Source: a virus
Lineage: Duplodnaviria > Caudoviricetes
DNA length: 64,000 nt
IMG/VR virus record: IMGVR_UViG_3300021978_000001
Span: 160,001 to 224,000 of that record
Direction: 5' to 3' (one strand)
The notes beneath the pieces are model-generated. The model did no database searches. It saw nothing but the letters and a program-made list of their open reading frames with translations, and had not been told where the DNA came from. The translations under genes and the position numbers were made by a program. Shown here one piece after another: positions 1 through 64,000 of this stretch (the first letter of the stretch is position 1; every line of letters starts with the position of its first letter).

Positions 1-388
1 GTTCGAGGCCGTGTCTCTCGATCACCGCGACCGCGTGCTTTCCCTGATCGAAGATGTCGTAGATGGTGCGGTTGTGGAACCCGTAGAGGTTCCCATGATA
101 CTGCACATACTCGATATACTGACCCAGGGCCATGTCACCGCGCATCTTCGTTACATCAGTCTCGAAGTGATAATGCACACCATCAATCTCGCCTTCACGT
201 GGGGCGCGTGAGGTGGTCGAGACAGCAGGAAGCAGGCGATCATCTTCCGTCAACGCAGCCGCCAATGTCGTCTTACCTACTCCAGAAGGCCCAACAAGGG
301 CCACGATGAGGCGTTTGGGGGGAGTGCCACGTAGCACCCGCGTCTCTTGACCTGGCCTTCGAGGATTTAGCTTTTTCTCTTGCGTCAT
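1..388 (-). CDS. gmk: guanylate kinase (3' end runs off the window; absent from the ORF track)
   Basis: Manual translation from ATG at 388: LIVALVGPSGVGKTT (P-loop), STTSRAPREGEIDGVHYHF, IEYVQYHGNLYG. Confidence 0.9.
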   Translation of the reverse strand, partial: MTQEKKLNPRRPGQETRVLRGTPPKRLIVALVGPSGVGKTTLAAALTEDDRLLPAVSTTSRAPREGEIDGVHYHFETDVTKMRGDMALGQYIEYVQYHGNLYGFHNRTIYDIFDQGKHAVAVIERHGLE

Positions 389-488
389 AATTCACACGCT
401 CCGAGAGGCACCTTTGGGGAGGGTTCTCGGTGTGATCTTACGTCGAAGCGAAGAGAGCGTCAACCAGATGAGATGATCGCATGGCGAT

Positions 489-521
489 AAAAAAGCCCGC
501 AGATACGCCATCTGCGGGCTT
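489..521 (-). terminator. intrinsic terminator
   Basis: AAGCCCGCAGAT-N5-ATCTGCGGGCTT hairpin followed by a T-run on the minus strand. Confidence 0.8.
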
Positions 522-541
522 CAAGGCGTAAATAAAAGAAC

Positions 542-934
542 TCAGGGAATCCAGATCGCGCCGTCTACAAACATCACGAAAAGCGCTTCGTGGACAGGTT
601 GCTCGGTCTCTGCGTCGATAAAGAGCCCCTCGGTCTCGAACGCGTTGTAGCGCACGCGACGCTCACAAATCACGTCCTCCGGGAGCGCTTCGATCAGCTC
701 ACCATAGACCCTGGCATGAACATTACGGCGTTTCTGCGCTACCGCACGCTTCCACCCCTTCTGGCCCACGCGAAACTCTGCTCCCTTGAGATACACCTGG
801 GAAACGTGCGCCTTCACCAAGCCCTTGTGCGTCACAGAAAAGCACTTCTTGGTCAGGTGCCAGTGCACGCTAACACGCTCACCCACGAGAGCAGTCGTGT
901 GTGCTGCCTTGGGGATCTTTCTTCGAGTTGTCAT
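542..934 (-). CDS. conserved phage hypothetical protein
   Basis: VHWHLTKKCFSV...KRRNVHARVYG resembles a common phage family; start moved to MTTRRK to avoid the tRNA. Confidence 0.7.
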   Translation of the reverse strand: MTTRRKIPKAAHTTALVGERVSVHWHLTKKCFSVTHKGLVKAHVSQVYLKGAEFRVGQKGWKRAVAQKRRNVHARVYGELIEALPEDVICERRVRYNAFETEGLFIDAETEQPVHEALFVMFVDGAIWIP

Positions 935-947
935 GGTTACTCTTGTA

Positions 948-1030
948 TGCACGAGGAGGGGGTCGAACCCTCACGGCCTTTCGCCACCGGATTCTTAGTC
1001 CGGCCCGTCTACCAATTCCAGCACTCGCGC
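948..1030 (-). tRNA. tRNA-Leu(AAG)
   Basis: GCGCGAG/CTCGTGC acceptor, D-loop GG, anticodon arm CCGGA-CTAAGAA-TCCGG, long variable arm, GGTTCGA T-loop; no encoded CCA. Confidence 0.9.
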
Positions 1031-1075
1031 GTGCGGTAAGGATAGCAACCGTGAGGGCGCTCTTATTCCTGGGAT

Positions 1076-1513
1076 TTAGTTGAGCTGCGTGACGTCGAGC
1101 GTCTGGATGAGCCAGGACAACTGCTCGAACTGCTCCTCAGTAAGATCCGAATCCGACAGACCCATGCGCGCGCTCTTCACGAGGTTGCCCATCAGATGCT
1201 CGGGCGTGAGATTCATGTGCGACACGACCGTCTCGATGTTCTCAGGGACCTCCGCGCCCGCCTCCTCAAGATGTGACGAGAGCAGGTCCTTCATCATGGG
1301 GTTGGTGAGCAGGGTGGTCATCATCGAACGTGCCATGGATAACGAGTTCTCGAAGAACTGGCGCGGCTCCTTCCCAGAGGAAGCACAAGCCGCCCTCACC
1401 ATCTGCGCGAGCGAGGTCAACAACTCGACCTCGATCTTCCCTTCCTCTGCACCTTCCACCATCGCACCCGACTCTTGAAGAGCCCCCAACAGCGCGAACA
1501 TATTCGAGTCCAT
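1076..1513 (-). CDS. hypothetical helical protein
   Basis: 145-aa ORF with AGGAGG RBS and an upstream promoter. Confidence 0.7.
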   Translation of the reverse strand: MDSNMFALLGALQESGAMVEGAEEGKIEVELLTSLAQMVRAACASSGKEPRQFFENSLSMARSMMTTLLTNPMMKDLLSSHLEEAGAEVPENIETVVSHMNLTPEHLMGNLVKSARMGLSDSDLTEEQFEQLSWLIQTLDVTQLN

Positions 1514-1554
1514 GTTTTGCCTCCTTTATGGCGTTTGGACAAGTACCTCACCAG

Positions 1555-1583
1555 GGTTTACCGCAAAACAAGAGAGCTGTCAA
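1555..1583 (-). promoter_or_regulatory. sigma70-like promoter
   Basis: TTGACA-N17-TAAACC on the minus strand. Confidence 0.5.
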
Positions 1584-1606
1584 GAGTATATCGTCAAGCA
1601 CTCACG

Positions 1607-2023
1607 TCAGGCACTCACGTCAGGCGCGCGTCCCTGGTGCAGGTCAACCACCTCCTCAGAAGAGTGTTCGATATAATCATCGAACGAGAAGGTGTGATGA
1701 AAGCGGGTAACATCCGCGCCCCTACAGAAGCGCACCTCCTGATCGTAGGGATCGACCAGGATCAAAGCGTTGTTCAGATCCCCCGCGAGATCACCAGGGA
1801 AGACCCCGAGACCATAACCCGTCTCTGCCATGACGTCCTTCTTGATGAACTCGGAAAACAGCATGCGCGCGAGATAAGAAGGATCACGCCAACGCGCCTT
1901 CCTACTCAGGCATGCGTGAACAGTCGCCGCCATCTGATCACCATACCAATGGGTATACAACAGCACACCACTCACGTCCTCAGAACGATTCGTGCGCACC
2001 AACACCTGTCCACGATCTCCCAT
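1607..2023 (-). CDS. conserved phage hypothetical protein
   Basis: MGDRGQ...LYTHWYG...RWRDPSYLARMLF pattern; longer ORF-track start overlaps tRNA-Ser. Confidence 0.7.
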   Translation of the reverse strand: MGDRGQVLVRTNRSEDVSGVLLYTHWYGDQMAATVHACLSRKARWRDPSYLARMLFSEFIKKDVMAETGYGLGVFPGDLAGDLNNALILVDPYDQEVRFCRGADVTRFHHTFSFDDYIEHSSEEVVDLHQGRAPDVSA

Positions 2024-2108
2024 ACGAGACTCCTGATCACAACCCGGGGAGGGGTGCGCAGAAGCATAGCACAAGAGCTGTAGCAGGTAAAACAAATTGT
2101 GAATGGAA

Positions 2109-2197
2109 AGGAGGGTAGGGGGATCGAACCCCTGTATCACACTCAAGTGATGCCTCAGATTAGCAGTCTGGCCGTTTACCAACTCACGCAACCCTCC
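2109..2197 (-). tRNA. tRNA-Ser(GCT)
   Basis: GGAGGGT/ACCCTCC acceptor, anticodon loop CTGCTAA, long variable arm, GGTTCGAT T-loop. Confidence 0.9.
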
Positions 2198-2227
2198 GGG
2201 GAGAGAAGAACCCCCGAGGAGACGGCG

Positions 2228-2587
2228 CTATTCCAGGACAAGGCGAGAGAGGAGGTGATGCAACGTGAGCTGGAGATCACCACGCGGAATGTCAACCCAA
2301 CGGGGCTCCAAGCATCGCAAGACCCCCCGTTGCGTCAAGCAAAACTCAGTGAGGTCGTCGAGTTCATTGAAGTCGAGCGCCATGACCGTGTTGTAGAACC
2401 GGATCACTTCGGCTGCGATCTCCTTAGAAGACGTCCCCGGGAACGCGCGCTGAATCCTGCGTACCGGGCGCGTTACGATGAACCTGAACGCTCGATCTCG
2501 CGTATCCAACAGCAACACTCCCACATTGACTGCTTCGGCGCGCTCTGGGTCAGGCATGTACTGTACCAGGGAGTAATAGCCGCTCAT
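2228..2587 (-). CDS. DUF3037-like protein
   Basis: YYSLVQYMPDPERAEAVNVGVLL N-terminal signature. Confidence 0.7.
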   Translation of the reverse strand: MSGYYSLVQYMPDPERAEAVNVGVLLLDTRDRAFRFIVTRPVRRIQRAFPGTSSKEIAAEVIRFYNTVMALDFNELDDLTEFCLTQRGVLRCLEPRWVDIPRGDLQLTLHHLLSRLVLE

Positions 2588-2811
2588 GTGTCTTGCTCCT
2601 GATTCCTGGCAAACGTATCCAGGTTTGCCAGGCGCCACGCCGCACACAAGCACGCCACAATCATGAGCACTGCATACAAGCCAGAGAACTGCTCAAGCTG
2701 ACCCCACAAAGTTTTATCAGGGAGGCGCGCGGTCCATCCCAACACGAGCGTGATCCCCAAAGACAACACACCCGCCTCACGGAAGGTCACAACGATAGCA
2801 TCCCATGCCAT
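2584..2811 (-). CDS. small two-TM membrane protein
   Basis: Two hydrophobic segments; 4-nt stop/start overlap with the next gene. Confidence 0.6.
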   Translation of the reverse strand: MAWDAIVVTFREAGVLSLGITLVLGWTARLPDKTLWGQLEQFSGLYAVLMIVACLCAAWRLANLDTFARNQEQDT

Positions 2812-2884
2812 ATCCTACTCCTTGAAAAAGTCCTGTGGTTTGTCCACAGGATCTACCAAAGGTAGGGAATCACAAATGAATTAG

Positions 2885-2972
2885 AAGAGCAGGTGGGAGT
2901 CGAACCCACAGACCGCTTACACAGCGACCCACCGTTTTCGAGACGGTTTGCCTTGCCAATGACGACTGCTCC
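2885..2972 (-). tRNA. tRNA-Ser(CGA)
   Basis: Anticodon arm ACCGT-CTCGAAA-ACGGT, long variable arm, GGTTCGAC T-loop. Confidence 0.9.
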
Positions 2973-3012
2973 TGGCAGGGAACTCAACATCCCCTGTCAC
3001 GTGCGCATTCCC

Positions 3013-3585
3013 TCAGAGATTGCTGGGAGGTAGTACGAGCTTACGTCCGCCGATGTGTGCCTGGAGCTTTGCCCACAACACCCAGGCGAGACCGTCCACG
3101 CATGCCATGAGCATATCACACCACACCGAGCGTGCATAAGGCTCGAAGGGGCCGCCATCTCCCGGGGGCTCCTCCGAGGACATGCCCGTGACATCGACCG
3201 CATACAGGAACACCTTACCTTCGAGCACTTTCGAGACGCGGACGTAACCCAGAGGGATCATATCCTGGTCATCGACCTGGTACCCCGCCTCTTCGTACAG
3301 CTCACGCACCGCAGCCTTAAAGGGGCTCTCCCCTGCATCGACCATCCCTGTCAATGAGGAGAGCACGCGTTCGTGTGGGTCCAGGGACTCCGTGAGCCAT
3401 GGCGGGGTGATTTCCTCACGCAAGAGCACACGAATCGTCCCATCACCCTGGCGCTGAAACGGCAAGACCGCGATCGACGCGCCCGACCCATCAAGGACCG
3501 AGGTGTATTTGGCTTCCTCGCCTCCAGGCAAGGTCACATCGAGTTCGCGCACATGCAGCCATCTGTTCTTGAAAAGCGTCTTCAT
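3013..3585 (-). CDS. NUDIX hydrolase (ADP-ribose pyrophosphatase-like)
   Basis: Nudix box GMVDAGESPFKAAVRELYEEAG. Confidence 0.9.
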   Translation of the reverse strand: MKTLFKNRWLHVRELDVTLPGGEEAKYTSVLDGSGASIAVLPFQRQGDGTIRVLLREEITPPWLTESLDPHERVLSSLTGMVDAGESPFKAAVRELYEEAGYQVDDQDMIPLGYVRVSKVLEGKVFLYAVDVTGMSSEEPPGDGGPFEPYARSVWCDMLMACVDGLAWVLWAKLQAHIGGRKLVLPPSNL

Positions 3586-4577
3586 TCCTTCCTCTTGTTT
3601 GCATACTGCCCCCAGGTAAACGTGACCGTAGCCTCCACTGCGTGGTGGTCACTCAAATAAGGGACACCTGTTACCGGCTCAGAGTAAGACAAATGACGAA
3701 CTGCGTCAAGCTGCCAGGAAGGTAAGGAGCGCACAAAGATGTAATCCAGGCGTTCCGCGAGATACAAGGTTGTGTTGGGGGAGTGCTCGCACCAGATCGT
3801 CGTGTCGCAGTTTAGAGTGTTGCGAGGATCAGAAGAACGCAGACCCGCGTCCCAATACCCAGGCAAAACACGCGCGAGGGTTCGGTACTCGCGTGCATCG
3901 AGACGCATCCCATCCACGTTGGTATCTCCACCAAAGATCACGGGCGCCTGTGGAGGAAAAGAAGTCAGCAACCCTTCGAGCTGTTCGAGCTGGCGCGCGC
4001 GTGCCCGCTCGTTAGCCGCGCCCCGACCTGAGTCCATATGCGTGTTCACGACCCACACGAAGCCCTGGGGCGTGTTGAGCTTGAGCCACAGCAACCCCTT
4101 GTTCGCGAGGCAGTCCACGCGCGCGCACGCATCAAACTCGATCACCCCCCAATCGACGATGGGGTGACGACTGAACACAGAAAGACCTCCGTTGATCCGC
4201 CAGGAGGTTCTGGGAGGCATACTGACGCGCTGGTAAGGGTGCGTATGGCGTAGCCCCTCTCCGAGCTGTGCGGCAATCGTGGGATCGAAAGTCTCCGAGA
4301 GCATCACCACATCCACGCCACGCCGCTGCACCTGTTCTACTAGCACACGCGCTCGCGCGCTTGCATGAGAGCCCCAGTGCGCGGGCGCGGGAAGAAAGAA
4401 GCTATTGAGCACGAACACTTTGAGCTTGCGTCGCTCGAAGGGCTCCACAGCAAAACGCCCCGGCTCACCAAAAGAAAGCCGGGGCGCGCTGTGACTGTGC
4501 AACCACATTTGCCATGTCCCTACGAGGACGACGCAGAGGCAGAGCAGGAAAAGCAGGAAAGCGAGAGCACGTTTCAT
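3582..4577 (-). CDS. membrane-anchored EEP-family phosphodiesterase, sphingomyelinase C-like
   Basis: N-terminal TM; DVVMLSETF, NGGLSVFSRHPI, CLANKG, NTHMDS, GGDTN, RLDYIF, SDHHAV motifs. Confidence 0.8.
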   Translation of the reverse strand: MKRALAFLLFLLCLCVVLVGTWQMWLHSHSAPRLSFGEPGRFAVEPFERRKLKVFVLNSFFLPAPAHWGSHASARARVLVEQVQRRGVDVVMLSETFDPTIAAQLGEGLRHTHPYQRVSMPPRTSWRINGGLSVFSRHPIVDWGVIEFDACARVDCLANKGLLWLKLNTPQGFVWVVNTHMDSGRGAANERARARQLEQLEGLLTSFPPQAPVIFGGDTNVDGMRLDAREYRTLARVLPGYWDAGLRSSDPRNTLNCDTTIWCEHSPNTTLYLAERLDYIFVRSLPSWQLDAVRHLSYSEPVTGVPYLSDHHAVEATVTFTWGQYANKRKE

Positions 4578-4634
4578 GATGATGTGGGGGCAAGAGGTGG
4601 ACAAACTCTCCAACGCACCCACGCCACAAACACA

Positions 4635-5759
4635 TTACAGGGTGAGCATCATACCTTTTCGCCCCGTGATGCTCAACGCATACACACGATAACCTGCCAC
4701 GGAGTCTGTGGTCAGGTCGAAGCATTCACTCGCAAACTTGACCTCTTCTCTGTAATAGTTCTTCTCGGTGAACGTCCTGTAAGTGAAACAGGATGCACCT
4801 TCCTCGGGGGTTTCGATCCCCATCATGTACAGGGTAAGACCCCCCGTGGTGTTTAGCAACCACCACTTCCCCGCATACGCTACCAGGTAGTGCCTCTGCT
4901 CGGGAGTACCATCGACCTTCCACCGAAGCCATTCCTCTCTCGGGATCAAATCCCAATGCAAGACCAGATCTTGTAGAGGCTGCTTATCGAGCATGAAACG
5001 CTGGATAGTGCGCATACTGCGCTCTTCACGATAAGTGTGGTAGGGTGCCTCATTTACGAGGGCCAGCGCCTCCTCATCCGTGAGTAGGGGGTCCGCTTCC
5101 TCGATGCGTCCGCTCACATGAAGCGACGACGACACAGAGTAGATCACGCGGTCACCCCCGCGTTCTTTAGAGACCACATAACGGCGCTTGTCCCAGCAGA
5201 CAGACCAATCCAGGTCATCCTCGTTCACGCGTTTGAAGCGATGCTTTGCTGTTGTCTCGCGCACATAAAACCCCCCGTAGTACGTGACCTCGGAGCCGTC
5301 TTTCAACTGGACGAGATCCCCCCGGTTCAATTCACGCAAGCCTACACGAGTCAAGCGACGTTCCGTGGCCTTGAGCGCGCGCTTATACAGGTCAGACCCC
5401 TCGACCGCCAGGTAGTTGTTGCCATCACCGCCACGAAGCCAGATACACCGCTCCTGGATCATACCCTGGACCACGGTGCAGTGGGTAAGGATGTGATTGA
5501 CCACAGAAGGGTCAACACTTTGCCAGAATCCTCGGGGGTCCTTGACCGAAGCAGCGCGCAACTCGAACCCTGAGACCAACTCGTTATCCAAGATGAACGC
5601 CTCGTCCTGGTTTGCCCACCGATCAGCGGTCGCCTTCGTGCTGGCGAAGTTGGGGACCTCCTTGTGCTCGCCCTCCTGGTAGGGGACGGCATAACCCCAA
5701 CACCCCGCCGAATTATGTTCCTTGAACTTCACGTAATACGTTTTGGGTATGTAATGCAT
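4635..5759 (-). CDS. hypothetical protein, paralog of 5762..6979
   Basis: Shares IPKTYYVxF, DPRGF, QERCxW, ERRLTRVxLRELNRGD, LHVSGRIEEADP with its neighbour. Confidence 0.75.
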   Translation of the reverse strand: MHYIPKTYYVKFKEHNSAGCWGYAVPYQEGEHKEVPNFASTKATADRWANQDEAFILDNELVSGFELRAASVKDPRGFWQSVDPSVVNHILTHCTVVQGMIQERCIWLRGGDGNNYLAVEGSDLYKRALKATERRLTRVGLRELNRGDLVQLKDGSEVTYYGGFYVRETTAKHRFKRVNEDDLDWSVCWDKRRYVVSKERGGDRVIYSVSSSLHVSGRIEEADPLLTDEEALALVNEAPYHTYREERSMRTIQRFMLDKQPLQDLVLHWDLIPREEWLRWKVDGTPEQRHYLVAYAGKWWLLNTTGGLTLYMMGIETPEEGASCFTYRTFTEKNYYREEVKFASECFDLTTDSVAGYRVYALSITGRKGMMLTL

Positions 5760-5761
5760 GT

Positions 5762-6979
5762 TCACCTGTAGTTAGAAGCGACGCGCAACATGGCGCCCTT
5801 GCGTCCCTTGAAACGTACTCGATAGAACGTCAGTTTTCCAGGGTCCTGCACGACTTGACGCCATGAAATGTCGCGCGTGGACAGCTCCATACGAGGAGAG
5901 TAGCCCCAACGGTAACCCCCCGCCCGTTCTACCAGGGTGCGGACATACTTGAAGCTGCTATGAGGCGTGGTCCTGGGGTCCTCGATCCGAACACAATGCG
6001 CGCTCATGTCTTCCCAATCACGCTCACGAAGCGTCAAGACCCACCACTTTTGTTGGCCACGATCATGCATCACCCACAGATCGGGCGCCTCGGGCAAGTC
6101 CGAAAAATCTCCAAACTCTTCTGCGAGATCGAGAGGTTCGAGGACCTTTTCGAGTTGATCCCAGGTGTTCTTGACCAGAGTATACACATCGCGACCTTTG
6201 GGGTCCCAGGCATACCTCTCCGCAGGGAGCGCGAGCACTTCTCGGACCGCTGCGAGCGCTTCCTCGTCAGTGAGCGCGGGATCGGCCTCTTCGATACGTC
6301 CGCTCACATGCAGGGTCGAAATCTCACTCACACGACGCTCTGGAGGTACGTTCCCGTCTGCATCGAGGACGACCTCATACACGTAGCGACGCTTGGCCCA
6401 TTCGTAAGCATGAAGATCGTTGTTATCCGAAGGCGTGGTCGAATCAAAACGGTAGAAGCCCCCATAGTAGATAACCTCTGCACCCTCCTTGAGAAGCACT
6501 CTGTCGCCCCTGTTCAGCTCTCGCAGGCTCACGCGGGTCAGACGTCGCTCCGTGTAAGAGAGCGCCTCCTCGTACTCAGGAGAGCCTTCTGAGATGAGGT
6601 AGTTCTGACCATCATCCCCACGCGCCCATAAACAACGCTCCTGAATCACACCCTTGTCGATGCAGCACTGAGCCAAAAGTGTGGCGAGGTTGTGACTGGG
6701 CACCTCCAGCTCGAACCCTCGCGGGTCCGTGATGCGCCACACTTTGTTGGAGGTTCGCCACCGGGAGATCACATCTCCAATGCTGTAGCCAGACGCGAGT
6801 TCATTATCGAGAATGAAACCCTCCTCAGACGTGCTCCAATGCTCCAACGTGCTGCGTGTGGTCTGGAAGTTCTTGGCTTCCTTGTGCTCGCTATCCTGGT
6901 AGGGGATCGCAAACCCCAGGACAGTATCACCGCGCTCCTGGAACCTCACATAATAAGTTTTCGGGATATGCAACTTCAT
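5762..6979 (-). CDS. hypothetical protein, paralog of 4635..5759
   Basis: Same shared blocks; contains WRITDPRGFELE. Confidence 0.75.
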   Translation of the reverse strand: MKLHIPKTYYVRFQERGDTVLGFAIPYQDSEHKEAKNFQTTRSTLEHWSTSEEGFILDNELASGYSIGDVISRWRTSNKVWRITDPRGFELEVPSHNLATLLAQCCIDKGVIQERCLWARGDDGQNYLISEGSPEYEEALSYTERRLTRVSLRELNRGDRVLLKEGAEVIYYGGFYRFDSTTPSDNNDLHAYEWAKRRYVYEVVLDADGNVPPERRVSEISTLHVSGRIEEADPALTDEEALAAVREVLALPAERYAWDPKGRDVYTLVKNTWDQLEKVLEPLDLAEEFGDFSDLPEAPDLWVMHDRGQQKWWVLTLRERDWEDMSAHCVRIEDPRTTPHSSFKYVRTLVERAGGYRWGYSPRMELSTRDISWRQVVQDPGKLTFYRVRFKGRKGAMLRVASNYR

Positions 6980-7009
6980 GACAGTACCTCTTATACTCGT
7001 GGCTCAGGC

Positions 7010-7921
7010 TCAAACTTCAAACAGTTCGTTGCCCTGACGCTTCTTGTTATCCTTGACGATTTGAGCGAAGCGAATAGCCTGCAAGGGGTACAAGATCTCC
7101 TCTCCTGATTCGATCGCCTCCTCGTACCACGCTCGATGCATATCGACCGCTCGATCGACGTCACCCCCATCCACCAACGCATGCATCTCTTGCATGTGCT
7201 CCTCGACCTCGCGCCAACACTCCGACCAGATGTTGAACCACTGAACGTTCTGCTCCGCGTAGTATTTGATTTGCAAACCACACAGGTCGAAGGGAGAAGG
7301 CGCCTTCATGGTCTGGACACGATTCGCGAGCAAGAAAAGGAAGACCTGATCGCGGCGCTGGATATGCCGAGTATCACGTCCCAAGTTGAACGAGGTATCA
7401 TGCATCTGAATATCAGGACGTTCGAGCAGCGTCATGATCTCATAATTCGGCACGGTCGTTCCGTCCTCTTGACGGCGCAGGTACCGATCGACCCAGATGT
7501 CAAAGGGGAAGGACTGCGTGCGCAGTTCAGGGAACACGAAGTACACGAAAGATTCCGAGTGTAGAGAGGCGAGCGTCTCGTTCTCCGTCATCTTGCGGAA
7601 CCAGGTCGCAGACGACACCTTCGCATCATACTTCATCGTGGCGGCATGCCAGAACTCGTGCAGATAATACAGATCGTGGATGACGGGGTTATCGTAGCTC
7701 TCCTCTCGGAGCGCGATACCGCCCATCCATGTCGTGAAGTGGCTCCACTCGACCTCGGGTGCGCTCATCTCGAACACAGCCAGGGGATACTTGGCGAGCT
7801 TCTGGATCAGGTGGTAGATATACCCCTTCTTGCTCTGTGAATCCCGGAACGTCTCCGTCTTCCATAACCCCAACACCCATTCCTCGACCTCGGAGGGCGC
7901 GAGCACCTTTACGTTTTGCAT
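7010..7921 (-). CDS. hypothetical protein with HExxH motif
   Basis: LYYLHEFWHAA; 303-aa ORF. Confidence 0.65.
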   Translation of the reverse strand: MQNVKVLAPSEVEEWVLGLWKTETFRDSQSKKGYIYHLIQKLAKYPLAVFEMSAPEVEWSHFTTWMGGIALREESYDNPVIHDLYYLHEFWHAATMKYDAKVSSATWFRKMTENETLASLHSESFVYFVFPELRTQSFPFDIWVDRYLRRQEDGTTVPNYEIMTLLERPDIQMHDTSFNLGRDTRHIQRRDQVFLFLLANRVQTMKAPSPFDLCGLQIKYYAEQNVQWFNIWSECWREVEEHMQEMHALVDGGDVDRAVDMHRAWYEEAIESGEEILYPLQAIRFAQIVKDNKKRQGNELFEV

Positions 7922-7956
7922 GAACTACCTCTACTCTCTTGACTCATACCGTGGAA

Positions 7957-7985
7957 TCTATACCATAAACTACAGGAAGCGTCAA
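7957..7985 (-). promoter_or_regulatory. sigma70-like promoter
   Basis: TTGACG-N17-TATAGA on the minus strand. Confidence 0.6.
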
Positions 7986-7990
7986 GCTCT

Positions 7991-8197
7991 TTAGTCTTTA
8001 CTCGACGCGACGATCGTCCCCGTCACCTCGACCACCACAGGAACTCCCTTGTACTGCTCAGGGAACATATCGAGAAGAGCAGCACTCTCCACGTAAACCC
8101 GCAGGGTATCCTCCCCGAGCCCAAAACCGACCACACCAGGTTGCTGTAAGTCTACCTTGGCTTGTTTCTTGACGGCGCGTAATTCGTCTCGTGTCAT
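7991..8197 (-). CDS. small hypothetical protein
   Basis: 68-aa ORF with GAGG RBS; GVVGFGLG...LRVYV...GVPVVVEVTG. Confidence 0.65.
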   Translation of the reverse strand: MTRDELRAVKKQAKVDLQQPGVVGFGLGEDTLRVYVESAALLDMFPEQYKGVPVVVEVTGTIVASSKD

Positions 8198-8221
8198 GTG
8201 TAGTACCTCTCAGTCCTGTTC

Positions 8222-8440
8222 TCAGTCCAGCGAAAACGGCCAGGGGTGATAATTCGCCATCCAGTCCGCATACGCTGCGTTCGTTTCCTCTTCCCTGGCC
8301 TGCGTGTAACGCGTAGCCTCCAGATCACGGTCTGTGATCGTATCGGGCACCTCGCCCTCACCCTCACATGTCGCGCAGGGGTCTTCGATCGTAACCAGAA
8401 GCAAGATGTGTCCTTTCCCTTTGCAATCAGGGCATATCAT
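8222..8440 (-). CDS. DnaJ-type zinc-finger small protein
   Basis: CPDCKGKG and CATCEGEG. Confidence 0.75.
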   Translation of the reverse strand: MICPDCKGKGHILLLVTIEDPCATCEGEGEVPDTITDRDLEATRYTQAREEETNAAYADWMANYHPWPFSLD

Positions 8441-9509
8441 AGAGTCCTCGTTTCCGAGCCTCCTCATCCATAAGCTGTGTCAAGCAGTAACGCGCGATCC
8501 CTTTCGTGCGTTGGTAAGACGAGCAGTACACCGGGTTCCGGGCATGGGGAAGTTGGTTCGCGAGCAAGAATACATCTGCACAATGGAAAGACAGATTATT
8601 CGGTATACCCTGGTGCAGCGTGGACGTCACTGTTTGTTGCAACTCACGATAGCGATCCGGCAACTCGAATACGCCATGAGCGGACATGAGCTGCTGACCC
8701 AGATACAACGAACGCAAGTTCTTGAACCACCGATTGCCCCAGAGACCTGGCATCGGACGCGAGGAGAACACCCCACCAATGCGGTGGTAGTACACCCCGA
8801 ACACCTTGGAGAGCGAGAAAAAGATCATGTCCACGTCTTCTGGGACCGTGCGCGCCGCGAGGAAAGGCAGGGTTCCCGAAGACACGCAACCTACATAACA
8901 CAGATCCAAGCGAAGACGCATCGGGTGACGAGACAGGTAGGCGACGAAATCATCGAACTCACCCCACCACTCTCCATCAATGCTCGACGGTTGTGACAGG
9001 TAGAACACATGCCCAGCTCCGAGGTCCCCTTCATAGGGCTTGAGAGACTCTCGCCACTGTGCGCGATCATGTTTGATCACACGCAAGCCCATGGGACGCC
9101 CCAACGCCTCGTAGCCCTCATACTCGCCCTCGAAGATGTGGATGGTAGGAGGACCCACCGTCAAGCTGTAGGATGAGATCTGAGCCAGCTCGTGCAAGGA
9201 CTCACGGATCGCTTCGCTCGATCCTGCGGTGGGATAGAAGTGCCAGGGGGTCGTGGGTACCGTCAAGTCACATTCGAGCAAGGACATGGGCAAGTTGATC
9301 GCGGGTGAAACCCACTCACGCCATTGTTCAGCAAAGGCGTAGTGCACCGGGTCCTGTCTTTTGGTCCAGGCGGCGCGCTCCAACTCCCGCATGGCGGTTT
9401 GGTGCTCGGGACTTGTCGCAAGCTCAGTCAAGAGCCTCTCGGTCTCGGGCATCACCCAGGAGTACACGGTGGTCGAGGTTTTGGAAATGGGCGGGGTGGT
9501 CTCTGACAT
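8427..9509 (-). CDS. PLP-dependent aminotransferase-like protein
   Basis: TAGSSEAI, DLCY, FSLSKVFGVYYHRIG (PLP lysine motif). Confidence 0.75.
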   Translation of the reverse strand: MSETTPPISKTSTTVYSWVMPETERLLTELATSPEHQTAMRELERAAWTKRQDPVHYAFAEQWREWVSPAINLPMSLLECDLTVPTTPWHFYPTAGSSEAIRESLHELAQISSYSLTVGPPTIHIFEGEYEGYEALGRPMGLRVIKHDRAQWRESLKPYEGDLGAGHVFYLSQPSSIDGEWWGEFDDFVAYLSRHPMRLRLDLCYVGCVSSGTLPFLAARTVPEDVDMIFFSLSKVFGVYYHRIGGVFSSRPMPGLWGNRWFKNLRSLYLGQQLMSAHGVFELPDRYRELQQTVTSTLHQGIPNNLSFHCADVFLLANQLPHARNPVYCSSYQRTKGIARYCLTQLMDEEARKRGLYDMP

Positions 9510-9793
9510 AACTTCCTCATTTTCAAGGGGGGTGTTAACCCCGGGCACGTTCGTACAGGTAGAACAGAAGCGCGCTACAACTCACCGCGCTGATACGGTA
9601 AAGGGTGGCCAGGGGTTCTCCGCTGTACAGCTCGTAACCCCCAATGAGAAAAATGGCACATGCCAGAATCCCCAAGCCCCGCGACATCTTGACTGTGTTC
9701 CCTGAAATCATTGCACGTCTCTTCTGTGATAGAATGGTTACCTTAACTGCTGTCTCACGTCAAGCACCTAAGCGTAGGGTACCCCCATCACCA

Positions 9794-9806
9794 AAATCTA
9801 TCAATA
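9794..9806 (+). promoter_or_regulatory. candidate late promoter motif
   Basis: AAATCTATCAATA; resembles TAATCTATTGATA upstream of the sheath gene. Confidence 0.35.
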
Positions 9807-9853
9807 CTTCATTTGTGTTTGACGTGGTAAGAGCTTCCCGGAGTGAGACAGGT

Positions 9854-10474
9854 ATGGACCTCGACAGCTTGACATACGGTGCGCTTGATCGGAAGCAGCT
9901 CGAACTGCTCAAGAAACCCACACACTTTTTTACCTGTGATGTGGGTGATCTTCCTTTGGTCAAGCCCATGCGCAACAGCGACCCCAGGGTAGCGCAGGAG
10001 ATCCGTTTCCTTATGCACCTCATGGAACGCGCGCCCCTGGCCGAACACTTCATCGAGATGGCAGACCGTGATCTGCTCCAACCATTCGAGCAGCGCTTGC
10101 AACAGATTGGAGCCCCGAAGCCTGTGTGGCTGGCGCCGTTGGTCAAGCAAGTCTCGACGTATGTCCTGTATCTCAAGGATCACTACCAGCGTCCTCGACC
10201 CAACCAGCTCGCGCCGCACCTGGGGCTCGAACTTCACCCTTATCCCACGATCACGGGGCACTCCCCCGCGTACCCCTCGGGACATTCAGCACAGGCTATC
10301 GTGGTGGGGCTCGCGTTGCGTCAAACCTTTGGCAAGCACGGGTTCATGGCGATTGCAAAGGGCATCTCACTGTCCAGGCTTCAGCTCGGGGTACACTACC
10401 CATCCGACAAGAAGTATGGGGAGTATCTCGGGTACTGGCTCTTCCAACGCTGTCAGATTGCGTTCAAGCCTTGA
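9854..10474 (+). CDS. PAP2 superfamily phosphatase / vanadium haloperoxidase-like protein
   Basis: KDHYQRPRP, PAYPSGHS, SRLQLGVHYPSD. Confidence 0.85.
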   Translation: MDLDSLTYGALDRKQLELLKKPTHFFTCDVGDLPLVKPMRNSDPRVAQEIRFLMHLMERAPLAEHFIEMADRDLLQPFEQRLQQIGAPKPVWLAPLVKQVSTYVLYLKDHYQRPRPNQLAPHLGLELHPYPTITGHSPAYPSGHSAQAIVVGLALRQTFGKHGFMAIAKGISLSRLQLGVHYPSDKKYGEYLGYWLFQRCQIAFKP

Positions 10475-10490
10475 ATACCTTCGAGTACCC

Positions 10491-11183
10491 TCACAGGTAG
10501 TTGGTCGGATCTTCCCACCACAAGCGATCGTACTCCTCATCTTCGTCAATCGAAACGCGGTCACGTTCGCTAATCTTGGCTGCGAACTCGGCCAAGATGA
10601 CCATCATCTCTTCTTCTCCCCTGGAGAAGCTATGCTCTTCAGCATCGGAGAGGCTCTGGTCTTCGTCCTCCTCTCCGGGACCCTCCAACAAGGATTGAGG
10701 CTCGAACTCCTCATCCCACACCAACGAGAGCACAAGTTTCTGCTCTCGCGCATGTCCATCAAGGTAACGAGCCAGCTCACGCAAGCCTTCATCAATATCC
10801 CGCTCCAGAAGCGGGAAGTGGTCACGCACACCCTTCACGTAACGTGCAAGGCGTACTTTCCACACGCGAAGCGCCAACACGCGCAGCTTCGCGTCGTCAC
10901 TACCAGGTAAGGGGACATCGGGTCCCAGATCCCGAACCACATCCAACTGCGTGGGTACCCAGGTCAAATAGTGCTCGAAGATACGTGTGGCGCGCGCCTC
11001 CAACTCGAAACCGCGTTCCAGGTGCGAGGGTGGAAAATGATTGCGCAAGAGGCGACGCACATCCTCCCACGCATACCGCATCTGCGTCCCATAAGCCTTC
11101 GCGTTCACACCCTCATCGCGGCTCTTGAGAGATACCACCCAGAGGAGAAGCGATAGCACGACCAATAGGATAACAAAACTCAT
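10491..11183 (-). CDS. hypothetical protein with N-terminal TM
   Basis: Hydrophobic N-terminus, acidic C-terminus. Confidence 0.6.
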   Translation of the reverse strand: MSFVILLVVLSLLLWVVSLKSRDEGVNAKAYGTQMRYAWEDVRRLLRNHFPPSHLERGFELEARATRIFEHYLTWVPTQLDVVRDLGPDVPLPGSDDAKLRVLALRVWKVRLARYVKGVRDHFPLLERDIDEGLRELARYLDGHAREQKLVLSLVWDEEFEPQSLLEGPGEEDEDQSLSDAEEHSFSRGEEEMMVILAEFAAKISERDRVSIDEDEEYDRLWWEDPTNYL

Positions 11184-11371
11184 GGTTCCACCTCCCCGTC
11201 ACAACCATCATGAGGTAACATGGGCTTGATATGACGAGACAAAAAAAGAGCGCGACGAAGATCCCAGAACCCCACCCGCCCGTAAGTCAGTGCCCAACCC
11301 ACTGCCGATAACGAAAGAAAGGCATAAAGTGGACCGGCAATCCATACAAGGGCTGCGGTTTCCGTGACCAT
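11180..11371 (-). CDS. small membrane protein
   Basis: Hydrophobic 63-aa ORF overlapping the next start. Confidence 0.5.
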   Translation of the reverse strand: MVTETAALVWIAGPLYAFLSLSAVGWALTYGRVGFWDLRRALFLSRHIKPMLPHDGCDGEVEP

Positions 11372-11408
11372 CGCGCGCTCCTAGAGTACGCTCCTGTGTA
11401 AGTGAGAC

Positions 11409-13286
11409 TCAGCCCTCCAGCTCGTCGGGAGCAACAACGAAGCTGACGGTACGCGTGCCGTCGAGGCCCACATTGATGCTGATCTTTCCGTCATCCAGGG
11501 CTTGTTGTACCACAGCAGCCAGGGCCGTGTCCACTACACGCCGCACAATAACCTCTTGCTTGCCAGGTGCCAGATCTTGCGGCACCTCTTGCGTAGTCTC
11601 GTCAGAAACATCGGAGACATCCGCAGCAGCGACTTCCTGGACTTCTTGCTGACCCGCATCCTGAGTCTGTACCTCTTCCTTGGTTTTCACCTCTTGAGGC
11701 TGTTCGGTCGAGCCCGACTGAACCGTTCCCTTGGAAGCGCGGCTCCCGCGCGCGCCCATGGCGGCTTCTGCCCAGAAGCGGTTCAACTGCTCCCCTTCCG
11801 AAAGCGGCTGCTCATCTTCGGACGTCTCAGTAACCTGCGGCTCAGAGGCAAGGGGTGCGGACAGGGGAATCTCCTGTTGCGCCGATTCCAACTCGGACTC
11901 ATCCAGAGTCTCCGCCTGTTCAAGCAACCAAGAAGGCTCAGGCATAAATACATCATCTGCGCCGGGCTGACGCGAAACCACGCGACGGATCAACGGGCGC
12001 GCCGTTTCACTCGCCTCATCGAACGCCGTGGTGAGGTCGAAGCCATCATCGACGATGCGGTACCCGTAAGGCCGCATGTCCTTCGAGATCTCGATCACGC
12101 CACGCGCTTCGAGCGCATGCAACGGCGTCGCCACGAGCGCACCCGAGGTGGACTGGTAGATCCCACGGAACGCAGGCGCTACGAGCTGTGCTTGCGTAAC
12201 CTGGACCGTGCCCTCGCGCGCGCCATAGTGATCGAGCACCGCGAGCAAGAGCAAGGACTGCGCCTCAAGCTCTCCCCCTTCGAGCGGCTCGTTGTTCAAG
12301 TAGGACTGCTCCCACTCTTCCAGCTCTTCCTGACCGACCTCCGGGAAGAGGCGCAGCCCCTCACGGATCGAGGCGTAGTTGTTGTTCTTGCGGCGCAAGA
12401 TCGCACGGTCCACCATGGAGTTCACCGTAGTCGCGATGTCCGAGTAGGAGAGGCCCGTCAATGCGTGCAGCTTGCGGATGCTCAGGGAGTCGTTCGAGCC
12501 TTGCAACCCGCGCATGTTGTACAGCGCGAAGAAGTTGTACAACGCGCGCTCATCCTCAGAAAGGTCGAGGTACACGCGCTTGTCCTTGGCCTGCCTCACT
12601 GCGTCTTCCAAGCGGTACGTGACCTCGAACTCGGTCTGAATCTGCTTGAGGCGCGAGCGCACGAGCGCGTTGAACGCAGCCTTGAATTTCCACTGCCCGG
12701 TGAGCGTTGTACTATGACGCTCGTTGTAGAGCTTCGTCAGGTGATCGACGCCTTTCCTGTAGGCTTCTACCTCCTGATATGCCTCCAGAGCCTCGTCTAC
12801 CGTCTCCATGATGCGAAGGAAGACTTCCTTGCACGCCTTGAGCTGATCGACGTACACGTTGGCCGTGCGGATCTTGAGCGAGGGCTTCTTGAGCGTCGTG
12901 TACAGTTCCTCGATCGAGAAACCTGCAAGCTCGTAGGGCGTGAGGTACTGATTCTCCGCTTGTTGGATGTTGGTGTGATCATAGTCCCAACCAAACATCT
13001 TCTCCCCGAGCAACGGCACCTTCGCATGCGCGAAGAACCGCACCTCGAAGTTATGCACGATCACCGCAGCATACGCGACGAGATCGAGGAGGATATGACT
13101 GTGCAATCCCTCGTCGATGCGTTTCACAGCATCGGGGCCGAACATCTCGGCAAACGCAGACTGGTGTGGGACAGGATGTGCAGACAGCAGGCGCGCTGCG
13201 GGAATCTCGGGCGCCTCCGAGGTGGAGATGAGATTGGGCGTGATGTCGGGCGTGTTGGAGGTCGTGTCGGTCGTACTCGTGGTCAT
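11409..13286 (-). CDS. large coiled-coil / winged-helix-like protein
   Basis: 625 aa; helical N-terminus, HTH-like LHALTGLSYSDIATTVNSMVDRAIL and LHALEARGVIEI, long acidic linker. Confidence 0.7.
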   Translation of the reverse strand: MTTSTTDTTSNTPDITPNLISTSEAPEIPAARLLSAHPVPHQSAFAEMFGPDAVKRIDEGLHSHILLDLVAYAAVIVHNFEVRFFAHAKVPLLGEKMFGWDYDHTNIQQAENQYLTPYELAGFSIEELYTTLKKPSLKIRTANVYVDQLKACKEVFLRIMETVDEALEAYQEVEAYRKGVDHLTKLYNERHSTTLTGQWKFKAAFNALVRSRLKQIQTEFEVTYRLEDAVRQAKDKRVYLDLSEDERALYNFFALYNMRGLQGSNDSLSIRKLHALTGLSYSDIATTVNSMVDRAILRRKNNNYASIREGLRLFPEVGQEELEEWEQSYLNNEPLEGGELEAQSLLLLAVLDHYGAREGTVQVTQAQLVAPAFRGIYQSTSGALVATPLHALEARGVIEISKDMRPYGYRIVDDGFDLTTAFDEASETARPLIRRVVSRQPGADDVFMPEPSWLLEQAETLDESELESAQQEIPLSAPLASEPQVTETSEDEQPLSEGEQLNRFWAEAAMGARGSRASKGTVQSGSTEQPQEVKTKEEVQTQDAGQQEVQEVAAADVSDVSDETTQEVPQDLAPGKQEVIVRRVVDTALAAVVQQALDDGKISINVGLDGTRTVSFVVAPDELEG

Positions 13287-13335
13287 GTTTCTACTCCTAT
13301 ACTGGAAGGATTCACCACTGAACCCTTGACCAGAA

Positions 13336-13364
13336 ATAATAGAGCAGACCTGGGATCACGTCAA
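13336..13364 (-). promoter_or_regulatory. sigma70-like promoter
   Basis: TTGACG-N17-TATTAT on the minus strand. Confidence 0.65.
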
Positions 13365-13411
13365 GAAGACTTGAGGTTTTGCGTGATCGTATCACGATCA
13401 TTGAAATGAAA

Positions 13412-13493
13412 TGCGGATGGAGGGAGTCGAACCCTCACGGCTTTTCGCCACAGGTATCTGAAACCTGCGTGTCTACCATTCCACCACATCCGC
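13412..13493 (-). tRNA. tRNA-Leu(CAG)
   Basis: GCGGATG/CATCCGC acceptor; CAGGT-TTCAGAT-ACCTG; long variable arm. Confidence 0.92.
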
Positions 13494-13514
13494 GTCGTAT
13501 TGTACTCTTGAACA

Positions 13515-13587
13515 TGCCCGCAGAGGGACTTGAACCCCCAACCCCTCGCTTACAAAACGAGTGCTCTACCAGTTGAGCTATACGGGC
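13515..13587 (-). tRNA. tRNA-Thr(TGT)
   Basis: GCCCGTA acceptor; TAGCTCAACTGGTAGAGC D-arm; CTCGT-TTTGTAA-GCGAG. Confidence 0.92.
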
Positions 13588-13596
13588 TTGGTGTAC

Positions 13597-14232
13597 TCAC
13601 CACTGTGCAGCTTGAAGCGCTGCGATCACGTCCGCTTCCGCGACGTTGGGAGAAGGCGTGATACCCTGGTAGAGCTTGCGCGCGATGGCTTCATATAAGC
13701 GGTGCAAGCTCTCTTCGCGCGTACCTGCCTCTCCTCGAACCTTCTGCGTCGTCGAAAGCGTGTACAACCAATCGGGAGCCAGGCTTACCCAGCGCTCACC
13801 TTCCTTGAGGGTGAGCGTTGCATACTCTCGCGCTTGCTCAAGGTGTTCGGGGTCATACATGAACACCTCGACCACAGTGGCCAGAGGTCCCATGTAATCG
13901 AGAGGCATTTCTGCGTCGGTATCATACAAGAAGACCGCGAGGGGGCGCTCGTGTCCAAAAGCAAGGACACGAGCCGTACCCACAAAAGGCTCACCCGAGC
14001 TGTTGTAGGACACTCGCGTCTTCCATTCAGGATAAAAACGATCATGAACCTGCGTCGAGAGCAACAAGCGTCCGACAGGTAAGCCTGACGCTGCATGGAG
14101 ATCGACAACATCGACCAGCGATTGCAAGGAGAAAACACCCTGGAGCGCATCCATGCGTAGAATCTGCTCGTCCGCAGGAGCCGTCCCGAGCAATGAAGCC
14201 AAAAGTTCTCGCGTATCTGTCAAGCTCAACAT
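13597..14232 (-). CDS. hypothetical protein
   Basis: 211-aa ORF lying between tRNA genes. Confidence 0.65.
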   Translation of the reverse strand: MLSLTDTRELLASLLGTAPADEQILRMDALQGVFSLQSLVDVVDLHAASGLPVGRLLLSTQVHDRFYPEWKTRVSYNSSGEPFVGTARVLAFGHERPLAVFLYDTDAEMPLDYMGPLATVVEVFMYDPEHLEQAREYATLTLKEGERWVSLAPDWLYTLSTTQKVRGEAGTREESLHRLYEAIARKLYQGITPSPNVAEADVIAALQAAQW

Positions 14233-14251
14233 TCCTGAAACCTCACAATGA

Positions 14252-14324
14252 AGCCATCGGCGGGAATCGAACCCGCGATTTCTTTCTTACCAAGAAAGTA
14301 TCGTAACCACTAGACCACGATGGC
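14252..14324 (-). tRNA. tRNA-Thr(GGT)
   Basis: GCCATCG/CGATGGC acceptor; CTTTC-TTGGTAA-GAAAG; GGTTCGATT. Confidence 0.9.
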
Positions 14325-14327
14325 ACA

Positions 14328-14399
14328 AGCCCCACGGGAGACTCGAACTCCCCTCTCAGCATTACGAGCGCTGCGCGTCGCCATCTACGCTTGCAGGGC
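14328..14399 (-). tRNA. tRNA-Thr(CGT)
   Basis: GCCCTGC acceptor with two G-U pairs; CAGCG-CTCGTAA-TGCTG; AGTTCGAGT T-loop. Confidence 0.8.
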
Positions 14400-14481
14400 A
14401 TGCACGTGTACAAGCATCTCTAGCGTGATGCCTATTCCCCGTCCAAGCACCCATACACTCAAGAGCACACGTTCGAGCCCG

Positions 14482-15045
14482 TCAAGGGGCAGCGAGGCGC
14501 ATCTTCAAGATGATGTGCCGCACGTCCCTCTTCGTGGTCACCGCCACCATACCCCTGTGACGCATACGCGTCAAGCATGCCGACAGCGCTGACGAGTTCA
14601 AACCAGGGATCTGAGCCTCGAACTGTTCAACCAGTTCCGTGTTGGAACCCTCGATGCTCAACACACGCGCCTTTCTCGGGTGCGCGTGTCCCTGATCACG
14701 GAGCGTCTTCTCTGCGGTGAGTTGCATCACGCGCAGGATAGAGAGTTCTCTTGGAGGCAACGAGGCAGGGTCCACCCAAAGCACGCCTTCCTGTTCTTCT
14801 GCATCAGGAAGGCGGTAACACGCTGCGGTATCACCCTGGAGCAGATCAGCGCCCATACGCTCCAATTCATCCATGAACAGAGCTACTTCACGCTCGCGCG
14901 CTTCCAATAAAGCCTCGCGCTCATCCAACTCCCGAGCAATAGCATCCAGGGCTTGATACGCAGGCGCCAGGGTATCCGACAATTCCTCGTCCAACACCCT
15001 GGCGACTGCGAGCCTCAAGCGTTCTTGGGCCTTGTCTTCCATCAC
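14482..15045 (-). CDS. coiled-coil + winged-helix-like protein
   Basis: N-terminal coiled coil; C-terminal ALSACLTRMRHRGMVAV. Confidence 0.65.
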   Translation of the reverse strand: MMEDKAQERLRLAVARVLDEELSDTLAPAYQALDAIARELDEREALLEAREREVALFMDELERMGADLLQGDTAACYRLPDAEEQEGVLWVDPASLPPRELSILRVMQLTAEKTLRDQGHAHPRKARVLSIEGSNTELVEQFEAQIPGLNSSALSACLTRMRHRGMVAVTTKRDVRHIILKMRLAAP

Positions 15046-15914
15046 CCGCGCTCGTCCTGGGGGACTGCGCGCAACGCAGCGCGACGCTTGGGACCGGGCT
15101 TCGCGTACACCAGGAACGTCTCGGGATTCGAGACGCGCGTGGTCAGGCGCACACGATACGGGCGCGCGCCGGGGTTGACTTCTTCGAGAAAGCCCTCCAG
15201 CGCCAACTGCGACAGGGCCGCGTAATAACTGCCATAGGGGTACGCGGTGGCGTTGACTTCAGGGTACAACTCATCCACCTTGAGCAAGATGGTATCGAAA
15301 TCATCGCGCGAAGACGTGACCTCGAAAACATCACAATCGCGCGCGAGAACGCACAGGATGCCCAGGAGTTGGGAGGTGCGGTTGAACGTATGCACCGCCT
15401 CGGTGGAGACCGGCAAGGCTTGGTACGAGGTCTCCGTAGGCGGACCAGACGAGAAAGCTCCCGCAGGGGGCGTGCCACGCTCGCCGTAGAGCGGCGAAGT
15501 GTCCTGCACACGCGCGTCGAGGGAGGCGAGGCGCTTCGTAATGATCGAAGCGTCTGCATCGCTCTCGCTCGTGAGCGTCGCCAGGACTTCAGCGAGCTTG
15601 TTGTCGAGATGCAGGCGGCGCTTGCGAATATCCTGTTCGTTGCGGATCAGGACCTCACGCTCCTCCTGGATCGCCTGGACCGTGGTCACCAGCGCGTTGA
15701 ACTGTTCAGCGTCTTGCTGGAGACGCGCTTCGCGGCGCTGGACTTCCTGCTCACGCTGGGAGACCTCGCGGAGCTTCTCCTGAACAAAGAGGTTCTGCTC
15801 CTCCTCTTGCGCCTTGATACGCTCCGTCTCTTCGGCCACCAATCCCATCACGCTTTCGAGAATCCGCTCTCGAAGCTCGGGGTGGATGTTGGGGGTGGAT
15901 TGATTCTCTGCCAT
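15042..15914 (-). CDS. coiled-coil + winged-helix-like protein
   Basis: Long coiled coil; C-terminal YYAALSQLALEGFLEEVNPGARPYRVRL. Confidence 0.65.
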   Translation of the reverse strand: MAENQSTPNIHPELRERILESVMGLVAEETERIKAQEEEQNLFVQEKLREVSQREQEVQRREARLQQDAEQFNALVTTVQAIQEEREVLIRNEQDIRKRRLHLDNKLAEVLATLTSESDADASIITKRLASLDARVQDTSPLYGERGTPPAGAFSSGPPTETSYQALPVSTEAVHTFNRTSQLLGILCVLARDCDVFEVTSSRDDFDTILLKVDELYPEVNATAYPYGSYYAALSQLALEGFLEEVNPGARPYRVRLTTRVSNPETFLVYAKPGPKRRAALRAVPQDERG

Positions 15915-16078
15915 AACTTCCTCGTTTGTACTCGTTGACTGTACTCGTTGATCTTTGTTCGTAGGTATCTGATCTGCCACACACATCAACCCAAGCAAGG
16001 CATGTATCCCGGCAGTGGTGTATGTGATACCTTATGTGAAGCCTTTACGTCAAGGCATTTTTTGTGGAAAGGATAACA

Positions 16079-16393
16079 TCAGGGGTGGACATCATCGTAC
16101 CAGGGATGAGGCACCCAACCTGTGCCGCGACATTCCTCACAGCGTGGGTGATACTCTCGTGTGCCTTGCCCTTGACACACGCCACACTCGACGTCATAGA
16201 TCACGCCTTCATGCATACAGTAGTCACAACCCTGTGTCCCTCTTTCGAGGCACGCGGGGCACGGCACCTCATCGAGAATACCGTGCCCCTCACAGGAAGA
16301 GCACGGCTCCTCGATAAGCCTGGCGAAATCGAGCCCTTCCATCTTACAGACGGGACACTCGACCATCATAACAGGGGGCATGCGATGCTTCAT
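16079..16393 (-). CDS. DnaJ-type multi zinc-finger protein
   Basis: Repeated CxxCxGxG (CSSCEGHG, CDYCMHEG, CGVCQGQG, CEECRGTG). Confidence 0.8.
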   Translation of the reverse strand: MKHRMPPVMMVECPVCKMEGLDFARLIEEPCSSCEGHGILDEVPCPACLERGTQGCDYCMHEGVIYDVECGVCQGQGTREYHPRCEECRGTGWVPHPWYDDVHP

Positions 16394-18810
16394 GCCGTAG
16401 CATCCGGGGCCACATCACCCTCTCCCACAGAAGCAGAAGGCGCTTCCCATCCCCGGAACACCAGGGGCGGGATCTCTTCAACGCGCTTGACCGGATAAAA
16501 CGTCATCTCCTCGCGCACGGAATCCTCCACATCCACGAGATCCTTGACACACAGCGCAGGCAAGACCACCTCACGGATACCCGCACGGTGCGCAGCGATG
16601 ACCTTCTCCTTGATGCCGCCCACAGGAAGGACATGACCTGAAAGGGTGATTTCACCTGTCATGGCCACGTCCTTCTTGATGGCGATGCCCGCCAGACGCG
16701 ACAGAATCGCGCTGAACATCGTGATGCCCGCAGACGGACCATCCTTGGGGATGGCGCCCGCAGGGACGTGAATGTGCAGGTCATACTTCTTGATGTCTGC
16801 ACCGTCGATACCATACGCCTTCGCGTGCGCACGGATATAACTCAGAGCCGCACGCACCGACTCTTTCATGACATCACCGAGTTGGCCAGTGAGCGTGACC
16901 TCACCCTTGCCGCCCTCCATGGCCTGGACTTCGATAAAGAGGATGTCCCCACCCACCGAAGTCCACGCGAGTCCTGTCGCCACGCCTTCCTGGTCTTCAC
17001 GTTGCGCGACCTCGGACACATAACGAATAGGACCGAGCGCTTTCTTGACGCGCTCCTCATCCACCGTAATCGAGGCTTCTGCGCGCTCTTCTGGCGTCAT
17101 CTTGACCACCTCGACCGCGACCGAACGGCAGAGGTCCCCGAGGCGACGGTTCAAGTTACGCACGCCCGCTTCACGAGTGTAGTTGCCGATGATGTAGGGC
17201 ACCACGTCATCTGCCAGGAGCGCTTGCGTTTCCAACAAGCCGTGGTCTTCGATTTGCTTGGGGAAGAGGTAGCGTCGGGCAATCTCGGACTTCTCGAAGA
17301 TCGTGTAGCTCGGCACATCGAGCACCTCCATACGATCCTTGAGCGGCGGAGACAGCGTATCCATCCGGTTGGCGGTCGCGATGAAGAGCACATTCGAGAG
17401 GTCGAGGTCCACTTCGAGGTAGTGGTCGTTGAAGGTGTGGTTCTGGTTGGGGTCCAGCACTTCGAGCAAGGCCGCAGAGGGGTCCCCACGGAAGTCTGCA
17501 CCCACCTTGTCAATCTCATCGAGCAGGATCACGGGGTTCATTGTCCCTGCTTTCTGCAACGCGCGAACGAGACGACCAGGGAGCGCGCCCACATACGTGC
17601 GGCGGTGCCCACGGATCTCGGATTCATCACGCACACCCCCGAGGGAGATGCGGACAAACTTGCGCCCCAGAGCGCGAGCCAGAGACTTCGCGATCGAGGT
17701 CTTCCCGACTCCGGGAGGTCCGTGCAGGCACAGGATGGGACTCTTCATATCCTCCTTGAGCGAACGCACCGCGAGGAACTCGATGATGCGGTCCTTGACC
17801 TTATCGAGTCCGTAGTGGTCTGCGTCGAGGATCTCTTGCGCACGGTCGAGGTCGAGGTTATCCTCGCTCAACACAGCCCAGGGCACGTCAAGCATTTGCT
17901 GAATGTAGGTGAGCGTCACCGAGAACTCGGAACTCGACGGCTGCATCATCGAGAGGCGACCGTGTTGCTTGATACAAGCATCATAGGCTTCCTCGGGCAT
18001 ATCCGACTCCTCGATCTGTTCGAGAAGCTCGTCCAGCTCACTGTTCTCCTCTCCCAACTGATCGCGAATCACACGGAGCTGTTGACGCAGCAAATACTCA
18101 CGTTGTTGGTTGTCGTTCTGCTCGCGCATCCGTTGCTTGATGTCATCCGCGAGGTTTGCCTGGAGGCGTTGGTTGTTGAGCCACTGCATCAACAGCATGG
18201 CACGCTTGACAACATCATGCTCGTTGCTCAACGCCAGGAGATCTTCCGGGTCAGGAGACAGCTCGACCGCCAAACGATCCACAAGCTCTCCCAGGTCGCG
18301 TGACCTCTTGAGCATCTCCGAGGCTTCGGTAGGAGCATCGACCATGGTCTCCAGGAAGGTCAGTGCCTCTTCCAGCAGAGCTTGTTGTTGTGCCTTGAGC
18401 GTGGTGGCATCCCCCTCGAAGGTTTCCTCGAAAGGCTCGAAGATACCGACCAAAGGGGCGTCTGCATCCTCGGGCACCTGAAGCTCGACCAACACGAGGC
18501 GCTCGATGCCCTCGATCATCGCGACCTTCCCTTCCTTCCCCTCTCGCATCTGGGAGATGAGCTTGACGCAGCGCACACGCGTCGCGACCACATGCACATC
18601 ATCCATGCCCTGAATTTGATCGAGACTCAGGCTGTCCTCGACTTGCGTCACAGTCGCGAAAGTAAACTCGGGATCTTCGACATCGAACGCGTCGAACATC
18701 GCGAGGGACTGAGGACGACCGATACCCACAGGCAACAGTTGGTAGGGGAAGATGATGTGCTCACGGAGCGCGAGCACAGGGAGTTCGATTCGAGTAGGCG
18801 AATCTGCCAT
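16390..18810 (-). CDS. lon: Lon (La) ATP-dependent protease
   Basis: LON N-domain, [27 protein letters not shown] (catalytic Ser), GGIKEK (catalytic Lys). Confidence 0.98.
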
Positions 18811-18937
18811 GTTTTCCTCACTTTACTTCAAGAGCTTGTTTTTCAAGCCCTGTTCTGGTCTCTGTTCTGTTTGTACGATAGGTCCATGTGATACATTTAC
18901 CCGAGGTGTTCTCTTTACCCGAACGGGGGCGAATCTC

Positions 18938-19489
18938 ATGACCCTATTGGTGCTTGACCTGGAGTATAACCAACCCACCCGGCGCATCATCCAGGTGGGT
19001 GTTGTACGCGTGGATACAACACAAGGCAACATTGAACCATTGTTCGATTCTCTTGTCAACCCGGAAGAACCGCTTGACGCCTATATCACAAGGCTAACAG
19101 GGATCTCCCAGGAAGACGTAGATGCCGCGCCTACACAGGGTACCGTACTTGACGCCTTCTGGCAAGTAGTAAAAGATCTACCAGGACCCGTGACCTTGGG
19201 AGGATGGGGAGACGACACCGCCAAGTTGCTCAGGGAAACCCAGAGAAGCAAGGTCACACCGCTACCCATCATCGAAGCCAATTTCATGACCATGTGGGAC
19301 GTCTTCAGACTTCAGGGAGAGCACAAGACATCACCCAAAACACGTGGACTGAAAGCCGTCATGAAGCATTATGGCGTTACGTTCCGGGGCAACCACCACC
19401 ACGCCTTGACAGATGCTTGGGCCACCGCAGAGGTCTTGCTCAAGATGCGCCAGGAGATGCTGGCACTTCTTGGGATCGAGCAAGGTTGA
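18938..19489 (+). CDS. DEDDh 3'-5' exonuclease (DnaQ/KapD-like)
   Basis: VLDLEYNQ, ITRLTGISQEDVD, HHALTDA. Confidence 0.88.
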   Translation: MTLLVLDLEYNQPTRRIIQVGVVRVDTTQGNIEPLFDSLVNPEEPLDAYITRLTGISQEDVDAAPTQGTVLDAFWQVVKDLPGPVTLGGWGDDTAKLLRETQRSKVTPLPIIEANFMTMWDVFRLQGEHKTSPKTRGLKAVMKHYGVTFRGNHHHALTDAWATAEVLLKMRQEMLALLGIEQG

Positions 19490-20015
19490 TGTTGTAGTAG
19501 CGCGCATCACGCGACACCTCCTCGACCACCCAGGGCGGGAGCTGGACAATCTCTCCCGTGTGTTCCAGCTCCACTTCGGCAAGCACCAGCCCTTCGAGCG
19601 CCCCCTCGAACACATCGACAGACCAGACCTTTCCTGCATAGGAGAAGTTGTATCGCATCTTCACCAGGGTCGCGTCACAATCTGCCCAGAGCTTCTCGAA
19701 CAGCTCCAGGGGTATGTCATGCTCGATCTCTGCGCGCGAGAGCTTCGCATCCGCAGGCCCCTTGATAGTGAGAAGGCAGCGATCATGGTACGCATGATTC
19801 ATCAGCTCTTTGCCGACCTCGTTCACATGAGACGGCACCTCGCGCACCTGGCTGTAGCGCACTCGAACCGTCTTCTCGGGACATACCGAGGCAAGGATAT
19901 ACCCCTGCTCGAACTTGAGTGCAAACACCGACCCCGCTTGAAAATCACTGGAGGCTTTCCACATTTCGACGTCCACGAGAAACTTGCGCTCGATCTCGAC
20001 CTTGGAGTCACCCAT
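19440..20015 (-). CDS. CYTH-domain protein (triphosphatase / adenylate cyclase fold)
   Basis: EIERKFLV, RVR, LTIKG, RAEIE, WSVDVF, LAEVE. Confidence 0.92.
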   Translation of the reverse strand: MGDSKVEIERKFLVDVEMWKASSDFQAGSVFALKFEQGYILASVCPEKTVRVRYSQVREVPSHVNEVGKELMNHAYHDRCLLTIKGPADAKLSRAEIEHDIPLELFEKLWADCDATLVKMRYNFSYAGKVWSVDVFEGALEGLVLAEVELEHTGEIVQLPPWVVEEVSRDARYYNINLARSQEVPASPGAS

Positions 20016-21911
20016 TCACTTCTCCTTTGCCATGTGTTGTACGATCATCTCTTTGCGCACAGTCGCAGACCGCCCCATAACGTCCTCGACGACCTGGTTT
20101 GCCTTATCCTCATCAGGGACCCCGATCGGTAGAAGCGTGCGTGAGGAAGGCGTCAGCGCGGTCTGACGCAACTCATCACGCTGCATCTCCCCCAATCCCT
20201 TGAAACGTGCAATCTCGGGCGTCCTCTTCGTTTTCTTGAGGAACGCGGCGAGCGCTTTGTCATCTTCGAGCCACTGTGAACGCGAGCCCACCGTGACTTT
20301 ATACAGAGGCGGCTTGGCCATGTAGACATGCCCCTGACGAATCAGCTCGGGCATATAGCGCCAGAAAAACGTCAAGAGCAAGGTCGCGATGTGCGCGCCG
20401 TCACTATCCGCATCCATCAGGAGGATGACCTTGTGATAACGCAGCGAAGAGATGTCGAAGTGCTCTCCGACACCACACCCGAGCGCTTCCACGATGTCCC
20501 CGAGTTCCTTGTTCTTCAAGACTTGCTTGGCGGTCGCGCTCTCCGCGTTCAGCACCTTACCACGCAAGGGAAGAATCGCCTGTGTGCGTCGCTCACGCGC
20601 TTGCTTGGCGTTACCTCCAGCAGAGTCTCCCTCCACAATGAACAGCTCACATTCGGCAGGGTTGGTCGAGGTACAATCCGCGAGCTTTCCAGGCAATGCG
20701 AGCTTCTTGCTCGTGGGTTTCTTGCGCTTGACCAGCTTCGATGCCGAACGCGAGGCTTGACGCGCCTTGGCCGCCTGGATGATGCGCTGTGCGATAGCCG
20801 TGGCCGTTTCTGAATGTGCCAGCAAGAAGCTCTCCATGCCTGACCGCACGATCGAAGCGACCGCCGCCTGCACATCACTCGTGAGCTTGTCCTTTGTCTG
20901 GCTCTGGAAAGACAGGTCTCCACCCCAGAACACGCTCACGATGGCTTTGGTGCCCTCATGGATGTCTTCCGAGGTGATTTGCAAACTCTTGGGCACGAGC
21001 CCGGACGCATCGAGGTAGGCACGAATAGCCTGACGAATCCCCTGCTTCAAGCCATTCGCGTGAGTGCCACCAAATGCATTGGGGATCGTGTTGGCGAACG
21101 CGAACAACTCCTCGTTAGTATCCTCGGTCCACTTGAGCGCCCAACGCACCAAGAGGTCAGGCGCTTCGCCTTCCCCGAGGATGGTTTGCGTATGCACCGG
21201 AACCGAGCACGCCGCGCGTTCAATCGCATCCATGTAGTCCGACAGGCCACCCTCATGCTCGAAGACCTCTTCCTTCCCTTCTGCGCGAAAGACGAGCTTG
21301 AGACCCGGGTTGAGATAGGTCTTGATCTCCAGGCGCTCTCGCAACAGATCAATGTCGAAGGTCCTCGCCCCGAAGATCTCCTCATCCGGCGTGAACACGA
21401 TCCGCGTCCCTGTCTGACGCTTGGGCACGGTACCCACAGCCTTGACTGCTGCTTCCGGGATACCCCGAACATACACCTGGTGGTGTTCCTTACCCTCGCG
21501 CCATACCGTCGCTTCTAACCGGGAAGAGAGAAAGTTGACCACCGACGCGCCGACGCCGTGCAGTCCGCCCGAGGTCTTGTACGAGCCCCCCTCCTGGAAC
21601 TTTGCTCCCGAGTGAAGAATGGTCAAAACCACCTGAAGCGTGGACACCTTCCGCTTGGAGTGCTTGCTCACAGGAATGCCACGGCCATTGTCTGCCACGG
21701 TCACGGTCTTCCCGTCCGCAGACAGCTCGACCTCGATCAAGGAAGCATGACCGTTCATCGCTTCATCGACCGCGTTATCGACCACTTCCCATACGAGGTG
21801 GTGATAACCTGCCTTCCCCGTATCTCCAATATACATCCCGGGACGCTTACGCACAGCCTCGCGATCATCGAGCACTTCAATCGCGTCGCCATCATATTCG
21901 TTCTTGCTCAA
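20016..21911 (-). CDS. gyrB: type IIA DNA topoisomerase B subunit (GyrB/ParE)
   Basis: VRKRPGMYIG, EVVDNAVDE, GGLHGVGASVVN, EGDSAGG, PLRGK, DADSDG, RFKGLGEM; TTG start after GGAGGT. Confidence 0.97.
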   Translation of the reverse strand: MSKNEYDGDAIEVLDDREAVRKRPGMYIGDTGKAGYHHLVWEVVDNAVDEAMNGHASLIEVELSADGKTVTVADNGRGIPVSKHSKRKVSTLQVVLTILHSGAKFQEGGSYKTSGGLHGVGASVVNFLSSRLEATVWREGKEHHQVYVRGIPEAAVKAVGTVPKRQTGTRIVFTPDEEIFGARTFDIDLLRERLEIKTYLNPGLKLVFRAEGKEEVFEHEGGLSDYMDAIERAACSVPVHTQTILGEGEAPDLLVRWALKWTEDTNEELFAFANTIPNAFGGTHANGLKQGIRQAIRAYLDASGLVPKSLQITSEDIHEGTKAIVSVFWGGDLSFQSQTKDKLTSDVQAAVASIVRSGMESFLLAHSETATAIAQRIIQAAKARQASRSASKLVKRKKPTSKKLALPGKLADCTSTNPAECELFIVEGDSAGGNAKQARERRTQAILPLRGKVLNAESATAKQVLKNKELGDIVEALGCGVGEHFDISSLRYHKVILLMDADSDGAHIATLLLTFFWRYMPELIRQGHVYMAKPPLYKVTVGSRSQWLEDDKALAAFLKKTKRTPEIARFKGLGEMQRDELRQTALTPSSRTLLPIGVPDEDKANQVVEDVMGRSATVRKEMIVQHMAKEK

Positions 21912-21941
21912 AGCCTTACCTCCACGTTGAGTGTGCGAGAG

Positions 21942-21970
21942 TTTGTAGCACAAAACCTCTTTTCCGTCAA
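21942..21970 (-). promoter_or_regulatory. sigma70-like promoter
   Basis: TTGACG-N17-TACAAA with extended TG on the minus strand. Confidence 0.55.
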
Positions 21971-22266
21971 CAATCCTTTTATATCACGTCGTCATGACCC
22001 CGCGTGTAAAAGGGGTACACCCCTTAGAGAAGAGTGATCAGTGCAACAAGCCACGACCAAAACCCAAACAACCTACCAGGGCGCCGCCCTTGGATGGTTG
22101 GGTTGCGCCGTGTCGCCATCTGCTCTGACCTTTGTCCTCGTGCGTCGTCGCGCAGATATTGCGAGCAACCCCGAAGGACACATGTAAGCTCTCTCAAGGC
22201 CCACATACACGCCAACCAAGGGAAGAGAGCTTTTCACCAAAGAAGCCTCTTCCCTTTTTTATTTGC

Positions 22267-22296
22267 TTGACGCTGTGCCTTACTTCAAGGTACACT
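22267..22296 (+). promoter_or_regulatory. sigma70-like promoter of the sigma gene
   Basis: TTGACG-N18-TACACT followed by AAGGAGG RBS. Confidence 0.6.
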
Positions 22297-22325
22297 TGGT
22301 CGAGTAAACAAGGAGGAGATACGCC

Positions 22326-22874
22326 ATGACCGAAGTGACTCAAGACAATCTCAGCTTTGATGATGAACTCTGCATGTTGGTTCCCGCGCTCCAGAGCAAC
22401 GCGCGACGTTACTGCAAGAGCGATGCGGACCTGCAAGACCTCGTACAGCAGACGGTCGAGAAGGCGTTGGTGTATCGGACCAGTTACACCCCTGGTACCA
22501 ACATGAAGGCGTGGCTCAGTACGATCATGCGCAACCTCTATATCAACAAGTACCGTAGCATCCAACGCCGGTACGCGTTGATGGAAAAGATCGAAATGGA
22601 GCCCGAGCGTCCCGTCGCTGTCCAACCCGACCACCGCGACGGCTTGAACGATGCCAACACCATCCTGGAGACCCTCAAGGAGGGCTTGTCGGAGTGTTAC
22701 TTCGAGACGCTCAAGCAGTGCGACTATGATGACAAGAGCTATCGCGAGATCGCAGAAGACATGGATGTCCCTATCGGAACCGTGATGTCGCGCCTGTTCC
22801 GCGCGCGCCGCGCAGCTCGAAACCTCATCCTCGAACACTACACGCAAGAGGCTCTCGACTACGTTGGGGAATGA
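22326..22874 (+). CDS. ECF-type RNA polymerase sigma factor
   Basis: Region 2 DLVQQTVEKAL...AWLSTIMRNLYIN; region 4 SYREIAEDMDVPIGTVMSRLFRAR. Confidence 0.95.
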   Translation: MTEVTQDNLSFDDELCMLVPALQSNARRYCKSDADLQDLVQQTVEKALVYRTSYTPGTNMKAWLSTIMRNLYINKYRSIQRRYALMEKIEMEPERPVAVQPDHRDGLNDANTILETLKEGLSECYFETLKQCDYDDKSYREIAEDMDVPIGTVMSRLFRARRAARNLILEHYTQEALDYVGE

Positions 22875-22897
22875 TCTGCGAACAGTCGGAAAACAAC

Positions 22898-22935
22898 TTG
22901 ACGGCGGTCTAGCTTTACGCTAAGATCGCCGTCAA
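22898..22935. promoter_or_regulatory. inverted repeat enclosing a sigma70-like promoter
   Basis: TTGACGGCG-N20-CGCCGTCAA; TTGACG-N17-TAAGAT on the plus strand. Confidence 0.6.
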
Positions 22936-23071
22936 TGCTTCGAGAGACAAGCCGTGTCCCCCTGCCCATCTAACTTTTGAGGATTCAAGAGGAACGGTGG
23001 GTGTCCCACAGGACAGAAAATCAGAGCTGCTCAAGCGCTGATCCGAGGTTCTCCTACCTCATATCTCCCAA

Positions 23072-23815
23072 TCACTTTCCGGTACTACCATACCCCCCAC
23101 GGCTGGTCTCTCGGAGCAGGTCTTGTGTGACCTGAATCAGTGAAGGTCTCGCGGCGGGCAAGAAGAGCATCTGCACCATCTTCTCCCCTTCGGCATACAA
23201 GAGATCCGGTTCTTCTACCGAAGTAAAGACATCGTACACCCCATACCCGTCATCAGACACCTTGACGTGGCGAGTCGAACTCGCGTCCATGGGTGTCCCA
23301 AAAGCATCGAAGCACTGAGCCGACAGAGGCTTGTGCCCGAGCGGTGCATCGAGCGCGAGGCGGCCTACAAACTCCATCTTGGGTAGGCTACGTTCCAACC
23401 ACACGCTCATCGTATCCTCACGACCACAATATCTCGGGTCGATCACGCCTACCGTGTTGCAGATGCGCACGCTCTTGGCGTACTTGGTCCCAAAGCTCGA
23501 CCGGGGTGTCAAGAGCACGAAGAGAGGCTCGGGTGTCTCGATCACAACCTGCATATCGACTTCACGACGGCAACCATGAGGGAGCCACACGTCTTGGGGT
23601 GCGCAAAGATCATAACCCACATCTCCTGGCTTGGGAGAGATGGGCGCGTGATCATGCCCGACACATGCGAAGCGAATCTCACAAGACACGTCCATGGCAA
23701 GCAACGAGAGCGCCTCGCTGACTTCTTCGGATGTGGCGTCCTGGGGTTGCGCGGCTAACTCCTGTAGGCGCGCTTCGACCTCGTTCATGCGTTGGGTCAG
23801 GGTCTTCTTACTCAT
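23072..23815 (-). CDS. dut: trimeric dUTPase with insertion
   Basis: GDVGYDL, PRSS, GVIDPRYCG, MVQ, RGGYGSTG. Confidence 0.9.
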   Translation of the reverse strand: MSKKTLTQRMNEVEARLQELAAQPQDATSEEVSEALSLLAMDVSCEIRFACVGHDHAPISPKPGDVGYDLCAPQDVWLPHGCRREVDMQVVIETPEPLFVLLTPRSSFGTKYAKSVRICNTVGVIDPRYCGREDTMSVWLERSLPKMEFVGRLALDAPLGHKPLSAQCFDAFGTPMDASSTRHVKVSDDGYGVYDVFTSVEEPDLLYAEGEKMVQMLFLPAARPSLIQVTQDLLRETSRGGYGSTGK

Positions 23816-24243
23816 GAAAATTTCTCCAATACCTGAGCAGCGATCACTTCCGCTACCTGTTGATAATACGATGAGGGGGATGGCACGGGCTCATCCTCTC
23901 CCCAATCCTTGATGTACTCGTAATAAGGGGTGTAGTCGATCGAGAGTGTGTGCTCATCACACGCACCTTCGGTACCCACATACACCACTCCCTTGTACAT
24001 GTGCGCCTGGTAACCATGCCGCAAGTTACGATGCATGGTGGCCAGTCCTTCATGAGATACCATACGAGCGGCGCGAGCAGAAGCAGCTTCCGAATGATCG
24101 TTGCACACAAAGAGGATCGTCTTCACAAACGAAGGCATACCCTCGTGAGAACTTCCAGGACCACCAGGCCGCATCACCCTACGGCGGGCGCGTCGCTTGG
24201 CCACCCGAGCCTTACGTGCCCTGAGAATCTTATGCTGTGTCAT
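23812..24243 (-). CDS. hypothetical protein with basic N-terminus
   Basis: Member of an operon with overlapping stops and starts. Confidence 0.6.
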   Translation of the reverse strand: MTQHKILRARKARVAKRRARRRVMRPGGPGSSHEGMPSFVKTILFVCNDHSEAASARAARMVSHEGLATMHRNLRHGYQAHMYKGVVYVGTEGACDEHTLSIDYTPYYEYIKDWGEDEPVPSPSSYYQQVAEVIAAQVLEKFS

Positions 24244-24581
24244 TCTTCCTCCGCAAAGAGATCGTCATCGTAGACACCACGTAGCTTCGCAGGTATATCC
24301 AACGCTTCACCCTCGTAACCAGAAAGCACCATCACCCTGTCCAACACCCCATCCCGGGTGTAAGAAGCCAGCGTCACACAACGCTCCGGCCCCAGGAAAC
24401 CTCCCAGGGTCCACTGATCAACTGTGAAGTAATCGCAATGGACACGTTGGATGCCCATATCTTCGAGGCGGGTACTCAACTCATGCTTGACACACCGTTC
24501 CGCGCGGTCGCGCGTACCAAACGCTGCAACCGGGGTACGGGTTCCATCGAGCCAGACTTGTACTACAAAAACATGGGTCAT
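24240..24581 (-). CDS. hypothetical protein
   Basis: Overlapping stop/start with neighbours. Confidence 0.6.
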   Translation of the reverse strand: MTHVFVVQVWLDGTRTPVAAFGTRDRAERCVKHELSTRLEDMGIQRVHCDYFTVDQWTLGGFLGPERCVTLASYTRDGVLDRVMVLSGYEGEALDIPAKLRGVYDDDLFAEEE

Positions 24582-24832
24582 TTAAGCCACTCCTGATATG
24601 CCTCTTCCACCAAGGACGCCGCCCTCATGCGATCAGACCAGTGGTAGATCACGCTGAATATGTAAGCCATGGCGGGATAGAGAGATGCGAGCAAGCGCGA
24701 AAGCATGACGTCACACAATTCCCCTACAGGGTTCGCGTGGACTTCGACCCGGATACCCTCCGGGGCTTGCGCAAATTCAACCCTCCAGACAGAGGGGAAC
24801 GCTTGCTGAATATCAGGGGTCGGGTCCTTCAC
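24578..24832 (-). CDS. hypothetical protein
   Basis: Overlapping stop/start with neighbours. Confidence 0.55.
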   Translation of the reverse strand: MKDPTPDIQQAFPSVWRVEFAQAPEGIRVEVHANPVGELCDVMLSRLLASLYPAMAYIFSVIYHWSDRMRAASLVEEAYQEWLK

Positions 24833-25056
24833 GCGCTTCCCTCCAAAGCAGGGGGAAATTCGCGGTCGAGATCAACACGGGTCAAGATACTGAGACGACG
24901 CAACGCCGTCTCGGGGTCTTTGGACCAATGCCTGAGATCACGGAGTCTCGGGTCTTTGCTCGCGCGTGCGCGCGCCAGAGCATCCTTGTACAGGAGGTCC
25001 CAGCGGCTCTGAGACTTCTTGCGTTGCTTGACATGATGTGCGAGTGGCTTGGGCAT
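24829..25056 (-). CDS. small basic hypothetical protein
   Basis: Start MPKPL immediately after the upstream TAA. Confidence 0.55.
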   Translation of the reverse strand: MPKPLAHHVKQRKKSQSRWDLLYKDALARARASKDPRLRDLRHWSKDPETALRRLSILTRVDLDREFPPALEGSA

Positions 25057-25057
25057 G

Positions 25058-25492
25058 TTATTCCTCGGACAGTACGTCTCCGTTGCGAATAGACATGACC
25101 TCCTTGCCTTTGACACCTGGCATGATCAGGCGTTGGAACTCCGGGCTGATCGAAGCCAGGGCAATATCCCAGATCAGGTCGATCACCGTCCCCGCTGTGA
25201 TCATCAAGGGTTTCCAGTTTTGATAGGTAGACTTGACATCTCGAAAGATCTCACGCCCCTCCCTGGTCTTTAGCACCAGGGTGAACGAAGAGACAGGCAC
25301 ATACACGCCCTCGGGCTTCGTGAACTTCATGGGGAAGCGCACCTGCACGCGCTTGTCTCCTGCCGTGATCTCAGGAGAGGTATGGTAGCCCCAACCCTCG
25401 ATCTCGACATAAACGTTCTGACCCTCGATCATCCTGAGCAAGACTTCCTGCTCGTTATCCTTCAAGGGTTTGTACTTGATATTGGCAGACAC
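25058..25492 (-). CDS. hypothetical protein
   Basis: 144-aa ORF with plausible composition. Confidence 0.65.
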   Translation of the reverse strand: MSANIKYKPLKDNEQEVLLRMIEGQNVYVEIEGWGYHTSPEITAGDKRVQVRFPMKFTKPEGVYVPVSSFTLVLKTREGREIFRDVKSTYQNWKPLMITAGTVIDLIWDIALASISPEFQRLIMPGVKGKEVMSIRNGDVLSEE

Positions 25493-25545
25493 TTACACAC
25501 CTCTTACTTTTCTACGACGAAACCTTTGCCTGAACCACACGGGTA

Positions 25546-25971
25546 TCAGGGAGTCTCCAGCACGTGAATCTTGTACGCGCGGGCTCGACCCCCGCGACCT
25601 GATCTCACCTGGAAGCGGACGACCATACCTTGCACGAGGAGATCGTGATCTGCATCCACAATATCCGTAAAGTGTGCAAACGCATCGGCCTTTCCTTGAC
25701 GCTCAATAAAGCCGTAGCCTTTCTCCGCGTTGAAGAATTTGACCGCGCCTTCCTCCTCATCCAGGGAAGGGGGGCTCACACGCTCTACCTCGATTGCCTG
25801 CCACCCACGACGACCTTCTACAGGTTTGAACTCGACCTCTTCCCCTTCCAGGAGAAGATCGCCATCATTGAGATCAGTGACGTGGACAAAATAATCCACC
25901 TCATCACGCTCGATGAAGCCAAACCCTTTGGTGTAATTGAAAAACTTGACCTTGCCTCGAATCATTTCCAC
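25546..25971 (-). CDS. tandem cold-shock domain protein
   Basis: Two CSDs: GKVKFFNYTKGFGFI..YFVHVTDL and GAVKFFNAEKGYGFI..FAHFTDI. Confidence 0.93.
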   Translation of the reverse strand: MEMIRGKVKFFNYTKGFGFIERDEVDYFVHVTDLNDGDLLLEGEEVEFKPVEGRRGWQAIEVERVSPPSLDEEEGAVKFFNAEKGYGFIERQGKADAFAHFTDIVDADHDLLVQGMVVRFQVRSGRGGRARAYKIHVLETP

Positions 25972-26090
25972 AACAGCACCTCACTCCTCCATTGGCTGGC
26001 GCCCTTTCAACTGTTCCGAGGACCCACAATATAAACGCGTAATCATGACATCTCGAAAAGCATCAAGGGATTGGTATCAGAGGGTTGGCA

Positions 26091-26441
26091 TCAAGCATCC
26101 CGAGGGTCAGGAGGGGTATCAGGCTCCCACGCTCCGAGGCCGGACAGGAACGCTTCGATCGCCACACAAGCCAGGAACTCCTCACGCAGCCCTCGCAGGT
26201 GCTCGGAATATGCATCCCAATCCCCGAGATGGTCGTTCAGCTCTCGCGTGCGCGCCAGGCGACGCTCGATCCAGAAATTCATCTCGACCGCTGTCTCCAG
26301 CACGGCAATAGCCTCGAACACTCGCTCCGACTGCTCACCGATCTCTCGGGCTGCCTGGGTGATCGCGCTCAGGGCCTTGAGCCCCTCGAAGGTAGCCTGC
26401 TCCACAGGTTCGGCATTGGCACGGCGTCTACGGCGCTTCAT
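26091..26441 (-). CDS. helical hypothetical protein
   Basis: 116-aa ORF, overlapping stop/start. Confidence 0.6.
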   Translation of the reverse strand: MKRRRRRANAEPVEQATFEGLKALSAITQAAREIGEQSERVFEAIAVLETAVEMNFWIERRLARTRELNDHLGDWDAYSEHLRGLREEFLACVAIEAFLSGLGAWEPDTPPDPRDA

Positions 26442-26746
26442 GTGTTATCTCCCGGTGGGATCACAGGCAGTTGAGGCTGCTGGCGATTGGCCTGCTCGGT
26501 ACGGTCTGTATACTTGTTCACGAGAGACATGAACGCCTCATTCTGTTCGATGAGATCTTGTACCAGCGTCTCATCGCGCAAGGCAAAATCAATGTACTCC
26601 TGGGGAATGTTATCACATTGCCCTCCCGCAGCACATTTGAGCAACCCTGTCCTTGCATCAGGCACCCTGGCCAGGATGTCGAAGACAAGCTCCGCGTAGA
26701 AGTGCTCGAAGGCGCAACGCCCCTGTTGGAACCAATAGCAGCTCAT
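26438..26746 (-). CDS. Cys-containing hypothetical protein
   Basis: 102-aa ORF, overlapping stop/start. Confidence 0.6.
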   Translation of the reverse strand: MSCYWFQQGRCAFEHFYAELVFDILARVPDARTGLLKCAAGGQCDNIPQEYIDFALRDETLVQDLIEQNEAFMSLVNKYTDRTEQANRQQPQLPVIPPGDNT

Positions 26747-28284
26747 GCTTCCTCCAATTCACCGTCGTACTCGAAATCGTCCTCGAAATCATCCTCGAAG
26801 TCATCATCCTCGAAGTCAATGACGTCCGGTTCATTCTCGAAATCAATGACGTCGGGTACGAGGTCTTGCTTCGATTCAGGTTTATCCCCGAACACCGCGA
26901 CACCCGTGGGCTTGTAGCCTCGTGGACGCCACTTCTCACTGAAAGTAATATCCCGTTCATCGAACTTCAAGTCTTCCCGGGACCAGTCCTTGGGCAAGTT
27001 GTCGAGCTTGATGCGTCGAATCAACTCACGCACATGCGCTCCCGAGAGGCTCGCCTCGACCGCAAAGTGCGAAATGGCAAGGATCTGGTCCTTGGTCACC
27101 GGGAGTCCTTCGAGCGTCGCGAGGTAGCCGATCACGCGCCCCATAACATGAGGGGGTGGCGGCTTGATGCGCCAGATCTCATCGAAGCGGCCAGGGCGCT
27201 TGAGCGCGTCCGGGAGCTTGTCGAGTTCGTTGGTTGTCGCCAGGAGCAACGGGATCTTGGTCTCGGTCTCCTCGAACAACGCCAACAGATCGTTGAGCTT
27301 GCTGCCCATGCGGTCGATGTCATCCATGATCACGATGTCAGGCGCACACAGCAAGAGCGTATCCATGAAATACTTGATGCTGTTGGCCTTCATGATCACG
27401 TCTGTGGGGACATACAAGACCCTGCACCCGGTCGCGACCATACCGAGGTGACGCGCGAGCGTGCTCTTGCCCATCCCGGGATCACCATCGAGGATGATGA
27501 AACGGCGCATCTGAATTTCGAGCGCGCGTAGCCACCGTTGGATGAGCTTGAGACCGAACTCCCCTTCATACATCCAGAGGGGTTCTTCCTTGGTACGGAA
27601 AGCAAACTCGCGGTTCACGCCCCATTCCATCTCGATCTGGCGACCCTTGTGATCCCACAAAAGCGCGCTCAAGGCACGACGTACTTCCTGTACATCATGT
27701 CCTTGCTCACACACCAGCTCGGAGTAATCGAAGTTCTCTCGAAACCAGTAGACCTTGACAGGGCTACCATCACGAAGCGTCAACATGTAGGAGTAGAGTG
27801 TTGGCCCCTTGCGCTTGCCATCCGAAGATGCAGAGGTCTCCTCTTCTTTGATGCGCTCCTGGTCCAACAAGCTCACAAACAGGTGGGTGACGCTATCCTG
27901 CGTCAGTTCCACCCCTGCTTCCTTGATGGCTTTGAACATGGCGAGCGCGGGAGCGACCGAGACCCTATCGAAGTCATAGAGTGTCTCTGCGGTCTTGAAT
28001 GCCGCGTGGACCCAGGTCAAGGGGTTCTCTTTCTTGATGCCTGCGCCGATCTTGAACAGACGCTCACCCTTGCGAACGGTCTCACGCACCTCTCGCCTGT
28101 TATAAAAATCACGCGCCTCCTTGACCCCCTGGCGCACCTGATCACGCGTTTTCTGCACCGCTTGAGCCAGGGGACTCGAAGGGAAAGTCGCGTCGGGAGG
28201 AGTGAAAGACCGAGAGGACTCTTCCTCGGGGGATGAATCCGCTTCCGGCCCAATCTCCTCAAACCCGTTTTTCTTTTGCGTCAT
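26743..28284 (-). CDS. AAA+ ATPase
   Basis: GDPGMGKS, IVIMDDID, TTNELDKLPDALKRPGRFD; acidic tail. Confidence 0.92.
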   Translation of the reverse strand: MTQKKNGFEEIGPEADSSPEEESSRSFTPPDATFPSSPLAQAVQKTRDQVRQGVKEARDFYNRREVRETVRKGERLFKIGAGIKKENPLTWVHAAFKTAETLYDFDRVSVAPALAMFKAIKEAGVELTQDSVTHLFVSLLDQERIKEEETSASSDGKRKGPTLYSYMLTLRDGSPVKVYWFRENFDYSELVCEQGHDVQEVRRALSALLWDHKGRQIEMEWGVNREFAFRTKEEPLWMYEGEFGLKLIQRWLRALEIQMRRFIILDGDPGMGKSTLARHLGMVATGCRVLYVPTDVIMKANSIKYFMDTLLLCAPDIVIMDDIDRMGSKLNDLLALFEETETKIPLLLATTNELDKLPDALKRPGRFDEIWRIKPPPPHVMGRVIGYLATLEGLPVTKDQILAISHFAVEASLSGAHVRELIRRIKLDNLPKDWSREDLKFDERDITFSEKWRPRGYKPTGVAVFGDKPESKQDLVPDVIDFENEPDVIDFEDDDFEDDFEDDFEYDGELEEA

Positions 28285-28298
28285 AAAGAACCTGTCGC

Positions 28299-29162
28299 TT
28301 ACTTGGGAATTTTGGTGAACGGAACGTAACAGTACCGACAAGCCGATGCACAACCAAACTGCTGACCCTGACATGGATCAATCGAAAGCTGACATGTACA
28401 CCCATGTTCGGGGACACCTGCGGTATCCAGTTGGAATACACGATCCAGCCTAGCACGGTCAACACATGAAGTCGAGAAACAATCCTGTGCCTCCTCGGAG
28501 GCCAGCGCATGCATCAAAGCCAGATCATCCGCACATACCCCCACGCGCACGCCACAAGAGGAAGCAATGCGCACGAGCGCTGCCAGAACCTCGATGCGCG
28601 TGGCTTTCTCACCAGGGAGGTCACTGTCCGGGTTCTGGTAGCCTTCCTTCCAGTGAGGAGAAGGCTGCAACAGGCTCACATCGACCTCATCGTAACCCAC
28701 CTGCGCCATGGTATGACACAGGCGCTCGAAATGCTCTTGACGTGCCGTGTTGTAGTGGAAATCGTTGGGAACAGGGGAGTAGCGCCACCGGGTCTTCTCG
28801 ATACCCAGGACATCGACCAAAGCCTTGGCCGCGTCGAGCTGCTTGTCTAGGGAGGGCACGCGCGTCTCGACCTCTTCCCAACCCGTAATGGTCAGCGCCA
28901 CGAAGACACGCCAATCCGCGATCCAGCCTTCCTTGAGCGCGGTCGTGAGGTGTTCGGGATACTTGGTCCAGAAATACAAGCTGTGTACATGCTCGGGGCG
29001 CGCGTCCCACATACTGAGCGTGAGAGACTCAGGGTCAGTGGCGAAGATGATCTTCTTGTTGAGCAGCACATCCTTGAGCCACGGCATATACCAGTGCGCG
29101 ACATCTGTCCAACGTGACAGGGAAACAGGGAGCCCGCGCTCCAGGGTACTCTTGATTTTCAT
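28299..29162 (-). CDS. DUF1848-like (radical-SAM-related) protein
   Basis: SRWTD, FWTKYP, WRYSP, CTCQLSID, CASACRYCY. Confidence 0.75.
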   Translation of the reverse strand: MKIKSTLERGLPVSLSRWTDVAHWYMPWLKDVLLNKKIIFATDPESLTLSMWDARPEHVHSLYFWTKYPEHLTTALKEGWIADWRVFVALTITGWEEVETRVPSLDKQLDAAKALVDVLGIEKTRWRYSPVPNDFHYNTARQEHFERLCHTMAQVGYDEVDVSLLQPSPHWKEGYQNPDSDLPGEKATRIEVLAALVRIASSCGVRVGVCADDLALMHALASEEAQDCFSTSCVDRARLDRVFQLDTAGVPEHGCTCQLSIDPCQGQQFGCASACRYCYVPFTKIPK

Positions 29163-29223
29163 TCCATAACCTCTTTCACTTCGAGTGATACCTGATAACA
29201 GGTACCACAAGATTGACAAGGCG

Positions 29224-30696
29224 TCAACCTCGACCGCGCTGTTTCCGCCTCTTTCTCTGAAGCTGACGCTTGCGCTTGGTCCCGGGCAAGCGCTCGTAGC
29301 GCTTCTGGGTACGTCGCTTGTCCCTACGATAACTCGGGTTCTGACGGTACTTGCGACGGCGCTCACGGTTCTTGCGACGGTTATTCGGGTTGACGGGACG
29401 CGGACCGTAGTAACGGTACTTGTCACGCCCTGCATCCACCTCGCCATCATCCTCCCAGGAACTATCCCGGTCTGCCATATCATCCTCATACCCGGGCACC
29501 GGCGTGATCGGTTCGTACAGGAGCCGTTCTTCGTACCCACGCTGATACAGCGCGCTCGGGTCATTCAAGGGGCCTTCATAATAGGCATCAAGATAGTTGT
29601 CTTCGACATCAGGGTCATCAGGAATGATGTAAGGTTCGTCGAGGGGGATATACCTGTCCTTGGCAACGCGAGCCTCCAGCGCATCCACCAGATAAGCCAC
29701 ACGCTCCATTGTATACCCGAGGATCGCGGGACGATCGAAGGTACGGTCCCTGTCCAGGTAAGGAATGAACTCACACTGTCCAGGTGATGGACGCGGGGTC
29801 TTTGGCGCATCTGTCCACCAACAGGATACGAGGCGCGCTTCCTTGCGACGCTGATCGACCGCGAACACGATCGTGAGCCCGATGCGGTTGGCAGAGAAGC
29901 GTACAGGATCACCATAAGCGAGATCCATCAGGAGCTTCTGATCCTGGGGCTTCAAGTTGTCCGAGCGCTTGCGAGCCAAATACCACCGCTCGAACTCATC
30001 GAACGCCGATTGAAGCTCCGTGGTGGTCACCGACCGCAGGTTCATACGATACTGTGCATGCGAAGTCAAAAAGATGGATCGAAAGAGGTCGATCTTTTTG
30101 GCGGGGATACGCTGTGGCTTGTAGATCTTATCCGCGTCTGCGTTGGAGAGATCACGCCCCTTCTCGATGTCCTCGACGAGTTCTGCTTTTAGCTTGTCCG
30201 GGAGTCCTTCCATTTCGATGTCACGGATGATGTGACACGGACCACCAGGCAACCCAAGCGATTGAGGCCGTGCAGCGTTCACAGCGCGCTGTACAGGCGA
30301 TGTAGGAGAGAGCCCCCACCTGGCCCTCGCGTCACGCCCAAACGTGGCATACGCGACCATGTGCGCGTCCGTATGCGAAGGAAGCTCGACGCACGTAGTG
30401 GGAACATTGCGCGCGTAGACCTCGCGCAGGTTTGCCTGAATCGAACGGTACATGTCCGTCTTTACAGGACCGAGAGGCTCTTCCGGCAAGTAGACGTGAA
30501 GATGGTGATGGCTCGTGCGCTCCACCACAGATGCACAAACCCCGACCGCCTCCCAGTTTGGCGCGTACCGATGTTTTGTCTCCAGGACAGGCATGCATAC
30601 GTCGTCGAGCGCCAACCTCTCCGCGCTGCGCTGCAAGAGAGAAACCTCCCCGTCCATGATCAGGAAGTAATAATACGTCTTGTCACCAAAGTACAT
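29224..30696 (-). CDS. multidomain hypothetical protein with acidic then very basic tail
   Basis: Central LTSHAQYRMNLRSV...LTIVF...LVSCWW; C-terminal D/E/Y-rich then R/K-rich segments. Confidence 0.6.
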   Translation of the reverse strand: MYFGDKTYYYFLIMDGEVSLLQRSAERLALDDVCMPVLETKHRYAPNWEAVGVCASVVERTSHHHLHVYLPEEPLGPVKTDMYRSIQANLREVYARNVPTTCVELPSHTDAHMVAYATFGRDARARWGLSPTSPVQRAVNAARPQSLGLPGGPCHIIRDIEMEGLPDKLKAELVEDIEKGRDLSNADADKIYKPQRIPAKKIDLFRSIFLTSHAQYRMNLRSVTTTELQSAFDEFERWYLARKRSDNLKPQDQKLLMDLAYGDPVRFSANRIGLTIVFAVDQRRKEARLVSCWWTDAPKTPRPSPGQCEFIPYLDRDRTFDRPAILGYTMERVAYLVDALEARVAKDRYIPLDEPYIIPDDPDVEDNYLDAYYEGPLNDPSALYQRGYEERLLYEPITPVPGYEDDMADRDSSWEDDGEVDAGRDKYRYYGPRPVNPNNRRKNRERRRKYRQNPSYRRDKRRTQKRYERLPGTKRKRQLQRKRRKQRGRG

Positions 30697-30712
30697 GCTG
30701 TTGCCCCAAAGT

Positions 30713-30749
30713 AAAAGTCCCAGGAAGCCTCCATAGAAGCACCTGGGAC
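30713..30749 (-). terminator. probable intrinsic terminator
   Basis: GTCCCAGG...CCTGGGAC followed by TTTT downstream of the HNH gene. Confidence 0.5.
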
Positions 30750-30773
30750 AAATAGATTAGAGATGTAAAGACT

Positions 30774-31349
30774 TCAGACCGTGACGTAGTTGCTCCACGA
30801 CTCCGGGAACTGACGTCCCTTCAAGCGGAGCAGAACCGGGTTGCCATACCGAGGAACCCGAGGAGTCTTGCGCAAAGGCATCCCCGCCTGCTCGGGGGAA
30901 CGATCCGCCTTGAACCTGTTGCACCGACCGCATGAGGTGACGATGTTGGTCCAGCTCGTGGCGCCACCGTGCGAGCGAGGCACCACGTGGTCGAATGTCA
31001 GATCACGCAAGCTCACTTCACCCTTGAGCATCGACACGCCACAATACTGACACTCGAAGCCATCACGAGAGTACACGTTGGCGCGCGAAAAGCGAATGGT
31101 AGGCTTGTGCTTTTGGTAACGATTCAACACCATGACCGATGGTACCTTGATCGTAAGCGAAGGCGAGGACACCTCACGGTCCTCATACTCCGCTTCGACA
31201 CGGGCCTTGTCACGGAAAAGCAGCGACAAAGCGTCAGTCCAGCTCAGGATGTCCAGGGGTTGATAATCGGCATTCAACAGTAGCGTATCCATGTCGCTCC
31301 TCACATGGTTAATACGAGATGACCTACCAGTAACACAGCACACGGGCAA
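30774..31349 (-). CDS. HNH endonuclease (McrA-like)
   Basis: LLLNADYQPL, RDGFECQYCG, TFDHVVPRSHGG, NIVTSCGRCNRFK. Confidence 0.93.
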   Translation of the reverse strand: MPVCCVTGRSSRINHVRSDMDTLLLNADYQPLDILSWTDALSLLFRDKARVEAEYEDREVSSPSLTIKVPSVMVLNRYQKHKPTIRFSRANVYSRDGFECQYCGVSMLKGEVSLRDLTFDHVVPRSHGGATSWTNIVTSCGRCNRFKADRSPEQAGMPLRKTPRVPRYGNPVLLRLKGRQFPESWSNYVTV

Positions 31350-31406
31350 AAAACTTCCCAGTCGCGCTTTGCTCTACTACACACCGTATAAGAGCATCCT
31401 CCAGCG

Positions 31407-31982
31407 CTACTCCTCGAAGCAACAATCATAGAGCATACGTTCGAGCACCTCGGAGAGATCCCTGGCGCGGTTGAATCCAGGCGCCACTTCTCCCGCCAAT
31501 CCGAGCTTATGGACCGCAAGAGCCGTGCGTGAGAAAGGTCTGTCCTTGCGGGTAGGATCAGGTGCCCAAATCCGATTGGTCGCACAACAAAACGTCCACG
31601 CCTTACGTGGCCAAACATCACCCACATACCAGGTCACGCCATTTTCGAGGCGCGTGTAAATCAACTCGCGCACCCCAACTTGCTGATAAGCAAGACCCTC
31701 CACACCTTCGAGACGCAGGTACGCATTATGCTCGAAGTCTTCGGGGCGGTCCACGTAACTACCGAACCATGGCCAATCGAAAAGATCCAGCACATGCCCG
31801 AGCATCGCCCAACGCATGTGCGTATCTGCTACAGGGATCGCAACCTGGAGAAAGTGGTGCGTCTTTCCCAAATGACCCGGGCGACCGCACTGCAAATAAT
31901 GCAAAGGACGATGGGAGGTAAACCCCGCATCCTTGAGCGTGGCATCCAACAAGTCCTGATAGAAGGCGTTGACCAACATCAC
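31407..31982 (-). CDS. hypothetical protein
   Basis: 191-aa ORF directly abutting the upstream gene. Confidence 0.6.
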   Translation of the reverse strand: MMLVNAFYQDLLDATLKDAGFTSHRPLHYLQCGRPGHLGKTHHFLQVAIPVADTHMRWAMLGHVLDLFDWPWFGSYVDRPEDFEHNAYLRLEGVEGLAYQQVGVRELIYTRLENGVTWYVGDVWPRKAWTFCCATNRIWAPDPTRKDRPFSRTALAVHKLGLAGEVAPGFNRARDLSEVLERMLYDCCFEE

Positions 31983-32237
31983 TCAATCCAGGTGCAAGAT
32001 CTTTGCAAGATCGGAGACACGCGTGATTTTGGTGGTGAGGTCGAGACGGACATCATCCCTTAACGCGTGGTGAAACACGTACTGGGTACGCTTTCCTTTC
32101 GAGACCTGTGCAGAGACTCGCGTGGAGCGGTACTTGAACGTGACCCAACCCGACTCCCCCGCAGGACCCTCGGAGAACTCTTCCTTCTCCACCATGCCTT
32201 GTTCCTGGGCTTTTTTGTACAATGTATCGAACGTCAT
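31983..32237 (-). CDS. small hypothetical protein
   Basis: GAGG RBS; 84 aa. Confidence 0.6.
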   Translation of the reverse strand: MTFDTLYKKAQEQGMVEKEEFSEGPAGESGWVTFKYRSTRVSAQVSKGKRTQYVFHHALRDDVRLDLTTKITRVSDLAKILHLD

Positions 32238-32299
32238 GAGGAACCTCCCTCGTTTGGGTTACGATTCTTTATACCACAGGGAGGCTCTGACGTAAAACA

Positions 32300-33382
32300 C
32301 TAAGCCCCAGAAAGGTACCTGACGATGCGTTGCGTCATCAAATCACGGATCACATCCGAAAGCGTCTGCCGATGCTCCTCGGAATCCTCTGCCGAATGCA
32401 AGAATCCGATCGGTACGCATGCACCTCCTGAGCCTTGTTTGCCCCCTGAATGCTTTGGACCAAACACTTTCTGACAAAACGTGTGTACGTTGACCGATGA
32501 GTTCGAGCTTCGCACAGAAGCCTGAATGTCGGGACCAATCATGGCAAACACCACGACCGTTTCAATCCCCTCCATGCGTAGAAACTCATCCGCCATCATG
32601 GGGATCGCATCGCGCCGCTTGTCCGTCAGGCGCCCGAGGTAGGAGATGAGCGCTGACGCATTCACCGTCATGTTCTCTGCCGCGCGACTGCGAAGCTCGA
32701 AAAGGTAGGGAGGCAGGGGGTAGTGGACGATCTCCTGATACTTCTTCTTGTCGATGTGACAAATCAACGCAGCGTGCGCCGCGAGGTCGAGCCTGCTCGT
32801 GTTATCGGACAGGAGCCCATGCGTATCATTTACGATACCGAAGAGCAGCGCGGTCGCGACCTGCTGACCCCTCTCGCTCTCGAACGAGAAATCCTTGTAC
32901 CTCAAATAGTCCCAGACGATAGACGAGCATGCACCCACAGCACGAATGTCTTCATGAGGGAGGTCGAGATCGAAGTGATGGTGGTCGATGATCGCGTCCC
33001 AGGTCGAGATGATCTTCTCGAACTCACCTGTATTCTGAGGCGGGGAATCCACGACGACATGATAACCGTAACGCTCGGGTTCATACGTCGAAATATGACT
33101 CAAGCGCATATCCAGGACGTTAACCTCGGTGCGATTTTGAGGGTGACTCACCTCACCCGCATAGAACAAATCACTCACCACACCGAGCGTAGCCTCCAGA
33201 AGCCACTGGAGCCCCAGAGCGCTCCCCAGAGCATCCGGGTCAGGGGTATGCTGCGTCACAATACAAACGCGCGCCTCGGGCTGATTCTTGAGCTTGTGCT
33301 GCACCTGCTGCAAAAAGTGCTCGCACGGGTGCATCGACTCCTGCGGTATACTGTCAGGAGACTCATCAGAAGAAACGTCCAT
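32300..33382 (-). CDS. DHH/DHHA1 phosphoesterase (NrnA-like)
   Basis: HTPDPDALGS, VVDS, IDHH, GIVNDT, SVRS, GGKQGSGG. Confidence 0.9.
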   Translation of the reverse strand: MDVSSDESPDSIPQESMHPCEHFLQQVQHKLKNQPEARVCIVTQHTPDPDALGSALGLQWLLEATLGVVSDLFYAGEVSHPQNRTEVNVLDMRLSHISTYEPERYGYHVVVDSPPQNTGEFEKIISTWDAIIDHHHFDLDLPHEDIRAVGACSSIVWDYLRYKDFSFESERGQQVATALLFGIVNDTHGLLSDNTSRLDLAAHAALICHIDKKKYQEIVHYPLPPYLFELRSRAAENMTVNASALISYLGRLTDKRRDAIPMMADEFLRMEGIETVVVFAMIGPDIQASVRSSNSSVNVHTFCQKVFGPKHSGGKQGSGGACVPIGFLHSAEDSEEHRQTLSDVIRDLMTQRIVRYLSGA

Positions 33383-33391
33383 GATCTACTC

Positions 33392-33673
33392 TCAAATGTC
33401 TTTTTTGGTTAGCCCCTGAAAGCCCCCGAGGTTACGCACCTTGTGGGACTTCACAATGGTTTTGGCGGGCCTCACGTTCGAGCCCTTGTACATGGCTTCG
33501 CGCAAGTCGAGGTGTTCTTTCACCATCTGCACCTTACGCGTATGAGTCATGACCACCTTGAGCTGGTCGGGAGCGGGCGGACTCAGCAAGAGCCCCACCA
33601 GTTCCTCTACCAAATCTCCCAGGGAGAGTTCGTTCAGGCGGTCATGGTAAGTTTCAAAAGACTCCTCAGACAT
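33392..33673 (-). CDS. hypothetical protein
   Basis: GGAGG RBS; operon member. Confidence 0.6.
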   Translation of the reverse strand: MSEESFETYHDRLNELSLGDLVEELVGLLLSPPAPDQLKVVMTHTRKVQMVKEHLDLREAMYKGSNVRPAKTIVKSHKVRNLGGFQGLTKKDI

Positions 33674-33675
33674 GG

Positions 33676-34032
33676 TTATTCCTCCACGCCGGGGGTCAAG
33701 TCTTCCTCCAGGCTCTCCTCATCCCCCTCCTCGACGTCCGTTTCCCCACGCACGGGGAGCTGTTCGATGATCTCCGCGAGGCGACCATTCAAGTGCCCTA
33801 CCTCGAACATATACTCGAAGTAAGTCGAGGTCGCGGCCTCTTCCTCCTTGTAGACATACCAGAGCACCTCGTCAGCACTGACACCCACCTTGACCTGTCG
33901 GTGAGACGCCACCTCAAGCACGAAGCGATGTTCGTGGTCGGGGATGCGCTCGAAACCCAGACCCAGAAGTGCTTCTTTGATCTGGTTGGTGTCCGCCTTG
34001 TGGGTCAAACGCCACTTGAAAATAGACGACAT
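33676..34032 (-). CDS. hypothetical protein
   Basis: GAGGAGG RBS; operon member. Confidence 0.6.
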   Translation of the reverse strand: MSSIFKWRLTHKADTNQIKEALLGLGFERIPDHEHRFVLEVASHRQVKVGVSADEVLWYVYKEEEAATSTYFEYMFEVGHLNGRLAEIIEQLPVRGETDVEEGDEESLEEDLTPGVEE

Positions 34033-34033
34033 A

Positions 34034-34342
34034 TCATTCCTCCTCGTTCATCAGAGCACGCACAGAATCACGATGAACATACAAGCCATCATAGGGCGCT
34101 TCACCGTCATACTGATATACATGACACTCGACGATTTGTGAGATTTTCTGGGAGCGCAATGAACAACTCTCGGGCTCGAACCACCAAAAGGCCCCACGCT
34201 CCTGACCTATGAGGTCGATGAGGTACCGCAGAGCCGTGTTCGCTTCTTCGCGTTCCTGTTGCGCGGTCAGGGAGGGAGAAGGACGATACAAGAGCTGCAA
34301 CGTCTTTCCATGCTCCACTTTTTTGAAACGAAGATAATACAC
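34034..34342 (-). CDS. hypothetical protein
   Basis: First gene of a small operon. Confidence 0.55.
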   Translation of the reverse strand: MYYLRFKKVEHGKTLQLLYRPSPSLTAQQEREEANTALRYLIDLIGQERGAFWWFEPESCSLRSQKISQIVECHVYQYDGEAPYDGLYVHRDSVRALMNEEE

Positions 34343-34415
34343 CTTCGTGACCTCCTACCTCTATACAATCCACAAGAAGAACATCACGAAGGTGTATCAC
34401 AGGAACCCGAAGGGG

Positions 34416-36680
34416 TCAAGGTACGCACGTTGCACTGGGCACCCTGTTACAGAAGGCTTGCTTCTCTGGCGTGGTGAGAAAGGGGTTCCCAGTGAACGTG
34501 AACGCCCCACCAAGGTTAGACAACACTGGAGCACCTGGCAAGGCATCGAAGGATGAGTAGTTGATCGCGAAATCCCCTCCCACCGTGTGGAGCTGATCGA
34601 AGCCTCGCATCTCACCCGGCAACAACATCCCGCCACCCACATGCTGCGTGTGCATCAACACCGTTCCCGTCACCTCAGTCAAAAGAGGGAAGTAATCGAA
34701 GTGCAGCACGGAAATCTTCACACCCTGGAGTCTCAAGGAGCCGTTGAGCTTCGTCACCGCATCGAAGGCGCACTCGACACCTGTCGAATCACAGAAGGTC
34801 AGGTTCATGAAGCTGAAATCCACGCCGCCCGTCTCGGTCAATGCGCTCAGGGCGCTCGCGTCTTCAATCGTGGGGCGAGCTTTGGCGCTCGTGGACTCGT
34901 GGGTTCGCACGCGCCCTTCCACCCGCGTCAAGTTCTCCAGACCATGCAGGCTGTAGATCGTCGTATCCACGTTGGAGCGGCCTGGACCTTCGATGACCAA
35001 ATCACCGCCGATGTGAACCAGGGGGAGCGCCGTGGGGTGGATCTCTGCCAAATCGTAGGACGTTCGCTTGCATTGACGAGTCGCGCCGTTGTAATCCACG
35101 ACCGTGCCCTCGTTACTCGCACCCGTTCGGATGAACAAGCTCCCCGAGATCGAGCAGTATTGCGTGGGGTCCATGATGCCTCCGTAAGGCTGGTCACAAT
35201 CCCAATCACCCACAGCCCAGCGAGGCGTTCCGATCGGAGAGTTCCAGTCCTGCTCGTTACGCGCGACCATCAAGGTCACATCTCCCTGGTACTGGGTACA
35301 GGTCGCGGGGCGTGCTGCAACCTGCTGGCAGGTAGTGGTGCAAGCGGAAGGGCAATCTTCCCATGGCTCACATTGAGGCGCCTGCGCGACGTTGGCGTTA
35401 CCGAGGTCACACTGTTCGTTCCCTTGAACCACACCGTCCCCACACGTGCCACCCTGTTCAGTGATGACACCCGAGCAATCGGCGGCACACCAGGAGCACG
35501 TCCCGTTGTAGGGAGCGGTACAAGCCTGTCCCGTTTGCGCTCCTGCGTCACACTGTTCACTGCCTTCGATGATGCCATCGCCACACACGTTCAACTCGCG
35601 ACAGGTCACGCCATCCCCCGTGTATCCGGCATCGCAATCACAACGATAACCGCCCACTTCGTTGGTGCACGTCGCGTTGGCGCCACATGGGTTGTTCTGG
35701 CATTCATCCACATCTTCACACACGAAGCGTCCTTCCCCTTGCGTGGCATCACGATTCACACAGGTCGTTCCGGCGCCACAGTTATCCTCATTGAAGAGAC
35801 ACTCGTCACGGTCGAAGCACTGGTGCGTGATGTTCTGAGAATCGGTCGCATCCTTGTTGATACACACCGAACCCACAGGGCATGACCCTGGAATGTTACA
35901 CTCGTTGATGTCCACACAGACATAGCCACCACCTTGCGCTTCCTGGCAGGCTTCACCCTCACCACAAGGGTCTCCCTGACACTCGGGGATGTCCTGACAG
36001 GTGAACCCATCCCCCGAGAAACCCGAGTTGCATTCACACATGAAGCCGCCCTGCGTGTTGGTGCAGGTCGCGTTAGCTCCACAGGGGTTATCGAGGCATT
36101 CGTTTCGATCCGCACACGCGCCACCCATGGGCACATAGCCTTCATCACAGGCACACTGTGTGCACCCAACCCCTGCCTCGCATTGTTCCGCGCCGTTCAA
36201 GACACCATCTCCACACGAGCCACCTCGCACCGTTTCTTCGCGACAGTCGAGGCCACAAAACGTGCAGGTCGCGCCGTAAGCAGGATCACACAGCTCCCCA
36301 TTACGTTGACCTTCATCACACTGCTCCGTGCCCTCCACGACGCCATCACCACACTCAGGGGCAGGCATCTCATCCATGTCTTCCTGTGGGGCCATGTCCT
36401 CTTCGCTCATGTCAGAGGACATATCTTCTGTAGGAACTTCCATGTCCTCGCCCATATCCGCCGAAGCCATATCCGTGTCGTCAGGCGTCATATCCTCTTC
36501 AAGCTGTCCCATGTCTTCCGAGAAGTCCGGCGTAATCGTCATGTCCGCCTGGACATCCATATCCCCACTTCGGGGTGTGCTGGTCCCGGAAGGGGACTCC
36601 ACACATGCTGTCATCATCAACGCCACGCAGAGCGCGGCAAGGAACATCATTTTCTGTCGCATCGTGTTCTCCGTGGTCAC
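34416..36680 (-). CDS. lipoprotein with myxobacterial Cys-rich repeats, EGF-like domains and a receptor-L-like C-terminus
   Basis: Lipobox LMMTAC; DM-rich linker; 4x CGDGxxxGxEQCxxG; 5 EGF-like units (DxxEC); LxGLxxLxxVxG repeats. Confidence 0.85.
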
Positions 36681-36841
36681 GAGTTTGGTTGCCGGAGATC
36701 ACCCCATGTGACCGCCGTAACACTTACTGATACCACAAGGACACCTTGCCGTTAAAAAATCTTTCAAGAATAGCGCCGATTTCTGCAACAGGGAAGAGCT
36801 GGAATGATCGTATCACGGTCGAGATCGGGTCTTGACAGCAC

Positions 36842-36870
36842 AAAAAAAGCCCCCACGTGTGTGAGGGCTT
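36842..36870 (-). terminator. intrinsic terminator
   Basis: AAGCCC...GGGCTT hairpin followed by a T-run on the minus strand. Confidence 0.65.
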
Positions 36871-36892
36871 TCGAGTACAGGTCTTGAGGGGC

Positions 36893-38834
<1,942 letters not shown>

Positions 38835-38896
38835 TCAACCATACGCTCATGTCCTTGTTTCGTCAAACGGTTTGTACTCTGGTCAGGTGCCTTGGG

Positions 38897-39265
38897 TTAA
38901 TCGTGGGACGAATCAAGTCCGCGCCCAAGGCCCGAGATTCCTGTTGCCATGTAGGTCTCAGGCAGATCACGCGAACAAAGGCGTCCCTCTGTCAAGCAGA
39001 GACTCCCCACAGCGATGTCCTTGATCACACCACGATAAGGCTTCATACCATACACGACCGACGCATACGACACCCCATAACCCTCCACGAACTTGGAGCG
39101 AATCTCCACGAGGCACGCAAAGCCGAAAGTTGTGTAGACAAGAAGCCTATCGCCCTCTTGCAGGGGGATACTGTCCAGTTCGAGATGAGGCACCTCACCA
39201 TGCATGCGCCAAACAAGGCGTCCGTAACGTGGTTGGAAGGTCTCTTCGTGCGTCTCTGTGCTCAT
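38897..39265 (-). CDS. hypothetical protein
   Basis: Overlapping stop/start with the upstream gene. Confidence 0.55.
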   Translation of the reverse strand: MSTETHEETFQPRYGRLVWRMHGEVPHLELDSIPLQEGDRLLVYTTFGFACLVEIRSKFVEGYGVSYASVVYGMKPYRGVIKDIAVGSLCLTEGRLCSRDLPETYMATGISGLGRGLDSSHD

Positions 39266-39648
39266 GAAGGCGGCTCCTCGTAGTGTGTAGTGTAAACATA
39301 GGGATCAGGGAGAGCATCCAGCTCGCGCGCTTGCGCCGTGGTCAACGTCTCGACGAAGTACAGCGCATCCTCACGCTCCCCTCCCCACATGCATGTGACC
39401 AGATAAATAGAACCTGAACATGATTCGGTCACCATATCCCGACACAACACGAGGCCATCTATAAAAGCCTCCAGGCGCTCGGGCGTCGTGCTCTTGACGA
39501 TGTACGTCATGGACGCCTGCCCGTGGTCAATGCCATGAAAATAAGCCAACCAGGACACTCCCAGGTGGTCTCTCCATGTCATGATCACGGGAGACCCATC
39601 ATAGGTCTCCAAAACTTCCAGGGTATCCTGGTGTTGCCACCACAACAT
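39262..39648 (-). CDS. hypothetical protein
   Basis: LETYDGSPV pattern; GAGGAG RBS. Confidence 0.6.
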   Translation of the reverse strand: MLWWQHQDTLEVLETYDGSPVIMTWRDHLGVSWLAYFHGIDHGQASMTYIVKSTTPERLEAFIDGLVLCRDMVTESCSGSIYLVTCMWGGEREDALYFVETLTTAQARELDALPDPYVYTTHYEEPPS

Positions 39649-39657
39649 AAGCTCTCC

Positions 39658-40701
39658 TCAATCCTTGTATACAGGGTAAAACTTCTGACGATTCTCGACA
39701 TGCCTCTCATATCCTGCAACGCTGCGAGGAGTTAATCCCAGAGCAGAATCCCTGGCCAGCATATAGAGGCGACGCACTTTCTTCACAAACTCTTCGCGTT
39801 GTGCATCCTTGACTTCGGCAGGATCGAACAGATCCGGTTGAATAGGAGGCGCTTCATCTTCAGCCTCCCACTCCCACTCTCTCAAGACAGTGGTGTTACG
39901 ATTGCGGACGCTACAGAGCTTGAGCATCTGCTGTTTCTTGCAGATGTACACGCGCGTCTGACCTGGCATATCAAACTCATTGATGTCCGCGTAGTATTCA
40001 CCAAACTCGGAAGAGCTTTCACTCCAGGCAAAGTCCTTGATCGCGGTACCATGCAAGAGGCGGTCTACCACGAGATGACGCAAGTGCATGTCATACTCTT
40101 CGGGTTCCATCGCGACCAGCGCACGCCACCGATCGCCCCATCGTTTCTTCTCTTCCTCTTCTGCCTCTTTGGCGAGACGTTCTTCCTCCTCCTTTTCTTC
40201 TTTCCGCAGGCGCCGCTCTTCCTCTTCTGCTTCCTCGCGCTCTTTCTTGAGTCGCGCTTTCTCGCGCGCCTCTTTCTCTTCCTGTTCAGCACGAAGGCGC
40301 CGCTCCTCATCCAGCGCAGCCTCGCGCTCTGCCTCCGCACGCTCCTTCTCCAGGCGCTTGATTTCCTTCTCCTCTTCGAGAAGGCGGCGTTGCTCTTGCA
40401 GCACCATGAAACGCTCCTGGAAGCCCAGGGAGTGTTCGCCAGCAAAGATGTCCTTGGCGTCTCCTTCGAGCTTATCATCGAACGCTTCGAGGTCTGTCAG
40501 GAGCTTTAGAGGACGCTCCTGGTTATCGAGCTGCGTGCCAATATGCCCCAGCCGCGTCGCGTTACGATCGACCATGGTCGCATGTTCTTCGAGCAAGCGC
40601 GCTTGCTTCGAGGTCTTGCGCGTTAATGCGAGGTTCCAAAGGAACATCACAGTTAACACTGCCGCCAAAGCCCACGCTATGGTGCTCAGACTTACCACCA
40701 T
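39658..40701 (-). CDS. membrane-anchored coiled-coil protein
   Basis: N-terminal TM and long E/K/R-rich helix. Confidence 0.75.
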   Translation of the reverse strand: MVVSLSTIAWALAAVLTVMFLWNLALTRKTSKQARLLEEHATMVDRNATRLGHIGTQLDNQERPLKLLTDLEAFDDKLEGDAKDIFAGEHSLGFQERFMVLQEQRRLLEEEKEIKRLEKERAEAEREAALDEERRLRAEQEEKEAREKARLKKEREEAEEEERRLRKEEKEEEERLAKEAEEEEKKRWGDRWRALVAMEPEEYDMHLRHLVVDRLLHGTAIKDFAWSESSSEFGEYYADINEFDMPGQTRVYICKKQQMLKLCSVRNRNTTVLREWEWEAEDEAPPIQPDLFDPAEVKDAQREEFVKKVRRLYMLARDSALGLTPRSVAGYERHVENRQKFYPVYKD

Positions 40702-40766
40702 CTTTTTTCTCCGTGTAAACTATCGTGTCGTGTTGTCGATCAGGTACGCCTCGAAGCTACCACGAT

Positions 40767-41570
40767 TTAGCAGGAAGCGTCAAACTGAGAAGGCACCTCA
40801 CCTTCGTAACGATGCCAGGGGAGGGAACCGTACTCCGAGCGGCGATACCAACCCGGCGTGAGGTCCCCCAACGTCAAGCGGATCTCGATGAGCGAGGGAA
40901 ACCCCTGAATCAAGGTATCCAAGTAAGCCCTTTGTTCCTCCGACAGGGCCAACTCCCAGAACCCGTGACGCCCTTCTGGTTCGATGCCCAGGTGCTTACA
41001 CATATCCTGTTCGACATCCTTGTTCCCAAAGGGACGCTTGGTATCCACACAAGGCCACACCTCCCTTGTCGTGATGTTGAAATGGGGCAAGAGCTTGAGG
41101 TGGTCTTCGGTCACCTCGAAGTAGACCCACCCGCCATAACTTGGACCCTCGGGGTAGGGATCAACCCATGCCACCTCAGAAGTCTCGTTCTCCTCTTGAG
41201 CTTCCTGAATAACGCCTTCCTCCAGGTTCTTCTGTGGCGCCCATGCCCATTTGCGGCGCTCCTTGTCGAAGACGTAATACCCAGGGGTCATCTGCCGCGC
41301 CTGAAACACCACCTGGAGCGCGCTCGCAAGCTCACGGTGGAGCGTGTAACACGTGTCATGCTCCTCGCGAGTCAGGCTACGATCTTCCGTGGGTCCCAGG
41401 ATGCCCACCGCGCGCGCAATGTCTTCCTCGATACCCATCGAGTTACCATACGGGCGCTTCGGGTCAATCAGGGGCGCGCCGTATTCAGCATGCTCATCAA
41501 AATCAATCTCAGCTTCAGCGAGCAAAGCGAGATGCTCACGCTTCAAGAGAAAATACGTGGGGTCTGCCAT
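40767..41570 (-). CDS. hypothetical protein with a duplicated domain
   Basis: HLALL..IDPKRPYGN..EDIARAVGI repeated as HLKLL..VDTKRPFGN..QDMCKHLGI. Confidence 0.75.
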   Translation of the reverse strand: MADPTYFLLKREHLALLAEAEIDFDEHAEYGAPLIDPKRPYGNSMGIEEDIARAVGILGPTEDRSLTREEHDTCYTLHRELASALQVVFQARQMTPGYYVFDKERRKWAWAPQKNLEEGVIQEAQEENETSEVAWVDPYPEGPSYGGWVYFEVTEDHLKLLPHFNITTREVWPCVDTKRPFGNKDVEQDMCKHLGIEPEGRHGFWELALSEEQRAYLDTLIQGFPSLIEIRLTLGDLTPGWYRRSEYGSLPWHRYEGEVPSQFDASC

Positions 41571-41635
41571 AACTACTCCGCTGGTCCCGGGGAGGGGTCC
41601 TCATGCGTAGCATGCTTTACGATAAAGTGTCAAAG

Positions 41636-41670
41636 AAAAACCCCTTGGCCAGGAAGCCAAGGGGTTTTTT
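41636..41670 (-). terminator. intrinsic terminator after the sheath gene (symmetric)
   Basis: AAAAACCCCTTGGC-N6-GCCAAGGGGTTTTTT. Confidence 0.88.
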
Positions 41671-41690
41671 AAGGAGCTACCGAGGAACGC

Positions 41691-44600
41691 TTATGCGATT
41701 CCGTTCGCCGTGATCGTGAAGGTCACCTGGATGTACTTCAGCGGGAAGACCGGCTGATAGAACGCAACCACGCGAAGCAAGGTCGGGTCGTTCGCGTCTG
41801 GCGTCGCAGAGACTCCAGTGAACGCGTTGATGATGTTCTGCTCCACGAGCGTGTTGAGCAAGCCCGAAAGCGTCTGCTCGACATCCTGCGCGCGCGACAC
41901 CAGGAACTTGGTACCGATGTAGCGTTCGAGCGCTGCGCGCGTCTGCTGCTGAACGAAATCCTGGATCGCCACGATGGAAGGAATGCGCGTGAAGACCGAC
42001 GAAGGATCGGTCGTCACACCATCACGAACACGGAGCGAGAGCCCCACATTCTCCAGGACAAGCACCCCATCGACCGCGAGCGCGTTCTTGGTTGGCTCGT
42101 CGAGCTGACGGTTGATGCGCGTGAAGCCTACAAGCGTGCGACGCGTGACAGGTTGTGCGACATCGAACTGAGGGTTCGCGAGCACACCTGCCATGGCCGC
42201 TGCCAGGTAAGTCCCATCGACCACCGACTGCACCTCACCTCCCTGCCCATCCGGGAGAGAAACGATAGCGCTATCAGGGTACAGCAAGAGCGCACGTGCC
42301 GAGTTCAAGCTACGCGCGAGGGCGCGAGCATCTTCAGGACGCGTGCCAGAAGCCACACCGAAGATGCAGCGACGTTCTTGCTTGTAGCGTGGGCTCGCCT
42401 GTACTGCTGCGTGATTCACGTATGCCGCCATCACCGTGGGGTCAGACGTCAAGGGTACCAGCAGATCAGGGCGAACACCACCCGTCAAGGGCTGTCCGAG
42501 TTCCGTGAGCGCCGAGATGTACGACGTGCTCGTAGCCTGACCCAAGCCAGTCGCGCGAGGCACCTGCTTGAGACCGAGGACCACCGCGCCGTTGAGGATG
42601 GCGAAGTAAGCTGCCAATGTCAGCGGATTCTCGGGCGAAAGATCACCATACGCTGCCTGAATCGCCGCGAACGACGTGAACAGTTGCGTGGAGAAGTCCG
42701 TCTTGTTGTAGTCGTAGGTGATGTAGTAGAAGTCACCGTTCGCAGGCTCCTGGCCCGAAGAGTTGAACGTGGTGACCGTTGCCGTATCACCGATGCCAAC
42801 ATCTTCTGTGCTGGTTACCACGAGTTCGGCACCGCCCACTGCCTTGACCACGCGGCTGACCGAGGTCTCGAAGACATTGGAGACCACGAGCGTGAACGAC
42901 TCGCCCACAGGGTAGTTCCCTCCTGCCTCTTCCAGCAAGGTGAAGGTCAAGCCCGTCGTATCATCGACATAGGTCTGACCCACGACACCCGAACCCGAAG
43001 ACCCAGAGGCCGCGCTCGACGTGACATCGAAGCCATCCGTCGCAGCAACACCCGAAGCAGAATCCGCTGCCTCGAAGCCAATCCCGGTATCGTTGAGCAC
43101 CGTATCCGCGCCCGTCCCGATGGTGAACGAGGTCGTCGCTCCCGTCGAGAACGTTTCCAGGCGAAGATAGTCTCCCTCACCCTGTACCGTGAACACGGAC
43201 GCGAATGCATCCGCGATAAACTCGGTCCCGGAAACAGGAGCAGTCCAATCCGCAGCGGTCGCGTTGAGCACCGCCACGATCTCTTCCGTCTCCACACGAC
43301 GCTGTGCCGCCGCATCCCCGAGCGTGAAGCCTACGAACTCGTTGGCCGTTCCCGCGCCGATCGCAATCGAGGAGTTGTTGGTGATCGTTGCCGACGTGAT
43401 GCGGATGGTATCATCCACATCGATCACGGTTGCCGTGGCACCGAGTGCAGTGTCAATCACCGTAGCGATGTCAGCAACACTGGCCACACCACCGAAGCCC
43501 GTGATCGTGGATTCGACACCATCAATCGAGACGATGAACGAAGCCCCCGTCAAAGCAGCAAGCTGTGTGATGTCAGTCGCGCTGATCGGATCACTCAGTA
43601 GCGTCGCAGCCTTGTTAACCGCAGCTTCCGTACCTGCTGCCGAAGCAAAATCATCGAAACCGAGCGTGGCGTTGGCATTCCCATCAAGGACGCGGATCAA
43701 CGAAGGCTCGTCCGGGCCACCTGGGGTGACCTTGGAGCGCAAGAGGATACGATCCTTGTCCGCACCACCATCACGAGCTTGCGCCACGAGGATGTTGGTC
43801 ACCAGGTCGTTATCCGTAAACCCAAGCGTCGCGTTGGCGTTGCCTGTACCGATTTCGAGCGTCATGGAAGCGTCGATCTTGATCGCACCTCCCACGACCG
43901 TGACATTGACATCGTTACCAGCAACCGCCGTGTCACCCACAGTCAACCCCGCGAGCCCCAAGGCTGTCGTGATGTCCGTGAGCACATCGTTTGCTGTCTG
44001 TGCAGCACCCGCAGTGAGCGTCACGTTCACGAGCGTACCGTTAACCGTGAGGTCGAAGGCATCATTGGTCGCGCCCACGATGTTGAACGGCTCGACCTGG
44101 GTACCCGTCAAGGTCGCGGTCGTCGGTACTGCGCGCCAGATGGCTTCAACAATATCAGCCAACGAAACGGCTGCACCAGTGGGGAGCGTTGCCGAGTAGG
44201 CGGTACCATCCACCTCGAAATCGAAGGTGTCGTTCGTCGCAGCGACGATGTTGAAGGTCGCGCCATCATCGAAAGCATCCGACACCAGAACACCGAAGGC
44301 AGCCTGGTTGAGATCCACCGTGAGGTCCGAGCCGTTGACGTTGATGTACAACGTATCCGACGCAGCAGGGTAGATGTCGTAAGTGCCTGGCAAGTTGTTC
44401 GTCAGGACCGCAGGCAGTGCTTCGTTATCCGTGAAGGTCACGGTCACGGTTTCATTGACACCGCTGGTCCCCGAGATGAACGCATCTGGGTTGGTCTCAC
44501 TCCCCGAAGGGAAGTTGGCCGTGAAGGTCCCTGCGGATTTGGTCCCGAACTGCACACCGTAGAGCTGCGCTCCGAGAAGCGAGCTACGCACCGTGTACTG

Positions 44601-46250
44601 TCCAGGCGTCGAAGGCGTGGACTGCGTGTTCACCTGCAAGGTGATCGTATCATCCTGCAAGCGCGAGTAGTAGTACGTCGCCCACACGTTGTGATCTGGA
44701 GGGATAGGATCACTCACCGTCACGCGTCGCGTGGTGGGGTCCACGTTCACGACCGTGCGCGCTCCCTCTGCAATCGCTTCCTGGAGCGTCACGCCATGGT
44801 AGATCTGCACGAGATCAGGGCGCGATGTAGGAAGCCCGCTGCGATCGTTATTCACCTGATCGAAGAGGTCCGCGTCGAGAGGCGTCGAACGCCCGTTACC
44901 CGTCGTGGGGACCTTATCGAGTACAACAGTGAAGTCCGAAATCTGCGCAGGAGAAACGCTGCGGTCCACGAAACGTGTCGCGGCTTCCAGATACACACGG
45001 TTATCCACCAGGGTAGCCGTGATCTGGGAATCATCAAAGAACTCGGTCCCGGTGGTGTGCACGCCGGAAGCCACAGTCACCGCCGCACCCCAGAGGATGC
45101 GACCCGACGTGTCCAAGACGTAATCCACGCCCTGGATGTAATCGCGACGTCCAGGGCTAATGCCCACGCGCAGCACCGTCCTCACATCCGTATCAGGGAG
45201 CGTGTCAAACGTATCCTGGAAGTTGTTGAAGAAGTACGTGATCTCGACCACAGAACCCACTTCAGGGGCTTGTGCGAGCGTCACCGCACCATTGGCACCA
45301 TCCACCGCGAGCACATCGACAGCAACATCATCCACGAGCACCGTCACGTCCGTGGGGTTGGTGGAGGTGATGCCTCCGTTGTCCCCAGTTACGATCGGTG
45401 CCTGGTAGGTGTAGAAGAGCGTGTTACGTGTCGTGGATTGACCCGAAAGGAATCCAAGCGTGGCGTTCGAGGTGCCTTGACCGAGCACGAGCGAACCCTG
45501 CGAAGAGAGCTGCACGCGATTGTTCCCCTGGTTGTCAGCATCCACAGTCGCAGTCAAACCCGTGATCAGAGCGCTGTTGATGTCCAGGACAATCTGAGCT
45601 GCCGTGCGCGTCCCCGAGGTCAGCGTCACGGTAGTCTGTGCGCCACCATTCACCGAAACGATGAAGGTATCGTTGACGCCCGCAGTGATCGTGTAAGGCC
45701 CAACCTGAGCACCCTTGAGTACCGCTGCGTCCGAAGACACCTGCGACGATACATCATCCGTGGTCTGGGTGTCCGTGCGGTTGAAAAAGTACGTGACACG
45801 CACATCCGCGCCCGCCGCAGGGGGAAGCTGCAACGTCACGATACCCAACTCACCATTCACCGCCGCAGGGCTCACGAGTTCGCCATCCACAGTCACCGAG
45901 ATGTCCTGGGGATCGTTCGTGGTCACACCACGTCCATCGCCTGCAACGATGGGATAGTTCACCACGCGAAAACGAGCTTCGGCGCCGGTAGAGTCTCCCA
46001 GGATGGGTGCATCCGGGTTCGTGTTATCGACCACGAAACGGCCCGCAGCCGATTCGTTGACGATCTGTTGATCTGCTGAAGCAGAAGACCCGCGAACCAG
46101 CTCGAAGTCTGTACGTCGAAGGGTCTCTGCACCCACGCCGATAAGAACAGGAACACGAGCGCCAACAGGAGGCCCCGAGGCATCTTGTTGTACTCGCGTT
46201 TCAGTTACTACGCCGGGAGACGAATAGCTATCGAAAGGTCCACTGGCCAC
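41691..46250 (-). CDS. contractile tail sheath protein with large insertions
   Basis: N-terminal YSSPGVVTE; FTSFAAIQAAYG, NPLTLAAYFAILNG, RVRDGVTT, C-terminal FYQPVFPLKYIQVTFT. Confidence 0.9.
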   Translation of the reverse strand: MASGPFDSYSSPGVVTETRVQQDASGPPVGARVPVLIGVGAETLRRTDFELVRGSSASADQQIVNESAAGRFVVDNTNPDAPILGDSTGAEARFRVVNYPIVAGDGRGVTTNDPQDISVTVDGELVSPAAVNGELGIVTLQLPPAAGADVRVTYFFNRTDTQTTDDVSSQVSSDAAVLKGAQVGPYTITAGVNDTFIVSVNGGAQTTVTLTSGTRTAAQIVLDINSALITGLTATVDADNQGNNRVQLSSQGSLVLGQGTSNATLGFLSGQSTTRNTLFYTYQAPIVTGDNGGITSTNPTDVTVLVDDVAVDVLAVDGANGAVTLAQAPEVGSVVEITYFFNNFQDTFDTLPDTDVRTVLRVGISPGRRDYIQGVDYVLDTSGRILWGAAVTVASGVHTTGTEFFDDSQITATLVDNRVYLEAATRFVDRSVSPAQISDFTVVLDKVPTTGNGRSTPLDADLFDQVNNDRSGLPTSRPDLVQIYHGVTLQEAIAEGARTVVNVDPTTRRVTVSDPIPPDHNVWATYYYSRLQDDTITLQVNTQSTPSTPGQYTVRSSLLGAQLYGVQFGTKSAGTFTANFPSGSETNPDAFISGTSGVNETVTVTFTDNEALPAVLTNNLPGTYDIYPAASDTLYINVNGSDLTVDLNQAAFGVLVSDAFDDGATFNIVAATNDTFDFEVDGTAYSATLPTGAAVSLADIVEAIWRAVPTTATLTGTQVEPFNIVGATNDAFDLTVNGTLVNVTLTAGAAQTANDVLTDITTALGLAGLTVGDTAVAGNDVNVTVVGGAIKIDASMTLEIGTGNANATLGFTDNDLVTNILVAQARDGGADKDRILLRSKVTPGGPDEPSLIRVLDGNANATLGFDDFASAAGTEAAVNKAATLLSDPISATDITQLAALTGASFIVSIDGVESTITGFGGVASVADIATVIDTALGATATVIDVDDTIRITSATITNNSSIAIGAGTANEFVGFTLGDAAAQRRVETEEIVAVLNATAADWTAPVSGTEFIADAFASVFTVQGEGDYLRLETFSTGATTSFTIGTGADTVLNDTGIGFEAADSASGVAATDGFDVTSSAASGSSGSGVVGQTYVDDTTGLTFTLLEEAGGNYPVGESFTLVVSNVFETSVSRVVKAVGGAELVVTSTEDVGIGDTATVTTFNSSGQEPANGDFYYITYDYNKTDFSTQLFTSFAAIQAAYGDLSPENPLTLAAYFAILNGAVVLGLKQVPRATGLGQATSTSYISALTELGQPLTGGVRPDLLVPLTSDPTVMAAYVNHAAVQASPRYKQERRCIFGVASGTRPEDARALARSLNSARALLLYPDSAIVSLPDGQGGEVQSVVDGTYLAAAMAGVLANPQFDVAQPVTRRTLVGFTRINRQLDEPTKNALAVDGVLVLENVGLSLRVRDGVTTDPSSVFTRIPSIVAIQDFVQQQTRAALERYIGTKFLVSRAQDVEQTLSGLLNTLVEQNIINAFTGVSATPDANDPTLLRVVAFYQPVFPLKYIQVTFTITANGIA

Positions 46251-46305
46251 GACAACCTCATTGGTGAATAGGGGCGGTAAGCGCTCTTTGCCATCGCCCT
46301 CGGAA

Positions 46306-46318
46306 TATCAATAGATTA
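46306..46318 (-). promoter_or_regulatory. candidate late promoter
   Basis: TAATCTATTGATA about 55 nt upstream of the sheath start. Confidence 0.4.
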
Positions 46319-46771
46319 TGATGAATCACCCTCATCGTGCAGGCCAATACCCTTGGCTTCACGTATTTTACGGTGATCATGCAATGCTTTCTGGTAACCG
46401 TTATGCAATACCTTGAAACGATCCACTTCCTCGGGAGCCATGGGGACATAATCCCCACCCTCTACCTTGACAGGAACCTTGCCCACGCCACCTGCGTCCC
46501 GCTGGACTTCACGTTTGCGCGCGAAACGATCCTTATAATACTCCCAGTTGGCCGCAGCGTCGCGACCGATGCGCTTGTCGATGTCCGTATCAAGACTGTA
46601 CACACCTGTGTTCCCAGGCACCTTCCCATCACCGAAAGCGAACCCGAAGTCCGACAGGACACGCTCCGCTTGAGCCTGACAAGATGGGCAGGCCATCGCG
46701 TCCGGCTTACCTGAGCGAACCATGCGCTCGAACTTTACACCACACGTACACTGAAACTCATAGATGGGCAT
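46316..46771 (-). CDS. FmdB-type zinc-ribbon protein
   Basis: MPIYEFQCTCG...CPSC. Confidence 0.82.
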   Translation of the reverse strand: MPIYEFQCTCGVKFERMVRSGKPDAMACPSCQAQAERVLSDFGFAFGDGKVPGNTGVYSLDTDIDKRIGRDAAANWEYYKDRFARKREVQRDAGGVGKVPVKVEGGDYVPMAPEEVDRFKVLHNGYQKALHDHRKIREAKGIGLHDEGDSS

Positions 46772-46827
46772 CCTTTACCTCCATACGTCTGGGATTGCTC
46801 CCTACACTACAACAGAACACAAACCCA

Positions 46828-48606
46828 TCACCGGATGCGCTCGAAATCCCCTGCGGCGCGAAGTACCGTGTTGGGAAGCTCTGCGAGCGCGACAACACCA
46901 TCAGGGCGCTGATCGAGATCCTGATCATCAGCCCACCGCGCCTCTTGATCGAATGACGAGGGTGAGACGCGACGAATGATGAGGGGACGCTCGATATACA
47001 GCTCCCAATCCGCCTTCATGGAGAGCGAGAGGTTGGCCAGGTAGTAATAGTCATCCCCCACTTCATCGTAGGGCTCCTCGCTCTCACCTCCCATGGATAC
47101 CTGCTCGATGGCCAGGCCCTCTTCTGCAAGACGCTCGCGCCACCACTGGAAGAAAAAGAGCGTGACCAGATCTGCCATCTCGGAACGCGTCATGGCATCA
47201 CGAGCGATGATGTCAATGTCCAGACTCACATCTGCCTTTCCGCCATACACATCCGCGACCACCTCACGCTCGGCAGTCACGATCACCGCGCCGATGTCCC
47301 CATCCTTGAGGGATTGCCCGAAGGCCAGGATGGCGCCTGGGATAGCTTCAGCGTTCGCACAGTTTCCATCCGCGATGGGAAACGGACCTCGGGAAGCATC
47401 AGGGTAACGATAATCTGCGAAGATCTCCTCACCAGGATCGAAGGGATGCAAGAAGGTCACTTCACCCGTGGTCTCGTTAATCGAAAAATCACCCGCATCC
47501 ACAGTCCCGACCACCAAGCTGGTCGCCGCCGTTCCCGCCGTGATCTCCGCTGCAATATCAGTCACCGCGCGTTGAGGATAAGGCGTAAGATCGGTCTCGA
47601 CTTCTACGCCATCGACCACCACGCGGAACGTCGCATTCAGGGGCATGGTAGGCTGTGCCATCACGCCCGTGATCGTCACAGGTACGAAGCCCTCCGTAAA
47701 ACCAAAGACCGCATTAGCAGGGCTGGTGATGTCATCAACAAACTCAAGACTCGTCGAGCCTCCGATTTGCAACGCGCCGCCCACATTGGTCAAGGGCGCC
47801 TCGGAGCGTCCAATGTTCGCGAGATCCAACGCAGCACGAAGCTCATCAATCACTTGCTCGACGGTCAATGTGCCAGCGGTGAATACCACCGTCGCGGTTT
47901 TACCATTGATGCGCAGCACGAACTCGTCATCCAAGCCCGCCTGGAACGTGTAATCACCCGGGTTGGGCGCGAGCGCAGATGTAGGCACCTGACCAGTGGG
48001 GAATCCCAAATTCCTGTGCGTCGGAGAACCTCCGATGTAGAGAGACTCATCCGCTGTCAACGTCAAGGCGGTCCCTGTCAACAGCTCGTAGCCTGCTGCA
48101 TTGAACAGACGCAAGGAACGTCCGAGCATGGGTGCATTCAGGAGAAGTGCAGAAGGCTCGTCCCCCGTCACGAACGTGATCAGGGGTTCCTCCTCCACGG
48201 TAAGCAGGGGGTCCACGTAAAACTGAAACTCCTCACACCCGTTGGTAGGATTCACGCCGGTGGATTCGATCTGGAGGTAGTACACCCCCGGCGCCGAAGG
48301 AAAACCGAGGCTGTCTTCGAGCAAACGATCATCCTCACGCACCCACTCGATGAAGCTCCCTTCGTGATCTCCCACGCGCGCGTACATCAGATGCGAATGC
48401 AACGTCCCCATGAAGTTGTCCGCGCTCAGGGAGAGCGGAGAGATAGAGGACCCCTGAATCACGATGCCCTTCTGCGGACGCTCGCGAAACTCGTACTTCT
48501 CACGAATGAATCCTACGACATCCTTGTGCTGCTCGTGCGCGTTGAACGAGTAGCGCAGGACTTCCATCATCCGTTTCTTGACTGCGCGCGTGAATTGATA
48601 ATACAT
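46828..48606 (-). CDS. probable tail completion/terminator protein with inserted domains
   Basis: Position upstream of sheath; conserved-looking termini; insertions resemble sheath inserts. Confidence 0.55.
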   Translation of the reverse strand: MYYQFTRAVKKRMMEVLRYSFNAHEQHKDVVGFIREKYEFRERPQKGIVIQGSSISPLSLSADNFMGTLHSHLMYARVGDHEGSFIEWVREDDRLLEDSLGFPSAPGVYYLQIESTGVNPTNGCEEFQFYVDPLLTVEEEPLITFVTGDEPSALLLNAPMLGRSLRLFNAAGYELLTGTALTLTADESLYIGGSPTHRNLGFPTGQVPTSALAPNPGDYTFQAGLDDEFVLRINGKTATVVFTAGTLTVEQVIDELRAALDLANIGRSEAPLTNVGGALQIGGSTSLEFVDDITSPANAVFGFTEGFVPVTITGVMAQPTMPLNATFRVVVDGVEVETDLTPYPQRAVTDIAAEITAGTAATSLVVGTVDAGDFSINETTGEVTFLHPFDPGEEIFADYRYPDASRGPFPIADGNCANAEAIPGAILAFGQSLKDGDIGAVIVTAEREVVADVYGGKADVSLDIDIIARDAMTRSEMADLVTLFFFQWWRERLAEEGLAIEQVSMGGESEEPYDEVGDDYYYLANLSLSMKADWELYIERPLIIRRVSPSSFDQEARWADDQDLDQRPDGVVALAELPNTVLRAAGDFERIR

Positions 48607-48615
48607 GCGACCCCC

Positions 48616-50091
48616 TTACAGGTTCGTGACCTCGTAAACGCGGGGCTCGTTCTCATCATCATAGCGCACGAGAAGACGATAGCTCGGGTACGTCTTCACC
48701 ATCATGTTGATGCTATGCTTCTTACCATTGCGGTCGGTGAACTCATAGCGACGCCCACCGCTCCTGTACAATGCCTTGAAGTTCAAGATCGCATCCAGGT
48801 CCTTCTTGTAGATGGCCTTGTCTGCGTAGAGCTGGTGCGCGTAGTCGTAGAGCGCCTTATCCTCAGTGACGTCGTTCATAAGCCTGGTGCGCGTGGACGC
48901 TTCCGGGTCCATCTTGGACCAGGTGACGTTCACGGTGCCAGGGTTGCGCTCGATCTCGACCTCGCCATCCTCGAAGTCCCCGACCATGTAGTGCTCCATC
49001 GGGTTCTCGACCACGAGCCAGGACACCGCCTCGCGTACATCGTCTGACAATTCAGATCGAGGATCTTCGAGGACCATGCGCAGGCTATCGAAGACGACCT
49101 CCTTGGGGCGGCTGAAGAATCCGAACGAGGGGTCCCTACGCGAAGGCTTGAAGGTTGCGCGGAAAGAAATCGACTGACCCACGAGATCGTCATCCTCGTT
49201 CGTGCGCCTGTAGACATGCGCGGGCACTGTACCCTCGACCTCGTATACTTTCTTGTTCACATCGAGCGCACGCACGCGCATCTTGACCTGGAGGCCGTAC
49301 TCACCCTGGTGATAAAACACCGAGAGGATCTCACCCCCCTTGATGGATGCATCACCCTCGGGGACTTTACCCTTCTCTTCTGCATCCGCGTCGATTGCGT
49401 TGAAGAACCCGAACTGAGGGTCATTGCGAGAACGCGTGACCTCTGCCTTGAAGTTGACCTTGGTCCCGCGAGAAGGCTTGTTTCCGTGGCGGTCGATAAG
49501 CTCGGGTGACAGGTTCCCGAACAGACGGAACTGCACACCATCCTTGACGACCTCCACGAGCATCGCAGGACCGTTTCTGTTGCTCTTGGTCGAGTAGACC
49601 GTGCCCTCGACATCATACACGCCCTCGACCACGTTACCGAGCACAGGAGCATCATCACTGGTGATAGGTTGTGCGTTGAGTTCAGGGCGCTCGAAGAGGA
49701 GGCGACGAGGTTTAGGAAGTCTGCCATCCTTGCGGAGCTTGGAAGAGGTCCAGGCGACGATCCCAGCGCGGTCGAGCAGGAAGTAGTACACCTTGCCATA
49801 GCCCTTGTTGACAATGGCTATGTGTCGCATCTGCTGGCGGTCATACCCCTTGACCGAACGTGCCCAGGCTTCGGAAGCCTCGGGGTGTTGATTTTCACGC
49901 AAGGCGTAATCGAGCGCGGTCTTGCCCTGCGCAGCAGTGCGGTAGAGACCATCGTTGTACTTGGCGATCGTGAACATCTCACGCGTGAAATCGAACGCCA
50001 ACTTGGTACGCGCCGCGTGAACGTGCTGCACCATACCATGGAGACCAGGAGCCCCCGCCAACTTGTTCAACAACTTCGTGAGATGGTCCAT
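48616..50091 (-). CDS. hypothetical protein with a duplicated beta domain
   Basis: VNFKAEVTRSRNDPQFGFF and ISFRATFKPSRRDPSFGFF. Confidence 0.7.
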   Translation of the reverse strand: MDHLTKLLNKLAGAPGLHGMVQHVHAARTKLAFDFTREMFTIAKYNDGLYRTAAQGKTALDYALRENQHPEASEAWARSVKGYDRQQMRHIAIVNKGYGKVYYFLLDRAGIVAWTSSKLRKDGRLPKPRRLLFERPELNAQPITSDDAPVLGNVVEGVYDVEGTVYSTKSNRNGPAMLVEVVKDGVQFRLFGNLSPELIDRHGNKPSRGTKVNFKAEVTRSRNDPQFGFFNAIDADAEEKGKVPEGDASIKGGEILSVFYHQGEYGLQVKMRVRALDVNKKVYEVEGTVPAHVYRRTNEDDDLVGQSISFRATFKPSRRDPSFGFFSRPKEVVFDSLRMVLEDPRSELSDDVREAVSWLVVENPMEHYMVGDFEDGEVEIERNPGTVNVTWSKMDPEASTRTRLMNDVTEDKALYDYAHQLYADKAIYKKDLDAILNFKALYRSGGRRYEFTDRNGKKHSINMMVKTYPSYRLLVRYDDENEPRVYEVTNL

Positions 50092-50118
50092 TTGTGGGGG
50101 CTCCTGACTATAAGAAGG

Positions 50119-51414
50119 TTAATCTGCCTCGTTACTCGCCTGGAGTAACAGGCCCGTGGCGACCGAGTTCAGTGGCGACTTGGCGCGCCGAATTTCGCTG
50201 ATCTCGAAGGGGAAACGCTTGCGGTACTTCTTATCGAAGATACCAATGAACATTTCTATAAAACCATCAGGGAGACTCGTGCCTCCCGAGACCACGATCG
50301 GGATCGCGTCCTTGATTTTGGTTCCCGCCTGCTTCTCCTTGATGTGCTGAATCACGCTCTTGATAGAGTCGCTGATCAAACGGCGATAGTAGAACACGAG
50401 CGCCTCACGCTTGCGACCTTCCTCATCCGTTCCATAGTCCTTCAAGGAGAGATCGAGACCCTCTTCCTTGAGCACACACATGTTGGCAGCGGTGGTGTTC
50501 TTGAACTGACCCGCCGCAGACGAGTCAATCCAGTCCCCACCCTTGGCGATCGAAAACTCCAGGATAGAGAGACCCTTGTAGGCGAGAGCGACGTTGACCA
50601 TCCCCGAGCCAAAGGAAATGCCAATCCCGGAGAACATATCCGAGGCACACTCCGAGAAGACCACAGCCATCGCTTCGTTCCCCGAGTACGCGATGTATCC
50701 AAGCTCTTCGAGGATGCGCTCGAAGACCGCTTCGTGATAGATCACGTCCTTGTCCGGGCGATCGACCGGGGCAGCAGGGATCGAGTAGAAGCAGATCTCA
50801 TCCTCCTCACGAGGTTCACCCACCACGCTCTCGATCATGATCGAGAGCACTTCGAGCGCGTCGTGCTCATCCGAAGAGATCAACCCCTGGCTCAATGGAC
50901 GGCGCGCTTCCCTGCGAAAGAGCTGGGCATATTCGAGCGCGCCATCTCCGAGTACGAGGATCTTGTCCTCGTACTCGACAAAGGGCACGTCGTTGAGCTG
51001 GAGCTTACTCTTGGCGTCCAGAGGCAGATCCAGGAACGCATCTCGGATCTGGCGCACCTGGGGCTTTCCATCAGCCCCGTAACGCGCCGCGACGATATTC
51101 ATCGTCCCGATGTCCAGCCCCACGCAAGGTTTGCCCTGCGCGCTCTTCTGTGTTTCGGTGGCCTGACCCTCCGAAGGGGATGAACCTGGAGGTACCAATT
51201 TCTTCTGAGACATACTACTTCCTTTTTCTGAGGGAATCTCTTCTGACGAGGCATCACAAGCCTCTCGAAACAATGTGGTCAGTTCCCACGCCCTGAGACG
51301 TGCACGTACCGTAGAGACGCTGCACCCTAACACGGTGGCGATGTGTTGTAAAGTATGACCTTGCTTTACGAGATCAGTCAAGTGTTCTCTGGAGATGTCC
51401 AGTTTACGTGCCAT
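50119..51414 (-). CDS. actin-like (MreB/FtsA/ParM superfamily) ATPase with N-terminal HTH
   Basis: GLDIGTMN (phosphate 1), NEAMA, GISFGSG (phosphate 2), KGGDWID, VSGGTS (adenosine); HTH TLQHIATVLGCSVSTVRARL. Confidence 0.85.
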   Translation of the reverse strand: MARKLDISREHLTDLVKQGHTLQHIATVLGCSVSTVRARLRAWELTTLFREACDASSEEIPSEKGSSMSQKKLVPPGSSPSEGQATETQKSAQGKPCVGLDIGTMNIVAARYGADGKPQVRQIRDAFLDLPLDAKSKLQLNDVPFVEYEDKILVLGDGALEYAQLFRREARRPLSQGLISSDEHDALEVLSIMIESVVGEPREEDEICFYSIPAAPVDRPDKDVIYHEAVFERILEELGYIAYSGNEAMAVVFSECASDMFSGIGISFGSGMVNVALAYKGLSILEFSIAKGGDWIDSSAAGQFKNTTAANMCVLKEEGLDLSLKDYGTDEEGRKREALVFYYRRLISDSIKSVIQHIKEKQAGTKIKDAIPIVVSGGTSLPDGFIEMFIGIFDKKYRKRFPFEISEIRRAKSPLNSVATGLLLQASNEAD

Positions 51415-51430
51415 AATCCTCACCGCGTGC

Positions 51431-51652
51431 TTACCGCGTCTCCTGTGTGTAGTAGAAGGCACCATCACGCCAGATCACCGTACCGTTTTGACTCAACAAC
51501 GTCAAGACAGCCTCAAAGGCTTCAGGGGACTCCTGAGCCCAGGCTTCCACATCAGAGAAGCTAGACGCCTGGCGACGCAAGGGACGCGTCAGATAGCAAT
51601 GCGCCACGCGCGAGGTGAGACGTTGGAGATCATGTCGTGTTCTTCTTGCCAC
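51431..51652 (-). CDS. small protein with RVA-type leader
   Basis: GTG start after AGAGGA; RVAHCYLTRPLRRQAS. Confidence 0.55.
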   Translation of the reverse strand: MARRTRHDLQRLTSRVAHCYLTRPLRRQASSFSDVEAWAQESPEAFEAVLTLLSQNGTVIWRDGAFYYTQETR

Positions 51653-52355
51653 GTTTTTTCCTCTTGCCACGCAAAGATGCCAGCGCGTTAGCGGCATCGC
51701 TCAGGTCATCATCCAGGGTCTCAGCCTCTCCCGAAGCATCACCACGGACCGTCGCATTGCCTGTGCGCACCGTGGAAGGAACATAGATGTCATCCTCATC
51801 CTCCCACTCCAGGTCCGCGTCAGGCAGGGTCTTGACCTCACTGTCTTCTGTTGAAGAGCTGGGTGCATTAGACACGACCGGAGCCGCAACCGTGACAGGA
51901 CGCGTCAACAACTCTTGCATTTGCGCGAGCAACGCTGCTTGCGCATCCAGAAGACGCTCGGTGGTGTCCTGGAGACGCTTGTTCTGTTCCATCAACTCCT
52001 GGTGATAATCCTTGGATGCCTCCTTTTGTGGAGGCTCCTCTGCGGGCACAGGAGGCGTTACAGGGGGCTGAACAGGCGCCTCTTGTTTATGCGGGCGCGA
52101 GGGTCTAGGAGCGACTCGAACAGGCTTGGGAGGCTTGGTAGCGACTCTCGCGCTCGCGCGCGGTTGTGAATCCATGTAGTTCTTGATACGCACTTGCACC
52201 ACATAACCCAGACGAAACGCGTCTGCGAGGTCACGACTGCGCGAAGCACGCTCACGACTCAGGGAGATCTCCTGCCGATAGGGTACGGTGACCCCGAGAT
52301 CGACCAACTCATGGCCCCCTACGACCTCTCCTCGAATGATTATCATCTGTGCCAT
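51630..52355 (-). CDS. hypothetical protein (Pro-rich linker, coiled coil)
   Basis: Lies in the virion module. Confidence 0.65.
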   Translation of the reverse strand: MAQMIIIRGEVVGGHELVDLGVTVPYRQEISLSRERASRSRDLADAFRLGYVVQVRIKNYMDSQPRASARVATKPPKPVRVAPRPSRPHKQEAPVQPPVTPPVPAEEPPQKEASKDYHQELMEQNKRLQDTTERLLDAQAALLAQMQELLTRPVTVAAPVVSNAPSSSTEDSEVKTLPDADLEWEDEDDIYVPSTVRTGNATVRGDASGEAETLDDDLSDAANALASLRGKRKKRGKKNTT

Positions 52356-52369
52356 AATTCCCGTCCTTC

Positions 52370-52873
52370 TCAACCCCGACCACCAAACAGCGCACCAAAC
52401 CGTTGTACGATCTGATCGCGTGTTTGAGCCATTGCTTGCTGTTTCACTTTATCCATCGCACGCTTTGCGCCACGCTCCATAAAATTCTTACCTCGAAAAC
52501 CCGGATGACGCCAGCCTCCCTTTGCCATGGATGCTTTTGTCGCAGTACGAAACACCACCTTGCCCTGGTCTGTGATAATCGGAATAGGACGACGCGCCTT
52601 GGTCAAGTGTGTCATCTGATACGCCTTCACACCTCGATTGAGATACACCGCCGCAGGGTGAGACGAAGAGATCACGAGCTGGCCGTTCTGGACCTGGTAA
52701 GAGAAGGAATCGAGGAGCTTTACAGGAAGCCCCTGGAATGACGTGCGACGAATCTCAGCCTTGACCTCTCGTAGTACCACGGGTCCCAGGGTCTCCAAGA
52801 AGTTCTTCGAGGGAGATGACGTGTCTTTGAGAGGCGTGGACCTTGCCCCTGTGGGTTTGGCGGTATCTGGCAT
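52370..52873 (-). CDS. HK97 gp10-like neck/tail completion protein
   Basis: GWRHPGFRGKNFMERG resembles the gp10-type C-terminal motif. Confidence 0.55.
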   Translation of the reverse strand: MPDTAKPTGARSTPLKDTSSPSKNFLETLGPVVLREVKAEIRRTSFQGLPVKLLDSFSYQVQNGQLVISSSHPAAVYLNRGVKAYQMTHLTKARRPIPIITDQGKVVFRTATKASMAKGGWRHPGFRGKNFMERGAKRAMDKVKQQAMAQTRDQIVQRFGALFGGRG

Positions 52874-52959
52874 GAATCGACTCCTTGACCGAGATCACGA
52901 ACGTCGCCTCCCGGTTTTGCTCCGCGAGCAGGGCTTTGTACTCTTCGGACTCCATTGAT

Positions 52960-53643
52960 TCACTCTCCCTGGTGCTCTCGTAGCGCGGTGATGAAACCGA
53001 GCGGGTCTACACGAACGTGTACCTCATCTGAGGGAGACACATACACAACAGGGGCCGTGGGGCGATCTTCACCAAACATGTCTGCAACGCACATGATCAC
53101 TGGCGCGGGAGAACGATGAGGCATCACTTGCCTGGCAAGAGCGCGAACATCGAAGTCAGGCAACTGCCGCACAGACACCTCGAAGATGAGGAGGTCGTAA
53201 TTACGCCCGACAAGATAATCGGGACGACGCCCTCCCCGAGTAGACCCTAGAGACGCACAATGAATATTGCGACGCCCTTGCTTGACTCGTCGTTCCGACA
53301 TCAGGCGCGGCGTGGGACCGATATACGCTATCTGACACTCGGGGAACGCATCTGCAAAGCGCGACACTGCGTGAGAGTATCCCACATGCCGCCCGAGCGA
53401 GATCAGCAGATGATCATGATGCGTGAGGCGAATCCGGCGCGGGAGGTTGGTCACAAAGTGACGCCCACCACTAATGTACTCTTCAAAGAGCGACACGAGC
53501 ATATCCGTCGCCCAATCCAGGCGCGTGTTCCAACGCCACACCGGCATATGCTTGGAGCCACTTTGACACCAAAGCGATTCCTCCTCCAGAAGAGGGGAGG
53601 GAAGGTTCTGGAAGTGGCCCTCTTCCCACGCTTGAATCAACAC
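52960..53643 (-). CDS. hypothetical protein
   Basis: 227-aa ORF overlapping the upstream stop. Confidence 0.55.
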   Translation of the reverse strand: MLIQAWEEGHFQNLPSPLLEEESLWCQSGSKHMPVWRWNTRLDWATDMLVSLFEEYISGGRHFVTNLPRRIRLTHHDHLLISLGRHVGYSHAVSRFADAFPECQIAYIGPTPRLMSERRVKQGRRNIHCASLGSTRGGRRPDYLVGRNYDLLIFEVSVRQLPDFDVRALARQVMPHRSPAPVIMCVADMFGEDRPTAPVVYVSPSDEVHVRVDPLGFITALREHQGE

Positions 53644-53918
53644 TACTTCTCCTCGATCATGTCCATGCTTTGAGCCATCTCGATGACGGCGCGCGTCATG
53701 GTAGGGTACAACTTGTCGTTATCCAGGTCAATCTCACCCAATTCCTTGAGCACCTCGCCCTTGACCGCGTTAAAGAACGCCTCGGGCGCGTCCGTGATGC
53801 CGAGTTGTTGCTTTGTGATCTCACCGATCATCTTCTCGACATCGGTCTCGGGCGTATATGCCAGACGATCTGCGAGGTATTGTTGTGCGACGCGAGCCGC
53901 GAGCTTACGCATGTTCAT
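53643..53918 (-). CDS. small protein with RVA-type leader
   Basis: MNMRKLAARVAQQYLADRLAY; GAGGGA RBS. Confidence 0.65.
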   Translation of the reverse strand: MNMRKLAARVAQQYLADRLAYTPETDVEKMIGEITKQQLGITDAPEAFFNAVKGEVLKELGEIDLDNDKLYPTMTRAVIEMAQSMDMIEEK

Positions 53919-53928
53919 GGTGTCCCTC

Positions 53929-54921
53929 TCATGGATAGAAATAGGTCAAGAAGTTTTGCGGATGCCATGCACGATGCACTCGCCGCTCACAAGGCAATAG
54001 CTTTTCCAAAAGGCATTCTAAAGCCTCGCCCGAAAAGATTTCCGATTCGCTGAATCGGGCCACGCTATACCCTTTCCCTAAAAACAACTGATCACTCATG
54101 GCATCATGATGAGCCTTAACTACAGGGTCTACAAAGACGGTATTAGGCCCATGGAAAGCCTCACCATCACATTGCACTACAAGACAAGCGCCGCCCTGCG
54201 TTTCCAAAAGAAGATCAGCCTCTCTAACAATACGAGAGCTACCTTGTCCAAATGTAAACCAAGCATTCCTCCTCTTGATGAGGATCTGTTCTTCTTGCAG
54301 TTGAGCAACCAGGTGAGCTTCCAAAGAAGACGAGCTACATAAGCGCCCGAAATGCGCATCACGTTCGTCTTCAGTCAGATTCAACCACCACTCGCGAGCA
54401 CCTGAATGTGCTGCCTCAAGCGAACGCTGCGTGCCTTGTATCACTAACGCATCGTAATCCTCTTGCGTGTAAAAGGACAGGAAGCAGGATTTCAAGTAAG
54501 AGTAGCCCAACTTAAAGTGACCCATAGCATCCCTAATACCATTAGAAGCTATATAATCTGCGAAGACTTTGCGATCTAGTCGAGCAGGCTTTATACCAGA
54601 AAATCGTTGCAAGGGGTACTTGATGGGAGTCAGGGTAAGCGCTTCGTAGGCTCTTTTACCCAAAGAAGCCTTCAGCGCTACACAACGAGGGCATTGTTTT
54701 CGTTGCGATTGACTTTTATCTTCAACTTCCCATACGCTGGAGCACTTGCGGCATGTGAGCTGTTTACGGTATTGCGCCGTCCACAACATCCATTCTTCTT
54801 GTAATGCCACATGCGCATCGTCTGTAGCAGATACCAAGTGATTGACCCACGAGTACACACTGCGGAGAGGAGCATCGCATACGCTACAGCAACCAGGAAA
54901 TAAGTGAGAAGTTTTTGACAT
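53929..54921 (-). CDS. putative homing endonuclease (zinc fingers + DUF559/Vsr-like nuclease)
   Basis: CxxC...H...H, CRKC..CPRC, EADLL..VVQCDGEAFH, GYSVARFSESE; visibly AT-richer than flanks. Confidence 0.7.
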   Translation of the reverse strand: MSKTSHLFPGCCSVCDAPLRSVYSWVNHLVSATDDAHVALQEEWMLWTAQYRKQLTCRKCSSVWEVEDKSQSQRKQCPRCVALKASLGKRAYEALTLTPIKYPLQRFSGIKPARLDRKVFADYIASNGIRDAMGHFKLGYSYLKSCFLSFYTQEDYDALVIQGTQRSLEAAHSGAREWWLNLTEDERDAHFGRLCSSSSLEAHLVAQLQEEQILIKRRNAWFTFGQGSSRIVREADLLLETQGGACLVVQCDGEAFHGPNTVFVDPVVKAHHDAMSDQLFLGKGYSVARFSESEIFSGEALECLLEKLLPCERRVHRAWHPQNFLTYFYP

Positions 54922-54925
54922 AGCC

Positions 54926-56284
54926 TTAATAAGTGATGTTAGACCATACAGGCGTCCGTCCACGCTCTTCGATGCCATCTGGTGGCTCATCCGTACAATC
55001 ATCGCCGGTCTTGTCCGTGATCATCGGATAGCGCACGGCATCATCCGCGTCATCCCAGAGCCACGGACGCGTCTCAGGGAACGCGAGCGTGTCTGTTCCC
55101 ATCACTGGCACCTGGTAGCGAATGTCATGCTTATCGAGCAAGTTCACCGTGAAATGTTGCTGGAGGACGTTACCACGGTTGGTAGGCAAGCGCACCGGAC
55201 CGACCGAATAGCGATCCCCGTTGAGCTTGACGAAAAAGTCTCGCTGACTGAGCAACGGACGAGGCCCTGTCCACACATCGTAGCGCATCTCTTCGTAGCG
55301 TCCACGGTCCGTCTGGCGAATCTGCCGTTCGGTATCAGGAGGCGCGAGCAAAACCTCGTAAGGGCCTTCGTAGCCCCCGAGGATGCCCGTACCGAAGCAG
55401 CTCGGGCAATCATTGCGTGGATGAGGATCATTATACTGATTGCGACACCCACAAGGGACACCCTGGTATTTATGGATGAACATCTTGACGCGCTCGCCAC
55501 CCTGGTCGATCATCCAACGGTTGCGGCGAATCGCCTCGCGCCAGATGTAGTCCAGGTTCTCCATCTGGTGAATGTGACGCGATTGCGTCCACTGCAAGGG
55601 CGTCTCCTTGGTGTCCCCATCCCAGGAGTCGATACCGACCGTCGTGACGCGCCAGAAGGCGCGCTTGAAGAGGTCGAACTGGAGGCGATTCGAGTTGTAG
55701 GTGTAATCCACCGTCACCGTCGAATCCGGGAAAGGTAGCACAGGCTCGAAGCGCTCGTTCGTGCGTGGGTCGATCGTGTATGCCGTCTGGAGCACAACCT
55801 CTCCCGTCTCCCCATAAACCTTGGCGGGGCGTACCTGTTGGCCATCAATCGTGACGACCACATCATCCGGGCTATCCGCGAACGTGCGCGGGAACCCTGG
55901 CTTGATGATCGGGAAGTTGGCCGTCTTGAACGTCCAGTTATCCGCCTCATCTCCGCGCGAAAGGAAGCTCCCGGAGACGTCTTCTCCCACCACAGCCTGT
56001 TGGGTGGTTTCATCGCGGTAGTACGTGGCGCCGATGGGGTTGATGTTCAAGCGATCGAAAGGCCCGAACTCCGAGTCAAAGCTACGGTAGATGTTGACTC
56101 CGAGGATCTCGAAATCGTTGTTGTTCGGCAACAGAGCAGGATCATCCCAGTACAAGTCCACCGTGGGGAACTCGTGCTGGGCATCGAAGGCGAACTGCAC
56201 GTTGAAATTCAACGGCTGTACGGGGAAGCTGGGGTTTACCCGCTCCTTGACGGTGGTCCGTCTATCGCGTGGTCCTGCGGCCAT
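54926..56284 (-). CDS. probable neck/head-closure protein
   Basis: GERVKMF..CGC..CPSCFGTGILGGY; position in the structural module. Confidence 0.6.
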   Translation of the reverse strand: MAAGPRDRRTTVKERVNPSFPVQPLNFNVQFAFDAQHEFPTVDLYWDDPALLPNNNDFEILGVNIYRSFDSEFGPFDRLNINPIGATYYRDETTQQAVVGEDVSGSFLSRGDEADNWTFKTANFPIIKPGFPRTFADSPDDVVVTIDGQQVRPAKVYGETGEVVLQTAYTIDPRTNERFEPVLPFPDSTVTVDYTYNSNRLQFDLFKRAFWRVTTVGIDSWDGDTKETPLQWTQSRHIHQMENLDYIWREAIRRNRWMIDQGGERVKMFIHKYQGVPCGCRNQYNDPHPRNDCPSCFGTGILGGYEGPYEVLLAPPDTERQIRQTDRGRYEEMRYDVWTGPRPLLSQRDFFVKLNGDRYSVGPVRLPTNRGNVLQQHFTVNLLDKHDIRYQVPVMGTDTLAFPETRPWLWDDADDAVRYPMITDKTGDDCTDEPPDGIEERGRTPVWSNITY

Positions 56285-56338
56285 GCGTGATCATCTCCTC
56301 GAAGGTACCAGAATACGTTGAGAAACGCGCGCGCGAGC

Positions 56339-56776
56339 TTATGCAGGCTCGGCACGCGCGAGCTTGATAATAATCGCGCCAACTCGCGCCTCACCCTCCA
56401 CACTTTTCAGGCGCAGAAGAGGAGGAATCTTACCCCGCAATGCCTTTTCGAGATCTTCGGCCATACCCCAAGCCTGTCCCATGGCCTTTTGACTGTATCC
56501 CCGCATGGGCTTACGATAACTGAGCCAGATCTCGATAGTCTTTGTGCCCAGGTCTGAGGTAGAACGCAACACCTTGACAGGCATGGCCCTCTCCGCAGCA
56601 TCCCAAACTTTACGGACAGCCATGCCCAACTCACCCTCATCTGCAAGCTCCCTGTACGTGCGCTGATTCTCAGGGTACGCTTGTTTATCAAGGTGAGCGA
56701 TCACAGGCTTGAGGTTCTTACGAAGATCAGGATTCGCGGTCCCGAGACGAATGAGCGCTTGCTTGAGGTCTGACAT
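56339..56776 (-). CDS. leader-family protein A (putative internal head protein)
   Basis: MSDLKQALIRLGTANPDLRKNLKPVIAHLDKQAY. Confidence 0.75.
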   Translation of the reverse strand: MSDLKQALIRLGTANPDLRKNLKPVIAHLDKQAYPENQRTYRELADEGELGMAVRKVWDAAERAMPVKVLRSTSDLGTKTIEIWLSYRKPMRGYSQKAMGQAWGMAEDLEKALRGKIPPLLRLKSVEGEARVGAIIIKLARAEPA

Positions 56777-56872
56777 CTGAGTCCCTTGGTTAATACATGA
56801 GAAAAGGCACGATGCCTTACACATCGTGCCTCAAATATAAGTGCATCATCACCAGACGTTTAGCGCTTGCTG

Positions 56873-57376
56873 TCAGCGCTTGCGCACAAGCACGACACGA
56901 TCAGGAACAGCGTTGACATCCGACTTGTAGTGGATCGTGTTGCGTGACATATCCATCTCAAGCGTCCCCAGCCTCTTGCCTCCTCGACTCAGCTTCACCA
57001 CAAGCAGGGTGCCAGAGGGGTACAGGTTGGACGAAGCCACGGTGCGCTGATCGTACACGACCGTCACCAGCGCAGGCTTCGGCAGGGTCGCGCGATAAAG
57101 GACGAGCTTGTCGCCCTTGGACGCTCCTGTGAGGACACCTCGGATCTGACCCGTGAGGTAGGGCTGAACGGTTTGCTTGTAGAACGTGCGATCCTTCGTC
57201 TCGATCTCACGCTCAAGCTCCAGCACCCGGTTAACATCCCCACTCGAAAGCGCTGCACGAAGCTCCCCAAACATCTCGTTGGGGTCGATGATCGAGGAGA
57301 GCACGGCCTTGATATGTGGCCGCAATGCGGGGTTCGCATTGCCCAGGCGGATGAGTTTTTGTTTCAATTCGGACAT
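56873..57376 (-). CDS. leader-family protein B
   Basis: MSELKQKLIRLGNANPALRPHIKAVL. Confidence 0.75.
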   Translation of the reverse strand: MSELKQKLIRLGNANPALRPHIKAVLSSIIDPNEMFGELRAALSSGDVNRVLELEREIETKDRTFYKQTVQPYLTGQIRGVLTGASKGDKLVLYRATLPKPALVTVVYDQRTVASSNLYPSGTLLVVKLSRGGKRLGTLEMDMSRNTIHYKSDVNAVPDRVVLVRKR

Positions 57377-57421
57377 GACAGCCTCTTTGCAAAGGGTGAA
57401 GAGAAGAGTCGTAACCAGGCT

Positions 57422-57805
57422 TCAAGCCATGACAAGGCTTACCTGGTCTTCAGGGGTCAGGAAGTATGCAAAGCCATAGCGGTCTCGCTGAAACGCAGCA
57501 CCGATCATGTACGCTCCAAGCTCCATGACCGCTTCATCAGGCAAGTGCATGAAGATCGCCTCTTGCTCCTGGTAGTCATCCTGTGGCCAAGTGTACCAGA
57601 CCGTGCGACCAGTTGCCAACGTTTCAGAGAACATGACGAGACGCTCGGAAACCACTTCTTCAAGGTAGAGATAGACATCCTGGTGTTCGGTGAAGGCTTC
57701 ACGACGCTGACGCTGGGCTCGGGAGCCGAGCGGGACGTAGTAGAACGTGAAGTGAGAATGCGTGGAGGGCGTAAACGTATACAGTGAAGTAGGCTTGGTC
57801 CACAT
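57422..57805 (-). CDS. hypothetical protein
   Basis: 127-aa ORF with GAGGGG RBS. Confidence 0.6.
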   Translation of the reverse strand: MWTKPTSLYTFTPSTHSHFTFYYVPLGSRAQRQRREAFTEHQDVYLYLEEVVSERLVMFSETLATGRTVWYTWPQDDYQEQEAIFMHLPDEAVMELGAYMIGAAFQRDRYGFAYFLTPEDQVSLVMA

Positions 57806-57903
57806 GATCCCCTCGTCGGATATAGGTTGCCTGGATCAGCAAGTCTCAGGTCCGTATGACCTGGGAACACCTACAGAGAGGATGAGTGGATTAACGCCGA
57901 AAC

Positions 57904-58329
57904 TCAGCGGCGCAGCAACCGAAAGAGCCCCTCGGGACGATGCCTCGTCAGGTCTATTTCCCCGATGGTGCGCATCTTGAGGTCGTCCACGAAGATCTCC
58001 TCGACTTCATCCTGCGGCGCAGTGGCAAAACCCGTGTTGTTGTATAGCGAAAGGTAAAAACCCTCCCCTCCTGGACCGAACACCTCATGCGTGTAACCCC
58101 TACCCTGCGGACTATCTCCTCGATAGATCCCCCCACCACGAGCGATCTCATATATCTCGGTGCCCGTACCAAGGGCCTTCTCGATTATCCTTGTGATTTG
58201 AGCAAACGTAGGGAGCGCGGCTGCGTGCCTGTGCTGCGTGCTCAGGTGCGCAATAACGGGCTTGAGGTGACGACGAAGGTCAGGATTGGCATTCCCGAGA
58301 CGGATGAGCTGAGTCTTGAGATCGGACAT
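57904..58329 (-). CDS. leader-family protein C
   Basis: MSDLKTQLIRLGNANPDLRRHLKPVIAHLSTQHRHAAA. Confidence 0.75.
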   Translation of the reverse strand: MSDLKTQLIRLGNANPDLRRHLKPVIAHLSTQHRHAAALPTFAQITRIIEKALGTGTEIYEIARGGGIYRGDSPQGRGYTHEVFGPGGEGFYLSLYNNTGFATAPQDEVEEIFVDDLKMRTIGEIDLTRHRPEGLFRLLRR

Positions 58330-58369
58330 GGAAGGTCTCCCGGTTGGAGGTTGAGGAGTTAGAAACGAC

Positions 58370-59152
58370 TTAACGCCCATCCCACCTGCGCGCAGCGCGG
58401 TCGATGACGTCTTGCAGCAGGGCCATGAACGTGTTGACATGCTTGGTCAGGAGCTTCATGTCTGCGCGTTCGTCTCCCGTCAGCTCGATGCGGCGCGAAC
58501 CAGTCGTTCCATCCTGGAACCAGGCAGAAACCGTCACGGTGTTCGGGAAGCGAGGAGAGAACTCAAGAAGCACCCACTCGCGCCTTCCACCAATCTGATA
58601 GTTCAGCGCCTCGCGCGAACTCTCGTAGGCATCGTAATCGAGGCGTTCCTTGGCGCGCACGCGCTCCATGAGACGCTTCACATATGCCGGGTCCGCATCG
58701 CTCGCGGTGCGCGTGAGCTGCGCGAGCACAGGAGTGATGTGGGGCCGCAATTCGGGGTGAAGGTTTCCGATGCGGACAAGCGCGTCACCGAGAGATGCGC
58801 TCTTGCTCTGCATCGCAGCGACCATATCCTCGAACACCTGCTTGATCTTGTTGTAGACCCCCTGGAGGTCCGAGCTGTTGTGCGTGATCTTGATGCGAGT
58901 ACGCCCCAGAAGATACCGCGCGGCCTGGTCGAACGCGTCCGCAATGACCACCTCATCTTCCTTCAACCACACATCCGTGGTGCCACGAATACCATCCACG
59001 AGCACTTGCCGCCTCGCAGATTTCGATCCTGTGCCACGGTAGTTTTGCTTGACCGAGGTGGCGCCCACATCCCGCTTCAGATCTCGAAGTTTACGAGAGA
59101 GCTTGGTGTTGAACTCGCCGGGGTCCATGTTTGCTATGCGTGTAAGATTCAT
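58370..59152 (-). CDS. two-domain protein D with internal leader copy
   Basis: MNLTRIAN...KSASLGDALVRIGNLHPELRPHITPVLAQLTRTAS. Confidence 0.75.
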   Translation of the reverse strand: MNLTRIANMDPGEFNTKLSRKLRDLKRDVGATSVKQNYRGTGSKSARRQVLVDGIRGTTDVWLKEDEVVIADAFDQAARYLLGRTRIKITHNSSDLQGVYNKIKQVFEDMVAAMQSKSASLGDALVRIGNLHPELRPHITPVLAQLTRTASDADPAYVKRLMERVRAKERLDYDAYESSREALNYQIGGRREWVLLEFSPRFPNTVTVSAWFQDGTTGSRRIELTGDERADMKLLTKHVNTFMALLQDVIDRAARRWDGR

Positions 59153-59176
59153 GTCGCTTTCTCCAATGGAAAGGGC

Positions 59177-60067
59177 TCAGATGCCCAGGAATTTGCGTGG
59201 AGTGAGGCTTCCGTTACCCGTCACAGGGCCGAAAGACGAGCGCACACCCAAACCATAGCGAGACTGACGAAGCCCTCGCATGTACTTGACCGTGCGCTGC
59301 TTGCCGTCAGTCATCATCTTCTCGAACTGCTGCTCTGCGTTCTGCTTGAGCGACTCGTATTTCGAGCTGCGTTCGATCGAGAGACTGACACCACCAATAC
59401 TGTAATCGAACTCGTCCGCGATCCAGTTGAACGTCAGCGCCATGGCTGCCATCGCCATGGCGCCCGTGATCACCCAGGGAATCCAGTTGCGTTGACCCGC
59501 GACCATGGCGTTGACATCCGGGAAGCCTGTAGCAGGAGGATAGGAGTTGATGAGCAAGACCGACTGGTCGAGGTACTCCAACAACTCCTCATCCTCCCAG
59601 ATGTAGGCGAAGACACGGTTGAACTGATTGACCGTCCCCGAGGAGGTCGGAGGGCGGAAGTGGTAGTTGCGATCCGGGTTGTTATCACGTAGACGAATCC
59701 GCAGGCGCCGGATCATGTCCAGCTCGGTCGCGGTGAACGTCACGAGCTGCAAGGTGGACGGCTCGACGATCTCGAACTCTTCGAGCACCGTATTCACCGG
59801 GTCCCCTGCATTTTCGGTGATCGACCACCGGATGCGATACAGCCCATACGCCACGTTCTCAGGAACCTGGAAGTGTGCGTAATACTGCCCCACACCCGTG
59901 CGCACAGGATCACGCGCCGCTGGACCGATCAAGACCTCGGAGCCTGTTGTCACATCATACAGGGCATACGTGATCTCGAACGGGTCCACCGGCTGGTTGG
60001 CGCCGTCGAGAACCTCGATGTCCAGGTCTGTAGGCTCGGTGATCGAACCCCGGGTGAGTTGCAGCAT
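59177..60067 (-). CDS. probable head-tail connector/adaptor protein
   Basis: Ig-like N-terminus plus helical C-terminus; structural context (inference). Confidence 0.5.
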   Translation of the reverse strand: MLQLTRGSITEPTDLDIEVLDGANQPVDPFEITYALYDVTTGSEVLIGPAARDPVRTGVGQYYAHFQVPENVAYGLYRIRWSITENAGDPVNTVLEEFEIVEPSTLQLVTFTATELDMIRRLRIRLRDNNPDRNYHFRPPTSSGTVNQFNRVFAYIWEDEELLEYLDQSVLLINSYPPATGFPDVNAMVAGQRNWIPWVITGAMAMAAMALTFNWIADEFDYSIGGVSLSIERSSKYESLKQNAEQQFEKMMTDGKQRTVKYMRGLRQSRYGLGVRSSFGPVTGNGSLTPRKFLGI

Positions 60068-60079
60068 GACGGTCGCCTA

Positions 60080-61207
60080 TCAGAAGTGGTCTTTCTTGAC
60101 GTACTTGACCTGGTTCGCCAACTCGTCGAAGTCATCTTCGATGTCCTCGAACTCCTGATAGATGCGGCGGTCCTCGATCTCGTCGATCCACTTCGCGCCT
60201 TCACGGGAGAGGTCGAGGAACATCTTCTCGACCTTGGCCAACATGGAACTCGAAAGGTCACGTTCCATCTCGCGGCGTGCCTGGTCGAGCTTGCGCATCC
60301 ATCCCTTGGCGTTGGGCAGATCACGCTCATAGCGCTTGAGAGCCTTGCCATAGTGCTTGAGGACATTCTCGAAGAATCCCCAGACCTCCTCGAACGCGCC
60401 TTCGGCCTTGCGAGCTTTCTCACGCTCGACGCTCTCTTCGAGGTCCGACGACATGTTGTCCTGGATCTTGCGGTAAGCGTCTTTGACTTCCTTGCCGACC
60501 TCACGCATGACCTTACCACCATCCTCGAACAAGGACTCGAAGGTGCGTGCATCACCACCGTGACCGCTCAGGTCCATATACATCTCGTAAGAGAAGTCAC
60601 TCATCTCCTTGAGCGCTTCCTCGATGAACTGAGGCGCGGACGCATCCATCTCCACGATGTCTGCGGGCTTTGGCATGTCGGGGGCGAGGTCAAGCTCGGG
60701 AGCTGCCATGTCAGGCGTGTTCAGGAGAGCATCCTGCATCTGGTATCGAGGCGAATCACGTAGCGCGCGATCCTGTTCGAGCTGCTGCTTGGTGACAAAG
60801 GGGTGTCCCTTCGCATAGAACCTGCCCCACTTGACGTTCTCTGCGTTCTTGGGGTCGAGCGCATACTCTCGAAGCGCTTGCTCGACCTTGTGCGCGAACG
60901 CGCTGAAAGCGTTGAGCGTCTTGAAGGTGACCTCACCGTGCAAGCCGTCACGATACTCCTTGGAGTAGTTCTGCTCGAACGCGATGTCGATCAAGCCCTC
61001 GATGAGCTGGTTGTTGATGCCAGGCCCAACATAGCTCCGCGCATCAGCAACACGACGGTTCAAGAGGTTTGCCTGGACGCGTCGCTTCTGACCACGCAAC
61101 ACCACCTGTTGTGGCGTGAAAGTCAACGTCGCGATGATGGGCTTGAGGCTTTGACGAAGCTCGGGAGTCTTGGTCCCGAGACGGATGAGCTGCTTACGGA
61201 TGTTCAT
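60080..61207 (-). CDS. leader-family protein E (helical, 375 aa)
   Basis: MNIRKQLIRLGTKTPELRQSLKPIIATL...RRVQANLLNRRVAD. Confidence 0.75.
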   Translation of the reverse strand: MNIRKQLIRLGTKTPELRQSLKPIIATLTFTPQQVVLRGQKRRVQANLLNRRVADARSYVGPGINNQLIEGLIDIAFEQNYSKEYRDGLHGEVTFKTLNAFSAFAHKVEQALREYALDPKNAENVKWGRFYAKGHPFVTKQQLEQDRALRDSPRYQMQDALLNTPDMAAPELDLAPDMPKPADIVEMDASAPQFIEEALKEMSDFSYEMYMDLSGHGGDARTFESLFEDGGKVMREVGKEVKDAYRKIQDNMSSDLEESVEREKARKAEGAFEEVWGFFENVLKHYGKALKRYERDLPNAKGWMRKLDQARREMERDLSSSMLAKVEKMFLDLSREGAKWIDEIEDRRIYQEFEDIEDDFDELANQVKYVKKDHF

Positions 61208-61244
61208 GTCAGGGTTCTCCCGAGCTTGAGGTTAAGGGGTAACT

Positions 61245-61667
61245 TCACGCTTTTGCGAGCGCTGCCTTTGCGAGCTGATCAAGGAGACGCGTCGCGTTCC
61301 CCATATCATCTTCACCCACCTTGGTGGTCTTGTACGTGCGACGTACCTCGTTGGTGACCACGGTCACTTCGGCCTCGAAAGTGAGGTCGTAGTTATCGAG
61401 GAACACGACCGCGCTTACCGTGCGGCCTTCTCCCGAAGGGATACGCACGGACACTGTAGCGGTCTCCACGATCACATCACGAGCGGACGCGCCCATGGCC
61501 TTGCGCAGATACTCCCCTGCGGCGTTGAGCCATGCGCTGGTCGCAGCGAGCATAGGGTCACCTTGGCGACGCGCTTGCTTGTCGAGGTGAGCGATCACAG
61601 GCTTGAGGTCCTGGCGAAGATCAGGATTGGCGTTCCCGAGACGGATGAGTTGTGCTTTGAGGTTCAT
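61245..61667 (-). CDS. leader-family protein F
   Basis: MNLKAQLIRLGNANPDLRQDLKPVIAHLDKQARR. Confidence 0.75.
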   Translation of the reverse strand: MNLKAQLIRLGNANPDLRQDLKPVIAHLDKQARRQGDPMLAATSAWLNAAGEYLRKAMGASARDVIVETATVSVRIPSGEGRTVSAVVFLDNYDLTFEAEVTVVTNEVRRTYKTTKVGEDDMGNATRLLDQLAKAALAKA

Positions 61668-61677
61668 CGACGGTCTC

Positions 61678-61911
61678 CTAAAGGTGACAAAGGCGCTTGA
61701 GGTTGCGAATCTCGTTGGTCAAGGTCAGCGCGCTGACTTCACCGCGACCCGAGAAGTAGTTGTTCTTGTGCTCTCGAAGCTCGTCCACATTCTCGAACAC
61801 GAAGTAGGTCTTCGAGCCAGAACGCGCCGCTTCCAAGAAAGGCACATCAATGGCCTTGAGGTAAGCAGCGAAGTAGAGATCCGAGGTACGATAATCATGG
61901 TACACATCCAT
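61678..61911 (-). CDS. DUF5659-like small protein
   Basis: YRTSDLYFAAYLKA...TYFVF...IRNLKRL. Confidence 0.65.
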   Translation of the reverse strand: MDVYHDYRTSDLYFAAYLKAIDVPFLEAARSGSKTYFVFENVDELREHKNNYFSGRGEVSALTLTNEIRNLKRLCHL

Positions 61912-61937
61912 GCCACAACTCCCACTGTATGAATCGA

Positions 61938-62387
61938 TTATACGATGCGGACTTCGAGCCCGGTCCCTGCGACGCCACGCAAGTGGTTCTTGATCTCCTC
62001 TTCCGTGAGATGCCCTGCGACCTTGGCGAACGCGAAGGAAGCCTGGACGTACACGGTGGAGCCGTCTGCGCCCACATGATGGAGCTTGAGCGATTCAGGC
62101 TGCGCATACCCCGGGAGAGTCTTGAGCGTGTCGAGCACCTTGACAACCTGACGGTTGTAGCTGTCCGCAAACTTCGCGAGGCCGTTGACGTCGTACATCT
62201 CATCGGGCTTGAGGTACAAGCGGACAAAGAACGACACAGCCCAGGAATCACGACCCCTGGTGAGCATGAGACGACGCGTAGGACCTGCGGCTTGACGCTG
62301 CAATTCGGCATGCACCGCGCGAAGATCCGAGGCAAGCTCGGGGTGACGCTTCGCGAGCGTGGCGATGCGTTGGAGAAGATCAGACAT
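61938..62387 (-). CDS. leader-family protein G (divergent leader)
   Basis: MSDLLQRIATLAKRHPELASDLRAVHAELQRQAA. Confidence 0.7.
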   Translation of the reverse strand: MSDLLQRIATLAKRHPELASDLRAVHAELQRQAAGPTRRLMLTRGRDSWAVSFFVRLYLKPDEMYDVNGLAKFADSYNRQVVKVLDTLKTLPGYAQPESLKLHHVGADGSTVYVQASFAFAKVAGHLTEEEIKNHLRGVAGTGLEVRIV

Positions 62388-62534
62388 GGGTGTTCCTCGA
62401 ACAGAAGAGCCGCGAGGCAGCGCTGGACAGTACGAGGGTTGATCCTCGGGAGGACCATGACACTCACCATAGTCCGGGCGCTGCCTCAACGGCTCTTTTT
62501 GATTGGTTTGGTAAGACACGAGACCTTCAATGCA

Positions 62535-63215
62535 TCAAAGGCACGCCAGGGGATCGAACGTGATCATCCTGCCCTTTACAGAAGCTCCAGGACAGTTCAA
62601 GCCTGCGAGGAACTCTTGAGGGTCCGTGATGGTGTCCGCATCCAGGAAGCCCTTCATCATCCCCGAGCGTTGCTTCAGGTTCCAAAGAGAGTGATTGTGC
62701 GTGCGATCTCCCCATGCGATGATCTTTTGCATAAGCTCGGGGAACCATAGACCCGTCGTCAGGTCAATCTTGACCTCGACGACTTCCACTCTGTTTTCAC
62801 CGAGCGGGGCCGTGGTCTTTTTCTCGCTAAGGATCTTCCCGTAGACCGTCTCGATCGTACCACGCTGCTTATCATACTGCGCGTACACCGTGCTCGTGAG
62901 AGGCTTGGAGACGATCTGAGAGGTATAGATAACGCGTGATCCCGAGACCTTTACCGAGTTCGGAGACGCGAACGTCAAGCCAGGCACAGTCGGGTAGTCG
63001 TACTGGATTTTGTTATCTCGACGCGACAAAACGCCCTGAGCGACTTGAGGTGCAGAGCGAATCAGCTCACGCAGATACACGCCCCACTCCCTGGAGCTTC
63101 GCGAAGCCTGTGCCTGGCGACTCTTCGTCAAGTAGGTGAGTACCCTCTTGAGATGAGGCCGAAGCTCGGGGTGTGCATTCCCGAGCTTGATCAGGTGTTG
63201 TTTCAAATCAGACAT
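62535..63215 (-). CDS. leader-family protein H
   Basis: MSDLKQHLIKLGNAHPELRPHLKRVLTYLTKSRQAQAS. Confidence 0.75.
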   Translation of the reverse strand: MSDLKQHLIKLGNAHPELRPHLKRVLTYLTKSRQAQASRSSREWGVYLRELIRSAPQVAQGVLSRRDNKIQYDYPTVPGLTFASPNSVKVSGSRVIYTSQIVSKPLTSTVYAQYDKQRGTIETVYGKILSEKKTTAPLGENRVEVVEVKIDLTTGLWFPELMQKIIAWGDRTHNHSLWNLKQRSGMMKGFLDADTITDPQEFLAGLNCPGASVKGRMITFDPLACL

Positions 63216-63252
63216 CGCAAGTCTCCAGGGAGAAAGGGGAAGAGAAAACAGA

Positions 63253-63699
63253 TCAGAGCGTGAAGAGTGCGTCTCCCACGTCCGTGAAGACCTTGACCCA
63301 ACCCGCGTCGATCAAGCCTGCAATCACACCGTGATCGAACGACAGCAAGAACTGTCCCGTCTCGATGAGAGGGTAGGCAAGCAACGCGATGATCTGTGCT
63401 GCTTCCGCAGGAGAAGTACCTGCGATGCCGGTCAAGTTGTCTGCTTCCGTCTGCACGTTGCCGACCGAGATGTCATCGGCGCCCACGGTTGCCGCGATGA
63501 AGCCCGCAAGCTCCGCTGCGACGTTCGTCCCACCGAGTTCGATGAGGAGGTCGGTAAGCTCCCCTTCTGCGTCGATAGGGGTGATGTAGCGCTCCTGACC
63601 CACAGGGTAGAGGGTCTGCTCGCGCAAGGTCTGACGCTTGGTCAGGTCATTGAGAAGCACCCGCTCGAAGGGGGTACCGATTACTGCAATCTGTGCCAT
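63253..63699 (-). CDS. probable virion structural protein
   Basis: A/G/T-rich 148-aa ORF with AAGGAG RBS. Confidence 0.55.
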   Translation of the reverse strand: MAQIAVIGTPFERVLLNDLTKRQTLREQTLYPVGQERYITPIDAEGELTDLLIELGGTNVAAELAGFIAATVGADDISVGNVQTEADNLTGIAGTSPAEAAQIIALLAYPLIETGQFLLSFDHGVIAGLIDAGWVKVFTDVGDALFTL

Positions 63700-63718
63700 T
63701 GTGTTCTCCTTGATCGTC

Positions 63719-63997
63719 TCAATCGAGGTGTCCGCCGCGTTTCATACGCGCCAGCTCTTCCAGGATGTGTCCTACGTGCGTAAAGATCATGCCCAGTTCC
63801 CGAAAGAATGAAGCGTGATCTCGTGTTCTGTCGCGCCGAAGTCGTTCATACGACAGGGCCAGCTCTCGCTGTCTTCTTTGAATCGAAGCTGTCGAAGGTA
63901 AACCCTCGACATCGAGCGCCACGACCTCCCGTACTACTTCACTGACGACTCCCAATACCAATACCACTACCGTCAAATCGAGGAGACGGCGTGGCAT
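63719..63997 (-). CDS. hypothetical protein (may extend beyond the window)
   Basis: ORF at the window edge. Confidence 0.45.
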   Translation of the reverse strand: MPRRLLDLTVVVLVLGVVSEVVREVVALDVEGLPSTASIQRRQRELALSYERLRRDRTRDHASFFRELGMIFTHVGHILEELARMKRGGHLD

Positions 63998-64000
63998 CCA

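Follow-up and report, generated by a model that had tools for sequence, protein, structure and literature searches.

A volactin-family actin gene of a huge phage with an in-frame helix-turn-helix module and conserved internal start signals

Introduction

Phage-encoded actin-like filaments are known from very few cases. The AlpC/AlpA pair of the Corynebacterium prophage CGP3 provides a phage actin filament which is linked to viral DNA (PMC5539076). The actin volactin forms dynamic filaments in vivo, and the paper describing it makes no mention of viruses (PMC10869688). A further precedent comes from the plasmid RK2, where the partition ATPase IncC is made in two in-frame forms, IncC1 and IncC2; the mixture of the two polymerises and binds DNA better, and the N-terminal extension of the long form alters DNA binding and oligomerisation (PMC2666795). 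Within the searchable literature we came across no account of huge phages that have volactin-type actins, and none of an actin fused to a DNA-binding domain.

Here we describe a gene carried on a 64,000-nucleotide stretch of phage DNA (positions 160,001 to 224,000 of IMG/VR record IMGVR_UViG_3300021978_000001), referred to below as the window, whose numbering is used for all coordinates. The complete virus record has a length of 437,490 bp, contains direct terminal repeats and is rated complete. An initial annotation of the window had noted actin-fold motifs preceded in frame by a helix-turn-helix (HTH), with two possible starts, and had proposed that two isoforms of the protein, one DNA-binding and one not, could build a self-contained filament for genome or capsid positioning. 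Our analysis indicates that a phage actin family, apparently undescribed so far, includes a real and conserved variant in which an HTH is fused to the actin and the actin's own start is kept.

Results

The gene encodes a volactin-family actin

The gene is a single open frame of 431 amino acids on the minus strand (50119-51414, stop codon included), running from an ATG at 51414 to a stop codon at 50121-50119. The full-length product consists of an N-terminal HTH module (residues 1-57, encoded at 51244-51414), a disordered linker (residues 58-96, 51127-51243) and a volactin-type actin core (residues 97-431, 50122-51126), all on the minus strand. A Pfam search matched residues 98-426 to the Volactin family (PF25216) with an E value of 4.4e-70 and a score of 237.1 bits against a cut-off of 35, the match covering profile positions 3-321 of 321. 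The whole genome, searched in six frames with PF25216, gave a result in agreement with that for the protein, and it contains one volactin gene. Fourteen genomes were searched as controls, and Haloferax volcanii alone exceeded the cut-off. The gene product is a volactin-family actin.

The motifs of the ASKHA fold were found in order along the core: phosphate-1 as GLDIGT (99-104), NEAMA (246-250), phosphate-2 as ISFGSGM (266-272), the adenosine motif SGGTS (376-380) and connect-2 (414-426). The motif columns were invariant among 50 aligned sequences. Residue 267 of phosphate-2 is serine (xSFGSGM) throughout the phage volactin family, again invariant in the 50 sequences, where actin, MreB and ParM have aspartate; because this replacement is family-wide, the ATPase chemistry may depart from that of classical actins.

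An AlphaFold2 (AF2) model of the whole protein, built on 50 relatives, had a mean pLDDT of 88.7. The actin fold was predicted across residues 97-431 with a pLDDT of approximately 95, and residues 58-90 fell below 50 (34-40 in the linker), as would be expected of a disordered linker. The best solved structures retrieved with Foldseek were MamK, MreB, eukaryotic actin/Arp, crenactin and BeeR, all of which are filament-forming actins, and the probability was 1.0 against MamK, MreB and actin. The modelling proposed with the initial annotation gave a three-helix HTH, a linker and an actin fold nearest to MamK, MreB and actin, and together with the Pfam matches to Volactin and HTH_23 it upholds the reading of actin-fold motifs with an in-frame HTH ahead of them. 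Identification as ParM or AlpC was dropped, as the best family was Volactin, neither ParM nor Alp was among the Pfam matches and the structural neighbours were MamK, MreB and actin. An ROK-type HTH-ASKHA repressor (NagC/Mlc) was also dropped, as Pfam gave no ROK match at E values up to 1 and the top structures were cytoskeletal actins.

Plain actins of this type are widespread in huge uncultured phages. A word-indexed search scored 1,943 related proteins, most of 330-350 aa and many from contigs of 150-450 kb, and 450 IMG/VR loci on contigs of up to 619 kb were found to encode a relative. Two huge-phage records in GenBank matched the actin. A collection holding one genome per species yielded 17 loci with 32-53% identity, none of which had the N-terminal part. 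Among these 17 are a haloarchaeal protein (L103, approximately 40% identity) and a relative at 40% identity encoded on the complete 9.64-Mb chromosome of Desulfosarcina variabilis (L098).

The HTH module is conserved across one clade

Residues 15-44 were matched by Pfam HTH_23 (26.2 bits against a cut-off of 24.6, E 6.8e-6), with weaker matches to sigma-70 region 4, HTH_38, HTH_28 and the resolvase HTH_7. Helices were predicted at residues 9-17, 22-29 and 33-42 with a fourth at 46-56, the three-helix fold was obtained in two AF2 models, and the module begins with a basic arm, MARK. The profile match, three helices and basic recognition helix assign it to the tri-helical HTH domains of the HTH_23/HTH_28/HTH_7 clan, and it is this family resemblance that suggests DNA binding. 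When the isolated HTH model was submitted to Foldseek nothing significant was returned, and all non-significant matches were DNA-binding HTH domains. A word-indexed search with residues 1-57 gave no match, which reflects the sensitivity limit of that method, and an exhaustive profile search was used instead.

Twelve distinct lineages were found to carry the HTH in frame with the actin, with no stop codon in any of them (the window and its 97% relative L001 counted as one, L006, L002, L004, L010 and L086-L092). The upstream start is separated from the internal Met by 49 to 73 codons across these lineages. The linkers of the window and L001 differ by indels of 12, 3 and 12 nt, each a multiple of three, and in the alignment of relatives the linker sequence was unconserved apart from the internal start signals. 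The HTH core residues I7, L12, A26, C31-S32 and R39 were kept. A dN/dS of 0.09 between the HTH modules of L087 and L089 indicates purifying selection, and the HTH pN was 0.12-0.19 at saturated pS in several lineage pairs. The actin value for one pair, the window against L006, is left out of this comparison as an artefact of a one-residue indel. Gene callers had missed the fusion twice, beginning one protein at the internal Met (P0002) and another within the HTH (P0003). The HTH fusion is real, conserved and under selection.

A tree of the actin core placed all 12 fused lineages in one clade (SH-aLRT 97), which includes two unfused loci, and the fusion may have had a single origin. The check for the HTH in homologs that had been called for was borne out in these 12 lineages, with the qualification that the module is kept across one clade; approximately 85% of the loci read are without it, which makes it a clade-specific addition. 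As these relatives manage without the module, it is dispensable for core actin function.

Start signals recur before the HTH and inside the linker

A Shine-Dalgarno-like sequence, GGTGAGGA (51424-51417, minus strand), lies upstream of the ATG at 51414 with 2 nt between them and a predicted anti-Shine-Dalgarno pairing of -6.5 kcal/mol; its GAGG core is 3 nt from the ATG, which is a short spacing. The second, AAGGAAG (51224-51218, minus strand), is formed by linker codons for K-G-S with a pairing of -6.3 kcal/mol, and is followed after 4 nt by a second in-frame ATG, at 51213, the codon for residue 68 of the long form. Initiation at Met68 would give a plain actin of 364 aa (50119-51213), as comparison with relatives suggests, and this is the start chosen by the gene caller in P0002, a 97%-identical relative. 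The ribosome binding sites that had been noted ahead of both MARKLD (51414) and MSQKK (51213) are thus present as Shine-Dalgarno-like words in those places. The fused architecture with both start signals is beyond chance, because the same layout and both signals recur in 12 distinct lineages.

The internal start codon was ATG in all 12 fused lineages; the upstream start codon was ATG in six, GTG in five and TTG in one. Each lineage had a Shine-Dalgarno-like word 4-9 nt upstream of the internal ATG, with pairing energies of -4.8 to -8.5 kcal/mol (median -6.95, n = 12 lineages), and the 1,285 internal ATGs in long ORFs of this genome which served as a comparison set had a median of -2.4 kcal/mol. 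The window's own AAGGAAG falls in the top 8% among the genome's internal ATGs. Pairing of that strength in 12 of 12 would have a chance of approximately 2e-9 if the lineages were independent, a figure which shared ancestry makes too small. Gly, Glu and Lys codons abound in the linkers and favour purine-rich Shine-Dalgarno-like words; nonetheless, among the codon positions inside its own gene, the internal site falls in the top 2-19%.

Other features of the site point the same way. The residue after the internal Met was S, T or G in every fused lineage, and the internal ATG precedes the first strand of the actin fold by 8-11 residues, a distance that rises to 25-34 in the subclade to which the window belongs. 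In unfused relatives (n = 50), the true starts had a median pairing of -7.05 kcal/mol, stood a median of 11 residues before the first strand and were followed by S, A or T in 45 of 50. Where a Gly-Ser pair overlaps the Shine-Dalgarno word, its Ser codon is always AGT, a codon used for 12% of actin-body serines. An internal start codon with a ribosome binding site of its own is thus conserved in 12 of 12 lineages, and by these measures the internal signals are equal in strength to true starts. Because the internal start keeps genuine initiation features in every fused lineage, it is likely that two isoforms, of 431 and 364 aa, are produced from the one gene, and the pattern of start signals would fit a major short and a minor long product. 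To this extent the earlier claim of two isoforms, one of them with the HTH, has gained ground from the conservation of the internal ATG and its Shine-Dalgarno word.

A sigma-70-like site (TTGACT, 18 nt spacer, CATACT; 51352-51381, minus strand) was considered as an actin-only promoter and rejected, as the count of such sites was not above that in shuffled sequences. The -35 element of the site, inside the HTH coding part, reads TTGACA in L001.

The actin lies among virion genes with a conserved coiled-coil partner gene

The actin shares its strand with all of its neighbours, and 16-27 nt separate the genes. The order from the upstream side is a 167-aa gene (52370-52873), a 241-aa gene (51630-52355), a small ORF (51431-51697), the actin, a 491-aa gene (48616-50091), a 592-aa gene (46828-48606), a zinc-ribbon protein and the tail sheath (41691-46250), and each of these coordinates refers to the minus strand. 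The 1519-aa tail sheath was recognized by phrog_2839 (E 7e-31), its match to Pfam Phage_sheath_1C being below the cut-off. The 167-aa product resembles the neck-type protein HK97 gp10, as a lead only (phrog_2819; Atlas features 0.95-0.96, TM 0.53-0.66), and the 592-aa protein is tail-terminator-like, also as a lead only, with a C-terminal part that is conserved downstream of the actin. By synteny, nearly all related loci have these two proteins on either side of the actin, and the 491-aa gene was found in the closest fused relatives only. PHROG matching assigned no function to most neighbours of the actin gene. The placement of the actin inside a virion module can be considered fair, given the neck-like and tail-terminator-like leads and the tail sheath on the same strand. 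A GroEL-type chaperonin is encoded at 37146-38828 on the minus strand (phrog_5725, E 1.7e-144), and no tubulin gene was found in the 437-kb genome.

The 241-aa gene, counted from MAQM and identified as a partner by synteny, encodes a beta-rich N-domain, a Pro-rich stretch, a coiled coil, an acidic patch and an IYVPS motif, and ends in an amphipathic helix followed by a basic tail. It had no Pfam or PHROG match and no recognisable DNA-binding domain. Homologues were present upstream of the actin in 14 fetched loci (10 distinct), fused and unfused alike. As this conserved partner gene accompanies the actin, the proposal of a self-contained filament found no support. Nor was there a centromere of iterated repeats beside the operon, of the kind that marks type II partition systems: positions 49000-55000 contained no repeat array, and a search across the whole window revealed no tandem array close to the gene.

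The small ORF between partner and actin (73-88 aa) is conserved in L001 and partly in L086; its stop codon is 16 nt before the upstream start of the actin. Its product ends in GTVxWRDGAFYY, and the 88-aa genes that occupy this position in L087-L091 seem to be unrelated. In the fused loci L004, L087 and L089-L092 a PolyA_pol (CCA-adding-like) gene is found just upstream of the actin; in L004 and L092 it is placed between the coiled-coil partner and the actin, and in L087 and L089-L091 a SNF2-type helicase gene of approximately 1,100 aa follows the PolyA_pol gene. As such genes intervene in several fused relatives, the actin module is not always contiguous. Downstream of the actin, a 16-nt inverted repeat (50046-50061/50091-50106, 88% complementary, 29 nt apart) brackets the Shine-Dalgarno sequence and ATG of the 48616-50091 gene, and could be a translational control hairpin for that gene.

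Relatives of the HTH module occur in homing elements

A profile made from the 12 HTH copies found no second copy in the 437-kb genome. Among all fetched loci it matched only two ORFs outside the fused genes, both of them directly upstream of unfused actins. One of these (L009:2933-3889) encodes two HTH modules, NUMOD3 and a Vsr/DUF559 nuclease (HTH domain E 4e-9), and L009 is an unfused member of the fused clade's own branch. The other (L048:3350-3853) is an HTH-NUMOD3 remnant. When the profile was run against 1.84 billion representatives, 5,928 matches were obtained at E values up to 0.001. HTH_23-type modules were present in all 10 top matches scanned by Pfam; the best matches had as many as 14 modules in tandem, and HNH, LAGLIDADG or NUMOD3 parts were present in several matches. 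Tandem arrays of this module, of approximately 45 residues, occur in thousands of uncharacterised proteins (search results P0122-P0271), and a designed/consensus 'CAP repeat' structure (8vd6) also matches it.

On a 17-kb Logan contig we observed a 746-aa HTH-fused volactin (P0020) whose actin body is interrupted at the invariant ARGGDW motif by an intein (LAGLIDADG_3 and Intein_splicing). Homing elements target the actin gene, as this intein and the endonuclease-like genes upstream of the actin in L009 and L048 show. Most plausibly the HTH came from the DNA-binding part of a homing element once located just upstream, although its similarity to the upstream genes is no closer than to many other modules.

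Discussion

The explanation which we favour is that this gene produces an HTH-actin and a plain actin from two starts, and that these form a co-polymer carrying DNA-binding modules; taken as a whole, we give this an even chance of being correct. In one clade, a three-helix HTH of approximately 55 residues would have been joined in frame to the N-terminus of the actin through a flexible linker of approximately 40 residues, with the actin's own ATG and Shine-Dalgarno sequence retained inside the new frame. Ribosomes would then start at two places, at ATG 51213 to make the 364-aa plain actin and at ATG 51414 to make the 431-aa HTH-actin. The 364-aa form would be the ancestral one, as made by all other relatives, and probably supplies most of the filament's subunits. 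Having the same actin body, the long form would join the same polymer, where its HTH modules, each on a 40-residue tether, would project along the filament or at its ends; filaments could in this way hold DNA, and the ratio of long to short form would be set by translation initiation. We infer, rather than show, that both starts are used, that the two forms co-polymerise and that DNA is bound, and likewise when the filament is made and what it does.

Given the same-strand block with neck and tail genes and the coiled-coil partner, production of the filament is probably late, and its probable task is to connect phage DNA, or particles filled with DNA, to a scaffold for assembly or positioning. 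A role in tethering DNA for positioning is plausible, and we hold it with somewhat less confidence than the two-start co-polymer itself. A more ambitious version is a DNA-positioning machine encoded by one gene, in which a domesticated homing-endonuclease HTH supplies sequence-specific anchors, two starts fix the ratio of DNA-binding to plain subunits, and the adaptor and centromere of ParMRC are thereby replaced. The anchors would possibly lie at the former homing site near the gene, and phage DNA would be moved or held where heads fill. We regard this version as speculative and unlikely in its entirety.

Four other explanations were weighed against the co-polymer. The HTH isoform could be a regulator that acts at an operator for the actin module or for other genes, with filaments built by the short form alone. 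Models for such an arrangement exist in the N-terminal HTH of type Ia ParA proteins (P1 ParA, F SopA) and in the HTH of actin-like-fold ROK repressors, autoregulatory HTH-NTPase fusions being established for ParA (PMC2666795). The upstream start is often GTG or TTG with a weaker or badly spaced Shine-Dalgarno sequence, suggesting a low-abundance product, and a centromere-like array is absent nearby. However, the gene sits within a long same-strand virion block and has no promoter of its own above background, a regulator would have no use for a complete actin body that can polymerise and is flexibly tethered, and there was no ROK match, the structural neighbours being filament formers. We consider a regulator unlikely, although it is the most credible of the four. 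It is less probable again that the long form alone matters and that the internal ATG and Shine-Dalgarno word are little-used leftovers of the pre-fusion start. The internal site is clearly the ancestral start, so inheritance accounts for its origin, but the linker has fully diverged in length and sequence and synonymous sites are saturated, and still the ATG, the Shine-Dalgarno strength, the AGT Ser codons and the small second residue are kept in 12 of 12 lineages.

The two remaining explanations derive from the homing elements. If only the short actin were made, the upstream HTH frame would be an untranslated relic of a homing-endonuclease gene; a gene with two HTH modules, NUMOD3 and Vsr is found in exactly that position in the unfused L009, an HTH-NUMOD3 remnant is found in L048, and gene callers left the HTH out in P0002 and truncated it in P0003. 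We judge such a relic very improbable: none of the 12 lineages has a break in the frame, the HTH is under purifying selection, keeps its hydrophobic core and has a confidently predicted fold, and most copies are preceded by start codons with Shine-Dalgarno-like motifs. The HTH might instead keep a role of the selfish element, for example by shielding the former homing site from related endonucleases, with the actin merely its carrier. Mobile elements do target the actin gene, as seen from the intein of P0020 and the endonuclease genes upstream in L009 and L048, and the nearest relatives of the HTH include HNH, LAGLIDADG and NUMOD3 proteins. Such protection would not require fusion to actin, however, and a fusion that has lasted so long throughout a deep clade suggests an actin-tied function, so that we give this explanation the least weight of all and regard it as scarcely credible.

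Should both isoforms be made and assemble together, they would form the first cytoskeletal polymer with a DNA link built into a subset of its subunits, and that link would be tuned at translation initiation. One gene with two starts and a 57-residue putative DNA-binding module offers a testable handle on the late role of phage actins. If the proposed origin is true, the fusion documents a DNA-binding module of a selfish element domesticated into a cytoskeletal protein.

The PhuZ tubulin spindle of nucleus-forming jumbo phages is comparable as a phage cytoskeletal polymer of a very large phage, and its positioning role serves as a working analogy for the phage actin; PhuZ has the tubulin fold, whereas this genome is without a tubulin gene. 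To our knowledge PhuZ has never been found with a fused DNA-binding domain. The closest characterised protein by family is VolA (HVO_2015) of Haloferax volcanii, which shares PF25216 over the whole profile and the actin fold with the phage protein. In contrast to VolA, the phage protein is viral rather than archaeal and is encoded among neck and tail genes, and it adds the N-terminal HTH, the internal second start and a phage-specific coiled-coil partner; a cell-shape role would be unexpected for it. Homing endonucleases combining HTH modules with NUMOD3 and Vsr, HNH or LAGLIDADG have modules that match the fused HTH (L009, P0165, P0224, P0245), and one such gene holds the same position in an unfused relative, but the fused HTH is a single copy, has no nuclease domain and is attached to an actin. 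IncC1/IncC2 of RK2 resemble the present case in that a single gene has two starts in the same frame. The IncC protein, a Walker-type ATPase, belongs to a plasmid and is not a phage actin, and its N-terminal domain does not bind DNA alone. AlpC/AlpA/alpS and ParM/ParR/parC share with this locus the idea of an actin-like filament of a mobile element with a DNA link. Those systems belong to another actin family and use a separate DNA-binding adaptor and a repeat centromere beside the genes, whereas in the phage HTH-actin, beside which no repeat array was found, the putative DNA-binding module would be carried covalently on a fraction of the subunits.
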